From Candidatus Eiseniibacteriota bacterium (GTDB lineage: Bacteria > Orphanbacterota > Orphanbacteria > Orphanbacterales > Orphanbacteraceae), in NCBI GenBank assembly GCA_043809585.1, contig JBDROZ010000104.1, forward strand, positions 1 to 54,088: DNA of 54,088 nucleotides. Reading direction: 5' to 3'. This document shows, piece by piece, positions 1-54,088 of this stretch. A program made the translations under genes and the position numbers. Below the pieces are notes generated by a model that was not told the origin of the DNA, ran no database searches, and worked only from the letters and a program-made list of their open reading frames with translations. The first letter of the stretch is position 1. Every line of letters begins with the position of its first letter.

Positions 1-159
1 TGGCGGAAGTCCGACCGCGCCGGGGTACCCGCCGGAGCGAAGCGTCGGCGGGTCGGCGCCGGGAGTACCCGGAGCGCGGCAGCGCGAAGGGTGAAAGTCA
101 GCTTCTCGTCAGGCGATCCGAGCCCTCGTGACGGAGATTCATGCATGATCCAGCCTAGC
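1..159 (-). repeat. Partial copy of a MITE-like/palindromic repeat, cut by the window edge; inverted copy at 53732-53890
   Basis: 1-159 is the reverse complement of 53732-53890 with 7 mismatches by manual comparison; nested hairpins; ends at CTAG. Confidence 0.85.
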
Positions 160-250
160 GGTTTTTCTTTTTGTGACGGTCCTTTTTTAGACGCTTCTTG
201 CGCTTGTGCGTCGCGATCTTCGCGCGCTTGCGCTTCTTGCCACTCGGCAT
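155..250 (-). CDS. Small basic protein, ribosomal protein bS22-like (AURKAIP1/COX24 domain), 31 aa
   Basis: Hand translation MPSGKKRKRAKIATHKRKKRLKKDRHKKKNR*; GAGG upstream of ATG; matches the MPSGKKRKRxKxATHKRKKR pattern of Bacteroidota bS22. Below the ORF-track length cutoff. Confidence 0.85.
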   Translation of the reverse strand: MPSGKKRKRAKIATHKRKKRLKKDRHKKKNR

Positions 251-283
251 GCTGTACCTCCCGGAACCGCGCCTCGACTCGGG

Positions 284-637
284 TTAAAACGTATCCGCCC
301 GGTCGTAACCGCCTTCCGTGGAATGCTCGGTCGACGCAGGCTCCTCTTCCGGCACCGCGTCCGACTGGTCGACCATGTTCTTAAGCTCGCGCGATACTTT
401 GAAATAGGGCACGAGCTTCGCCGGCACGTGGACGGTCTCGCCGGAGCGCGGGTTCCGGGCGATACGGGCCTTGGCGTACTTGATCTTGAAGCTGCCGAAT
501 CCCCGGATCTCCACATGCCCATTGTTGACCAGCGTTTGGCTGATCGCTTCCAGGAACCCGTCGACGATCAGGGCGACGTCCTTCTTGTGCAGCCCCGTAG
601 CCTGCACGACCTCGTCCACCAGATCAGCTTTCGTCAT
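284..637 (-). CDS. ihfB: HU/IHF-family DNA-binding protein (IHF beta-like) with acidic C-terminal tail
   Basis: MTKADLV...VEIRGFGSF...ARNPRSGE...VPYFK signature. Confidence 0.85.
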   Translation of the reverse strand: MTKADLVDEVVQATGLHKKDVALIVDGFLEAISQTLVNNGHVEIRGFGSFKIKYAKARIARNPRSGETVHVPAKLVPYFKVSRELKNMVDQSDAVPEEEPASTEHSTEGGYDRADTF

Positions 638-709
638 CGGAACCCTCCCGATTGGTATCCCCGGTCGGCCGCGGGGCCTCCGGGATCGACGCCAGACTGT
701 CCGGAGCGA

Positions 710-738
710 AAATTATCACGCGTCATGGAAGCTGTCAA
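710..738 (-). promoter_or_regulatory. Putative sigma-70 promoter for the IHF/bS22 genes
   Basis: TTGACA-N17-TAATTT on the minus strand. Confidence 0.5.
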
Positions 739-745
739 CTCTTTT

Positions 746-1792
746 TTATTGCGTGACTTGGGGCTCCCGGCCCGGTACGGCGAGGTCGAAGCCGGTCCTC
801 TTCTCGCCGGGGCGGAGCCGAACCGGTCGCTCCAGGAGCGCCGGCAGGAGGGATTCGAGGCCCTCCGAAACCCCCCGGGACTCGGTTCCCCGAAGCAGGA
901 GGATGGTGTAGGAGCCGGCCGGAATCCCCGTAAGTGAGTAGGATCCCGTCGAATCGGGCGCGCCGAACTCGGGGGGGACCGTGTCCGTCTCGGCCCGCAG
1001 GGCGACGACCAGGGTGTCGGTCGAATCGATGGGAGTCACCATGCCCGAAAGAGTTGCGGGCGTCGCCGCATCCACGAGGGTGATGCGCACCGAGTCCGCC
1101 ACCGGGGCGTCCGACGTCAACAACAGGGTGTCCGAAAAGCCGTAGAACTCGAAATCGTAATCGACGATCCCGTCGTCATCGTCGTCCTGGAACGCGAGCG
1201 CGAGGAGGGTCCGGGACGAGTCCACCGGAAGGTGAAGCAGCGTGAATGCACCGTTTTCGGCGGTTTCACTCTCGATAAGCACCTCCATGGAGCCCTCCTC
1301 CACGGCGGCACGGACGACGCGGATCGTGACGGGGGGCGCCTCCCTCCCCTTCTGGATGTTCTCGACGGCGCCGCCGACGCGCCCCTCCCCGAGTTCGGCG
1401 CCGGAGGTGTAGGTGAACACCACGGGCGTCCCGAGCTTATTGCCCCGCCGGTCTTCGGCCCGGGCCGAGACGGTGACGGTCACGGGGCGGCCGTCGTCCG
1501 GCGCGGCGCCGCTCGTCCGGTCCGTGTCTACAAGAAGTGTCGTCTCCTTCCACTCGGTCCGGGTCCACTCGGGGGTCGGGAATAGACGGAGCGTCTTCTC
1601 CACGGTCCGCTTGTTCATCTTCTCGCTGAACTCGATCCGGATCGTGTGGGGGAACGGGACGCCCGTCGAATCGGCGGCCGGAAAGAGGAGGACCACCTGG
1701 GGGGGAACGTCGTCCACCGGCCCCCCCGGCGGGGAGCCCATCTGGGCGCACGCCGCCAGGAGAAGAAGAAGGACCGGAAGGGCGGGTCTCAT
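746..1792 (-). CDS. Lipoprotein with Ig-like (Big_5) and carboxypeptidase-regulatory-like domains
   Basis: Start MRPALPVLLLLLAAC (lipobox) then AQMGSPPGGPVDDVPP; ATGA overlap with the argF stop. Start trimmed from ORF 746..2752. Confidence 0.75.
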   Translation of the reverse strand: MRPALPVLLLLLAACAQMGSPPGGPVDDVPPQVVLLFPAADSTGVPFPHTIRIEFSEKMNKRTVEKTLRLFPTPEWTRTEWKETTLLVDTDRTSGAAPDDGRPVTVTVSARAEDRRGNKLGTPVVFTYTSGAELGEGRVGGAVENIQKGREAPPVTIRVVRAAVEEGSMEVLIESETAENGAFTLLHLPVDSSRTLLALAFQDDDDDGIVDYDFEFYGFSDTLLLTSDAPVADSVRITLVDAATPATLSGMVTPIDSTDTLVVALRAETDTVPPEFGAPDSTGSYSLTGIPAGSYTILLLRGTESRGVSEGLESLLPALLERPVRLRPGEKRTGFDLAVPGREPQVTQ

Positions 1793-2703
1793 CCCATGAG
1801 CCTTTCCATGATCGCCTTCTGGGCGTGGAGCCGGTTCTCCGCCTCGTCGAAGACCACCGAGTGGGGGCCGTCGATCACTTCGTCCGTGATCTCCTCCCCC
1901 CGGTGGGCGGGGAGGCAGTGGAGGACGAGGACGCTCTTCTTGGCGACTTCGACGAGCGCCTGATTCAACCGGAAGGGGGCCATGATCTTCGCCCGGGCTT
2001 CCTTCTCGCTCTCCTGGCCCATGCTCGCCCAGACGTCGGTGTAGAGGACGTCCGCGTCCTTCGCCGCTTCCTTCGGATCGTGGAGGACTTCGATCTCCCC
2101 CGCCCCCCGGGCCCGCGCCGCGGCGACGATCCCATCGTCCGGCTCGAACCCTTCCGGCACGGCGACGCGGAGGCGGAAGGGGAGCACCCCGGCGGCGTTG
2201 ATCCACGAGTGGGCCACGTTGTTCCCGTCGCCGAAGAAGGCGACGGTCATGTCGTCCAGGCTTTTCCGATGTTCCAGGATGGTCTGGAGATCGGCCATGA
2301 TCTGGCACGGGTGGAGGAGATCGGTCAGACCGTTGATGATCGGGATCGGCGTGTTCTTCGCGAGCTCCACGACGGGTCCGTGGGCGAAGGTGCGGATCAT
2401 GACGCCGTCGAGGTACCGGCCGAGGACCTGCCCCACGTCCTTCACCGATTCGCGGCTCCCGAGCCCGAACTCCCTCTCCGTGAAGTAGAGGGCCGTGCCG
2501 CCGAGCTGGTGGGCGCCGACGTCGAAGCTGACCCGCGTACGGAGGCTCGGCTTGTGGAAGATCATGCCGAGCACCTTGTTCTTCAGGGGCCGTTTCGCCC
2601 GCCCCTCCTTCCACTCCTTCTTCCCCTCGATTGCGCGACGGAGAAGCTCCTCCATCTCGGACCGATCGAGGTCCGAAATCGCCAAGAAGTCCTTTCCGAG
2701 CAT
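1789..2703 (-). CDS. argF: Ornithine carbamoyltransferase
   Basis: SLRTR, HPCQ, DVWASMG and HCLP motifs. Confidence 0.95.
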   Translation of the reverse strand: MLGKDFLAISDLDRSEMEELLRRAIEGKKEWKEGRAKRPLKNKVLGMIFHKPSLRTRVSFDVGAHQLGGTALYFTEREFGLGSRESVKDVGQVLGRYLDGVMIRTFAHGPVVELAKNTPIPIINGLTDLLHPCQIMADLQTILEHRKSLDDMTVAFFGDGNNVAHSWINAAGVLPFRLRVAVPEGFEPDDGIVAAARARGAGEIEVLHDPKEAAKDADVLYTDVWASMGQESEKEARAKIMAPFRLNQALVEVAKKSVLVLHCLPAHRGEEITDEVIDGPHSVVFDEAENRLHAQKAIMERLMG

Positions 2704-2753
2704 TCTCTCTCCTCCAAGTCCGCGGGCGATTCCCTCCCCCGCGCGGGTTCATC

Positions 2754-2837
2754 CCCTTCGATACGGATCTCCGGTCCTACGGAGGACAGGCTTCGATGCA
2801 CCGCCGCATTCCGCTTTGCGGCACTCAGGACGAACGG
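2754..2837 (+). repeat. REP-like palindromic repeat, tandem/composite copy
   Basis: CCCTTCGATACGG...ACTCAGGACGAACGG flanks match those at 5839-5889 and 6207-6251; two internal hairpins. Confidence 0.75.
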
Positions 2838-2904
2838 TGGGGAGCGCTCCCCTCCCGCGTCCGGCACGTGCGGTCCTCACCTCGAGGTCGATCGAGGAAT
2901 GATC

Positions 2905-4296
2905 TTACAGAATAAAACGGCTGAGGTCGACGTCGCCGGCGAGGGCGCCGAGCTTCTTCTCCACCATCGCCCGGTCGACGCGGATCGGCTCCGTCCCCGC
3001 CTCGGGGAGTTCGAAGAGCCCCTCTTCGAGGAGGGCCGAGAGGAGCGTGTGGAGCCGGCGGGCGCCGATGTTCTCGGTCCGCTCGTTGACCGTCTGGGCG
3101 AGGCGGGCGATCTCGGCGACCGCCTCGTCGTCGAAAGTGAGTTCCGCCCCCTCGGAGGCGACGAGGGCGGCGTACTGTTTGAGGAGCGAGTTTTCCGGTT
3201 CCTTCAGAATGCGCACGAAATCGTCCGCCGTCAGCGAATCGAGTTCCACCCGGATCGGGAAGCGGCCCTGCAGCTCCGGGATCAGGTCGGACGGCCTCGC
3301 GTGATGAAACGCACCGGCGCCGATGAAGAGGATGTGCTCCGTCGAGACGGTGCCGTACTTGGTCGGCACCTGAGATCCCTCGACGATGGGCAGGAGGTCG
3401 CGCTGCACGCCCTCGCGGGAGACGTCCGGACCCTGTTCCCGCTCCCTCCCGCCGGCGATCTTGTCGATCTCGTCGAGGAAGATGATCCCCCCCTGCTCGG
3501 CGCGCCGCTTCCCCTCTTCCACCGCCCGGTCCTTTTCGACCAGACCGTCCAGCTCCTGGTCGAGGAGGATGCGCCTCGCCTCGGAGACCTTCACCCGGGA
3601 ACGTTTCCGCTTCTTCGGCATCATCCGCTCGAGGGAACTCTGCAAGCCCTGGTCCATCTGGTGCATGCCGCTCGCGGCGAAAAGATCGAAGAGGGGCGCC
3701 CCCTTCTCGGGGACTTCGATGCTGACGTAGCGGTCGTCCAGCTTCCCCGACCGCAATTGCTCGAGGAGCGGCTCCTCCCGCGGCGGCGGCGGGGACTCGG
3801 CGACTCCCGCCGGGTCCACCGAGATGACATCTCTCCGCCGGTCGGCGGCGACCCGGATGTCCGGCGTCAGGAGATCGGCGATCTTCTCCTCGGACCGGTG
3901 GCGCGCTTCATCGAAGGCGGCGTCCCTGAGCTCCTTCTCCACCTCGTGGATGCCCGCTTCGACCAGGTCCCGCACCATGGACTCCACGTCCCTGCCGACG
4001 TAGCCGACCTCGGTGAACTTGGAGGCCTCCACCTTGATGAAGGGGGCGCGGGCGACCCGGGCGAGGCGCCGGGCGATCTCCGTCTTCCCGACCCCCGTCG
4101 GCCCGATCATGAGGATGTTGTTCGGGAGGATCTCCTCCCGGATCTCCTCCGGGGCTTCGCGGCGGCGCCACCGGTTGCGCAGCGCGATGGCGACCGCCTT
4201 CTTCGCCTTCGACTGGCCGATGACGAACCGGTCGAGCTCCCGGACCACCTCGGTCGGCGTGGGAAGATCGTGAAAGGGACGGGCCGGGCCGCTCAC
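2905..4296 (-). CDS. hslU: ATP-dependent protease ATPase subunit HslU
   Basis: [49 protein letters not shown] start overlapping the hslV stop. Confidence 0.95.
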
Positions 4297-4826
4297 TTCA
4301 ACTCCTCCACCACGATGTGGTCGTTGGTGTAGATGCAGAGGCCGGCGGCGATCTTCATCGACCGTTCCACGATGGCGGCCGGTTCGAGATCGGTCTCCGC
4401 CACGAGGGCCCTCGCGGCGGCGAGGGCGTACCCCCCGCCGGAGCCGATGCCGAGGATGCCGTCGTCCGGCTCGATCACCTCGCCGGTCCCCGAGATGAGA
4501 AGGGTGTGCTCCTTGTCCATCGCGGCGAGGAGCGCCTCGAGCCGCCGGAGAACCCGGTCGCTCCGCCAATCGCGGGCGAGCTCGACGGCGGCCCGCGGGA
4601 GGTTGCCCGAATGGGCGTCGAGCTTCCCCTCGAGCCTTTCGAAGAGCGTGAATGCGTCGGCCACGGCGCCGGCGAAACCGACGAGGATCTTCCCCTGATA
4701 GATGAGCCGGACCTTGCGGGCCGAGGCCTTCATGATCTGCTTGTCGAGGGTGACCTGGCCGTCTCCCCCCATGGCGACCTTGCCGTTTCGCCGGACGCCG
4801 AGGATGGTGGTGCTTCGTACTTTCAT
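4293..4826 (-). CDS. hslV: ATP-dependent protease peptidase subunit HslV
   Basis: [11 protein letters not shown] (N-terminal Thr nucleophile), GDGQVT, GSGG, CIYTN. Confidence 0.95.
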
Positions 4827-4831
4827 GGTTT

Positions 4832-5725
4832 TCACTCCGCGCGGGGATGGGCCCGCTCGTAAACGCGCCGGAGGCGCTGGGCGGTCGTGTGAGTGTACCT
4901 CTGGGTGCTCGAGAGGTGGCGGTGGCCGAGCAGCTCCTGCACCGCCCGGAGATCGGCCCCCCCGTCGAGCAGGTGGGTCGCGAAGGAATGGCGAAGGGAG
5001 TGGACCGTGAGGCCCTCCCCGACGAGACGGAGATAGCGGCCGACCCGGCGCTGGATGCCCCGGGCCGAGAGCCTTCCGCCGGTCCGGTTCAGGAATAAGG
5101 GCGACCTCCTCCCCGCCCCCGCTCGCCACGGGTCCGTGACATGCCGGAGATCGAGGTACGTGCGGATCGAACGGACCGCCTCCCGCCCGAGGGGGACGAT
5201 CCTCTCCCGGTTCCCTTTGCCGACCACCTTCACTTCCCGGTTGTCGAGATCGAGGTCGCCGAGGGAGAGGGTCTGGGCTTCGGCGAGGCGGAGGCCGGCG
5301 CCGTAGATCAGCTCGATGATGGCGAGGTCCCGGGAGGCGAAGAGGCCCTCGGGCATCGAGACGAGACGGTTCACCTGGTCTTCGGTGAGGAAGGCGGGGA
5401 GGGGTCGGTCGGGTTTCGGGAAGGAGACGAGGGTGGCCGGGCTCGACTCGACGAGGCCGGCGCGATGGCACTCCTTGAAGAAGGACTTGATCGCGGCGAG
5501 GGCCCGGTGGCGGGTGCTCTTCGCGAGACGCTGATCGTAGAGACGGGCGAGGTACGATCGGATGACGCCTGCCGTCGCGGAACCCGTCGCCGGGTCGTCC
5601 TCGCCGGTCTCCATCACGACGTACTCGTGGAAGCGGCCGAGATCCCGCCGGTACGCCTCGATGGTTCGGGGCGAGTAGCGGCGGGACTCGAGCGTGGCGA
5701 GGAAGTCGTCGATGGCGCGTCGCAT
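4832..5725 (-). CDS. xerC: Tyrosine recombinase XerC
   Basis: [37 protein letters not shown] catalytic motifs; canonical trmFO-xerC-hslVU context. Confidence 0.9.
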
Positions 5726-5838
5726 GGTGAGAGAATACGGGGCGGCGGAGGATCCGGCAAGGGGGACGGGAGGAAGGGTGGAGCGGGCCGGATGGGGAAA
5801 GGAACGCGGAAAGGGCCGGGAACGAGGACCCCCTACCC

Positions 5839-5889
5839 CCGTTCGTCCTGAGTAGGATCCGAACGGAGTGAGGATCCGTATCGAAGGGC
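5839..5889 (-). repeat. REP-like repeat, left flank of the GIY-YIG gene
   Basis: Reverse complement reads GCCCTTCGATAC-GGATCC-loop-GGATCC-TACTCAGGACGAACGG. Confidence 0.8.
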
Positions 5890-5905
5890 GGCAGGCGAAG
5901 TAGGT

Positions 5906-6193
5906 CTATTCCCTGCGTTTCTTCCTGGCCAATGCCTTGATGCGCTCCCAATCTCCCCGGATCAGGGCTTCTTTCTTATCTCTCGACCAACCCTTGATCT
6001 GACGTTCGCTATCCTTCGCCTCCACCCGAGTCGGAAAAGCAGCGCTCCATACGAGTTGAACCGGCAGGCGTTCCGATGTGTAACCGAGGATGAGCCCGGA
6101 TTCGTGGGCCGCCAGTCTCTCTTCGAGGTTGTCCGTGTGCCCCGTGTGGTAGGAGCCGTCACGACAACGGAGAATGTATACGCAGAACGCCAT
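5906..6193 (-). CDS. Small GIY-YIG nuclease family protein (UPF0213/YhbQ-like)
   Basis: [28 protein letters not shown]...YT...[16 protein letters not shown]. Confidence 0.9.
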
Positions 6194-6206
6194 GATCTTG
6201 CACTGG

Positions 6207-6251
6207 GCCCTTCGATACGGCCCCCTTCGGGGGCCTACTCAGGACGAACGG
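6207..6251 (+). repeat. REP-like repeat, right flank of the GIY-YIG gene (inverted relative to 5839-5889)
   Basis: GCCCTTCGATAC-GGCCCCC-TTC-GGGGGCC-TACTCAGGACGAACGG. Confidence 0.8.
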
Positions 6252-6498
6252 TTGGTGGTGGTAGTTTGATTCAATGATTGCCGCATTTCTAATGTCCCAT
6301 CCACAGGACGCGGAAGGCCGCCTTCGTGCGGCTCGGAAAGCCCGGCCGATGGGGCAATACTTCTGCGATCGTCACTAGTGGTACCCCGCCGCCGCACCGC
6401 AAGAGCTCTTTGAGCTGGCGCGCGGCACAACCATAGCCACAGCCCAGGCGCCCGGGTAGGCGGACGCCTCTCTTCTTCTTTTCGCGCGATCGGCCGGA

Positions 6499-6524
6499 TG
6501 GATCCCTGCCTGCGCAGGGATGAC
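6499..6524 (-). repeat. Second-type palindromic repeat (GTCATCCCTGCGCAGGCAGGGATCCA; CGTC-REP/dRS3-like)
   Basis: Stem ATCCCTGC/GCAGGGAT preceded by GTC; single copy in the window. Confidence 0.55.
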
Positions 6525-6757
6525 AATCATATGGAGCCACTCGGTCCTTTCCCCTCGGAAGTCCTTGCTGATCACTCGAAACCACGGGCGGGTGGCGCCG
6601 GCGGGGGCCCGCGAGGAGCGCAGCCACCAAGCGCAAGATCCCGGTGACCGGCACAACACCGATGACGAAACGCGCGGTGCACACCCGGCCGACCGAAAGA
6701 GTCACCGCGCGACTGGCGAGCACTGCAGCGGGCGGCCGGCGACAGGACCTGCCAGTA

Positions 6758-8101
6758 CTATGACTCTGAGGCCCCCAGATCCGGCTGGCGCGCGACCATC
6801 CGGTTGAACGAGCGCACCGCCCTCTCCCATACCGCCTCCTGCCGTTCGCGCTTCTTGCGGACTCGCTTATCCAATGCCGGGAAGAGACCGAAGTGGATGT
6901 TCGTCGGCTGGAAGTCGTCCGGGTCGGCGTCTTGCAGGAAATGGAGCAGCGATCCGATGGCCGTTTCCCGGGCCCAATCGACGGGTGAATCGCCGCGGAG
7001 GTCCCGCGCCGTCTCGATCGCGGCCACGAGCCCCATGGCGATCGACTCCACGTACCCCTCGACCCCCGTGATCTGTCCCGCGAGCCGGACGCGCGGTTTC
7101 GCGCGAAGGGAGAGCCGCGAATCCAGCACCTTCGGCGCGCAGAGGAACGTGTTCCGGTGCAGGCTCCCGTAGCGAAGGAACTCGGCGTCCTCCATGCCCG
7201 GCAACATCCGAAAGATCCGCTTCTGCTCCCCGCGGCGCATCCGCGTCTGGCAGCCGACCAAATTCCACGCCGTCCCCTCCCGGTTCTCCATCCGGAGTTG
7301 GATCGCCGCGTACGGCCTCTCCCCCGTCGACGGATCGACGAGCCCCACCGGCTTCAGGGGACCGAAGCGGAGAGAGTTCCGCCCCCGCCGGGCGATCTCC
7401 TCGATCGGCAGGCACGCCTCGAAGAAAAGGTCCTTTTCGAACTCGTGAATCGGGTAGAGGTCGGCGGCGAGAATGCCCTCCACGAAACGCCCGTACGATT
7501 CTTCCGTGAGGGGAACGTTCAGGTAGTCCTCTCCCCCCTTCCCGTACCGGGAGGCGGCGAAGACCCTTGTCAAGTCGATCGACTCGCCGCCCACGACCGG
7601 GGCGATGGCGTCGTAGAAGAAGAGGCGCTCGTTCCCGACGATTCGTACGAGATCCGTGGCGAGGGCGTCCGACGTGAGGGGACCCGTGGCGACGATGACG
7701 TGGCCGTCCTCCGGGATGGAAAGGAACTCCTCCCGCACGACCTCGATCAGGGGCTCCGACTCGATCTTTCCCGTCACGAGGGAGGCGAACTTCTCCCGGT
7801 CCACGGCGAGGGCGGACCCGGCGGGCACCCCCGTCTCCCGGGCGGCGCCGACGAGGAGCGATCCGAGCCCTTCGAGCTCCCTCTTCAAGAGGGCGGGCGC
7901 GCTCGGCGCCCGCTCCGACTTGAACGAGTTGGAGCAGACCAGTTCGGCGAGGTTTCCGGTCCGATGGGCTTCGGTCGACTTGGCGGGGCGCATCTCGAAG
8001 AGACGGACCTCGAGGCCACGGCGGGCGAGCTGCCACGCCGCTTCGGAGCCGGCGAGACCTCCGCCGACCACCGTGACCGGACGGCCCGTGGAATCGCTCA
8101 T
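6758..8101 (-). CDS. trmFO: Methylenetetrahydrofolate--tRNA-(uracil-54)-methyltransferase TrmFO
   Basis: GGGLAGSEAAWQ, ELVCSNSF, FYDAIAP, AGQITGVEGYVES. Confidence 0.95.
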   Translation of the reverse strand: MSDSTGRPVTVVGGGLAGSEAAWQLARRGLEVRLFEMRPAKSTEAHRTGNLAELVCSNSFKSERAPSAPALLKRELEGLGSLLVGAARETGVPAGSALAVDREKFASLVTGKIESEPLIEVVREEFLSIPEDGHVIVATGPLTSDALATDLVRIVGNERLFFYDAIAPVVGGESIDLTRVFAASRYGKGGEDYLNVPLTEESYGRFVEGILAADLYPIHEFEKDLFFEACLPIEEIARRGRNSLRFGPLKPVGLVDPSTGERPYAAIQLRMENREGTAWNLVGCQTRMRRGEQKRIFRMLPGMEDAEFLRYGSLHRNTFLCAPKVLDSRLSLRAKPRVRLAGQITGVEGYVESIAMGLVAAIETARDLRGDSPVDWARETAIGSLLHFLQDADPDDFQPTNIHFGLFPALDKRVRKKRERQEAVWERAVRSFNRMVARQPDLGASES

Positions 8102-8108
8102 GGCGCCG

Positions 8109-10358
8109 CTATTCGGAGGACGATTCGCCCGAGGCCTCGGGGAGTGATTCCTGCTTCGCCTTGCACTCGGGACACTCCAGAAAGTCGCCCCGCGCCTTCG
8201 TCGATTTCTCGACCATGAGCGCGAAACCGCAGGCGTCGCATTTTTCCGCGACCGGGCGGTTCCAGACGGCGAACTTGCAGTCCGGGTAGGCCGAGCATCC
8301 GTAGAACATCCGCCCCCCCCGGGTCCGTTTCTCCGTCAGCTGCCCGCCGCATCCCTCCTTGGGACAGGCGACGCCGACGGGGATCGACTTCGTGTTCTTG
8401 CAATCCGGGTAGTTCGAGCAGGCGAGAAAACGGCCGAACCGGCCTATCTTGATGATCATCTCGCCGCCGCATTTCTCGCACGTCTCGCCCGTCGGCTCCG
8501 GCTCGTCTCCTTCGATCGGCTTGGTGCTCTTGCAGTCGGGGTAACCGCTGCAGGCGAGGAATTTCCCGTTCCGGCCCCACCGCTCGATCATCGGCTTCCC
8601 GCACTTCTCGCAGACGACCTCGGTCTCGGACTTCGCTCCCTGCAGGTTCACCCGGTCGAGATCCTTCTCGAAACGCCGGTAGAATTGGCGCACCACGTCC
8701 CGCCACTCGTCCTTTCCCTCTTCCACCTTGTCCAGCTCGGCTTCCATGAGGGCCGTGAACTTCACGTTGAAGACATTTTCGAAATGGGTGAGCAGGAATT
8801 TCAAGATGTCCCGGCCGAGCTCGGTCGGCTGGAAACGCTGCTTCTGCCGCCCGATGTACTTCCTGTCGATCAGCGTCGAGGTGATCGACGCGTACGTGCT
8901 CGGGCGCCCGATGCCGTTCGCCTCGAGCTCCTTCACGAGGCTCGCGTCGGTGTAGCGGGCGGGGGCTTGGGTGAAGTGCTGCTCCTTCTCCACGCCTTTC
9001 AGTTCGAGAGACTCGCCCTCCGCCACCGGCGGGAGCACGCGGTCGGCGCCGTTCCCGTTCTTGCCGTTCTTGCCGTCCCCCCCGCTCTCCTGGAAGACCC
9101 GGAGGAAACCGTGTTTCCGAATCACCGAGCCGGTCGCCCGGAGGATATACGGCCCGCCGGCGATGTCGATCGCCGTCTGGTCGTAAACGGCCGGCATCAT
9201 CTGGCTCGCCACGAACCGGCTCCAAATCACCTCGTAGAGGCGGATCTGGTCCCGGCCGAGCTGGCTCTTCAGCGACTCGGGGGTCCGCTCCACCGACGTC
9301 GGGCGGATCGCCTCGTGGGCGTCCTGGGCCGCCTTTCCTTTCCGGTGCTGCACGGGCTTCTCCGGCAGCTCGTCCTTCCCGAAGGTCTCTCCGATGTACT
9401 TCCGCACCTGGTCGATCGCCTCGTTCGCGACGCGGGTCGAGTCCGTACGCATGTAGGTGATGAGCCCGACCGGTCCTTCGTCCTTCAGCTCGGCCCCCTC
9501 GTAGAGGCCCTGAGCGATCTGCATCGTCTTCCGTGCCGAGTACCCGAAGCGCTTCGCCGCCTCCTGCTGAAGCGTGGAGGTGATGAAGGGGGGCGCGGGC
9601 TGCCGGCGCCGAACTTTCTTCTCCACCTTCTTCGCCGCGTACTCGTGCTTCGGGATGTCGTCCGCGATCCGCGTCGCGTCTTCGCCGTTGTCGGGCTTGA
9701 ACTTCTCGCCGTCCACCTCGGTCAGGGCGGCCGCGAAGGGCTCGCCGGCGGCGCCGAGGAAGGTGCCGTCGATGGTCCAGAACTCTTCCGGCGTGAACGC
9801 CTCGATCTCCTCCTCCCGCTCCACGATGATCCGAAGGGCGACGGTCTGCACCCGCCCCGCGCTCGTGCCGCGGAAAAAGGCCTTCCATAGAAGGGGACTC
9901 ACCATGTAGCCGACGAGCCGGTCGAGGACACGGCGCCCCTGCTGGGCGTCCACCTTCTGCCGATCGACCTGAATCGGGTTCTTGATCGCCTCCTGAATCG
10001 CCCCCTTGGTGATCTCGTTGAAGACGATCCGGTAGATCTCCGCCTTGCCGCCGTTGTCGCCGCCGAGGTACTCGGCGAGGTGGTAGGCGATCGCCTCCCC
10101 CTCCCGGTCGAAATCGGGGGCGAGGTAGATCTTGTCGGCGTTTTTCGCCGCCTTCTTGATCTCCTGGAGGATCTTGCCCTTGCCGCGGATGATGATGTAC
10201 TTCGGCTCGAAGTCGTTCTCCACGTCCACGCCGAGATCCCGCTTGGGCAGGTCCTTCACGTGGCCCATGGAGGCCTTCACGTCGAAGCCGCGGCCGAGAA
10301 ATTTGTTGATCGTGCGCGCCTTGGCGGGCGACTCCACGATGACGAGCGATTTAGCCAT
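8109..10358 (-). CDS. topA: DNA topoisomerase I
   Basis: VIVESPAKA, DREGEAIA, SAGRVQ, ITYMRTDS, three C4 zinc ribbons. Confidence 0.97.
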   Translation of the reverse strand: MAKSLVIVESPAKARTINKFLGRGFDVKASMGHVKDLPKRDLGVDVENDFEPKYIIIRGKGKILQEIKKAAKNADKIYLAPDFDREGEAIAYHLAEYLGGDNGGKAEIYRIVFNEITKGAIQEAIKNPIQVDRQKVDAQQGRRVLDRLVGYMVSPLLWKAFFRGTSAGRVQTVALRIIVEREEEIEAFTPEEFWTIDGTFLGAAGEPFAAALTEVDGEKFKPDNGEDATRIADDIPKHEYAAKKVEKKVRRRQPAPPFITSTLQQEAAKRFGYSARKTMQIAQGLYEGAELKDEGPVGLITYMRTDSTRVANEAIDQVRKYIGETFGKDELPEKPVQHRKGKAAQDAHEAIRPTSVERTPESLKSQLGRDQIRLYEVIWSRFVASQMMPAVYDQTAIDIAGGPYILRATGSVIRKHGFLRVFQESGGDGKNGKNGNGADRVLPPVAEGESLELKGVEKEQHFTQAPARYTDASLVKELEANGIGRPSTYASITSTLIDRKYIGRQKQRFQPTELGRDILKFLLTHFENVFNVKFTALMEAELDKVEEGKDEWRDVVRQFYRRFEKDLDRVNLQGAKSETEVVCEKCGKPMIERWGRNGKFLACSGYPDCKSTKPIEGDEPEPTGETCEKCGGEMIIKIGRFGRFLACSNYPDCKNTKSIPVGVACPKEGCGGQLTEKRTRGGRMFYGCSAYPDCKFAVWNRPVAEKCDACGFALMVEKSTKARGDFLECPECKAKQESLPEASGESSSE

Positions 10359-10450
10359 GTTTCACCGTCCTGGGTGCGACCGGCCCACGGTGGGCCCTTC
10401 CCTCAGTGTCGGTCGCCCCCGGGGACGCCTTTACCGCGCGAGAGAAGCGC

Positions 10451-10882
10451 TTATTGAAGGGTCATGTCCGGGCCGAGGTCCCGGGCGGTTGAAATGCACC
10501 GGTCCCGGCCGTCCGCCCGGAAGAGGGAGATCAGGATCTCCCGGGCGTCGCCAAGGTCGACGGACCCGGGATCCTCCCCGCCGAGCCGGTCGAGGAATCT
10601 TTCCATAAGATGGGGTGTGACGAGGCCCATTTCCACCGATTCGATCAAGAACCGCTCCACACCCGGAGCGAATACAGCCCTCTCCTCCGATCGGAACCAG
10701 CGTCGTCCGCGACGGGTGGCGGGCTCCCAGATCCCGTCCCGGGCCAAACGCAGATCAGTTTCTTCATCGATATCAAAATCAATATCTTCCGCGCCCGTCT
10801 TCATGTAATTTCGGAGATTATCCCCCCCCGAAATCAGGAGGAGCAGCTCACGAAGCTCTCGTTTCCAGCGCTCCTCGCTCAA
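10451..10882 (-). CDS. Smg/DUF494-like protein
   Basis: C-terminal half (RWFRSEERAVF...ERFLIESVEMGLVTPHLMERFLDR...VDLGDAREILISLF) resembles Smg; position upstream of topA is typical; TTG start. Confidence 0.55.
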   Translation of the reverse strand: MSEERWKRELRELLLLISGGDNLRNYMKTGAEDIDFDIDEETDLRLARDGIWEPATRRGRRWFRSEERAVFAPGVERFLIESVEMGLVTPHLMERFLDRLGGEDPGSVDLGDAREILISLFRADGRDRCISTARDLGPDMTLQ

Positions 10883-10943
10883 CGGGAACCCTCCTTCCCC
10901 CCTCGGTCCGTAAAGCTATGCGCCCTTCCTCTTTTGGGCAAGG

Positions 10944-13928
<2,985 letters not shown>

Positions 13929-14076
13929 GGGCTCCGGTGTTCCTTGGTTTCGAGGATTCCGGCGGGGCGACGGCGACGGAAAACTCCGGAAACTCTCCCG
14001 GGGGCGCGCCGGTCAGGGGGAAGCGGTTTCCGTCCAAAGGGTTGGACCCCCAAGGGGGAGGGACGCTTCCGCCGCA

Positions 14077-14105
14077 AAGCTACAACGGGACTGGAGGGGT
14101 GTCAA
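14077..14105 (-). promoter_or_regulatory. Putative sigma-70 promoter for secA
   Basis: TTGACA-N17-TAGCTT on the minus strand. Confidence 0.5.
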
Positions 14106-14109
14106 GGGC

Positions 14110-15927
14110 TCACCCCCCGAGGGAGAGGGCGATGAAGCGGCCCGCGTTGGTGCCGACGAAGAGTCGATCCGGTTCGAGGGCCGGACTCGAGTAGACCGGG
14201 CTGCCCACGAGAACCCGCCAAATCGGATGCCCGAGGTCGAGGTCGAGTGCGTAGAGGAATTGATCGTAGGAGCCGACGTAGGCGGCCCCCGACAGAACCG
14301 CCGGGGACGAGGGGACCCGGCCTCCGGTCGGGAAGCTCCAGAGGACCTCGCCGGTCTCCCGGTACGCGCAGTACACGCTTCCATCCTCGCACCCGAAGAC
14401 GACCCGGTCTTCCGCGACGGCGGGACGGGAATGAACCGGGCCCCCCACGGGCGCCGACCAGACCGGCTCGCCGGTCGTCCGGTCGAGGCGGAGCAGGGCG
14501 CCTTCGCTGGTGCCGATGTACACCTCGTTCCCTTCGACGGCGGGGGACGAGTAGACCCGTGAACCCGTGTCCCGGCGCCACACCTCCTCCCCGCTCTCCG
14601 CGCGGAGGGCGTAGATCCGGCCGTCCCACGAGCCGAAGATCACGAGGTCTCCCGACACGACGGGCGACGACCAGACTACCCCGCCCGTCGCGAAACGCCA
14701 GAGCCGCTCCCCCGTGGCCCCGTCGAGGGCGTAGAGGTGCCGGTCGTGGGACCCGACGAAGACCCGGTCCCCGCCCAAGGCGGGGGACGAGACCACGCGG
14801 CCCTCGGTGGCGTGCCGCCAGATCTCCTCGCCCGTCTCGAGATTCACGGCGACCACCGCGCCGCCGTACTCGCCGAAGTAGGCCCGTCCTCCCCCCAGGG
14901 CAGGCGAGGATCCGACGCCGCCGGGACCGGGCGCCTTCCAGAGCGGCCGCCCGTCCTCCCGGCGGAGGGCGTAGAGGAAGCCGTCCCGGCTGCCGAAGAG
15001 GATGCGGTCCTCGACCACAAGGGGCGAAGAGGTGACCGCCGCCCCGGCGCGGAACTCCCAGGCGAGCGTTCCCGCCGGTGGGGGCGGGAGGGTTTCGTCC
15101 GCGGCCGGCGCGGGAGTGCCCCGGAGGAGGGCGCGCTCCGGGGAGCGGTTCGATCGGTTCCAGAAGACCGCGAGCAGGAGGACCAGAACGAGCAAAGCGA
15201 AGGGAAGAAGGGAATAGCGGACGGTCCTCCCCGGCGGTTCGGTCGAAGCGTCGGGGAAATCGGGAGGGCTCGGCCGCCCATTCTCCTCCGCGTGAATCGG
15301 CGCCGCCGAACGGGGGGGAGCGGAGGGCCGGGGAGGGGGGGCCGCCGTCACGGATCGAGGCGCCGGCGCGGGGGTCCCGATCGGGATCGGACGGAGGGGA
15401 ACCCAGATCCCCGCGGTCCCGCCGCCGGCCATGAGTCGGTCCGGCGCTTCCCTCGCCCGCTCTCCGAGGGCGAGGATCCCTTCTTCGGCCCGTTCGCCGT
15501 CGAGCATGCCGAACCCGACGAGTTCGTCGGAGGAGACCGTTTCCTCGCCGTCCCCCTCGATGAGGCGGTCGTCCTTCTCGCCCACGAGGTAGAGGAGCAC
15601 GTTCCCCCGCCGGTAGCTGTGGATGTCGCCGGTCGCCGGATCGACGATCGCCACGCCGATCTGGACTCCTTCGCCCGCGTTCCGTTCTTCTCCGAGGGCG
15701 TGGCGGAGAGAGTCCTCCAGCTTTTCCCGGGCACCGAGGAAGGGGGGGCCTCCGTAGAATCGGGAGAGGATCTCCTGAAAGAGACGCTGGGCGTCCGCGG
15801 GGGCCGCCCCGGAAAGATCCATCGGCCGCAGATAGACGTGAAGAGAGGGCACCTGCCGGCCCGACGGGCTCCCGTCGTAGGTCAGCGCGTCCCAGCGCAC
15901 GGCGTTCCCGATTGTCGAGTCCCCCAT
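14110..15927 (-). CDS. Single-pass membrane protein with C-terminal PQQ-like (BamB/AfsK-type) beta-propeller
   Basis: Eight repeats W.F.TGG.V.SSP.V....V..GS.DG..YAL; hydrophobic helix LLPFALLVLVLLLAVFW; Pro-rich linker. Confidence 0.8.
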   Translation of the reverse strand: MGDSTIGNAVRWDALTYDGSPSGRQVPSLHVYLRPMDLSGAAPADAQRLFQEILSRFYGGPPFLGAREKLEDSLRHALGEERNAGEGVQIGVAIVDPATGDIHSYRRGNVLLYLVGEKDDRLIEGDGEETVSSDELVGFGMLDGERAEEGILALGERAREAPDRLMAGGGTAGIWVPLRPIPIGTPAPAPRSVTAAPPPRPSAPPRSAAPIHAEENGRPSPPDFPDASTEPPGRTVRYSLLPFALLVLVLLLAVFWNRSNRSPERALLRGTPAPAADETLPPPPAGTLAWEFRAGAAVTSSPLVVEDRILFGSRDGFLYALRREDGRPLWKAPGPGGVGSSPALGGGRAYFGEYGGAVVAVNLETGEEIWRHATEGRVVSSPALGGDRVFVGSHDRHLYALDGATGERLWRFATGGVVWSSPVVSGDLVIFGSWDGRIYALRAESGEEVWRRDTGSRVYSSPAVEGNEVYIGTSEGALLRLDRTTGEPVWSAPVGGPVHSRPAVAEDRVVFGCEDGSVYCAYRETGEVLWSFPTGGRVPSSPAVLSGAAYVGSYDQFLYALDLDLGHPIWRVLVGSPVYSSPALEPDRLFVGTNAGRFIALSLGG

Positions 15928-15963
15928 CGGCCCCTCCGTGTCGCCCGAGCGGGCAAGGCCAGG

Positions 15964-17298
15964 CTAGCCGAGGGTCAGGAGGAATTCAACTTTCTTCTCG
16001 AAGTGCTTCGAAGAGGAGTACGTCGCGCGGGCCCGGATGCGGACCATGTACTTCCCCGGGGGGAGCCGCGCGCCGTCTCCCCCCTTCCCGTCCCACCGGA
16101 CGTATCGCTCCCCGGCGCCGAAGGGCCGGTCCTCGGCGAGGAGGGTGAGGGTCTTCCCTTTCCGGTCCGCCACTTCCACGGTGACCCGGGCCCGCTCGGT
16201 CAACGTGAAGACCACCCGTCCCCCCGGGTCGAAGACCGCCGGCACGGCGTGGTAGCCGAGCACGTCGACGCCGACCCAGTAGTACTGGGCGCCCGTCCCC
16301 TCGGAGATGAAGAACTGGCCGAACCGGCGCCAGCAGGTGATCCCGAAGGGCCCGTGGAATTCGTGGTCCCCGCCCCCCTCCCGGCCGAAGAACGTGACGA
16401 GCTTCAGCCGGGAATCGAGCTTCATGATCCGGTGTCCCGCCTCGTCGGTGAGCCAGATCTGGTGATAGTAATCGATCGCCGCGCCCCGGAACCGGGCGTC
16501 CGCGAGGCCGAGGGAGTCGGCCCCGGTCTCGGCGGTCACCCCCCCATCGAGGCCGAGCCGCCGGACCCGCGTTCCGTTCCGGTCGATCACGACGAGGAAG
16601 GCGTCCGGCCGGTACGACCAAGGTTCCTCCCTGTCGAGAAGGGCGATCGCCTCGGGCGCCCGCAGGAGATCGCCGCCGCCGATGACCCGGACGAGACGGC
16701 CCGCCCGGTCGAGCACCACGATCCGGTGATTCCCCGTGTCCGCCACGTAGAGGTCGCCGCTCGTGGCGAGGGCGAGGCCCCGGGGAGAGTCGAAGGGGAC
16801 CGAGTCCCCCCTCGCCGAGCCGAGGGTCCAGAGCTCCCGGAGTTCCCCGCCCCGGTTCCGGAGGTGCACGATCCGGTCGTTGCCCGTGTCCGAAACGTAG
16901 AGGTCCCCTTCCGGATTCGCGGCGACCCCGAAGGGGGAGAGGAACTCGCCGGGCCCGCTCCCCCTCTTCCCGTAGACGGCCAGGGAGATGTCCGACGTGT
17001 TGTAGATGATGGAGTGTTCCCCGGAGTTCACGCCGTAGACGGTCAACTCGTCGTCGTCTCCCTTCTTGTCCGGCAGGTCCCGCTCGATCAGCTTCACCGC
17101 CGCGATGCCCCGGGGCGCGCGGAAGCGGTGCCGGTTTCCCGTGAAGATCCGGAGGTGGGTGTCGCTGACATGATGAAACCCGAGATCGTGCTTGAAGGTC
17201 GGGTAGACGAGGGTCGTCGGACCGTAAGGATCGGCCCCCCGGACGGCGGGTGCGAGAAGAAGAACGGCGAGAAGGAGCGCCCTAGCCGAGGAGATCAT
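15964..17298 (-). CDS. Secreted NHL-repeat protein with C-terminal FlgD-Ig domain
   Basis: Signal peptide; P.G.A....GDLYV.DTGN.RIV repeats; C-terminal WDGKGGDGARLPPGKY. Confidence 0.8.
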   Translation of the reverse strand: MISSARALLLAVLLLAPAVRGADPYGPTTLVYPTFKHDLGFHHVSDTHLRIFTGNRHRFRAPRGIAAVKLIERDLPDKKGDDDELTVYGVNSGEHSIIYNTSDISLAVYGKRGSGPGEFLSPFGVAANPEGDLYVSDTGNDRIVHLRNRGGELRELWTLGSARGDSVPFDSPRGLALATSGDLYVADTGNHRIVVLDRAGRLVRVIGGGDLLRAPEAIALLDREEPWSYRPDAFLVVIDRNGTRVRRLGLDGGVTAETGADSLGLADARFRGAAIDYYHQIWLTDEAGHRIMKLDSRLKLVTFFGREGGGDHEFHGPFGITCWRRFGQFFISEGTGAQYYWVGVDVLGYHAVPAVFDPGGRVVFTLTERARVTVEVADRKGKTLTLLAEDRPFGAGERYVRWDGKGGDGARLPPGKYMVRIRARATYSSSKHFEKKVEFLLTLG

Positions 17299-19687
17299 CG
17301 CTCGCCAGATGCTGGTAGAGGGCGCGGCAGATCCAGTAGCCGGAGAGGACCCGCTTCACGTACTCCCGGGTCTCCGAGTATCCGATGCGCTCCACGAACT
17401 CCCCCTGCTCCTCCGGGCCGGCGCCCGCGAGCCAGTGGTCCGTGTTCGTCTCCCCGCCGTTGTAGGCGCTCGCCGCGGCGAGCCGGTCCCCCTGATAGCG
17501 TCGGAGGAGATCGTGGAGGTACCGGACGCCGTAGCGGATGTTGATCCGCGGGTCGTAAAGGTCGTCTGCGTCGAAGCCGTCCCCCTCGCCGAGGCTGCGG
17601 GCGATGTGGCGGCCCGTGGCGGGGATGATCTGCATCAGCCCCCGGGCGCCGGCCGGCGACGCCGCGTCCGGCTGGAACCAGCTCTCCTGGCGCATGAGGG
17701 CGGTGACGAACAGGGGGTCCATTTCTTCGTATTTCCCGGTCTCGGCGACGATCACGTCGAGCCAGGCGAGGGGGTAGATGAGCGCGAGCAGGTAGGGATG
17801 GACCGGATCGGCACCCGCCCTTTCCGCGAGTTCCTGGATCCGCCGCCCGCACCGGATCGTGATGTCGAAGAGCGTCGCTTCCCGGCAGCGGCGGGCGAGG
17901 GCGAGGAGCCCTTCCGGATCTTCGTCGAGTTTCTTTCGGAGGTCCCGCGCTTCCCGGCGGGCCTCGGCCCACTCCCCGAAGAAGACGTAGAGGGAGAGAT
18001 CGCTCCAGTCCGGATCGCCCTCCCTCGGGGGGGCGGAATTCCATTCCCGGATCCAGTCGAGGGCACCGTCCCCCGTTTCGTTCGAGACCCGGACCTGCCG
18101 GGGGGAGACGATGGACCTCCGGCCGAGACGCCCGGCCGCCCGGAGGCCGCAGTAGCTCTCCGGCGATTCGTCGACGAGCTTCCGGAACGCCTCTTCCGCC
18201 CCCGCGAGATCGCCGGTTCGTTCCGCGAGATCGCCGATCCAGAAGAGGGCGTCGTCCCGGTCCCTCCCCCCGCGGCCGTCTCGGACGAGGGACTCGAGGG
18301 TTCGCCTCGCCTCCGACGGTTTGCCCGCCGCTTTCAGGCAGTGGGCCTCCTGAAGGGGGGCACGGCCGGCGAAATCGCTCCCGCCGAAGCGGGTCCGCAC
18401 GAGTCGGAACGCCTCGGCCGACTCCTCCCACTCCCCGAGGAGTTTCAGCCGCCAGGCGATCTCCCACTGCACCTCGGCGGCGAGACCGCTCGACGGGTAG
18501 CGGCGGACGTACTCCCGGTACGCCCCGATCGACTCACGCCACTGGCCCATTTTCTTGTACGAGCGGGCCCGGTAGAGGATGCCGACGCGGCCCGCCTCCC
18601 CCTCCCGGGAGGCGAGCCGATCGAATGTTTCCAAAGCGGCCGTGTACCGTTCGGCGGCGTAGTGGGTCTTTCCCGTCTCCTGCAGCGCTTCCGTGTGGAG
18701 CGGGTCCTCCTCGGGCCGGTCGAGAAGGGGCAGGAGGAGCTGGATCGCCTCCTCCGTCCTCCCCGCCTCCCGGGCCGCCCGCGCGCCGAGAAGGGGAAGG
18801 CGGGCGTCTTCGGGGATCACCCCTTCCGACTCGAGGACCCGGAGGGCCCGGAACGATTCGAGGGCCCGCCGGTGGTCGGGCCAACGTTCGAGAAGGCGTT
18901 TGTAGAGGATCCCCGCCCGCCGGCCGTTCCCCGAATCCGCTTCCGACTCGGCGGTCAGAAAGATCAACTCCCGGTGGACCAGGTCTTCGTACTCCGCCCC
19001 GTGTTCCTTCCGGAGGAGGCCCATGGCCTCGCCCGTTCGCTTCCGCCCGTAGAGGAGGAGCGCCGCCTGATGGAGGGCGCTCGTCCGGAAGGGGCTCGAC
19101 CGGTCGGCCGCGATCTCGAGAAAGAGGGGAAGCCCGTTGTCCTCCTCGGGGATCCACCGGAGGGCGGTCGCGAGGCGGTAACGGATCAGTTCGTCCGCCG
19201 GCGCGCCGAGGGCCTGGGCCCCCCGAAGGAGCCTCGCCGACTCGACGTTCCGGCCCGCCCGGAGCGCCGCGAGCCCCGCGGCGGCCATGACTTCCGGGTC
19301 GCCGGAATTCCAAGGATCGAGGAGATCCACCGCCCGGTCGTCCCGCCCGGTCCGGAGGGCGAGGACCGCGAGCCGCCGCCGTTCCGTCTCCCGTTCGCCG
19401 GCGGTCAGGTCGCCGAGGGCGAGCCGGGCCTCGCGGAGCCTGTACTCCTTTTCGCTCCACCCCATGGTCTCCGAGACCGCGACGGACCGGTCGAAGAGCG
19501 CGGCGCCCGAACGGAAGAGGGAGTCCGCGGGGAGGAGAAGCCAGTCCACCGGATCTTCGGGGATGTCCGGAGATCCGGTCACGGACGGGGGCGAGAGAAG
19601 GAGGAGGAGCAGGGGAAGAAGGAGGGCCGGGCCTCGGACCGCCCCGCCACGCCCCGCGGTTCGAATCGGGTCCGGTCGGTTCGCCAT
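17282..19687 (-). CDS. TPR-containing soluble lytic transglycosylase (SLT family)
   Basis: ALMRQES, GARGLMQIIP, AYNGG, ETREYV motifs; helical TPR-like middle; signal-like hydrophobic N-terminus. Start trimmed to MANRPD. Confidence 0.88.
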   Translation of the reverse strand: MANRPDPIRTAGRGGAVRGPALLLPLLLLLLSPPSVTGSPDIPEDPVDWLLLPADSLFRSGAALFDRSVAVSETMGWSEKEYRLREARLALGDLTAGERETERRRLAVLALRTGRDDRAVDLLDPWNSGDPEVMAAAGLAALRAGRNVESARLLRGAQALGAPADELIRYRLATALRWIPEEDNGLPLFLEIAADRSSPFRTSALHQAALLLYGRKRTGEAMGLLRKEHGAEYEDLVHRELIFLTAESEADSGNGRRAGILYKRLLERWPDHRRALESFRALRVLESEGVIPEDARLPLLGARAAREAGRTEEAIQLLLPLLDRPEEDPLHTEALQETGKTHYAAERYTAALETFDRLASREGEAGRVGILYRARSYKKMGQWRESIGAYREYVRRYPSSGLAAEVQWEIAWRLKLLGEWEESAEAFRLVRTRFGGSDFAGRAPLQEAHCLKAAGKPSEARRTLESLVRDGRGGRDRDDALFWIGDLAERTGDLAGAEEAFRKLVDESPESYCGLRAAGRLGRRSIVSPRQVRVSNETGDGALDWIREWNSAPPREGDPDWSDLSLYVFFGEWAEARREARDLRKKLDEDPEGLLALARRCREATLFDITIRCGRRIQELAERAGADPVHPYLLALIYPLAWLDVIVAETGKYEEMDPLFVTALMRQESWFQPDAASPAGARGLMQIIPATGRHIARSLGEGDGFDADDLYDPRINIRYGVRYLHDLLRRYQGDRLAAASAYNGGETNTDHWLAGAGPEEQGEFVERIGYSETREYVKRVLSGYWICRALYQHLASDDLLG

Positions 19688-19689
19688 GG

Positions 19690-21231
19690 TCACTCCCACT
19701 CGATGGTGGAGGGCGGCTTGGAGCTCACGTCGTACACCACCCGGTTCACGCCCTTCACATGGTTCAGGATCCGCGTGGAGACCCGGGCGAGGAGATCGTC
19801 GGGAAGACGGGACCAGTCGGCCGTCATGCCGTCCGTCGAGGAGACGGCCCGGAGAGCGACCACCTGCTCGTAGGTGCGGTAGTCTCCCATGACGCCGACC
19901 GACGAGATCGGGAGGAGAACCGCGAAGGCCTGCCACACCCGATCGTACTCGCCCGACTCGATCAACTCCCTGATGAATATATCGTCGCATTCCCGGAGAA
20001 TATCCAGTCCCTCCCGCGTCACGGGCCCCAGAATCCGGACGCCGAGGCCGGGCCCGGGGAACGGGTGCCGCCCGAGGATCGGCCCCGGGATCCCGAGGGA
20101 GCGCCCGAGGGCGCGGACTTCATCCTTGAAGAGCTCCCGGAGCGGCTCGACGAGCTCGAGGTGGAGCGTCTCGGGGAGGCCGCCCACGTTATGGTGGGTC
20201 TTGATCGTCGCCGACGGTCCCTTGACCGATACCGATTCGATCACGTCCGGGTAGAGCGTTCCCTGAGCGAGAAAGCGGACGCCCGGCCACTCCTTCGCGC
20301 GCTCCTGGAAGAGGTCGATGAACGTGCGGCCGATGATCCGCCGTTTCTCTTCCGGATCGGCGACCCCTTCGAGGCGGGAGAGAAACAGCGCCTCCCCTTC
20401 GATGACATCGAGATCGATCTCGAGATCCTCGCGGAACATGCGGACCACCCACTCCTTCTCGTTCCTCCGGAGCAGGCCGTTGTCGCAAAAAACGGCGTGC
20501 AGTCTCTCCCCCACCGCCTGGTGGACGAGGTGGGCCATCACCGTCGAGTCGACGCCGCCGCTGACGGCGCAGAGGATCTCGCCCTCCCCCACCCTCTCGC
20601 GGATCGCCTCCACCTCGAGTTCCGCGATGCGCCCCATGGTCCAGTCGCCCCGGCAGCGGCAGACCCGGGTGAGGAAGTTTCGGAGCATGGCCGCCCCTTC
20701 GGGGGTGTGAGCCACTTCCGGATGAAACTGGACGCCGTAGCGCTTCCCCTCCGGGCCGACCACCGCCGCGTAGGGGATGTCCCTCGTTTTCGCCGCGGCC
20801 CGGTACCCGTCGGGGAGCCCCTGCACCCGGTCGCCGTGGCTCATCCAGACACGGGTCGGGCTCGTGACGCCGTCGAAGAGGGGGGCGTCGCCGAGGATCT
20901 CGAGTTCCGCGGGGCCGTACTCCCGCTCCTTCCCGCCGCCGACGCGGCCCCCCGACTGGTGCATCAAGATCTGCAGGCCGTAGCAGATGCCGAGCACCGG
21001 GCCGCCGTAGCGGGGAAACCACTCGGGCAGACGGGGCGCCCCCTCGTCGAAGACCGACGCCGGCCCGCCGGAGAGGATGATGCCGATCATCGACGGGTCG
21101 TCCAGGACGTCCGGCTCCGCCGCCGGGGCGGGAACGATCTTGCAGAAGACGTTCGCCTCCCGGATGCGCCGGGCGATCAGTTGGGTGTACTGGGACCCGA
21201 AGTCGAGGATCAGAATCCATTCTCGCTCCAA
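19690..21231 (-). CDS. guaA: GMP synthase (glutamine-hydrolysing)
   Basis: DFGSQYTQLIARR, GICYG, QFHPEV, SGGVDS, KPPSTIEWE. Confidence 0.97.
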   Translation of the reverse strand: MEREWILILDFGSQYTQLIARRIREANVFCKIVPAPAAEPDVLDDPSMIGIILSGGPASVFDEGAPRLPEWFPRYGGPVLGICYGLQILMHQSGGRVGGGKEREYGPAELEILGDAPLFDGVTSPTRVWMSHGDRVQGLPDGYRAAAKTRDIPYAAVVGPEGKRYGVQFHPEVAHTPEGAAMLRNFLTRVCRCRGDWTMGRIAELEVEAIRERVGEGEILCAVSGGVDSTVMAHLVHQAVGERLHAVFCDNGLLRRNEKEWVVRMFREDLEIDLDVIEGEALFLSRLEGVADPEEKRRIIGRTFIDLFQERAKEWPGVRFLAQGTLYPDVIESVSVKGPSATIKTHHNVGGLPETLHLELVEPLRELFKDEVRALGRSLGIPGPILGRHPFPGPGLGVRILGPVTREGLDILRECDDIFIRELIESGEYDRVWQAFAVLLPISSVGVMGDYRTYEQVVALRAVSSTDGMTADWSRLPDDLLARVSTRILNHVKGVNRVVYDVSSKPPSTIEWE

Positions 21232-21241
21232 GGTCGATCTC

Positions 21242-22789
21242 CTAATGCCGGAAGTGGCGCGTGCCGGTGAGCACCATCGAGAGGCCGAGCCTGTCCGCTT
21301 CGGCGATCACTTCATCGTCCCGGATCGATCCGCCCGGCTGGACGAGCGTCGTGACACCCGCCTCGTGCGCTTTTTCCACGCTGTCCGGAAAGGGGAAGAA
21401 ACCGTCCGAGGCGAGAGCGGATCCCCTCGGGTCGTGGCCGTGGGCCTTCGCTTTCTCCACGGCGATCCAGGTCGAGTCGACGCGGCTCATCTGGCCCGCG
21501 CCGATGCCGATCGTCTTCCCCCCCTTCGCGAGAACGATGGCGTTCGACCGGACGTGCTTCGCCACCTTCCACGCGAACCGGGCATCCCTCTCCTCGTCCG
21601 GCGCCGGCGGGCGTTTCGTCTTCACCTCCCACCCTTCACCCCCCGCGCCGGGCGGATCGCCCTCCTGCACGAGAAGGCCGTCGAGGATCACCTTCACCTC
21701 CCGGCCGGGACCGGGGTCGGGGCGGCCCGCGACCGTCACGAGCCGGAGGTTCTTCTTCTTGCCGAGAAGGGCGAGGGCTTCTTCGGCGAAATCGAGGGCG
21801 AGGATCACTTCGAGGAAGAGGGGCTTCAGCTCCGCGGCGAGGGGGCCTTCCACGGGGCGGTTGATCGCCACGATCCCGCCGAATGCGGAGACCGGGTCGG
21901 ATGCGAGGGCCGCCCGGAAAGCCGTCAAGAGGTCGTCCCCGACCGCCGCGCCGCACGGATTGCCGTGCTTGATGACCGCGGCCGCCGGTCCGTCGAACTC
22001 GAGGATGAGCCGCCACGCCCCGTCCGAGTCGGCGAGGTTGTTGTACGAAAGCTCCTTTCCCTGAAGCGCTTCGAAGCGGTGGGAGGAGCCGGCCCGGTCG
22101 TACCAGGAGGCCTTCTGGTGCGGGTTCTCACCGTAACGAAGGCCGCTGCGAAGTCGTCCGGCGAGGTGGAAACTTTCCGGAAGATGACCGTTCCCCGTCC
22201 CCTCGAACCAGGCGAGGATCCGCTCGTCGTAATCGGCGACGTAGCGGAATGCCTCGATGGCAAGGCGCCGCCGGTACTCGAGGTCGAGCCCCCCCGGCGA
22301 GGCGAGGCGCTCGATGAACTCCTCGTACTGGCCGGGATCGTGGAGCACGGCGACACTCTCGAAGTTCTTCGCCGCCGCCCGGAGGAGCGAGGGGCCGCCG
22401 ATGTCGATCGACTCGATCGCCTCCGCCTCCGTGACGCCCGGCCGCGCCACGGTCCGGGCGAAGGGGTAGAAGTTCACGACCACCAGATCGATGGCGGCGA
22501 TGCCGCGGGTCTTCATCTCCGCCCGGTCCGATTCGAGGGCGCGCCGTCCGAGGATGCCCCCGAAGACGTTCGGATGAAGGGTGCGGACCCGCCCGCCGAG
22601 CATCTCCGGAAACCCGGTCACGCCGTCGATCTCGGTGACGGGGACCCCCCCGTCCCGGAGGAGCTTCGAGGTCCCTCCGGTGGAGACGATCTCCGTCCCG
22701 CGCCCGGTGAGCGCCTTCGCGAAGGGGACGGCCCCCTCCTTGTTCGACAGGGAGACGATCGCCCGCCCGATCCCGCGGATCCCTTCCAT
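21242..22789 (-). CDS. purH: Bifunctional AICAR formyltransferase/IMP cyclohydrolase
   Basis: GRVRTLHP, IDIGGPS, LRYGENPHQ, KHGNPCG, RHFRH. Confidence 0.96.
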   Translation of the reverse strand: MEGIRGIGRAIVSLSNKEGAVPFAKALTGRGTEIVSTGGTSKLLRDGGVPVTEIDGVTGFPEMLGGRVRTLHPNVFGGILGRRALESDRAEMKTRGIAAIDLVVVNFYPFARTVARPGVTEAEAIESIDIGGPSLLRAAAKNFESVAVLHDPGQYEEFIERLASPGGLDLEYRRRLAIEAFRYVADYDERILAWFEGTGNGHLPESFHLAGRLRSGLRYGENPHQKASWYDRAGSSHRFEALQGKELSYNNLADSDGAWRLILEFDGPAAAVIKHGNPCGAAVGDDLLTAFRAALASDPVSAFGGIVAINRPVEGPLAAELKPLFLEVILALDFAEEALALLGKKKNLRLVTVAGRPDPGPGREVKVILDGLLVQEGDPPGAGGEGWEVKTKRPPAPDEERDARFAWKVAKHVRSNAIVLAKGGKTIGIGAGQMSRVDSTWIAVEKAKAHGHDPRGSALASDGFFPFPDSVEKAHEAGVTTLVQPGGSIRDDEVIAEADRLGLSMVLTGTRHFRH

Positions 22790-22891
22790 GACGCTGTCGT
22801 CCTCTCCCCCGGCGGCGCCGGGAACCACCGGGATCGGGCGGCGCCGACATCCCCGGCTCCGGATCTCGTCTCTTCCTTAGCCTGGCTGCCG

Positions 22892-23067
22892 GAACTCGCT
22901 TCAAAATCCCTTCCTGCTGCGGCCGGCTTCAGGGACGGCCCGCTTCGTCCTCGGGCGAGAATGTCCTCTACGGCCCTCCAGGGCCGCCTCCGGGCATTCT
23001 CGCCCTCGATCCTCGCCGTCCGTCCCTTCGCTCACCTTCGCGGCGATAGGGGTCTTCGAATGAGTTC
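22892..23067. repeat. ~176-nt imperfect fold-back element (MITE-like) between purC and purH
   Basis: Nested inverted segments GAACTC/GAGTTC, AGGGACGG/CCGTCCCT, GGGCGAGAATG/CATTCTCGCCC, CGGCCCT/AGGGCCG; abuts the purC stop codon. Confidence 0.6.
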
Positions 23068-23948
23068 TACGAAGTCAGAATCTGGAGGATCTCGCGGTAG
23101 CGCCCGATCGTCGCCTCCACCACGCCCGCCGGCAGCTCCGGCGCCGGTTTCTCCCCCTTCCAGCCGATGCCGAGAAGATACTCCCGCACGAACTGCTTGT
23201 CGTAACTCTCCTGGGGCTCGCCGGCCCGGTACCGGTCGGCCTTCCAAAAGCGGGAGGAGTCGGGCGAGAGCGCCTCGTCGACGAGGTGGATCGTTCCGTC
23301 GATCACTCCGAACTCGAACTTCGTGTCGGCGAGGAGAATACCACGGGCTTCGGCGTGGCGCGTCGCGGAATCGAAGAGATCGAGGGAAAGGTCGCGCAGT
23401 TTCGCCGCCCTCTTCCGGCCGAGGCCCTCCGCCATCGCCTCGAAGGAGACGGGCCGGTCGTGGCCGTCGTCGGTCTTCGTCGAAGGAGTGAAGATCGGCT
23501 TGGCGAGCCGCTCGGAGAGGACGAGCCCGGCGGGCAGGTCGACGCCGGAGACGGAGCCGGTCTCCCGGTAGTCCTTCCACCCCGAGCCGGCGAGGTATCC
23601 GCGCACGACGCATTCGTAGGAGAAGACATCCCCCCTCTTCACGAGCATCGATCGCCCCTCGAGTTCCGCCGAGGCCCCGTCGAAGGGGGACGGGTACTTC
23701 GACGGGTCGGTGGTGATCTTGTGGTTCGGCACGATGCCGGCGAGGTGGTCGAACCAGAAGGAGGAGATCGTGTTCAGCACTCTTCCCTTCCCCGGGATCA
23801 GGGTGGGAAGGACGCAGTCGAAGGCGGAAATCCGGTCGGAGGTGACGAGCAATATCGAATCGCCCAGGAAGAAGAGGTCCCGGACCTTGCCGCTCCGGTC
23901 CGGCTTTCTTCCCGCCACCACCGCCTGCATGAGACCGGGTTCGTTCAC
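23067..23948 (-). CDS. purC: SAICAR synthetase
   Basis: SGKVRDL, SDRISAFD, ECVVRGYLAGSG, ADTKFEFG, PDSSRFW, SYDKQ; GTG start overlapping the purN stop. Confidence 0.95.
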   Translation of the reverse strand: MNEPGLMQAVVAGRKPDRSGKVRDLFFLGDSILLVTSDRISAFDCVLPTLIPGKGRVLNTISSFWFDHLAGIVPNHKITTDPSKYPSPFDGASAELEGRSMLVKRGDVFSYECVVRGYLAGSGWKDYRETGSVSGVDLPAGLVLSERLAKPIFTPSTKTDDGHDRPVSFEAMAEGLGRKRAAKLRDLSLDLFDSATRHAEARGILLADTKFEFGVIDGTIHLVDEALSPDSSRFWKADRYRAGEPQESYDKQFVREYLLGIGWKGEKPAPELPAGVVEATIGRYREILQILTS

Positions 23949-24577
23949 GGGGCCGCTCCTTTCTCTTTCCAGACGACGCGTCTTCCTCTGATGACGAACG
24001 AGCGGGTGAGGATCCTCCGGACCGTTTCCGGGTAGATCCGGTGCTCCCGCTCCAGAATGCGCGCGGCGAGGCTCTCCTCCGTATCCCCCTCCTTCACGGG
24101 GACCGCCTCCTGCATGAGGATCGGCCCCGAGTCGACGCCGGCTTCGACCAGGTGGGTGGTGCAGCCGGCGACGCGTACGCCGTGCTCGAAGGCCTGGCGC
24201 TGCGCGTGAAGGCCGGGAAAGGACGGAAGGAGGGAGGGGTGGATGTTCAGGACGCGGCGGGGAAAAGCGTCCAGAAACCGGGGGGAGAGGATCCGCATGA
24301 ATCCGGCGAGACAGACGAGCTCCGCCCCCCGGGCCCGGACCTCCTCCGCCATACGGTCTTCCGCCTCCGGCGCGACCCGGGCCCGCTTCGGCCCCGGATG
24401 GATGAACAGGGCATCGATCCCGGCGGCACGGGCGCTCGCCAAGGCCGGGGCCTCTTCGTTGTCGGAAAGGACGAGGGCGACGCGGGCCGGAAAGCCCGGC
24501 GCCTCGGCCGCGCCCATGAGGGCGAGCATGTTGCTCCCCCGCCCGGAGGCGAGGACCGCCACCGGCGTCTTCGCCAC
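23945..24577 (-). CDS. purN: Phosphoribosylglycinamide formyltransferase
   Basis: SGRGSN, LAGFMRIL, NIHPSLLP, VDSGPI. Confidence 0.96.
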   Translation of the reverse strand: MAKTPVAVLASGRGSNMLALMGAAEAPGFPARVALVLSDNEEAPALASARAAGIDALFIHPGPKRARVAPEAEDRMAEEVRARGAELVCLAGFMRILSPRFLDAFPRRVLNIHPSLLPSFPGLHAQRQAFEHGVRVAGCTTHLVEAGVDSGPILMQEAVPVKEGDTEESLAARILEREHRIYPETVRRILTRSFVIRGRRVVWKEKGAAP

Positions 24578-25864
24578 CTACTCCTCCTCTCCCGGTTCGA
24601 AGAGGAACCGGAGCGAGAAGAGGAGCGACGTGCGGCCGTCCTCGGGGCTGAGGAGGTCGCTGTTGGCGATCGCCCCGTCGACCATGAGGTAGGGTGTCAG
24701 CCACCAGCCGGCGCCGAACGTGAGAAAGTACTCGTCGGCGTCCATAAGGGTGCCGCTCCTCTCGACGTCCCGGAGCGCCGCGGCGTAGCCCCCCTCCGGC
24801 TCCTTCGCCGGATCGAAGAGGGTGAAGAAGCCCCCCCGGAGGACGAGCCGCTCCGACTGGTCCCATTCGGCGCCGACGCCGATCTGCACGACCGATTCGT
24901 AGTCTCCTTCGACGCCGCTCCAGTGCTGGAACTCGGCGTCCGCGGCGAAGCGGAGCGTCCGGGACCAGTAGTAGGCGGCGCCGGTCCGGATCGTGAGCGG
25001 GACTTCGTCGCCCACGATCGAGGTGCGCGTGGCGAGGCCGTTCGGCCACTCGTCGATCTGGTGCACGCTCGTCAGGTCGGTCCCCGTGTTCACCACGAGG
25101 CCGCCGTCGAGCTTGTCCGAGAGACGGTGATAGAGGCCGGCGCTGAAGTGGAGGCTGATGTCGTTCGTCGTCGCCTCGGCGTCGTACCAGCCGCTGGTGT
25201 CCGCACGGGTGTTCCCGTCGGGAGGCCCCGAGATTCCCCACTGATAGTCCAGTGACTTGAACACCTTCTTCCGGTCGACCCAGAAGGCGATCCCGAAGGA
25301 GGTGTTCGGCGATCCCTTGTAGCCCGTCGCGATTCCGAAGGACTGGATCTTCACCCGGTCCTGGTAGTCGAGGATCGTGCTGTCCGTGACGTCCGCGGCC
25401 CCTTTTCCCGGGGCGAACGCGCCGTCCGGCGTCGGCTTGGTTCCCCCCTCCGGCGGCCGCCCGAAAAGGTAGCCCCGGAGATCGTGGTCGTACTTCGTCG
25501 CCTCGAGAATGGCGAAGCTGAACCCCCCCGCGTCGGGAAACCGAATGCCCACGAAGTTGATGTTCCCCCGGTCGTGGTCGGAGAGGCGATTCAGGCCGCC
25601 GTCGGTCTCGAAGGTCGGGCCGGTCACGAAGTTCCCCTCGAGCATGAACTCGAGCTGCCCCGTCCAGGGGAGGAGCGCCGGATTGTAATACGCGCTCGCC
25701 GCGCCGCCGGGGAGGGCGGCGTGCCCGCCCCCGGCGCCGAGGTAGCGGGCGCCGACGGGAAGGAACTCGGACTGGAGGAACCGCCCCTGGGCTTCGCTCC
25801 CTTCCGGCGTGAGCGGAAGCAGAAGGGCCGCGAAGAAGGCGATGCGAAGGATGGGCTGTGCCAT
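24578..25864 (-). CDS. Outer-membrane beta-barrel, FadL/PorV-like
   Basis: Signal peptide; VGARYLGAGG...SAYYNPALL plug motif; alternating amphipathic strands; C-terminal FSLRFLF. Confidence 0.65.
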   Translation of the reverse strand: MAQPILRIAFFAALLLPLTPEGSEAQGRFLQSEFLPVGARYLGAGGGHAALPGGAASAYYNPALLPWTGQLEFMLEGNFVTGPTFETDGGLNRLSDHDRGNINFVGIRFPDAGGFSFAILEATKYDHDLRGYLFGRPPEGGTKPTPDGAFAPGKGAADVTDSTILDYQDRVKIQSFGIATGYKGSPNTSFGIAFWVDRKKVFKSLDYQWGISGPPDGNTRADTSGWYDAEATTNDISLHFSAGLYHRLSDKLDGGLVVNTGTDLTSVHQIDEWPNGLATRTSIVGDEVPLTIRTGAAYYWSRTLRFAADAEFQHWSGVEGDYESVVQIGVGAEWDQSERLVLRGGFFTLFDPAKEPEGGYAAALRDVERSGTLMDADEYFLTFGAGWWLTPYLMVDGAIANSDLLSPEDGRTSLLFSLRFLFEPGEEE

Positions 25865-25957
25865 GAAGACCCTTTCGTCTCGGGGGCCCGGATCCGGCGG
25901 CGGAACCGTGGCCGTGAGCCGTTCGCGTTTTTGCAGTTACGAGCGATCGTCGCCGTG

Positions 25958-25987
25958 ACTATAAGAAGACAATCCCCGGGCTGTCAA
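25958..25987 (-). promoter_or_regulatory. Putative sigma-70 promoter for the barrel-purN-purC operon
   Basis: TTGACA-N18-TATAGT on the minus strand. Confidence 0.55.
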
Positions 25988-26052
25988 CCCGCTCGGCGGG
26001 GGAGGAGGGAGGTCCCGGAGGCGGGCCGTGTAAGGGCCTCCCCCTTTCGGGG

Positions 26053-26081
26053 TTGACGGGTTCGGAGCCTGGTGATATGTT
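26053..26081 (+). promoter_or_regulatory. Putative sigma-70 promoter for rpsT
   Basis: TTGACG-N17-TATGTT with extended -10 TG; AGGAG RBS before the ATG at 26121. Confidence 0.55.
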
Positions 26082-26120
26082 TCAGTTTCTGTAGTCGGTA
26101 ATACCAATAGGAGATCTTGC

Positions 26121-26384
26121 ATGCCCCATCACAAATCGGCGAAGAAGCGGCTTCGCACGAACGAGAAGAAGAACACCGTGAACCGGGCCTCCCGGTCGAC
26201 CATTCGCACGCTCACCCGCAAGGTGGACGAGGCGAAGACGCCCGAGGAGGGCCGTGAGGCTCTCGGTCGTCTCCTGCCGCGGCTCGACAAGGCGGTGAAG
26301 ACCAATCTCATGCACAAGAACACGGTGGCTCGGAAGAAGTCGCGGGTCCAGAAGCTCGTGAACAAGCTCGGCGCGACCGAGTAG
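26121..26384 (+). CDS. rpsT: 30S ribosomal protein S20
   Basis: MPHHKSAKKRLRTNEK...LDKAVK...HKNTVARKKSR. Confidence 0.95.
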   Translation: MPHHKSAKKRLRTNEKKNTVNRASRSTIRTLTRKVDEAKTPEEGREALGRLLPRLDKAVKTNLMHKNTVARKKSRVQKLVNKLGATE

Positions 26385-26411
26385 CCCCCCCTCACCGAGG
26401 ACGACATCACG

Positions 26412-26442
26412 CCCGCCGGGCCTCCCCGGCGGGTTTTGTGTT
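26412..26442 (+). terminator. Rho-independent terminator after rpsT
   Basis: CCCGCCGGG-CCTC-CCCGGCGGG followed by TTTTGTGTT. Confidence 0.8.
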
Positions 26443-26548
26443 TCTGGAAAATGCCCATGGATCGTGAAACGCGCTCCCCGTGGTTCGGGCCGCGTGCGGC
26501 CCCGTACGGCGCACTCTCGCGCGTGGGATCTCGAGATTCCATGAAACA

Positions 26549-27340
26549 TCAAGGCGAGTCCGTCAGTCTTCGCTCGACGCGCCGGAGGATCTCGGCGACG
26601 AGGGCGTCCTCGTCGGACTTGGGGGGCGCCGTCGCGGCGGTGGTGGAACATCCGCCCCGCCCTCCGTGGGTGCAGGTCCCGCAGCCCCCGCACCCCCCCT
26701 CCTTCTTCGGCGGCGTGGGGCGGAGCCCGAGGAGCTTGGCCACCTCTTCCGGAGCGAGGGGTTCGACGCGGCCGAGCATCTTGGCGGTCAGCAGGGTCTT
26801 CGCGAAACTCTCGATCATCTCCATCCGGCGGAAGGCCTGCCAGATCTCCCCGCCGAGGGCGACGGCGCCGTGGTTCTTCAGAAGGAACGCGTCATGACTC
26901 TTCGCCGTGGGGAGGGCTTTCTCCGCCAGGTCCGCCTCCCCCGGCGTGCCGTACGGCGCGAGAGGGACGGACCCGACGGTGACGAGGATTTCGGGAAGGA
27001 CGCAGTCGGCGAGGGGGACGCCGGCGACGGCGAAACCGGTGGCCGTGGGGGGGTGGGCGTGGACGACGGCGTTCACGTCCGGGCGGGCGTGATAGATGCG
27101 GAGGTGGAGGTCCGTCTCCGTCGTCGGCTCCCGGTCCCCCGACACCCGGCGTCCCGAGCCGTCGACGACGACCAGGTCCCGGGTCCCCATCCTCCCCTTG
27201 CAGAGTCCGGCCGGCGTCAGCAGGAACCGGTCCCCCCCGAGACGGACCGAGAGGTTTCCCTCGGTGGAGGCGATGAGCCCCTTCTCGTAGAGTAGACGGC
27301 CCACTTCGACCATGTCCGTCGCTCGGGGGGAGGCGTTCAC
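26549..27340 (-). CDS. BMC-associated class II aldolase (fuculose/rhamnulose-phosphate aldolase family) with C-terminal encapsulation peptide
   Basis: EGNLS, TP.G, HAHP, NHG Zn motifs; C-terminal amphipathic helix EDALVAEILRRVERRL. Confidence 0.88.
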   Translation of the reverse strand: MNASPRATDMVEVGRLLYEKGLIASTEGNLSVRLGGDRFLLTPAGLCKGRMGTRDLVVVDGSGRRVSGDREPTTETDLHLRIYHARPDVNAVVHAHPPTATGFAVAGVPLADCVLPEILVTVGSVPLAPYGTPGEADLAEKALPTAKSHDAFLLKNHGAVALGGEIWQAFRRMEMIESFAKTLLTAKMLGRVEPLAPEEVAKLLGLRPTPPKKEGGCGGCGTCTHGGRGGCSTTAATAPPKSDEDALVAEILRRVERRLTDSP

Positions 27341-27633
27341 GGCGACTTCCGGTAGGCGGCCCGGCCTTCAAGGCGGATCTCGTCGACGACGCCCACCACC
27401 ACGGAGCGGACCGGGGCCCCTTCGAACCCGATGATCTCTCCCGCCGAGCGCCCCTCTTCGTTGACGAGAACCCGGTCCCCCGGTCCGGCGGCGACCGAGT
27501 CGAGGGCGATGAAGGTCTTCCCGGCGGGCTCCCCTTCGGGGGTCACCGGGCGGATCACGAGAAGGCGCCGTCCTTCGAGAGCGCGGTGTTTCACGGTGGC
27601 GACCATATCGCCGACCACGTCGCCGAGGATCAT
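27337..27633 (-). CDS. BMC pentamer (EutN/CcmL)
   Basis: MILGDVVGDMVATVKH...IALDSVAAGPGDRVLV...VVGVVD. Start trimmed from ORF 27337..27987. Confidence 0.92.
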   Translation of the reverse strand: MILGDVVGDMVATVKHRALEGRRLLVIRPVTPEGEPAGKTFIALDSVAAGPGDRVLVNEEGRSAGEIIGFEGAPVRSVVVGVVDEIRLEGRAAYRKSP

Positions 27634-27905
27634 GGCTCCACCGTCCGGTTCACCTCGTCCACGATGCCGAGGAGGGTGACGTCGCTCACCAGTTCGGGCC
27701 CGTTCCACGCCTTCGCCGCTTCCCGTTTCTCCACGAAGCAGACCCGGTCGCCGGGGCCCGCGCTCACCGTATCGATCGCGACGAGGGGATGGTCGTACGG
27801 CTCCCCCCTCTCGTCCTCGGGCTGGACGAGGAGGAGCCTCTTGCCGGCGAGGCTCTCCACCTTCATGGTGCAGACCACCGTGCCGAGAACGCGGCCGAGC
27901 CTCAT
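27630..27905 (-). CDS. BMC pentamer (EutN/CcmL)
   Basis: MRLGRVLGTVVCTMK...VAIDTVSAGPGDRV...LGIVD. Confidence 0.92.
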   Translation of the reverse strand: MRLGRVLGTVVCTMKVESLAGKRLLLVQPEDERGEPYDHPLVAIDTVSAGPGDRVCFVEKREAAKAWNGPELVSDVTLLGIVDEVNRTVEP

Positions 27906-28468
27906 CGGAGCCACTCCTCCCGGATCTTCGCGAGGGTCTCCGCCGCCGGCGACGGGATGACGACCTCCCCGACCAGTTTCCCCCCATCCCGGGCCGCGGC
28001 CGCCCCGGCCGAGACGGCCGCCTCCACGTCGGCGAGGGGGCCGGTGATCACGAAGTAACCTTTCCCCCCCGTTCTCCGGGCGAGGTGCACACGGAGCAGG
28101 CGGACCGGGGCCGTCTTGGCGGCGGCGTCGGCCGAGAGGACCGTGCTCGCCGCGGCGGCGGTCTCCACCACGCCGATCGACTCGATCGGGCCGTCGTAGG
28201 ATGGGGGAGTCCGTCCGAGGAGGGGCAAGATCGACTCGTGGGCGGCGGGCAGGAAGACCCGGTCCACCAGCCTCTCCCCCGCCCGCTCCACGCCCTCCCG
28301 GAAAGAGGCCTCCACGGAGGCCACGTCGCCTCGGAAAAGGATCAGGTACTTCCCCGGGTCGAGGGGGCGGGACTCGAGAAGATCGACGCGGGCCTTCTTC
28401 GCCACGGCGTCGGCGACCCGGAACCCCGCGGCGATGGAGTCGAGCTCGAGGAGGGCGAGTGCTTCCAT
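27902..28468 (-). CDS. BMC trimer, tandem-domain shell protein (PduT/BMC-Ts-like)
   Basis: Two BMC domains: LELDSIAAG...ADAVAKK...PGKY and GVVET...ADAAAK...GGKG; the PduT Fe-S Cys position reads RPLDPGK (no Cys). Confidence 0.9.
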   Translation of the reverse strand: MEALALLELDSIAAGFRVADAVAKKARVDLLESRPLDPGKYLILFRGDVASVEASFREGVERAGERLVDRVFLPAAHESILPLLGRTPPSYDGPIESIGVVETAAAASTVLSADAAAKTAPVRLLRVHLARRTGGKGYFVITGPLADVEAAVSAGAAAARDGGKLVGEVVIPSPAAETLAKIREEWLR

Positions 28469-28469
28469 G

Positions 28470-29909
28470 TCAAACGATCCTGAACCGGTCGACCAGGACG
28501 CAGCGTCTCGGCCGGGTCCAGGTGCGCGCGTTCGTGAGGCCGTCGCCGGTGGGGCTCGCGATGGTGAAGCTCGTGAACCCCTCGCCGCCGAAACCGAGGC
28601 CGGCGTAGTTCGGGCCGTTCTTGACGAAGATGGAGGTGTTCATCACCCGGGCCATCTTGGAGAGCTTGTCGATGTTCCGGGAGTGCATGCTCGCCGTGTG
28701 GCGGAAGCCGTGCTCCGCCCGCCGCGCGAGATCGATTCCGGCGTCCACGTTCGGCACCCGGGCGAGGGGGAAGACGGGCATGAGCAGCTCGGTCCAGACG
28801 AAAGGGTGCTCCTGGGGGACCTCGACCAGCACCAGGCGCGGGTCGCCGTGGACGGCGACGCCGAGGGCGTCCAGGATGTACCCGGCGTTTTTGCCGACGA
28901 ATTCCTTCCGCACCACCGAGTGGGCGGCGGGGCCCCTGTCTTCGGCGAGGACGAGGGACTTCAGCTTGCCGATCATCGAGCCCTCCAGCTCGTACGCCCC
29001 CGCGCGACTCATCGCCTCCTTCAGGCGGTCCGCCACGGAGGCGACCGAGATCACCTCTTTCTCGTCGGTGCAGATGATATTGTTGTCGAGGGAGGCCCCC
29101 GCCACGAGGTCACGTCCCGCCTGATCGAAGTCGGCGGTCTCGTCTACCACCGACGGCGGATTCCCCGGCCCGGCCGCGACGACCCGCTTGCCCGACGCCA
29201 TCGCCTCCCGGACCACGGCCGGCCCGCCGGTGACGACGACGAGGCGGACATCCGGGTGCTTCATGAGGGCTTGGGCGGTTTCGATCGTCGGCTCCTCCAC
29301 GGCGGTGAAGACGAAGGGGGGCCCCCCCGCGGCGTGCATGGCGTCGTTCAGGATCGAGAGGCACCGGTTCGTGCATCCCTTCGCGCCGGGATGGGCGTTG
29401 AAGACCACCGTGTTCCCCGCGGCCACCATGCCGATGCCGTTGTTGATCACCGTTTCCGTGGGGTTCGTGGAGGGGACGATGGCGCCGATGACGCCGTAGG
29501 GTGCATAGTCGACCAGCGTCAGCCCGTGGTCGCCGGTGGTCGCCCACGGCTCGAGGATCTCCATCCCCGGCGTCTTGGTCGCGACAAGGAGGTTCTTCCT
29601 GATCTTGTCCTCGACCCGGCCCATGCCAGTCTCGGCCACCGCCTGCTCGGCGAGAGAGGGGGCCGCCTCGGCGGCCGCCCTGCGGGCCGCTTCGACCATC
29701 TTCTTCCGTGTTTCCAGGGGGACCGAGGAGAGTTCGAGGAACGCCTCGCCGGCGGCGCGAACCGCCGAGTCGAGGTCCCCGAAGACGCCCGTGCGGGTTC
29801 GGGCGGGGGACGGCGGGGGCGGGGAGAGGGTCGCGGCGGGCTCCCCTTCGAGACGGGCGATCACCCGGTCCACGATGGTGTCGATGTACCGGTCGCTCCG
29901 GTCGTCCAT
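28470..29909 (-). CDS. CoA-acylating aldehyde dehydrogenase (EutE/PduP family) with N-terminal encapsulation peptide
   Basis: ETGMGRVEDK, PSTNPTET, AGPGNPP, DNNIICTDEKE, TIASPTGDG; N-terminal IDTIVDRVIARL helix plus Pro linker. Confidence 0.92.
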   Translation of the reverse strand: MDDRSDRYIDTIVDRVIARLEGEPAATLSPPPPSPARTRTGVFGDLDSAVRAAGEAFLELSSVPLETRKKMVEAARRAAAEAAPSLAEQAVAETGMGRVEDKIRKNLLVATKTPGMEILEPWATTGDHGLTLVDYAPYGVIGAIVPSTNPTETVINNGIGMVAAGNTVVFNAHPGAKGCTNRCLSILNDAMHAAGGPPFVFTAVEEPTIETAQALMKHPDVRLVVVTGGPAVVREAMASGKRVVAAGPGNPPSVVDETADFDQAGRDLVAGASLDNNIICTDEKEVISVASVADRLKEAMSRAGAYELEGSMIGKLKSLVLAEDRGPAAHSVVRKEFVGKNAGYILDALGVAVHGDPRLVLVEVPQEHPFVWTELLMPVFPLARVPNVDAGIDLARRAEHGFRHTASMHSRNIDKLSKMARVMNTSIFVKNGPNYAGLGFGGEGFTSFTIASPTGDGLTNARTWTRPRRCVLVDRFRIV

Positions 29910-29912
29910 GGC

Positions 29913-30206
29913 CTACCCGTCCTTCCGGTAGAGCACCTCCCCTCCCGCTTCGACGGTGTCGACGATGCCGACGATCACCGCGTCGACGGGACGGTTCTCT
30001 GAGACGGGTGTGAGACGGGCGGAGCTGCCCTGGGCGCAGAGGACGATCTCCCCTTCCCCGGCGCCGACCGCGTCGACGGCGACGAAGGTCGCTCCCGTCG
30101 GCTCCCGGTCAGGACCGACGACGCGGATGACGAGGAGCTTGAGGCCGCCGAGCCTCTCCGCCTTGCGCGTGGCGACGACGGTGCCGTCCACCCTTCCGAG
30201 TACCAT
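29913..30206 (-). CDS. BMC pentamer (EutN/CcmL)
   Basis: [15 protein letters not shown]...[12 protein letters not shown]...GSSAR...[10 protein letters not shown]. Confidence 0.94.
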
Positions 30207-30230
30207 ACCCCTGGCCCCCTCTTCGACGGA

Positions 30231-30524
30231 CTACTTCGCTTCGGCCGCCGTCTTCCCGATGGGGAGCACGTCCTCGAGGTTGGCGTGGGGCCGCGGAATG
30301 ACGTGCACCGAGACCAGCTCGCCCACGCGGCTGGCCGCGGCGGCCCCCGCCTCCGTCGCGGCTCGGACCGCCGCCACGTCGCCCCGCACGATAGCGGTCA
30401 CGTACCCGCCGCCGATCCGTTCGTAGTGGACCAGTTTCACCTTCGCCGCCTTCACCATGGCGTCCGAAGCCTCCACCATGCCCACGAAACCACGGCACTC
30501 GATGAGTCCGAGCGCTTCGCCCAT
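30231..30524 (-). CDS. BMC hexamer shell protein (EutM/PduA-like BMC-H)
   Basis: [24 protein letters not shown]...GGGYV...RGDVAAV...HVIPRPH. Start trimmed from ORF 30231..31070. Confidence 0.96.
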
Positions 30525-30590
30525 GATCCTCTCCTTCCCGAAGGTCCGGCCCGGGGGCCGGCGCGTTGCTCCAAGCCGATAGCTATGCGG

Positions 30591-30620
30591 AAAATAGCAG
30601 AGCGGTTCCGACGCTGTCAA
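30591..30620 (-). promoter_or_regulatory. Putative sigma-70 promoter for the BMC operon
   Basis: TTGACA-N18-TATTTT with extended -10 TG. Confidence 0.5.
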
Positions 30621-30652
30621 CGATCCTAAACGGATGTTCGCCGGGGGCCCGG

Positions 30653-33600
30653 CTACCGGAGGAGAAGAATCTTCATGGTCTCCCGCCAGTCGCCGGCGCG
30701 GATAACCGCGAAGTAAACGCCGCTCCCCGCGTCGGTGCCCCCGTCGGTCCGGCCGTTCCAAACGACCGAGTGCCACCCGGCGGGGCGGGTCTCGTCGACG
30801 AGGATCCGGACGGTCCGCCCCCGGGCGTCGTAAAGCACGACGGTGACGGGGGCCGGGCGGGCGAGGGCGAAGGGGATCGCCGTGGTCGGATTGAACGGGT
30901 TCGGTTGGTTCCGGAAGAGTTCGTTCCGGGCCGGAAGGAAGGCGTTCAGGGTTTCGTCGACACCCGTCACGCTGTGCACGAGGAAGGTGAAGGGGGCCGC
31001 CGCCGCGTTCACTTCCCAGAGAGACACGGACGAAGAGGAGTTGGTGCCGTAGACGAAAGTGGTGTCCCACGTCTCGTCCCCCCAGATCCGGAGGTAGTAC
31101 TCCACCGTGTCGTCCAGGGAGAAGCTCGAGTCGAGAAGCCCGGAGAGGTAGGTCGAGTCTCCGACGATCGTCTCCGGCGCCAGGGGGAAGATCCCGTAAA
31201 GCGGACCCGGGAGGACCCGGAAGAAGACCTCACCCCCGGTCGCCGGCTCGGCCGTCGGCGAGCCGACCCGGAGGGCGACGGCCGTATCCGTGTCGACAGG
31301 AATGAAGGGGTGGCGCATGGGGAGCACGGGCTCCACCGACTCGGGAATGTGCCACCCGGGAAGGGCGCGCCGCCCGCCGACGAAGGCGTAGCCGAGGCCC
31401 CCCTTGTCGTCCGCCATGCCGGGGTCGTTCGGCGAACGGGCGCTCACCGAGAAGGTGACCGTGTCCCCCCGTTCGAAGGCGGCGCCGTAGGGGATCGATC
31501 CGCGCCAGTACCCGTAGCCCCCCTCGTCCCGGTCCCAGGCGAGGGGCGCCGAGTCGGAGGCGGCCCCGGCCCAGTGGACCCACGCGGTGAAGCCGCCAAG
31601 TCCGAGGGTGTCCGCCGGGGCGACGCGCGCTTCGACGAGGGCGTCCGTGTTCGCCTCCAGGGAGTCGCCGTCGGCGAAGTTCGTGTATGCCGAGACCGTC
31701 GAATCGAGGAACCCGATCTCCGTGACGAGGAGTTCCGTGGTGAAGAGGGAGCCTTGGCTCCAGTATCCCCAGGTTCCGCTCGAAAGAGCCTGCCCCCGGA
31801 CGCGCCACCAGTGGGGCGTTCCGAGGAGGAGATCGCCGTAGCCCCAGAGCGTGTCCGCCGGTGAACCGGTGGTGACGACGGAGTCGACGAGGAGCGCCCC
31901 GAATACCGAGTCGAGGGCGACTTGGAGCCGATAGGCGGTGAGCGTGTCCGAAGGATCGGGCAGAGGGACGGGCGCCCACGCGAACTCGGTGGCCGCCGCG
32001 ACATAGAGAGACCCCGGCGCCGGCCGGTGGAGCGCGGGGGGCGCCGACGGGTAGAGGGGCGTCCCCGACGCGGTCGCCGGGCCCGAGACGTTCGGGACTT
32101 CGTCGAGAGTGAAGAGCGAGTAGTGATAGGTCGTGTCCGGGAAGAGCCCGGCGTGCACGAGGGTGTCCGCCGTTCCGGGAAGGGCCGGGCGGACCTCGAG
32201 AAGGAAGCCCTCCCCGGTGTCGGCCGGCGCGGCGACCGTGCCGAACCGGAGGACCACCGACTGGAGGTCGGCGTCGGCCGGGTTGGTCCAGGTGAGCACC
32301 ACCGTCGAGTCGACGGGCGTCGCGGCGAGGCCCTGCACGAGACCGGGCGCCGTCCCGTCGAAGATATAGACCGTGTCGAGGGCGGGGATCGTATCGGCGT
32401 TGCCCGCCGAGTTCACCGCCCGGATCTCGAACAGGTAGAGCGAGTCCTCCGGAAGGGGCGCCGTCGTGAAGACGTACGCCTCGCCGGCGGAGTCGAACGT
32501 TCCGTCCGCGGCGTCCGCCGGGATCCAGAGGCCCCCCGAGACGCGGTACTCGACGCGGGCGATCGTGTTCAGGGTGATGTCGTTCCCTTCGCCGATCGTG
32601 TTCAAGTTCGGGAGGGGATTCACCCAGGTCGATCCGGCGAAGGAGGGGGTGGTGACGCTCGTCGTGTCGGGGGGAGGGACGCTCAGGATCGTCGAAGGGT
32701 AGGTGTCGAGAATGTCCGCCACGTCGTCCGTGTCCGTGTCCCGGAGTCCGATCTGCCCGTGGGTGTACGGACAGACCGCGTTCGAATCGAAGTCCCGGGT
32801 GAGGCTGTCCCGCATGATGCAAGGATCGTCGGTGAAGCAGGTCCCCCACTCGCTGTTTTGGTTCTGCTCGAGGAGATACCCGGCCTTCAGGGTGCAGCCC
32901 TTGTGCGCCCCGAAGTACTCGTCGAGGCCGTAGAAACTGTGGCCGATCTCGTGGGCGGTGACGGCATGGAGGCCGGCGATGGTCCACGGCCCGCTGTCGT
33001 AGGTCATCACCATGTAGGGGCCGCCGTAGTAGGAAAACCCGTAGAAGAGGTTGGCGAACTTCCCATTGGCGTCGTTCTTCGAATCGACGACGAAGACCGC
33101 CACCGCCCAGTCGGTGTCGTATGTCTCCCGGAGGTCGTTCAGATAGGAGCGCCCTTTGAACCAGGCGTCGCCGGTTGTGTAGCCGAGGGTGTCGAAGACT
33201 GCCTTGGTCCATATCGATTCGACCCGGGCGGTGAAGGCGTTCCGCGTGATCGGCTCGTAGGGGCACGGCACCGGATCGGGGACGTCGAACACGAAGGAGA
33301 GGTTCCCCCCCGGCGCCTGGCCGATCCACCAGGCAAGGCCCGCCTGCACCTCGTCGACGACCGAGTCGATCTCGGCCTGGGTCCAATCCTCGGTGGAGGG
33401 ATCGATGGAGCCGTCGCTTTCGGGCATCAGGATCCCGATGGCGACGGTGCCGATGAGGAACTCGCTCGTGTCGTAGAAGTTCGCGCCGGGGGGCGTTTTC
33501 GAGGGGCCGGGATCCCCCCGACCGCCGGGGGCCGCGTGCTCCATGCCCATGTCGGCGGCGCCTCCGGGATGGGGTGCCCTCTTAGCCGGGGGCGCGAAAC

Positions 33601-33925
33601 GGCGGTTCCAGGCGGCGGCGAGAAAGCGGTCGGGCCGGGAGGTCGCCTCGGGGGCCGGGACGGGGACCGGTCCGATGTCGACGGACCAGTGAGGGTGGAG
33701 GCGGGAGGTGGCGAGCCAGAATGCGTCGTCCCCCGCTACGATGGCCCCGGCGGGTGGGAAGGCCTGCAGGATTCGCCCTCCCGATCCCCTCACGGCGTTC
33801 CGGAAACCGGACCACTCCGATGCACCGCCGGCACGGACGAGCCTCTCCTCCGCCCCCGCGGCGGACACGCCGAAGAGGAGCAGAAGAAGCGAGACCGGGA
33901 AAACGAGGCGGTTCGGACGCTTCAT
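30653..33925 (-). CDS. Large secreted zinc metallopeptidase-like protein with FN3/Ig domains and C-terminal FlgD-Ig domain
   Basis: Signal peptide; [14 protein letters not shown] and downstream CIM (metzincin-like); LTWTNP FN3; [10 protein letters not shown]...WNGRTDGG...SGVYF tail. Confidence 0.8.
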
Positions 33926-33974
33926 CCAATCACCCCCCGGGGTGGTGAGCTTCCTGGAATCGTCGGGGTGGTGG

Positions 33975-34130
33975 CCGGTCCCGGATATGCCGGGAACGGG
34001 AACGGCTCCCCGCTCGTACCGTGTGCATGGGTGAACGTGTAACTCGCATCCAAGTCGATTGAGATCAGCCCACGACCCAGCAGACCACGAGTCGAGCAGG
34101 GAGCCTTTCCCGCTCCTCTGTTGTTCTGCC
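33975..34130 (-). ncRNA. Candidate sigma-54-dependent structured RNA (sRNA or 5' leader)
   Basis: Rod-like hairpin 33996-34113 whose G-U pairs form only on the minus strand, beginning ~17 nt after the predicted sigma-54 start; no known family recognised; 3' end approximate. Confidence 0.45.
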
Positions 34131-34140
34131 GGATCAAATG

Positions 34141-34156
34141 AGCAAGGGGAGTGCCA
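34141..34156 (-). promoter_or_regulatory. Sigma-54 (-24/-12) promoter
   Basis: TGGCAC-TCCCC-TTGCT, exact consensus and spacing, intergenic. Confidence 0.75.
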
Positions 34157-34454
34157 CCGCCCGGGCCTCGGGAGGCCATCACGGTACTATCGCTACAAAC
34201 CACGTGAAGTGAATCGTCGAATCGTTTGTCTGGATTACTGGTAAGAAACACGAACTCCGTCCTCCGCGATCGGTCGGAGCAGGGATCTCCGAGAGGATTG
34301 ACCCGGGCCGGCCGCGCTCCTCGCCCCGGCCGTTGGGGGAGCGTTCGGGAGACGGCCGGTTTAGTCTATCTTCGCACAGACACTTAGGGGATGGGGGAAA
34401 CTCGCCCATCCGGGGGGGAACCGGGCGAACCCGACTAAGCTCTTGACTAAGAAT

Positions 34455-34483
34455 ATTTTATATCAGGTCTTGCGCCTTGTCAA
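34455..34483 (-). promoter_or_regulatory. Near-consensus sigma-70 promoter
   Basis: TTGACA-N17-TAAAAT on the minus strand. Confidence 0.7.
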
Positions 34484-34580
34484 CCGGCCGGCCTCTCCGA
34501 TTGCAAGCGGAAATCGCGTTTTGCATCGTTCTTGACGGGTATTCCCCTCGTTGGTAGGGTGCGCGGAGGAGGATTCGGCC

Positions 34581-35189
34581 ATGATCATGCGCACCTTTCC
34601 GCGCGGGGCCCTGATGGTATCGATCGTTCTTGCCGCATGCGCTCCGCCGGCGATGTTCCTTCAGCCGGTCAAGCCGAGCATGAGCGGCGTTGTCGCCATG
34701 GAATACCTCGGCCTCCCCGAGTCGGAGGTGGAAGCGATCTTCGTGAGGCCCTACACGGGGCGGACTCTGCTCGAGACGTCGGGCACCACGTCGGCCATGC
34801 TCTACGACCTGGCGTATCTCGAAAAGAGGGCCGGCGCCAAGGCGGGGGCGAACGAAGCGCTTTACGCCATGAATCGTCGTTATGTGGAGGAGGGGATCTC
34901 CTTCAAGATCGTGGTTTGGGGCGAGAAGGCGGCGGACGTGGACCTCGCCCTGTGGCGCTTCCGCCTGCGAACGGACGACGGGCGGACTTTCGATCCGATG
35001 CGTCTCGAGCCGATCGGTGTCCCCGAGTTCGACAAGCAGTCTCTCGTGGACCGGAAGGCGACGTGGAGGAACATGGCGGACATCACCTTTCCCCTCTCCC
35101 TCGCCCCCCCCCTCTCCTTGGTGGTTCTGGAGATCGAAAAGAACGGAGAACGGGTGCAGCACCATACCTGGAAGTTCGATTGGAAGTAG
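34581..35189 (+). CDS. Hypothetical lipoprotein
   Basis: GGAGGA RBS; MIMRTFPRGALMVSIVLAAC lipobox; coding-like GC3 pattern. Confidence 0.7.
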   Translation: MIMRTFPRGALMVSIVLAACAPPAMFLQPVKPSMSGVVAMEYLGLPESEVEAIFVRPYTGRTLLETSGTTSAMLYDLAYLEKRAGAKAGANEALYAMNRRYVEEGISFKIVVWGEKAADVDLALWRFRLRTDDGRTFDPMRLEPIGVPEFDKQSLVDRKATWRNMADITFPLSLAPPLSLVVLEIEKNGERVQHHTWKFDWK

Positions 35190-35285
35190 CTCGGATCAAA
35201 CACGGAATTCCGAGTCTGACCCGGGCTGAGGGGAGAAGTGAAGGAGGGAAGATCGGAACTCGGACAAGAAAAGAAGGAAGAGAAA

Positions 35286-35358
35286 TGGAGCTGACGGGGC
35301 TCGAACCCGTGGCCTCTTGACTGCCAGTCAAGTGCTCTCCCAGCTGAGCTACAGCCCC
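35286..35358 (-). tRNA. tRNA-Ala (anticodon GGC), CCA not encoded
   Basis: GGGGCTG/CAGCTCC acceptor stem with G3:U70; CTTGA-CTGGCAG-TCAAG anticodon arm; GGTTCGAGCC T-arm. Confidence 0.97.
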
Positions 35359-35488
35359 GATTCTCTTCCTTCCCGGCCCACGATTTAAGCACCCGCCCCC
35401 CCTTCCGTCAACGCCAATTTGGGGCTTCGGGCGTCGGTGCGTGATGGGGAATCCTCGAGCGTCATCGAAAAGCGTCGGATTGGCACCA

Positions 35489-35518
35489 TTGACGCCGCCA
35501 ATCGTAATCCGCTACAAT
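35489..35518 (+). promoter_or_regulatory. Putative sigma-70 promoter for tRNA-Leu
   Basis: TTGACG-N18-TACAAT; a divergent TTGACG-N17-TTAAAT at 35383-35411 may serve tRNA-Ala. Confidence 0.6.
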
Positions 35519-35535
35519 TGAGCGAGAAGCGTAAC

Positions 35536-35619
35536 GCCGGAGTGGTGAAAGTGGTAGACGCAGGGGACTCAAAATCCCCCGAGGGCGACCTCGTGTCGGT
35601 TCGAGTCCGACCTCCGGCA
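35536..35619 (+). tRNA. tRNA-Leu (anticodon CAA), CCA not encoded
   Basis: GCCGGAG/CTCCGGC acceptor; GGGGA-CTCAAAA-TCCCC anticodon arm; long variable arm; GGTTCGAGTCC. Confidence 0.97.
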
Positions 35620-35686
35620 TAACGTTCGACGCCTCCCCCACCGTGCCGTGCCGTCGCCGAAAACGACCTAACATCGAGGTGCGACC

Positions 35687-37417
35687 ATGACCCGCAGCCG
35701 GACCCGCCGTTCTTCTTTCGTTTTCTCATGGATGTTTCTCGCCCTGCTGCTCGCCCGGGGGGCGGCGTACGGCGTGGTTCCCCTCGGGACCCCTCCCGCG
35801 TGGAGGTCGATCGACATGGATTATTCGACGGGGGGCGCGCTCCTCGATCTGAACGGGGACGGGTACCTCGACCTCGTGACCGGCAACGGAAACGACATGG
35901 CCCGTCAGCCGATCCGGGTCTACTTCAACTTGGGGGGCGAACTGGACACCGTGGCGGCTTGGTCGAGCGCCGATATCGGCTACCACTGTCATGTCGATCT
36001 CGGCGATTACGACGGGGACGGCGATCTCGATCTGGCGGTCGCCCTGCTCGGCGATCCCGGCACGCCCCAGCGGGACAAGATCTACAGGAACGAGGGGACC
36101 GGGTTCACCTCCCTCCCCGTTTGGATCTCGGGCGATCTGGACAACAGCTTCGACCTGGCCTGGGGCGATTTCGACGGCGACGGCGATCTCGATCTCGCCA
36201 CGGCGTGCGGCGAGTCGTACACGAGCGTGCCCCAGAGAAGCAAGGTCTACCGGAACGACGGCGGCGTGATCACGGAGAACTCGGTCTGGCGGACCGGGCC
36301 CGTGGACTACACGCTCGACGTGGCCTGGGGGGACGTGGACGGCGATGGCGACCTCGATCTCGCCTGCGGGAACGAGTTCGGCCCGAACCGGATCTACCGG
36401 AACCATGGGAGCGGCCTCGACTCGATCCCGTGGTGGGAATCGGCGGACACCCGGAACACGCTCCAGATCGACTTCGGCGACGTGGACGGCGACGGGTGGC
36501 TCGACCTGGCGGTGGCGAACAACGCCCAGCTCGGCGGGGTCTCCAACGCCGGCGTCTACTTCAACACGGGCGGGACCCTTTCGACGAGCGTCGGCTGGTC
36601 CTCCGGCGAGAGCCGGACCTACTTCTCCGCCGTCACCCTCGCCGACTGTGACCATGACGGCGATCTCGATCTCGCCTCCGGCGGCTGGTGGGAGCCGGTG
36701 ATGGTGTACGAGAACCTCGACGGGTCTCTCGAAACCGTCGCCTCCTTCTCCTGGAAGTTCGCCAATCCGACGAAGGGCCTCGTCGTGGAGAGCGTGGTCT
36801 GGGGCGATCTCGACAACTCGGGCTCGACGACGGTGACCGGCGAGACCATGGACGGCGACGGCGCGGCGAAGGTCTTCTACTTGGACGAGGCTCCGCTCCG
36901 TTCGATCGGCGAGATTCGCGTCGGCGGCGTCCCGGTCCCTTACGGCGATTACGCGTACGATCTCGACAAGGGGTGGATCGCCCTCGCCTCGGCGCCGCCC
37001 GCCGGCTCGGCGAACGTGGAGGTCGACTATGTCTACTCGGTGGGCCTCGATCTGGTGGTGACGAACTGGGACCCGGACGACCCGAACGTCGGATTCTCTT
37101 ACGAGGGGATCTCGACGAGCGTGGCGGGGGGATCGCCCGTCCGCTCCTCCATCCTCCTGCCGAACCGGCCGAATCCCTTCAACCCGTCGACCATCATCCC
37201 GATCCGGCTCGGCGGCCCGGCCCGCGTGACCGTCGGCGTCTACGACGTGGCCGGGCGCATCGTCCGTACCCTTCACCAGGGCCCGGCGTCGGGTGACCTC
37301 GATCTGTTGTGGGACGGTACGGACGGATCCTTCCGGCCCGTCGCCTCGGGGGTTTACTTCTCGCGGGTGGAGGTGGACGGATCGGTCGAGACGGGGCGCA
37401 TGGTCCTCGTCCGGTAG
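35687..37417 (+). CDS. Secreted FG-GAP/VCBS-repeat protein with C-terminal FlgD-Ig domain
   Basis: Signal peptide; repeated WGD.DGDGDLDLA motifs; NRPNPFNPST...WDGTDGS...SGVYF tail. Confidence 0.85.
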   Translation: MTRSRTRRSSFVFSWMFLALLLARGAAYGVVPLGTPPAWRSIDMDYSTGGALLDLNGDGYLDLVTGNGNDMARQPIRVYFNLGGELDTVAAWSSADIGYHCHVDLGDYDGDGDLDLAVALLGDPGTPQRDKIYRNEGTGFTSLPVWISGDLDNSFDLAWGDFDGDGDLDLATACGESYTSVPQRSKVYRNDGGVITENSVWRTGPVDYTLDVAWGDVDGDGDLDLACGNEFGPNRIYRNHGSGLDSIPWWESADTRNTLQIDFGDVDGDGWLDLAVANNAQLGGVSNAGVYFNTGGTLSTSVGWSSGESRTYFSAVTLADCDHDGDLDLASGGWWEPVMVYENLDGSLETVASFSWKFANPTKGLVVESVVWGDLDNSGSTTVTGETMDGDGAAKVFYLDEAPLRSIGEIRVGGVPVPYGDYAYDLDKGWIALASAPPAGSANVEVDYVYSVGLDLVVTNWDPDDPNVGFSYEGISTSVAGGSPVRSSILLPNRPNPFNPSTIIPIRLGGPARVTVGVYDVAGRIVRTLHQGPASGDLDLLWDGTDGSFRPVASGVYFSRVEVDGSVETGRMVLVR

Positions 37418-37451
37418 GGAATCGCCGCGCCCTCCTGGTCTGAATCGCGGA

Positions 37452-37484
37452 GCCCGGTTTCTTTCGGAAGCCGGGCCTTTCTCT
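37452..37484 (+). terminator. Possible terminator after the FG-GAP gene
   Basis: GCCCGGTTTC/GAAGCCGGGC stem followed by CTTTCTCT. Confidence 0.4.
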
Positions 37485-37638
37485 CGAATTCCGTATTAAT
37501 TTGGAGTTCGACAGTTTCTCTTGGTTGATTATCGCCCCCGCTCTTACTATCTTCAAAATCGATCCCCCTCCATCGGTCGCTCGTTCCCCCCTCCGAGTCG
37601 GCCCCCCCTCGCTCCGCGTTTCTCACGGGAGGAAATCG

Positions 37639-39477
37639 ATGCCCCGGCAGAATCATCGTCTCATTCGCACCGGTCCGCCGCGGATCGCCCTGTTCTTCGT
37701 CACCCTTCTCCTTCTCTCCGCCGCCGCCGTGGCCGGAGCTTCACCCCCCGGCGCCATCTCGTTCCAGGCGCTCCTCGACTCGACGGGGACCCCCCTCGCG
37801 GGGGCCCACGACCTCACCTTCACGATCTACGACTCGAGCGCGGCGGGGGCGGCCCTCTGGACGGAGACCCATCCAGGGGTCGTCGTCGACGAGGGTGTCG
37901 CTTCGGTCCTCCTCGGTTCCATTTCATCCCTCGCCGGCGTCTCCTTCGAAGATCTCCGCTGGCTCGGGATCTCGGTCGACGCGGGGCCGGAGCTCGATCC
38001 CCGGACGGCCCTCGCCGGCACTCCCTACGCATTCCTCTCGGGGGATGTGGCCGGAGGGTACGCGAAGAGCCTGAACGGTCTCCAGGGGGATGTCCGGATC
38101 GTGGCCGGCCCGAACATGACCGTCACCGAGGGGGGCGACTCGATCGTGGTCTCCTCCTCCGGTGCCGAGTCGGACGGCGACTGGATGATCTCCGGGGACG
38201 ACCTCTCCAGCGTCCCCTCGGGGAACGTGGGCATCGGCACGGCGGGTCCCGGCGCGAAGCTCGACGTCCAGGGGACCGCCGCCGGGGGCCTCGGCTTCCG
38301 GGTGAACGACGACCTCTACGTGAACGGCGTGACCGGGTTCGTCGGCATCGGCCGGACGACGCCGGTGACGGGGGCGGAGGTCTTCGGCGTCCAATCCCCC
38401 GCGACTTCCGGTTACGGAGGAATGTACGTACAGACCGCCGGGGCGTCGGGCCTCCCTTTCTACGGGTACTCCGCCGGAGGCGCGACAATCGCGTGGCATT
38501 ACCTCGACGGTGTCACCGGGAATCTGAACTTCTATAACGGCGGCGTGCGGCTCTCGATCGGGTCGGGGGGCAACGTCGGCATCGGAACAACGACGCCCCT
38601 GGAGGAGCTCGATGTGGCGGGTAACATCGCTGCCACCGCCGAGACCCGGATCGGCAAGCAGCCGTCCACCAGCAGCATCTACTCCGCCTTCTGGCGGAAC
38701 GGATACGAGTACGCACTTCTCGCCGGTTCCAACAATGTTCTCCTGAACGCCCCTGCCGGTGGAACCCTGTACGAACGGGTCGGGAACAGCACGAAGCTCT
38801 GGCTCACGGACAACACGGGGGACGCTTCGGCGAATTTCCTGTTCGGCGCGATTTCCAAGACGGAGATCGCCGACGAACCGGGGCTGGCGAGCGCGTCGGA
38901 CGGGACCTCGCTCATCACTCTCACGGGAAGCGGTCCGGATGTCCTCCTCAGCCGGACGATCGACGTCCCCTCCTCCGGCTACGTGATCGTCAGCGGCACG
39001 GCGCAGGCGACGATCACCCACACGGCCGGGACGACGAGCTGGGGCAATTTCGGAGTGACCGAAGACACCCTCCTGATACCGAACCACCAGGACGTCGGGC
39101 TCCAACTCCCCAGCTCGGCGGCGAGCGGGGGCTACGCGTTCCCCGTCACGGTCCACGACGTATACTCCGTCGGGGCCGGAAGCCATACCTTCTACTTCTT
39201 CGGCGAGGAAGGGAGCGGCGTTCTCTACGCCTATGACATGCAGCTCACCACCCTCTTCGTGCCGAGCGCCTACGGATCGGTCACTCTGGCGGACGGCGGG
39301 GGTTCGGGCGCCAGGGACGAGGAAGCCAGGGCCCGCGGTCCCCGGACCGTCTCGGAGATCGATGAGGAGAAGACCGAATCGGCGGCGTTCCATCGCGATC
39401 GGATGGCGGCAGAGGTCGCCGAGATCCGGGATCGTCTGGCCGCGCTCGAGGCGGAGCTCGAGTTGGAGGAGGACTAG
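37639..39477 (+). CDS. Secreted tail-fibre-like/adhesin protein with GNVGIGT repeats and C-terminal coiled coil
   Basis: GGGAGG RBS; signal peptide; FQALLDSTGTPL...LTFTIYD...LWTETH head domain; SLNGLQGDV; three G(N/F)VGIG repeats; heptad C-terminus. Confidence 0.7.
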   Translation: MPRQNHRLIRTGPPRIALFFVTLLLLSAAAVAGASPPGAISFQALLDSTGTPLAGAHDLTFTIYDSSAAGAALWTETHPGVVVDEGVASVLLGSISSLAGVSFEDLRWLGISVDAGPELDPRTALAGTPYAFLSGDVAGGYAKSLNGLQGDVRIVAGPNMTVTEGGDSIVVSSSGAESDGDWMISGDDLSSVPSGNVGIGTAGPGAKLDVQGTAAGGLGFRVNDDLYVNGVTGFVGIGRTTPVTGAEVFGVQSPATSGYGGMYVQTAGASGLPFYGYSAGGATIAWHYLDGVTGNLNFYNGGVRLSIGSGGNVGIGTTTPLEELDVAGNIAATAETRIGKQPSTSSIYSAFWRNGYEYALLAGSNNVLLNAPAGGTLYERVGNSTKLWLTDNTGDASANFLFGAISKTEIADEPGLASASDGTSLITLTGSGPDVLLSRTIDVPSSGYVIVSGTAQATITHTAGTTSWGNFGVTEDTLLIPNHQDVGLQLPSSAASGGYAFPVTVHDVYSVGAGSHTFYFFGEEGSGVLYAYDMQLTTLFVPSAYGSVTLADGGGSGARDEEARARGPRTVSEIDEEKTESAAFHRDRMAAEVAEIRDRLAALEAELELEED

Positions 39478-39478
39478 C

Positions 39479-40015
39479 ATGAATCGGGCGCGATTGGTCG
39501 TCGGCGGGATCGTCCTCGCGGCCGGCTTCTGGATCTCGACGGGGTCCTCCGCCCAGATCGTCCTCCGGGGTGCGGTCCTCGGGACGGGGGGATCCGATGC
39601 GTCGGCGGGCGATGTCCGGGCGCGGGCGACCCTCGGCCAGGCCGCGGCGGGGTTCGCCGCGGGGGGGGAATACGACGCGCGCATCGGTTTTTGGTACCTC
39701 CTGACGCCGACGATCCCGACCGGGGTCGAGGAGTACGAAGATGCGCCCCCGGCCGTCTTTCGTCTCGAGAAGAACCGGCCGAATCCGTTCAACCCGACCA
39801 CGACGATCCCCTTCTCGATCGCGAAAGAGGGGCGGGTGAGCCTCAAGGTGTACGACCTCTCGGGGCGGGAGGTGGCGACGCTGGTCGACCGGGAGCTCCC
39901 GGCGGGGAGCCACGAGGTAGTCCTCCGGGCGGACCGGCTCGCGAGCGGGGTCTACTTCTACCGGCTCCGGTCCGGGAGGGAAGAGGGGACCGGGCGGATG
40001 GTGCTGATCCGGTAG
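39479..40015 (+). CDS. Small secreted protein with C-terminal FlgD-Ig/T9SS-like sorting domain
   Basis: Signal peptide; GG...ATLGQ...GGEY...IGFW motif; [10 protein letters not shown]...VYDLSGREV...SGVYFY. Start 1 nt after the upstream stop. Confidence 0.8.
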   Translation: MNRARLVVGGIVLAAGFWISTGSSAQIVLRGAVLGTGGSDASAGDVRARATLGQAAAGFAAGGEYDARIGFWYLLTPTIPTGVEEYEDAPPAVFRLEKNRPNPFNPTTTIPFSIAKEGRVSLKVYDLSGREVATLVDRELPAGSHEVVLRADRLASGVYFYRLRSGREEGTGRMVLIR

Positions 40016-40114
40016 GCGCCTCTCGAAAGAAGGAATCTTGCGACGGGCCGGTGTCCTCACGGGGCGCCGGCCCTCGTTTGTTTGCGGCCCAGGTCGTTCC
40101 GTCTGTCGTGCGCC

Positions 40115-42460
40115 CTACCGCCCCGCGGCGGCCGCGGCGTCGGCCAGACGTTTCCGGCGCTCTTTCCGCTCATCGACGAACCGCGCGATCCCTTTCTTGA
40201 TCCAGGCGGGGGAGATCCGGGCCTCCTCGCACACTTCCTCGAGGGTTCCCCCCGTCCGCCACCGGTCGTCCCAGTCGGACGCGATTGCGTACTCCTCGGC
40301 AATCTTGTGGGGGAGCCAGGCGAAGGAGAGCATGCGGGAGCGGTTGCTGATCACCGTGGAGTCGATCCACTCGCTCATCGGCAGGATCTTCTCCCGGTAC
40401 GCCTCCGGTTGGGCGTCGAAAAGTTCCCGGGAGATGGTGGCGACCACCTTCACGTTCCATCCTTCCCGGTCGAAGTCGGGGAGCACCTCGAGGAGGTTCG
40501 CCGTGGACGTGGTTCCCTGCACGAGGAGAACGCCCATCCTCTCCTCCCCTTCCCGGTACGGCCGGATCACGTAGGCCCCCCGCGCCGCCTCGAAGTGGGA
40601 GGCCATCCCGATCCCCTCCCGGTCCGGGATCGTCACCGGCGGGCGGGTCAGGTGGAGGGCGATGATCGGCCAGGGCCCCCTCATCGCTTCGGCGAGCACC
40701 ACCGGCACCTCGTTGTACTCCCAGGGGTGGAGGTTCAGCACCTTCCCCCGGGGAAACAGGTCGGTCACGCCGGGGGCGAAGATGCCGAAGTGCGTGCGGG
40801 AGTCGTCGGCAGTCTCCGGCCCGGAATGGCCCGCCACCCAGAGCACCTTGCCCACCTTCAGCTCGCAATCCTGCGCGAGCTGGCTGAAGAGACGCATGGG
40901 TCCGTATTTCAGATAGGAGAACGAACCGTACGTCGAGCAGGCGCCGTAGAACCCGAGAAACTCCTTCTCCGGCTTCTTCGAGAAGTTCACCGTCGCCAGG
41001 CCGACCATGAGACCGGCGTTGCCGAATTCGGTGATCTCCTGGGGGAGGAGGGCGCCCTCCGGGTTCCCCTCACGGGAGTACCAGCCGTAACCCTCCTCAC
41101 CGCCGAAGCCCTTCGCGAAGCCGCTGATGTTCGTCGAGTCCGCGAGATCGGCGCTGCAGGCGATGAAGAGGGGGCGCCCGTACTCCTTTTTGCAGCGGCC
41201 GTTCACGAACGCGCCCCAGCTCGCGAGGGCGGCCCGGTTCGGCCTCTCTTCTCCCGGCTTCGCCCAGATCTCGTTCGGGTACTTCCGGGCGTCGAGGATG
41301 ATCTCGTCCCGGACCGGGTTCTTTCCCCCGCCGAGACGGAAGCCGGGAACGTCGCCGGGGACCGAGTCGCCGATCTCGACGAGCCGGTCCGAGAGGTAGG
41401 TGAGGAGCTTCGGGTTCTTCCGGATCACGTCGAAGACCCGGTGGTAATTCGTCTCCACCTGGGCCCGCTGCTCCTCCCGATCCTCCGGCAGCGGCTTCCC
41501 GAATCCCTCGAAAACGACGCCGTACTTTTCGGCGAAGGCCGCCTTGGTCTGCCAGTAGAGATCGGAGTTCGCCTTGTGGGGCGCGCCGTGGGAGGCGTTG
41601 TCGTACTTGAGATAGCCCCGTCCCTTCCGGGTCTTCACCCAGACGACGCCCGGCCGGGTCGGGTTCTCTTCGCCGTGGACGATCTCGAGGAGGGCCCGCG
41701 TCACCGGACCCCACTCGCTCCCCCGCTCGGCCCCCGCGACCCGCCACCCGTAGGCGCCGAACCACTCCGCGGGCGTGCCGTGAACCACCGACGAGACGGC
41801 GTGGTCGTCGATGCCGAAGTCGTTCCAGTCGATCACGTAGACCAGATTGCCGAGCCCGAGGCCCCACGCCGTGTTCTTCGTCTCGTGGCTCGCGCCGGCG
41901 GTGTGCCCCCCCTCCCCCTCGAAGGCGAAGACGCGGACACCTTCCGCGCCCGCCCGCTTGAGGGCGAAGGCCTCCCCGGCGGCCGGCGGCGATCCGTGGC
42001 CCGACGGTCCGGTGTTGAACTTGAGGAAGAGGGTCCGCCCCTCCATCTCGGCGTGGCCGGCGAGCCCGCCCCTCCGCCGGAAACCGAGGAGATGCTCGAC
42101 GAAGAGGGCCCGCTCCTCCTCGTTCGGAACGCGGTAGCGCCCGTCGCCGGTCTCCCGGAAACGGGCCCGGAGGGTCTCGTGGAAGAGGGCCAGGGTCGCG
42201 TAGATCAGGGGAACCGTATGCCCCGCGACCAACACGAACCGGTCGCCGAAGGGGGCCTCGGGCCGCCGGATGTCCCAGCGCATCACTCCGCCGAGAAGGG
42301 TGGCGAGGAGGGCGTGCGCCTTGGACCGGGACCCGCCCGGGTGGCCGCTCTGCCGCCAGTTCAGCATCATGTCGATGAACTGGTCGACACAGTCTTTCAC
42401 GACCTCCCATTTTTCGAAGTGCGGTTCGAGCCGCCCGTACCGTTCGTCGATCGAACTCAT
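40115..42460 (-). CDS. Transketolase-family ThDP enzyme (long, divergent type)
   Basis: SGHPGGS, GHAE, TGPSGHG, GEGG...DWN ThDP-motif variant, SADLADST, HSGPETADDSRTH. Confidence 0.8.
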   Translation of the reverse strand: MSSIDERYGRLEPHFEKWEVVKDCVDQFIDMMLNWRQSGHPGGSRSKAHALLATLLGGVMRWDIRRPEAPFGDRFVLVAGHTVPLIYATLALFHETLRARFRETGDGRYRVPNEEERALFVEHLLGFRRRGGLAGHAEMEGRTLFLKFNTGPSGHGSPPAAGEAFALKRAGAEGVRVFAFEGEGGHTAGASHETKNTAWGLGLGNLVYVIDWNDFGIDDHAVSSVVHGTPAEWFGAYGWRVAGAERGSEWGPVTRALLEIVHGEENPTRPGVVWVKTRKGRGYLKYDNASHGAPHKANSDLYWQTKAAFAEKYGVVFEGFGKPLPEDREEQRAQVETNYHRVFDVIRKNPKLLTYLSDRLVEIGDSVPGDVPGFRLGGGKNPVRDEIILDARKYPNEIWAKPGEERPNRAALASWGAFVNGRCKKEYGRPLFIACSADLADSTNISGFAKGFGGEEGYGWYSREGNPEGALLPQEITEFGNAGLMVGLATVNFSKKPEKEFLGFYGACSTYGSFSYLKYGPMRLFSQLAQDCELKVGKVLWVAGHSGPETADDSRTHFGIFAPGVTDLFPRGKVLNLHPWEYNEVPVVLAEAMRGPWPIIALHLTRPPVTIPDREGIGMASHFEAARGAYVIRPYREGEERMGVLLVQGTTSTANLLEVLPDFDREGWNVKVVATISRELFDAQPEAYREKILPMSEWIDSTVISNRSRMLSFAWLPHKIAEEYAIASDWDDRWRTGGTLEEVCEEARISPAWIKKGIARFVDERKERRKRLADAAAAAGR

Positions 42461-42712
42461 GAATGAACCCCCGCGAGGTGTATGGATGGATCGCGATGTT
42501 CGGGAAAGAGAATCAGGCCGATCGTACACGACCGGCCCTCGGCGCTCAAGGGGCGGGGTGCCCCCGGCGCATGGATCCCCCCGGCTCGGGGGATGGGGAA
42601 TCCCCGGCCGTGGGTCTCATCCGGCCGGCGCGTGACGACTGTTTGAGCAAGCCGCCCTGACCCCCCGGCTCCCGCCTACCGGAATCAAGGCCGCAGTCTT
42701 GCGGAATCAAGC

Positions 42713-44134
42713 CTACCGCTTCATCGCTTCCAGGGCCGCCTGGATCCCCGCGTCGAGGGCCTTCTCGTTCATGGGGAGCAGTCTCTTCCTGCGGATGTGG
42801 AGCCGGAGCGCTTCGAGCGCCTCGTCCCGTGTGAAAAGCCCGGAAGCGCCGATGTACGCGCCGAGCATCACCACGTTCGCCACCCGAGCATTCCCGATCT
42901 CGTCGGCGATCTTCGTCGCCGGAATCGGATACCCCTCGAGGCGCGCCGGGATCTCGATCCCTTCGATGAGGGAGGAGTCGTAGAGGAGCGCGCCGCCGTC
43001 GACGACGTCGTCCACGAACTTCTCGTACGAAGGCCGGTTCATGGCGATCAGTATGTTCGGCCGGGAGACCATGGGGCTCCCGATCCGCTTCGACGAAACG
43101 ACCACATGGCAATTCGCCGTGCCCCCCCGCATCTCCGGACCGTACGACGGGAGCCAGGTCACGTGGTGGCCCGCCTGCATGCCCGCATCGGCGAGCACCT
43201 CGCCGAGGAAGAGGATCCCCTGGCCGCCGAATCCCGCGACTTTCATGTCGACGGAACGTTCCAGAGCGCTGTCCACGGGGGTGGCCGCCGGAGCGCCGCT
43301 GTCCAAGGCGAGGGCGTCGTGAACCGTTTCGCACACGGGCTCCTCCCGCTCGGGGATCGGCTCGTCGCTCCGGTCCCGGAAGACGCCGAGGGGAAAGACG
43401 GGCAGCATGTTCTCCTCGATCCACTTCCTCGAATCGACGGCGTTCAGCTTCCACCCCGTCGGGCAGGGAGAGAGGATCTCGACAAGGGAGAATCCCCGGC
43501 CCTCGACCTGCATCCGGATCGCCTTCTTGATCGCCTTGCGCGCCTTCGTCACGGTCTTCGGGTCGATGAGGGCGACCCGCTCGAGATAGACCGGCGCTTC
43601 GAGCTGGGAGAGCAGTTCGCACACCCGCATGGGGTAGCCCTCGTTCCGGACCGTGCGCCCCCGGGGAGTCGTGGAACTGCGCTGGCCGATCAGGGTCGTG
43701 GGCGCCATCTGGCCGCCGGTCATTCCGTAGATCGCGTTGTTCACGAAGAAGACGGTGATGCCCTCGCCCCGGTTCGCGGCCTGGAGGATGTTGTTCCCGC
43801 CGATCGCCGCGAGGTCGCCGTCCCCCTGATAGGAGATGACGATCGAGTGGGGCTGCGCCCGCTTCACGCCCGTCGCCGCGGCGGGGGCGCGCCCGTGGGC
43901 CGCCTGGATATGACCGAAGTTGAAGTAGTAGTAGGCGAAGACGCTGCATCCGACGGGGCTCATCATGATGGTGCGCTCCGCCACGCCGAGCTCGTCGATC
44001 GCTTCGCCGATCATCTTGTGGGCGTTCCCGTGGCCGCATCCCGGGCAGTAGTGGGTGTGGTCCTTGTCGGCGCCCGGCTTGTACTTGTACTCCTCGAGGA
44101 TGCTCACGGCCTTTTCCTTCACGACCCTGTCCAT
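42713..44134 (-). CDS. 2-oxoacid:ferredoxin oxidoreductase, fused beta-gamma subunit
   Basis: YCPGCGH, HGRAPA, GDGD...NNAIYGMTGGQ, SPCPT (beta) followed by AGFGGQG, SYGPEMRGGTA (gamma). Confidence 0.9.
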   Translation of the reverse strand: MDRVVKEKAVSILEEYKYKPGADKDHTHYCPGCGHGNAHKMIGEAIDELGVAERTIMMSPVGCSVFAYYYFNFGHIQAAHGRAPAAATGVKRAQPHSIVISYQGDGDLAAIGGNNILQAANRGEGITVFFVNNAIYGMTGGQMAPTTLIGQRSSTTPRGRTVRNEGYPMRVCELLSQLEAPVYLERVALIDPKTVTKARKAIKKAIRMQVEGRGFSLVEILSPCPTGWKLNAVDSRKWIEENMLPVFPLGVFRDRSDEPIPEREEPVCETVHDALALDSGAPAATPVDSALERSVDMKVAGFGGQGILFLGEVLADAGMQAGHHVTWLPSYGPEMRGGTANCHVVVSSKRIGSPMVSRPNILIAMNRPSYEKFVDDVVDGGALLYDSSLIEGIEIPARLEGYPIPATKIADEIGNARVANVVMLGAYIGASGLFTRDEALEALRLHIRRKRLLPMNEKALDAGIQAALEAMKR

Positions 44135-45186
44135 CACGCCACCCCCTCCCGAACCTGGAGCACGTCGACCAGGTCCTCCGAACTCGGCACCATGCCGCCG
44201 GTGCGCCGGAAGAGCCGGACCGGCTTCCTCCCCTCTACCGCGAGGCGCACGTCTTCGATCAACTGTCCCGTGGAGAGCTCCGCGACAATGAACTCCTCCG
44301 CCTGGGGCACCCGGTTCCGGATCGCCTCGGTCGGGAAGGGCCAGAGCGTGATGGGCCGGATCATGCCGACCTTGATCCCCTTCTCCCGGGCGATGTCGAC
44401 CGCGGAGAGGATGATGCGGGACATGACGCCGTAGCCGACGACAATGATCTCCGCGTCGTCGATGCGGTACTCCTCGAAGCGCTTTTCCGCCCCTTCGATC
44501 CTCTGGTATTTTCGGAAGAGGTGTTCCACGTGGGCCTCGAGCTCCTCCGCGGAGATGTGAATCGAGCTGATCAGGTTCCCCTGGGTCTTCGCCGTCCCGT
44601 CCACGGCCCACGGCTTTTCGGGGGGCACGATCGTCCTCTCCTCGAGATCCACGGGCTCCATCATCTGGCCGATGAAGCCGTCGGTCAGGATCACGGCCGG
44701 ATTGCGGTACTTGTCGGCGAGTTCGAAGGCGAGGATCGTCAGGTCGCACATCTCCTGGGCGCAGTTCGGAGCGAGCACGATGTTCCGATAGTTTCCGTGC
44801 CCTCCCCCCTTGACCATCTGGAAGTAGTCCCCTTGCTCGGGGGCGATGTTTCCGAGCCCGGGCCCGCCGCGCATCACGTCGATCACGACGACGGGCAGCT
44901 CCGAACCGGCGCAGTAGGAGATCCCCTCCTGCTTGAGGCTGATTCCGGGCGACGAAGAGGCGGTCATGGTCCGAATCCCCGTCGACGCGGCGCCGTACAC
45001 CATGTTGATCGCCGCCACTTCGCTCTCGGCCTGGAGGAACGCCCGCCCGAGGCGGGGGAACAGATCCGCGGCCGCCTCGGCGATCTCGCTCGCCGGCGTG
45101 ATCGGGTAGCCGAAGTAGGCGCGGCAATCGGCGAGGATCGCGCCCATGATCACGGCCACGTTCCCTTTCATGAGTTTGCGCGCCAT
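44134..45186 (-). CDS. vorB: 2-oxoacid:ferredoxin oxidoreductase alpha subunit (2-ketoisovalerate/VorB type)
   Basis: [44 protein letters not shown]. Confidence 0.88.
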
Positions 45187-45452
45187 CAGCTCTCCCCCTT
45201 CTTCTTCTCGGGCTTGAAGACGCGAATGGCGTTCGGCTCGGGGCAGGCGTAGAAACAGATCCCGCAGCCGGTGCATTTCACGTTCAAAGGTTTCGCAGGG
45301 TGAAAGCCCATGCGGTTCAGGTGTGGAGCGATCTCGATGTCCTGCTGCGGGCAATCCTCCACGCAGAGGAAGCAGCCCTTGCAGTGATCCTCCGATATCT
45401 CGATCCACCCCTTCGTGCTCTTCACGGTTTCCGTGCTCATGATTGGAGTCAC
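45186..45452 (-). CDS. 2[4Fe-4S] ferredoxin (delta subunit)
   Basis: [12 protein letters not shown] and [12 protein letters not shown]; start may be the ATG at 45440. Confidence 0.92.
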
Positions 45453-45534
45453 TTTCTCCGCCCCTCGGGGAGGGCGGACTGGGGTCCGATCCGAATGAAT
45501 CTGCGGGCCCGGGTAAGGCCGTCACAATTATATC

Positions 45535-45550
45535 GCAATCACCGTGCCAA
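45535..45550 (-). promoter_or_regulatory. Sigma-54 (-24/-12) promoter of the oxidoreductase operon
   Basis: TTGGCAC-GGTGA-TTGC; lies directly downstream of an NtrC-family gene. Confidence 0.8.
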
Positions 45551-45683
45551 GATCCGGTCCGTTTCGGGACTTCTAACGGATTATAGCAAAAAGGGTTAGG
45601 GCTCGCACACGATTCGGTCCCGCCGGTGACTGACAGGATGGCCCCGGCCGGCGGAGCGGGGCGGGACATATTGACAAGAGCCC

Positions 45684-47072
45684 TCAAACCCCGCCCTTCC
45701 CGGACGGCGGGTCGGGGGGATTCTCCAGCTTCCGGTAGATCGTGCGGGCCGCGATGCCGAGCAGCCGGGCGGCGAGTTCCTTGTTTCCCTGGGTGCGCCG
45801 GAGCGTCTCGGTGATGATCTTGTGCTCCGCCTCGGCCATGGTCATCCCGAGGGGGATCCGGATCATGCTCTCCTCTCCCCTTCCCTCGTGGAGGGCGGAG
45901 GGGAGGTCTTCGATCTGGATCTGGCTCTGCCTCCCGAGAACCACCGCCCGCTCGATCACGTTTTCGAGCTCCCGCACGTTGCCCGGCCACGAGTATTTCA
46001 TGAACCGGTCGAGCACTTTCTTGGCGATCCCCTCGATCGACTTTCCGTTTCTCTGGTTGTAGATACACAGAAAATGTTCCGCGAGAAGGGGGATGTCCTC
46101 GGGCCGGTCCCGAAGGGGCGGGATGTGGATCGTGATGACGTTCAGCCGGTAGTAAAGATCTTTCCGGAAGCGCTTCTCCCGAATCCCCTCCTCCAGGTTC
46201 ATGTTGGTCGCGGCGATGAGCCGAACGTCGACCCGGAGCGTCTGGGTGCCCCCCACCCGCTCGAACTCCCCCTCCTGCAGCACCCGGAGCAGTTTGACCT
46301 GGGTGGCGGGGGACATTTCGCCGATCTCGTCGAGGAAAAGGGTGCCTCCGTCGGCGAGCTCGAACCGTCCCTTCCTCTGTCCCACGGCCCCGGTGAACGC
46401 TCCCCTCTCGTGGCCGAAGAGCTCCGCCTCGAGGAGGGTGTCGGGAATGGCGGCGCAGTTCACCTTGATGAAGGGGTAGTCCTTCCGATGGCTGGCGTGG
46501 TGGACGATGTTGGCGATCACTTCCTTGCCCGTGCCGCTCTCCCCCTCGATGAGCACCGACGCGCTCGACGGCGCGACCTGCTCCGCAACCTCGAGGGTCT
46601 TCTTCATGGAGAGAGAGACGCCGATCGGGCGCGGAACCTTCTCCATCGTTCGGAGACGCTCCCGGAGCTCCCGGTTCTCGCTGGCGAGGGCCTGCCGCTC
46701 GAGGGCCTTCTCGATCGACTTCAGGATCAGGTGCTTCTTGATCGGCTTCTGTATGAAGTCGTACGCGCCGTCCTTCATCGCACGCACCGCGTCGTCCACG
46801 GTGCCGTAGCCGGTGATCATGAGAACTTCCGTCTCGGGGGAGGCGATCTTGAGCATCTTGAGAAGGTCGAGGCCGTCGATGTCGGGCAGCTTGAGATCGC
46901 AAAGGGCGACGCGGAAGCGGGCCGTTCGGACCCGGGCCATCGCCTCCTTGCCGTCGGCGGCGGTTTCGACTTCGAAACCCTCGCGGGTGAGAAGCTTCTG
47001 GAAGGACTGGCGGATTTCCGCTTCGTCGTCGATGACGAGGACCGATTCTCTGGGGGTGTCGGCCAAGGTCAC
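45684..47072 (-). CDS. Sigma-54-dependent response regulator (NtrC/AtoC family)
   Basis: REC (IDDE, DLKLP, ITG, KP), [22 protein letters not shown], Fis HTH; GTG start. Confidence 0.95.
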
Positions 47073-47596
47073 GCCTCCCCCGGTGCCGTTTCGATGGTCA
47101 CGATCGGCGCCCGGGCGTCGACCCGGTCGCCGGGCGCGACGTGGACCGCCGAGATCCGCCCGTCCCGGTCGGCGAGGAGTTCGTTTTGCATCTTCATCGC
47201 CTCCACCACCGCCACCGGTTCCCCCTCCTTGACCTCGTCCCCCTTCGCCGCGGCGAGCTTGATCACGAGGCCGGGCATGGGGGAACGGAGCACGGAGGGC
47301 CCGGAGGCGCGCTCCTTCTCGCGGCGCTCGGCCGCCCGCTCCTCGAGCTCGTTCCGGACCGTGACGTCCAGGTAACGGCCGTGGACGCGGGCGTTCCAGT
47401 GGTTCCCCCGGTCGCCCCGGGAGGTCTCGATCACGTGGGACTCGCCTTCGATCAGCAGGGAAAGAAAGAGCCCGTCGGCGACGAACGCCGAATCCACGCG
47501 AAGCCACTCGCCGTTCATCTTGATCCGGAAACCGGACTCGGTCTCCTCGATCTCGACCTCCTTCTTTTCGTCCTCGACGGTGGCGAAATAACGCAT
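47069..47596 (-). CDS. Biotin carboxyl carrier protein of an acyl-CoA carboxylase
   Basis: SPMPG and EAMKMQNE biotinylation motif. Confidence 0.92.
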
Positions 47597-47612
47597 CGTT
47601 CCTCCCGGCCTC

Positions 47613-49109
47613 TCAGTCCCCCTGCACGCCTTCCCGGCGGGCGGCCCACTTCCAAGGCCCCCGGGCGGGGCCGTCTTCGATCACCATCCGGTCCCGGTCG
47701 AGGTAGGCGCGGATGACGCCGGCCACGCGCGCCACGTCCCGCGCCCACTCCCGGGGTTTCAGATCCTCCGCCCGGAAGTCGTCGTCGATGAAATGAGTGT
47801 CGTAGTTCCCCTCCTGAAAGCGCTTCCGCTTCAGCGCCCACAGGTGGAAGGGAAGGTTGTGGCGGATTCCCTTGATCGCGTACTCGCCGAGAGCGCGCCT
47901 CGCCCGGGCGATGCAGAGATCCCGATTCTCCGCCCACACCGAGAGCTTCGCCAGGAGCGGGTCGTAGAGGACCGGGACCTGGTATCCGGCGTAGATGCCG
48001 CAGTCGTTCCGCACCCCCGGCCCCTCGGGCAGGTTCAGCCGGAGCACCTTGCCGGCCGAGGGTAGGAACTTCTGGAGCGGGTCCTCGGCGTACACCCGGA
48101 ACTCCATGGAGTGGCCCCGGAAGGAGATCTCCTCCTGCTTCCGGCCGAGACGCTCCCCCGCCGCGATGCGCACCTGCTCCCGGACGAGGTCGATGCCGGT
48201 GGTCATTTCGGTCACCGGGTGCTCCACCTGGAGGCGCGTGTTCATCTCGAGGAAGTAGAACTTCCGGTCCCGGCCCATGACGAACTCGACGGTCCCGGCG
48301 CTCTTGTAACGCACCGCTTTCGCCGCCTCCACGGCGGCCCGGCCGAGGCTCTCCCGGAGTCCGGGAGTCACCACCGGGCTCGGGCACTCCTCGATCACCT
48401 TCTGGAAGCGGCGCTGAACCGAACACTCCCGCTCGCCGAGGTGAATCACGTCGCCGTAGTCGTCGCCGAGAACCTGCACCTCGATGTGCCGGGGCCCTTC
48501 GATGTACTTCTCCAGAAACACCGTGCCGTCGCCGAAGGCCTTCTCCGCCTCCGACTTCGTCCTCTCTACGGCGCCGGCGAGCTCTTTCTGCTCCCGCACG
48601 ATGCGCATTCCCTTCCCCCCCCCCCCCGCGGCCGCCTTCAAGATGACCGGGAACCCCATCGATTCCGCCTGGAGGACGGCCTCCTTCGGGTCCTCGATGG
48701 GCTCCCCCGTTCCGGGGATGACGGGAACCCCCCGCTCCACCATCCGCCGCCGGGCGGCGACCTTGTTCCCCATGATCTCCATCGCCTCGGGACCCGGCCC
48801 GATGAAGACGATTCCCGCCGCCGCCAAGGCCCGGGCGAAGGCGGGGTTCTCGGAGAGGAACCCGTAGCCGGGATGGACGGCGTCGGCGCCGCACTTCGCG
48901 GCGATCCCCACGACCCGGCGGATGTCGAGATAGCTCTCGGAGGAGGGGGGCGGGCCGCACAGGTACGCCTCGTCCGCGTGGATCACGTGAAGGGCGGTCC
49001 GGTCCGCCTCGGAGTAGATCGTCGCCGAGCGGATGCCCAGCTCCCGGAGGGACCGGATCACGCGGACCGCGATCTCCCCCCGGTTCGTCACGAGCACTTT
49101 GCGGAACAC
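47613..49109 (-). CDS. accC: Biotin carboxylase subunit (AccC/PccA-like)
   Basis: [48 protein letters not shown]. Confidence 0.93.
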
Positions 49110-49128
49110 CTGGGGACCCTCCCCCGTG

Positions 49129-50698
49129 CTAGAGCGGGATGTTGCCGTGCTTCTTTCTCGGAATCGTCTGCCTCTTGTTCTGGAGGCTCTCGAGGGCCCG
49201 GATCACCCGGGGCCGGGTCTCGTTCGGTTCGATCACGTCGTCGAGGTAGCCGAGGCCCGCGGCGACGTAAGGGTTCATGAACTTCCGGTTGAACTCGTCG
49301 ATGTACCCCTTCCGCATCCCTTCCCGGTCCTTCTCGTCCGCCCCCTCGATCTCCCTTCGATAGAGGATGTTCACCGCCCCCTCGGCGCCCATGACGGCCA
49401 ACTCCGCGCCGGGCCACGCCACGTTGTAGTCCCCCCGGATGTGCTTGGACGACATGACGTCGTACGCCCCTCCGTACGCCTTCCGGGTCACGACCGTGAT
49501 CTTGGGGACCGTGGCCTCGCAGTAGGCGTAGAGGAGTTTCGCCCCGTTCCGGATGATGCCGCCGTGCTCCTGATCGACCCCGGGAAGGAAGCCGGGCACG
49601 TCCTCGAAGGTGATGAGGGGGATGTTGAAGGCGTCGCAGAAGCGAATGAACCGGGCTCCCTTGATCGACGAATCGATGTCGAGCACGCCGGCGAGAACCT
49701 TCGGCTGGTTCGCCACGACGCCGACGCTCCGGCCGTTCAATCGGGCGAACCCGACGACGATGTTCATGGCGAAGTGGGGATGGACCTCGAAGAACTCGCC
49801 GCCGTCCACGACGAGGCGAATGACGTCGAGAATGTCGTAGGGCGTCATCGGGTTCGCCGGCACCACCGCGTCGAGGGCCTGGTCCTTCCGCCCGGGATCG
49901 TCGTCCGGTTCCTTCCGGGGCGGGTCCTCCAGGTTGTTCGACGGGACGAACGAGAGAAGGCGGCGTATGGAGAGGATGCACTCCTGTTCGTTCTCCGAGA
50001 GGAAGTGGGCGACGCCGCTCTTCTCGTTGTGGGGTCATCGCGCCGCCGAGCTCCTCGGAGGTGACCTCCTCGTTCGTCACCATCTTGATCACGTTCGGGC
50101 CGGTGACGAACATGTAGCTCGTCTTGTCGACCATGAAGGTGAAGTCCGTGATCGCCGGCGAGTAGACGGCGCCGCCCGCGCAGGGGCCCATGATCGCGGA
50201 GATCTGCGGGACCACGCCGGAGGCGAGGGTGTTCCGGAGGAAGATATCGGCGTAGCCCCCGAGGCTCTGGACGCCTTCCTGAATCCGGGCTCCCCCCGAA
50301 TCGTTCAGGCCGACCACGGGCGCGCCGTTCTCGATCGCCAGGTCCATGATGCGGCAGATCTTCTGGGCGTTCGCCTCGGAGAGGGTCCCGCCGAAGACCG
50401 TGAAATCCTGGGCGAAGGCGTACACCAGCCGGCCGTCGATCCGCCCGTACCCCGCGACGACGCCGTCGCCGGTGACCCGTCGCTCTTCCATTCCGAAATC
50501 GGCGCACCGGTGGGTGACGAAGACGCCCGTTTCCTGGAAGGAGCCGGGATCGAAGAGCATCCGGATCCGCTCCCGGGCGGTCATGCGTCCGGCTTTCTGG
50601 ATCTTCGCGATCCTCTCGGGGCCGCCGCCGAGGGCGGCCTCTTCTTTCCGGCGACGGAGATCCTGGATCTTCTCGAACGATCGGCTGTCCTGGTTCAT
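49129..50698 (-). pseudogene. pccB: Acyl-CoA carboxylase carboxyltransferase beta subunit (PccB-like), frameshifted or sequence error
   Basis: N-half in ORF 49088..50698, C-half in ORF 49129..49866; total length 1570 = 3n+1; removing one G from GGGG at 50031-50034 restores [16 protein letters not shown]. Confidence 0.85.
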
Positions 50699-50822
50699 CC
50701 CCCCTCCTCGAGGTGACGGGTTTCCCGCATTGTACCCGCCCCGCCGCCGCCGGACAACCCCGGGGAGTTCGCCCGTCCGGCGTGCTTCCGGAGGGGGAGG
50801 ACGGGGCGTGGAAGGGGGCGGG

Positions 50823-52028
50823 TCAGTAGACGAAATGCTCGAGGGGGTAGTAGGCGGCCTTGGCGCGGACGCCGGCCCGGTGAAGGGCGAGGGCCATCTC
50901 CCGCGCCTCGTCGTGCATCTCTTCCCGGCCCATCGGGCGGATCCCTTCCCGCTCCGCCCACGCGGCGTAGTCGGTCCCGGGAACGGTGCGGAAGGGAGAG
51001 AGGAAGACGAGGTCGTCGGGGCCGAGATCGAGGGGGGCGAGAAGCCGGACGCATCCTTCCCGGTGGGCGTCCCGGTAGCGCTCGCCGCCGACGCCGACGA
51101 GGAAGATCAGCCCGGCGGCGATCCCCGCCTCCGCCATGCGCCCCCTCGCCTCGGGGAGGGAGGCGAGGGACCCCGGTTTCCGCAGAAGGCGGTAAAGCTC
51201 CTCGTCCCCCGTCTCGATCCCGACGTACAGACGGCGGAATCCCCGGGCGCTGTAGGGCCGCAGGTCCCGCCCCCCTCCCGCGGTGAGAGACCGGAGGCGG
51301 GCGAAGGCGAAGATCTCCCGGCTCCGGGGGAGCGGCCCCCCCTTCCTCTCCCTCTCCGCCAGGATGGCGAGGATCCGGTCGACCACCGGGAGGAGGCGCT
51401 CGTCGGGAACGGCGAAGGGATCCCCGTCGCCGAGAAAGAGGCCCCGGCGGAGAAGGATCGAACGGCCGAAGAGATCGAGGGCCCCCCGGAGGTGGCGCTC
51501 CACGTCCTCCTCGTCCCTCACCCGGAACTCCCGGTCCGGATAGAGGCCGCAGAAGGAGCAGCGGTTCCACGAGCATCCTTCGGTCGCCTGCACGACGAAG
51601 GAGAGCACCCGATCGGGGGGCAGGATCGGCACGGGCCGGTAGACGGCGCGGAACCGGGCGGCGTCCCTCTCGAGCGCCTCCGGTCCGGCGGCCCGGATGC
51701 CCGCGAGCCGCCCCCGGAGCTCCGCCCCCTCTTCCCCCTCGAAACCGGAGAGGGCCCCGCCCGCCTCCTTCGCGAGCCGGTGGAAGTGATCGAGGGCCGC
51801 CGCCGCTTCGCCGCCGGGGAGGATTCTTCCCGCCCGTTCGAGCCGGCTCCGGGCCATGACGGCGTGGGAGATCCCCCGGCGGTAGTACACGTTCTCCCAC
51901 TGGCCGCTCACCGGCCGCCCCTCGAGGTCCCACTTCATGGTCGCCTCCCCCACACGCTCGAGGGCGGTGAGGCGCGGGTGGAGGTAGGCGTGAATCCGGC
52001 CGCGGGCGAGATGGATCGCGCGCGCCAT
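50823..52028 (-). CDS. Radical SAM protein of unknown function
   Basis: [30 protein letters not shown]. Confidence 0.88.
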
Positions 52029-52032
52029 GGCC

Positions 52033-53646
52033 TCACTCCTTGGCGGCGGGAAAGAGAAGACGGAAGGAAGTGCCCGACCCGTCCTCGCTGCGGCAGGAGA
52101 CGCGGCCCCCGTGCTCCCGCATCACCTGCTGGACGAAGGCGAGGCCGAGTCCGGTCCCGTAGTCCTTGGTCGTGTAGAAGGGGTCGAAGATCTTCCGGAT
52201 CTCCTCCTTCGGGATGCCGACCCCGGTGTCCCGCACCTCGAGGATCACCTGGCCCTCCCGGCACCCGGCGATCACCCGGATCGTGCCCCCCGAGGGCATC
52301 GCCTCCTGGGAGTTGCGGAAGAGGTTCAGTATGCTCTGGCGCACTTGGTTCTTGTCCGCCATGAGGTCCGGCGTGTCGGGCCGGACTTCGATCTCGAGTT
52401 CGATGTTGTGTTCCTCCATGTCGGGCCGGACGAACTCGGCGACGGACCGGAGGAAGGACTCCGTCGGGACCGCCTCGAGGGAGGGGCTCGGGAGGCGCCC
52501 GAAGGTGAGGTACTCCTCGATCACGTTCGTGAGACGGTCGATCTCGGAGAGAATCGAGGCGACGAGGGCGGTCGCCTCCTCGCTTTCCGCGCCGGCGAGC
52601 CGCTGCACCTCGTCCTGGAGGAGCTCCACGTTGAGGGAGATCGACGAGAGGGGGTTGCGGATCTCGTGGGCCACCTTGGCGGCCATGCTCCCCACCGCCA
52701 CGAGGCGCTCCCACCGGATCATCTCCTCCTCGAGCCGCTTCCGGGCGGTAAGGTCCCTGAGGAAGACCCGCGCGCCGAGATAACGGCCGTCCTCGTCCCG
52801 CACGGCCGTGCTCACGAGCTCCACGTGCTTCTCGGCGCCCCCCCGGGTGATGATGTGGGCCTCCAGCCGGTCGTGGCCGGTTCGGATCATCCGCTCCAGG
52901 TGCATCCGGAAACGGGGATGATGGCTGTCGGCGACCAGGTGATGGATGGTGAGCTGCTCCATCTCCCGGCGTTCGTAGCCCAGGCTGTCGAGGGCGGCCC
53001 GGTTGATATCGACAATCAGCCCCCCCTCGTTCATGGCGAGGATCATCTCCGGGTAGCTCTCGAAGAGATCTTGATAGCGTTCCTCCGTCACCCGGAGCCG
53101 CCGGGTGCGGTCGCTGACGATCGCTCGAAGGCGGTCCCTCTGCTCCTGAACGCTCTCGACGCTCTGGCCGAGACAGGAGTGGCAGATAATCTGGAGATCG
53201 AAGAGGAAGATCTTCTCGATCGCCTTGTGGACGCGGAGGCTCTTCTCCGGTTCGTCGCCGTAGAACTCCTGGACGAGCAGGGGTATGTGCTCGACGTAGA
53301 CCGAGTAGCCGCCGGGAAACCAGCGGGACGGGGGCCGGAGGGAGCCGAGCATGGAGGCGATGCGCATCCGGCGTTCGAGGAAGTCCTCGTCGTAGACGCC
53401 TCCGAGCAGGAGTTCCAGGTACGCCCGCTGGGCCTCCCGGGCCTGCTCTTCCCACTCCTCGTCGAAGACCGGAAGCGCACCGGACTGGAGAGGGCGGAGG
53501 CGGTCGATGAAGCCGTCCACGATCTCCCCGAGCCGCGGGCGGATCCGCTTCCCCACCTCGGCCAGGAGCGTCTCGTCCTCCGGCCGGAGGTCGACCATCG
53601 CTTTCATATGGTCCAGGCGGCTCTTGGGCTCTCGATTCAAAGTCAT
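52033..53646 (-). CDS. Cytoplasmic sensor histidine kinase: protoglobin-like + PAS + HisKA/HATPase
   Basis: Globin-coupled-sensor-like N-terminus; PAS ending RDLT; AHEIRNPL, NLFRNS, DTGVGI, FDPFYTTK, GTGLGL; no TM helix. Confidence 0.9.
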   Translation of the reverse strand: MTLNREPKSRLDHMKAMVDLRPEDETLLAEVGKRIRPRLGEIVDGFIDRLRPLQSGALPVFDEEWEEQAREAQRAYLELLLGGVYDEDFLERRMRIASMLGSLRPPSRWFPGGYSVYVEHIPLLVQEFYGDEPEKSLRVHKAIEKIFLFDLQIICHSCLGQSVESVQEQRDRLRAIVSDRTRRLRVTEERYQDLFESYPEMILAMNEGGLIVDINRAALDSLGYERREMEQLTIHHLVADSHHPRFRMHLERMIRTGHDRLEAHIITRGGAEKHVELVSTAVRDEDGRYLGARVFLRDLTARKRLEEEMIRWERLVAVGSMAAKVAHEIRNPLSSISLNVELLQDEVQRLAGAESEEATALVASILSEIDRLTNVIEEYLTFGRLPSPSLEAVPTESFLRSVAEFVRPDMEEHNIELEIEVRPDTPDLMADKNQVRQSILNLFRNSQEAMPSGGTIRVIAGCREGQVILEVRDTGVGIPKEEIRKIFDPFYTTKDYGTGLGLAFVQQVMREHGGRVSCRSEDGSGTSFRLLFPAAKE

Positions 53647-53731
53647 CCTCCTCGGGCCGCGAGCGGTTCGAGACGAAGATACACCGGATGCGCGGGAAGA
53701 GGCCAGCCCCGGGGGATCGCGGTGGGAGATG

Positions 53732-54040
53732 GCTAGCCTGGATTATGCATGAATCTCCGTCACGAGGGATCGGATCGCCTGACGAGAAGCCGACTTGCAC
53801 CCTTCGCGCTGTCGCGCTCCGGGTACTCCCGGCGCCGACCCGCCGTCGCTTCGCTCCGGCGGGTACCCCGGCGCGGTCGGACTTCCGCCACCGGAGTCAG
53901 GGACCCGTCGGGCAGTTGGGCTTATCGCGCCCATCGAAGCGATAAGCCCTAGCCCGACTTCGCGGATTCGGGAGTTTGAGGGATCCTAAGTCGTTATAAA
54001 TCAACAAAACGATTCAAGAGGTCTTCACTACATCGGGCTA
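53732..54040 (+). mobile_element. MITE-like non-autonomous element (~305 bp), possibly the full-length version of 1-159
   Basis: 53732-53890 is repeated at 1-159; nested hairpins incl. GGGCTTATCGC/GCGATAAGCCC; possible weak termini TAGCC...GGCTA; right boundary uncertain. Confidence 0.5.
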
Positions 54041-54088
54041 TCGAGTCACTTCTCCTTCAGCCGTTACCCGGGGAGGGGGTTGAGCGGG

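Follow-up and report, generated by a model that had tools for sequence, protein, structure and literature searches.

A candidate sigma-54-promoted, rod-shaped RNA in three bacterial phyla with sequence kinship to both ends of 6S RNA

6S RNA (SsrS; RF00013) has as its defining feature an open bubble, by which it imitates a melted promoter and traps the housekeeping RNA polymerase. Bacillus subtilis 6S-1 and 6S-2 both keep this full bubble architecture, and in the ssrS-ygfA arrangement of E. coli the 6S gene heads an operon, much as the RNA described here does. Other small RNAs are known for their promoter or their location: Qrr1-5, GlmY, CrcZ and Pxr are sigma-54 dependent, and regulatory RNAs of the EutX/Rli55 type are encoded at microcompartment loci. 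The geometry of sigma-54 promoters is likewise known, the transcript starting about 12 nt past the C of the -12 element. According to passages in PMC3923129, PMC4793215 and PMC10578484, the 6S-1 and 6S-2 paralogues bind the housekeeping polymerase, and 6S-2 templates short transcripts; a passage in PMC8876501 describes a truncated 6S-1, consisting of the bubble and two short arms, that still works.

The locus analysed here lies on the minus strand of a window of 54,088 nt, the window being the whole stretch of DNA that was analysed. Like the loci of Qrr1-5, GlmY, CrcZ and Pxr, it has a -24/-12 promoter that would drive a small non-coding RNA, and in promoter type the comparison with these sRNAs made in the initial annotation is apt. 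It does not extend to family, since none of their Rfam families matched; the RNA also differs from them in having no multi-copy sibling set in this genome and, in the loci examined, no adjoining activator gene (tblastn with the AAA+ domain of the window's activator). With EutX and Rli55 it shares the position of a non-coding RNA at a microcompartment gene cluster, but there was no riboswitch or ANTAR-type Rfam match, and its association with bacterial microcompartment (BMC) genes is not obligatory. The features of the RNA locus, in the order of transcription and all on the minus strand, are as follows.

34141..34156, minus: predicted sigma-54 promoter, -24 TGGCAC and -12 TTGCT (TGGCACTCCCCTTGCT, TGGCAC-TCCCC-TTGCT), by sequence match
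About 34130, minus: predicted transcript start, 12 nt after the -12 C, from sigma-54 promoter geometry
34117..34130, minus: single-stranded 5' tail GGCAGAACAACAGA, 14 nt, unpaired in the fold
33993..34116, minus: rod hairpin, 124 nt, the body of the truncated 6S-like RNA, from folds, covariance model R1 and covariation
34096..34105, minus: 5' arm GGCUCCCUGC of the 6S-type closing-stem block, aligning to 6S ends
34086-34089 with 34020-34023, minus: CGUG/CACG helix, aligning to 6S RNAs and to the Rfam 6S consensus
34061..34078, minus: core 18-mer GGGUCGUGGGCUGAUCUC, corresponding to the CuGAgCC block that borders the 6S central bubble on its 5' side, from model alignments
34046..34060, minus: short apical stem-loop, where 6S RNA has its central bubble and terminal stem, from the Rfam 6S alignment and folds
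34004-34013, minus: 3' partner GCGGGGAGCC of the closing-stem arm GGCUCCCUGC, aligning to 6S ends
33979..33995, minus: small UCCCGG/CCGGGA hairpin after the rod, without a U-tract, from the sequence

Promoter, fold and strand of the RNA

The predicted promoter was found exactly where the initial annotation had placed it (TGGCAC-N5-TTGCT at 34156-34141, minus strand), and it is conserved in relatives. The pattern TGGCAC-N5-TTGCW had this single match in the whole window and none in any of 100 shuffles. Genome-wide, TGGCAY-N5-TTGC occurred 22 times against about 13.6 occurrences expected from base composition, so that the motif taken alone is weak evidence and its conservation is what counts. 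Motif and spacing to the hairpin were the same in all 15 unique members from the window's phylum. The relaxed pattern GG[CT]A[CT]-N5-NTGC was present on the RNA strand, no more than 150 nt upstream of the RNA, in 66 of 68 unique members from three phyla (15/15 in the window's phylum, 30/32 in the second and 21/21 in the third), as compared with 0/68 on the opposite strand of the same upstream windows and 11/2438 in control windows from the same loci. The strict form TGGCAY-N5-TTGC was found in 15/15, 14/32 and 1/21 members, respectively, and in 1/2438 controls; the form in the third phylum is TGGCAC-N5-(A/C)TGC. Spacer and flanks vary freely among the members, the pattern that would be expected of a promoter recognised by a protein.

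The window's genome has rpoN and about 25 strong matches to the sigma-54 activator domain of enhancer-binding proteins; the -24 GG and -12 GC, conserved and at the correct spacing, thus have the attributes predicted for the promoter of a sigma-54-dependent sRNA. Since rpoN was found in 146 of the 151 genomes of the second phylum (a tally that includes one unpublished genome, G164), a comparison of rpoN presence with RNA presence is uninformative. An imperfect palindrome at about 34227-34250, put forward initially as an activator site, showed no conservation in an alignment of 15 homologous upstream regions. Read by eye, the sequences of all three phyla have a related single-stranded motif directly before the rod, CAGA(N)ACAAC in the window's phylum and GACAAC(U)GAAUA elsewhere.

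The rod begins 14 nt past the predicted start, and its arms, 34113-34086 and 34023-33996, pair as initially described; the small UCCCGG/CCGGGA hairpin next to it is likewise present, at 33995-33979, and was not a terminator by pattern scan. The 121-nt hairpin folded at -66.7 kcal/mol (z = -7.1, with none of 200 shuffles as stable) and its opposite strand at -58.7 kcal/mol (z = -6.5). Single-sequence fold z-scores in the other two phyla were weak (-0.5 to -1.5). Model R1 scored 151 bits at the window's locus on the minus strand, and antisense matches in relatives reached 28-30 bits, in 2 genomes; in addition, one U-G pair is present in 60/60 aligned sequences and another pair, G-U, in 58/60. 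The model scores and the U-G pair support the minus strand, in keeping with the earlier remark that the G-U pairs form on the transcribed strand only.

The closing-stem CCC/GGG and U-G pairs were invariant in 60/60 aligned sequences, and the core GGGUCGUGGGCUGAUCUC did not vary among the 15 unique sequences from the window's phylum. The strongest conservation thus lies inside the paired rod, at the invariant 18-mer, and the conserved positions are those of helices rather than of junction pockets. Such sequence invariance is unusual for helices and could point to a partner other than polymerase. The apical tip differs among lineages, and the folds gave it small loops only.

Two further candidates at the locus were considered. 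A 109-aa open reading frame over the rod (33922..34251, minus strand) had no Pfam match and was rejected as a gene because its similarity between genomes follows from the conservation of the RNA. An upstream element, termed RNA-1, gave 0 pairs by RNAalifold on its MAFFT alignment.

Conservation and covariation in three phyla

The 186-nt stretch occurs once in the 4.24-Mb assembly and its homologues are mostly one per genome elsewhere, so that the dispersed mobile repeat raised initially as a possible disproof was not encountered. Searching 41 genomes at the DNA level gave matches in each of the 8 from the same family and a weak match in the single genome from the same class. When the ten sequences were aligned with MAFFT, the -24/-12 motif stood at a fixed distance from the hairpin, GGGUCGUGGGCUGAUCUC was invariant and the outer helices changed compensatorily (40 pairs by RNAalifold, with 9 double changes). 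Covariance model R1 gave one strong match (82-154 bits) in each of the 10 genomes of the window's Eisenbacteria-like phylum, and there was one additional weak match of 23.5 bits in that phylum. Scans of public contigs for the exact 18-mer GGGUCGUGGGCUGAUCUC returned 36 occurrences, 15 in genome and 21 in metagenome sequences. By R1, 13 of them were this RNA, and these supplied five new unique sequences, all with the promoter at the same spacing. The other 23, which had no R1 match and whose flanks were dissimilar to the RNA by eye, were rejected.

When R1 was run on 151 genomes sampled across bacteria, two genomes from other phyla matched, G068 and G092. In the phylum of G068 (the second phylum), 94 of 151 genomes had R1 matches (a tally that includes unpublished genome G164), as did 28 of 31 genomes in that of G092 (the third phylum), nearly always with one match per genome; the related genomes counted here are not independent samples. 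The E-values of R1, and of model R2 described below, are rough, their calibration having been shortened. Where more than 40 genomes were searched, the filters were stricter and miss weak matches, so that an absence there means 'not found' rather than 'absent'.

A homologue search with covariation test had accompanied the initial annotation as a suggested check. When 60 sequences drawn from all three phyla were aligned under guidance of the model, 26 of 40 pairs had changed on both sides, and 89.9% of cells were paired, as compared with 35-53% when partners were slid by 1-3 columns; none of 500 shuffles reached any of five measures. An earlier 67-row alignment (A5), whose rows included one antisense and one second copy, had given 25 of 40 compensatory pairs. 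Because model-guided alignments lean towards the model, 34 sequences were also aligned with MAFFT alone, and RNAalifold then recovered the lower rod, with 23 pairs of which 10 were compensatory; the apical part, which MAFFT aligned inconsistently, was not predicted in this alignment. Given conservation with covariation, and no Rfam match at the locus, the sequence comparisons favour the initial proposal of a structured non-coding RNA on the minus strand behind a putative sigma-54 promoter.

Kinship to the ends of 6S RNA

An Rfam scan of the locus and 12 homologous loci, as recommended at the outset, gave only tRNA, tmRNA and noise. No Rfam family matched the window's copy or the loci of its phylum, and RF00013 reached relatives only at 28-34 bits, all below its gathering threshold of 46.4 bits. 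On the window's own copy RF00013 gave no match even at E <= 10 on 166 nt; the window's RNA is therefore not a 6S member by Rfam criteria but a derivative. Among the 31 genomes of the third phylum, RF00013 had no match over the cut-off and matches of 28-33 bits in 8 genomes, exactly on this RNA; in the second phylum, four sub-threshold matches (34 bits) coincided with it. In these relatives the alignment matched positions 1-49 and about 145-187 of the 6S model and deleted 88-95 central consensus positions, with 7-15 nt left in their place. In the structure line of RF00013, this deleted part forms the central bubble and terminal stem. The RNA thus lacks the architecture of an open-promoter mimic, in which a large central bubble lies between closing and terminal stems, and has the closing-stem and bubble-edge sequence blocks of 6S RNA, as seen in the model-to-sequence alignments and in comparisons within the same genome.

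The reciprocal search used R2, a model built from this RNA family alone. On the same 151 sampled genomes, R2 matched all ten genomes from the window's phylum, G068, G092, a further locus in genome G001 and, at 23-27 bits, four genomes of other phyla. Outside the window's phylum (141 genomes), its matches were G068, G092 and four 6S RNAs only. These four loci scored 101, 66.4, 53.6 and 39.7 bits with RF00013, the first three exceeding the cut-off. The alignments between R2 and these 6S RNAs share a 5' block, GUUCCCUGC-N-CGUGAU, and a 3' block, CACACGG-N-GCGGGGAAC-UUUU, and the family's invariant core falls on the 6S block UGAGCC.

Separate canonical 6S RNAs were found in 9 of the 10 genomes of the window's phylum (6 over the cut-off), the one in the window's genome being on contig C44, and, in the second phylum, in 128 of 151 genomes, with 118 above the cut-off (unpublished genome G164 is included in the tally). 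Direct comparison of the canonical 6S with this RNA in five genomes revealed the shared blocks in the same order. RF00013 detected no canonical 6S in the 31 genomes of the third phylum. The possibility that the RNA or its upstream neighbour is the 6S or SRP RNA of the window's genome was rejected, since the genome's 6S and SRP RNAs are both encoded elsewhere.

With 6S RNA, then, the family shares the closing-stem blocks UCCCUGC...GCGGGGA with a U-G pair, the CGUG/CACG helix, and the CuGAgCC-like block with its GGuUCa-like partner, all in the same order, as well as reciprocal model matches, a rod-like shape and a single copy per genome. It differs in being about 125-140 nt long rather than about 180 nt, in lacking the central bubble and terminal stem, in scoring under the Rfam cut-off everywhere and escaping RF00013 in the window, in having a sigma-54 promoter, and in coexisting with canonical 6S RNA in most genomes of the first two phyla. 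The coexistence of two 6S-type RNAs in one genome, presumably with divided roles, recalls B. subtilis 6S-1 and 6S-2 as described in parts of PMC3923129, PMC4793215 and PMC10578484. Compared with the truncated 6S-1 described in a passage of PMC8876501, this RNA is the opposite truncation, arms without a bubble. As judged from sequence, the RNA is a truncated relative of 6S, whether by descent from, or by deep similarity to, both 6S ends. The initial annotation had recognised no riboswitch, 6S or SRP RNA at the locus; this agrees with the Rfam results there, and the reciprocal model matches amend it as regards 6S.

Genomic context and competing explanations

Two features downstream of the rod, both on the minus strand, bear on its role.

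30653..33925, minus: gene for a 1090-aa secreted protein, 70 nt after the rod, an open reading frame with its start codon at 33925
26549..30650, minus: microcompartment operon encoding BMC-H, EutN, aldehyde dehydrogenase, tandem BMC, EutN and class II aldolase, from Pfam and synteny

The 1090-aa protein has a signal peptide, a HEIGH motif and a type-9-secretion/FlgD-Ig C-terminal domain, and gave no match to a Pfam peptidase domain. Its gene is probably co-transcribed with the rod, as the short gap suggests. The initial description of the RNA as an sRNA or leader was a fair one: here no terminator precedes the next gene, and other lineages have a terminator of their own or a separate promoter. 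In the window, a crude scan for a hairpin followed by a U-run found none before the start codon, the sole such site being inside the open reading frame. Across the family, a U-rich tract directly follows the rod in 21 of 68 members, and a hairpin with a U-run lies at the rod or up to 140 nt beyond it in 35 of 68 (crude fold-based scan). In the third phylum, by eye, at least 12 of 21 loci have a terminator-like hairpin after the RNA, followed by TTGACA-N17-TAGACT.

These arrangements invite the reading of a purely cis-acting leader or attenuator of the HExxH-protein gene and BMC operon, in which the rod, with a U-tract in some lineages, stops transcription unless a ligand or antiterminator opens it. 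Throughout the window's phylum the rod lies 60-85 nt before the orthologue of the 1090-aa gene, with the BMC operon behind it (7/7 relatives with long flanks), a distance from the start codon that fits a leader as well as an sRNA. BMC-H/BMC-H/EutN/aldehyde dehydrogenase genes are directly downstream on the same strand in 19 of 32 members from the second phylum, and the same genes occur on that strand at +940 to +1270, beyond one intervening open reading frame, in 19 of 21 members from the third, the two exceptions having insufficient flanking sequence. The fold of the window's leader also includes anti-Shine-Dalgarno pairing. Against this reading, which we consider rather unlikely, 29 of 32 genomes of family f147 have kept the RNA and 0/32 have BMC genes (this and the following per-family tallies of RNA against BMC domains include unpublished genome G164), so that the RNA is not merely a BMC leader. 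In f147 it lies among housekeeping genes, between the gene for iPGM and those for SppA, RNase R and a PilZ protein, and several loci have, by eye, their own hairpin and U-run after the rod. Conversely, BMC domains are present in 7/7 genomes of family f144 and 10/10 of family f151, with the RNA in 0/7 and 1/10, respectively, and in two f150 genomes RNA and BMC genes are far apart or on separate contigs. The separate sigma-70-type promoter between the RNA and the next gene in the third phylum likewise speaks against a leader, the conserved positions are in helices, unlike the junction pockets of riboswitches, and kinship to 6S RNA has no place in such a model. Linkage to microcompartment operons is thus frequent but dispensable, and the RNA does not have the obligatory position upstream of one gene class that marks a riboswitch or BMC leader.

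A trans-acting, base-pairing sRNA of the Qrr/GlmY kind, with the 5' tail or apical loop as seed and the rod as a stabilising terminator hairpin, has in our estimate a similarly low probability. The sigma-54 promoter, shared with several known sRNAs, the unpaired 5' tail with its recurring motif in three phyla and the stand-alone gene organisation in f147 and the third phylum would all suit it. The motif was, however, read by eye only, no Rfam sRNA family matches, conservation that is strongest inside the paired rod would be unusual for a mere terminator, and 6S kinship points to protein binding. It is extremely improbable that the locus is an element acting as DNA, such as a protein-binding palindrome, a recombination site or a mobile repeat. 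The inverted repeat does fold well on the plus strand also (z = -6.5), but it is single-copy in the genome, its U-G and G-U pairs are strand-specific (60/60 and 58/60), antisense matches score 28-30 bits against 150, the promoter is directional (66/68 on one side and 0/68 on the other strand), and a DNA element would not account for kinship to 6S RNA.

The reading that we favour, with moderate confidence, is that of an sRNA gene of about 125-150 nt, transcribed by sigma-54 polymerase, whose product is a bubble-less paralogue or descendant of 6S RNA. It would have kept the closing stem and the lower bubble-edge blocks and lost the bubble and terminal stem, and is therefore a nearly continuous rod. 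An enhancer-binding activator would switch the promoter on, and the RNA would act through a protein partner and not as a ligand sensor; RNA polymerase is the most likely partner, as for 6S, and the first candidate because of the 6S kinship. The RNA may serve as a polymerase decoy or gate. A 6S-like mode of action is doubtful, because 6S owes its likeness to an open promoter to the central bubble, which this RNA lacks. Since no terminator follows the rod in the window's genome, the transcript there probably runs on through the gene for the secreted HExxH protein into the microcompartment operon, with the RNA as the 5' portion that processing would release. In lineages with a U-tract after the rod, the rod may also terminate or gate transcription.

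A more specific proposal is that the bubble-less 6S-type rod, made by sigma-54 polymerase once an enhancer-binding activator fires, docks in RNA polymerase and feeds back on sigma competition or on the sigma-54 regulon, thereby timing when the neighbouring microcompartment operon is turned on. We regard this as quite unlikely. Within this proposal the rod might dock with the sigma-54 holoenzyme, whose target is a fork junction and not an open bubble. In the third phylum, where RF00013 detected no canonical 6S, the RNA might be the only 6S. Were the proposal true, the RNA would be the first of the 6S type to be linked with an alternative sigma factor.

No description of the RNA was found in those portions of the literature that were covered, on Eisenbacteria and sigma-54, 6S RNA in Gemmatimonadetes, microcompartment RNA motifs, motif surveys, and 6S paralogues and sigma-54. 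The main text of a BMC catalogue (PMC8217296) has 0 words starting with 'sigma' or 'RNA', and its supplementary locus diagrams may show regulators of this BMC type; microcompartment, sigma-54, Gemmatimonad and Eisenbacteria are absent from the main text of two preprints (10.64898/2026.10.21.760802 and 10.64898/2026.09.15.751765). The family is missing from Rfam, and a covariance model for it would improve the annotation of these phyla. A 6S relative that has no bubble and has a sigma-54 promoter, yet has stayed a single-copy gene, under purifying selection and with compensatory changes, in three phyla and more than 130 genomes, implies either that the closing stem of 6S RNA is functional in its own right or that an RNA of a different shape can address polymerase. 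For the little-studied microcompartment loci of uncultured lineages, the RNA adds a candidate regulator and a putative sigma-54 input.

A candidate second RNA gene upstream of the sigma-54 promoter

On the same strand as the sigma-54 promoter of the truncated 6S-like rod RNA, and about 300 nt upstream of it, lies a promoter of the sigma-70 type, followed 3' by a conserved non-coding stretch that contains the blocks GACAACGGCUUAGG, CCUAAGU and GUCUCCCGA, and then by a terminator-like hairpin:

34483-34455, minus: sigma-70-type promoter TTGACA-17-TAAAAT, near-consensus (11/12 matches)
34268-34240, minus: terminator-like hairpin, U-rich in its tail, after the conserved non-coding stretch

The promoter was kept in all 15 homologous loci. 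Its -10 box and the -24 box of the sigma-54 promoter were likewise 290-320 bp apart in 15/15 loci (34157-34454 in the window, and the homologous loci); between the two boxes the sequence was mostly variable and the spacing constant. A second small RNA gene, ~200 nt long, probably occupies positions 34240-34483 (minus). This candidate RNA was single-copy and, among the loci compared, confined to the window's own phylum. It had no match in Rfam, and RNAalifold returned no consensus structure from a MAFFT alignment.

Neighboring genes

Two protein-coding features lie further upstream, on the opposite strand:

34551-35189, plus: divergent ORF of 212 aa with a lipoprotein-like N-terminus
35687-37417, plus: 576-aa protein with FG-GAP repeats and a FlgD-Ig/type-9-secretion-type C-terminal domain

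The 212-aa ORF was 43-72% identical across six relatives, and neither a Pfam nor a PDB relative of it was found; a promoter-like TTGAC-N17-TAnGGT on its strand is present in the intergenic region. The C-terminal domain of the 576-aa protein is shared with the 1090-aa secreted HEIGH-motif protein encoded downstream of the rod RNA. A pair of tRNA genes is found upstream of the locus, in an arrangement kept across most relatives (loci L003, L004, L006-L008, L010, L011, L058, L066 and L069). In L011 and L069, which represent the most divergent lineage, a tRNA immediately 5' of the sigma-70 promoter takes the place of the lipoprotein gene.

A sigma-54 activator gene in the window

A possible activator of the rod RNA's promoter is encoded 12 kb from the RNA, and the promoter motif recurs just downstream of this gene:

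46125-46622, minus: AAA+ domain of a sigma-54 activator gene (250 bits)
45549, minus: second TGGCAC-N5-TTGC motif, just downstream of the activator gene

6S-like RNAs in relatives

None of the 31 genomes of the third phylum (that of genome G092) had a canonical 6S RNA over the cut-off of RF00013, the Rfam 6S model, and the sole 6S-like match to this model there was the truncated RNA. This phylum either has a 6S RNA that has diverged beyond the reach of Rfam, or has no 6S besides the short form.

One relative (locus L148, 407-559; G001:C70:41406-41558) carries a further 6S-like RNA of ~150 nt, scored at 31 bits by R2, the covariance model built from the rod RNA's family alone; RF00013 gave no match to it at E ≤ 0.1. 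TGGCAC-N5-TTGT lies upstream of this RNA, which has the 5' tail ACAACAACAG and a U-tract. One second-phylum genome carries the rod RNA itself as two tandem copies (locus L110; G283:C82:2582-2714 and 3108-3237), each with a separate CGGCAC-N5-TTGC promoter, and microcompartment genes lie downstream of both.
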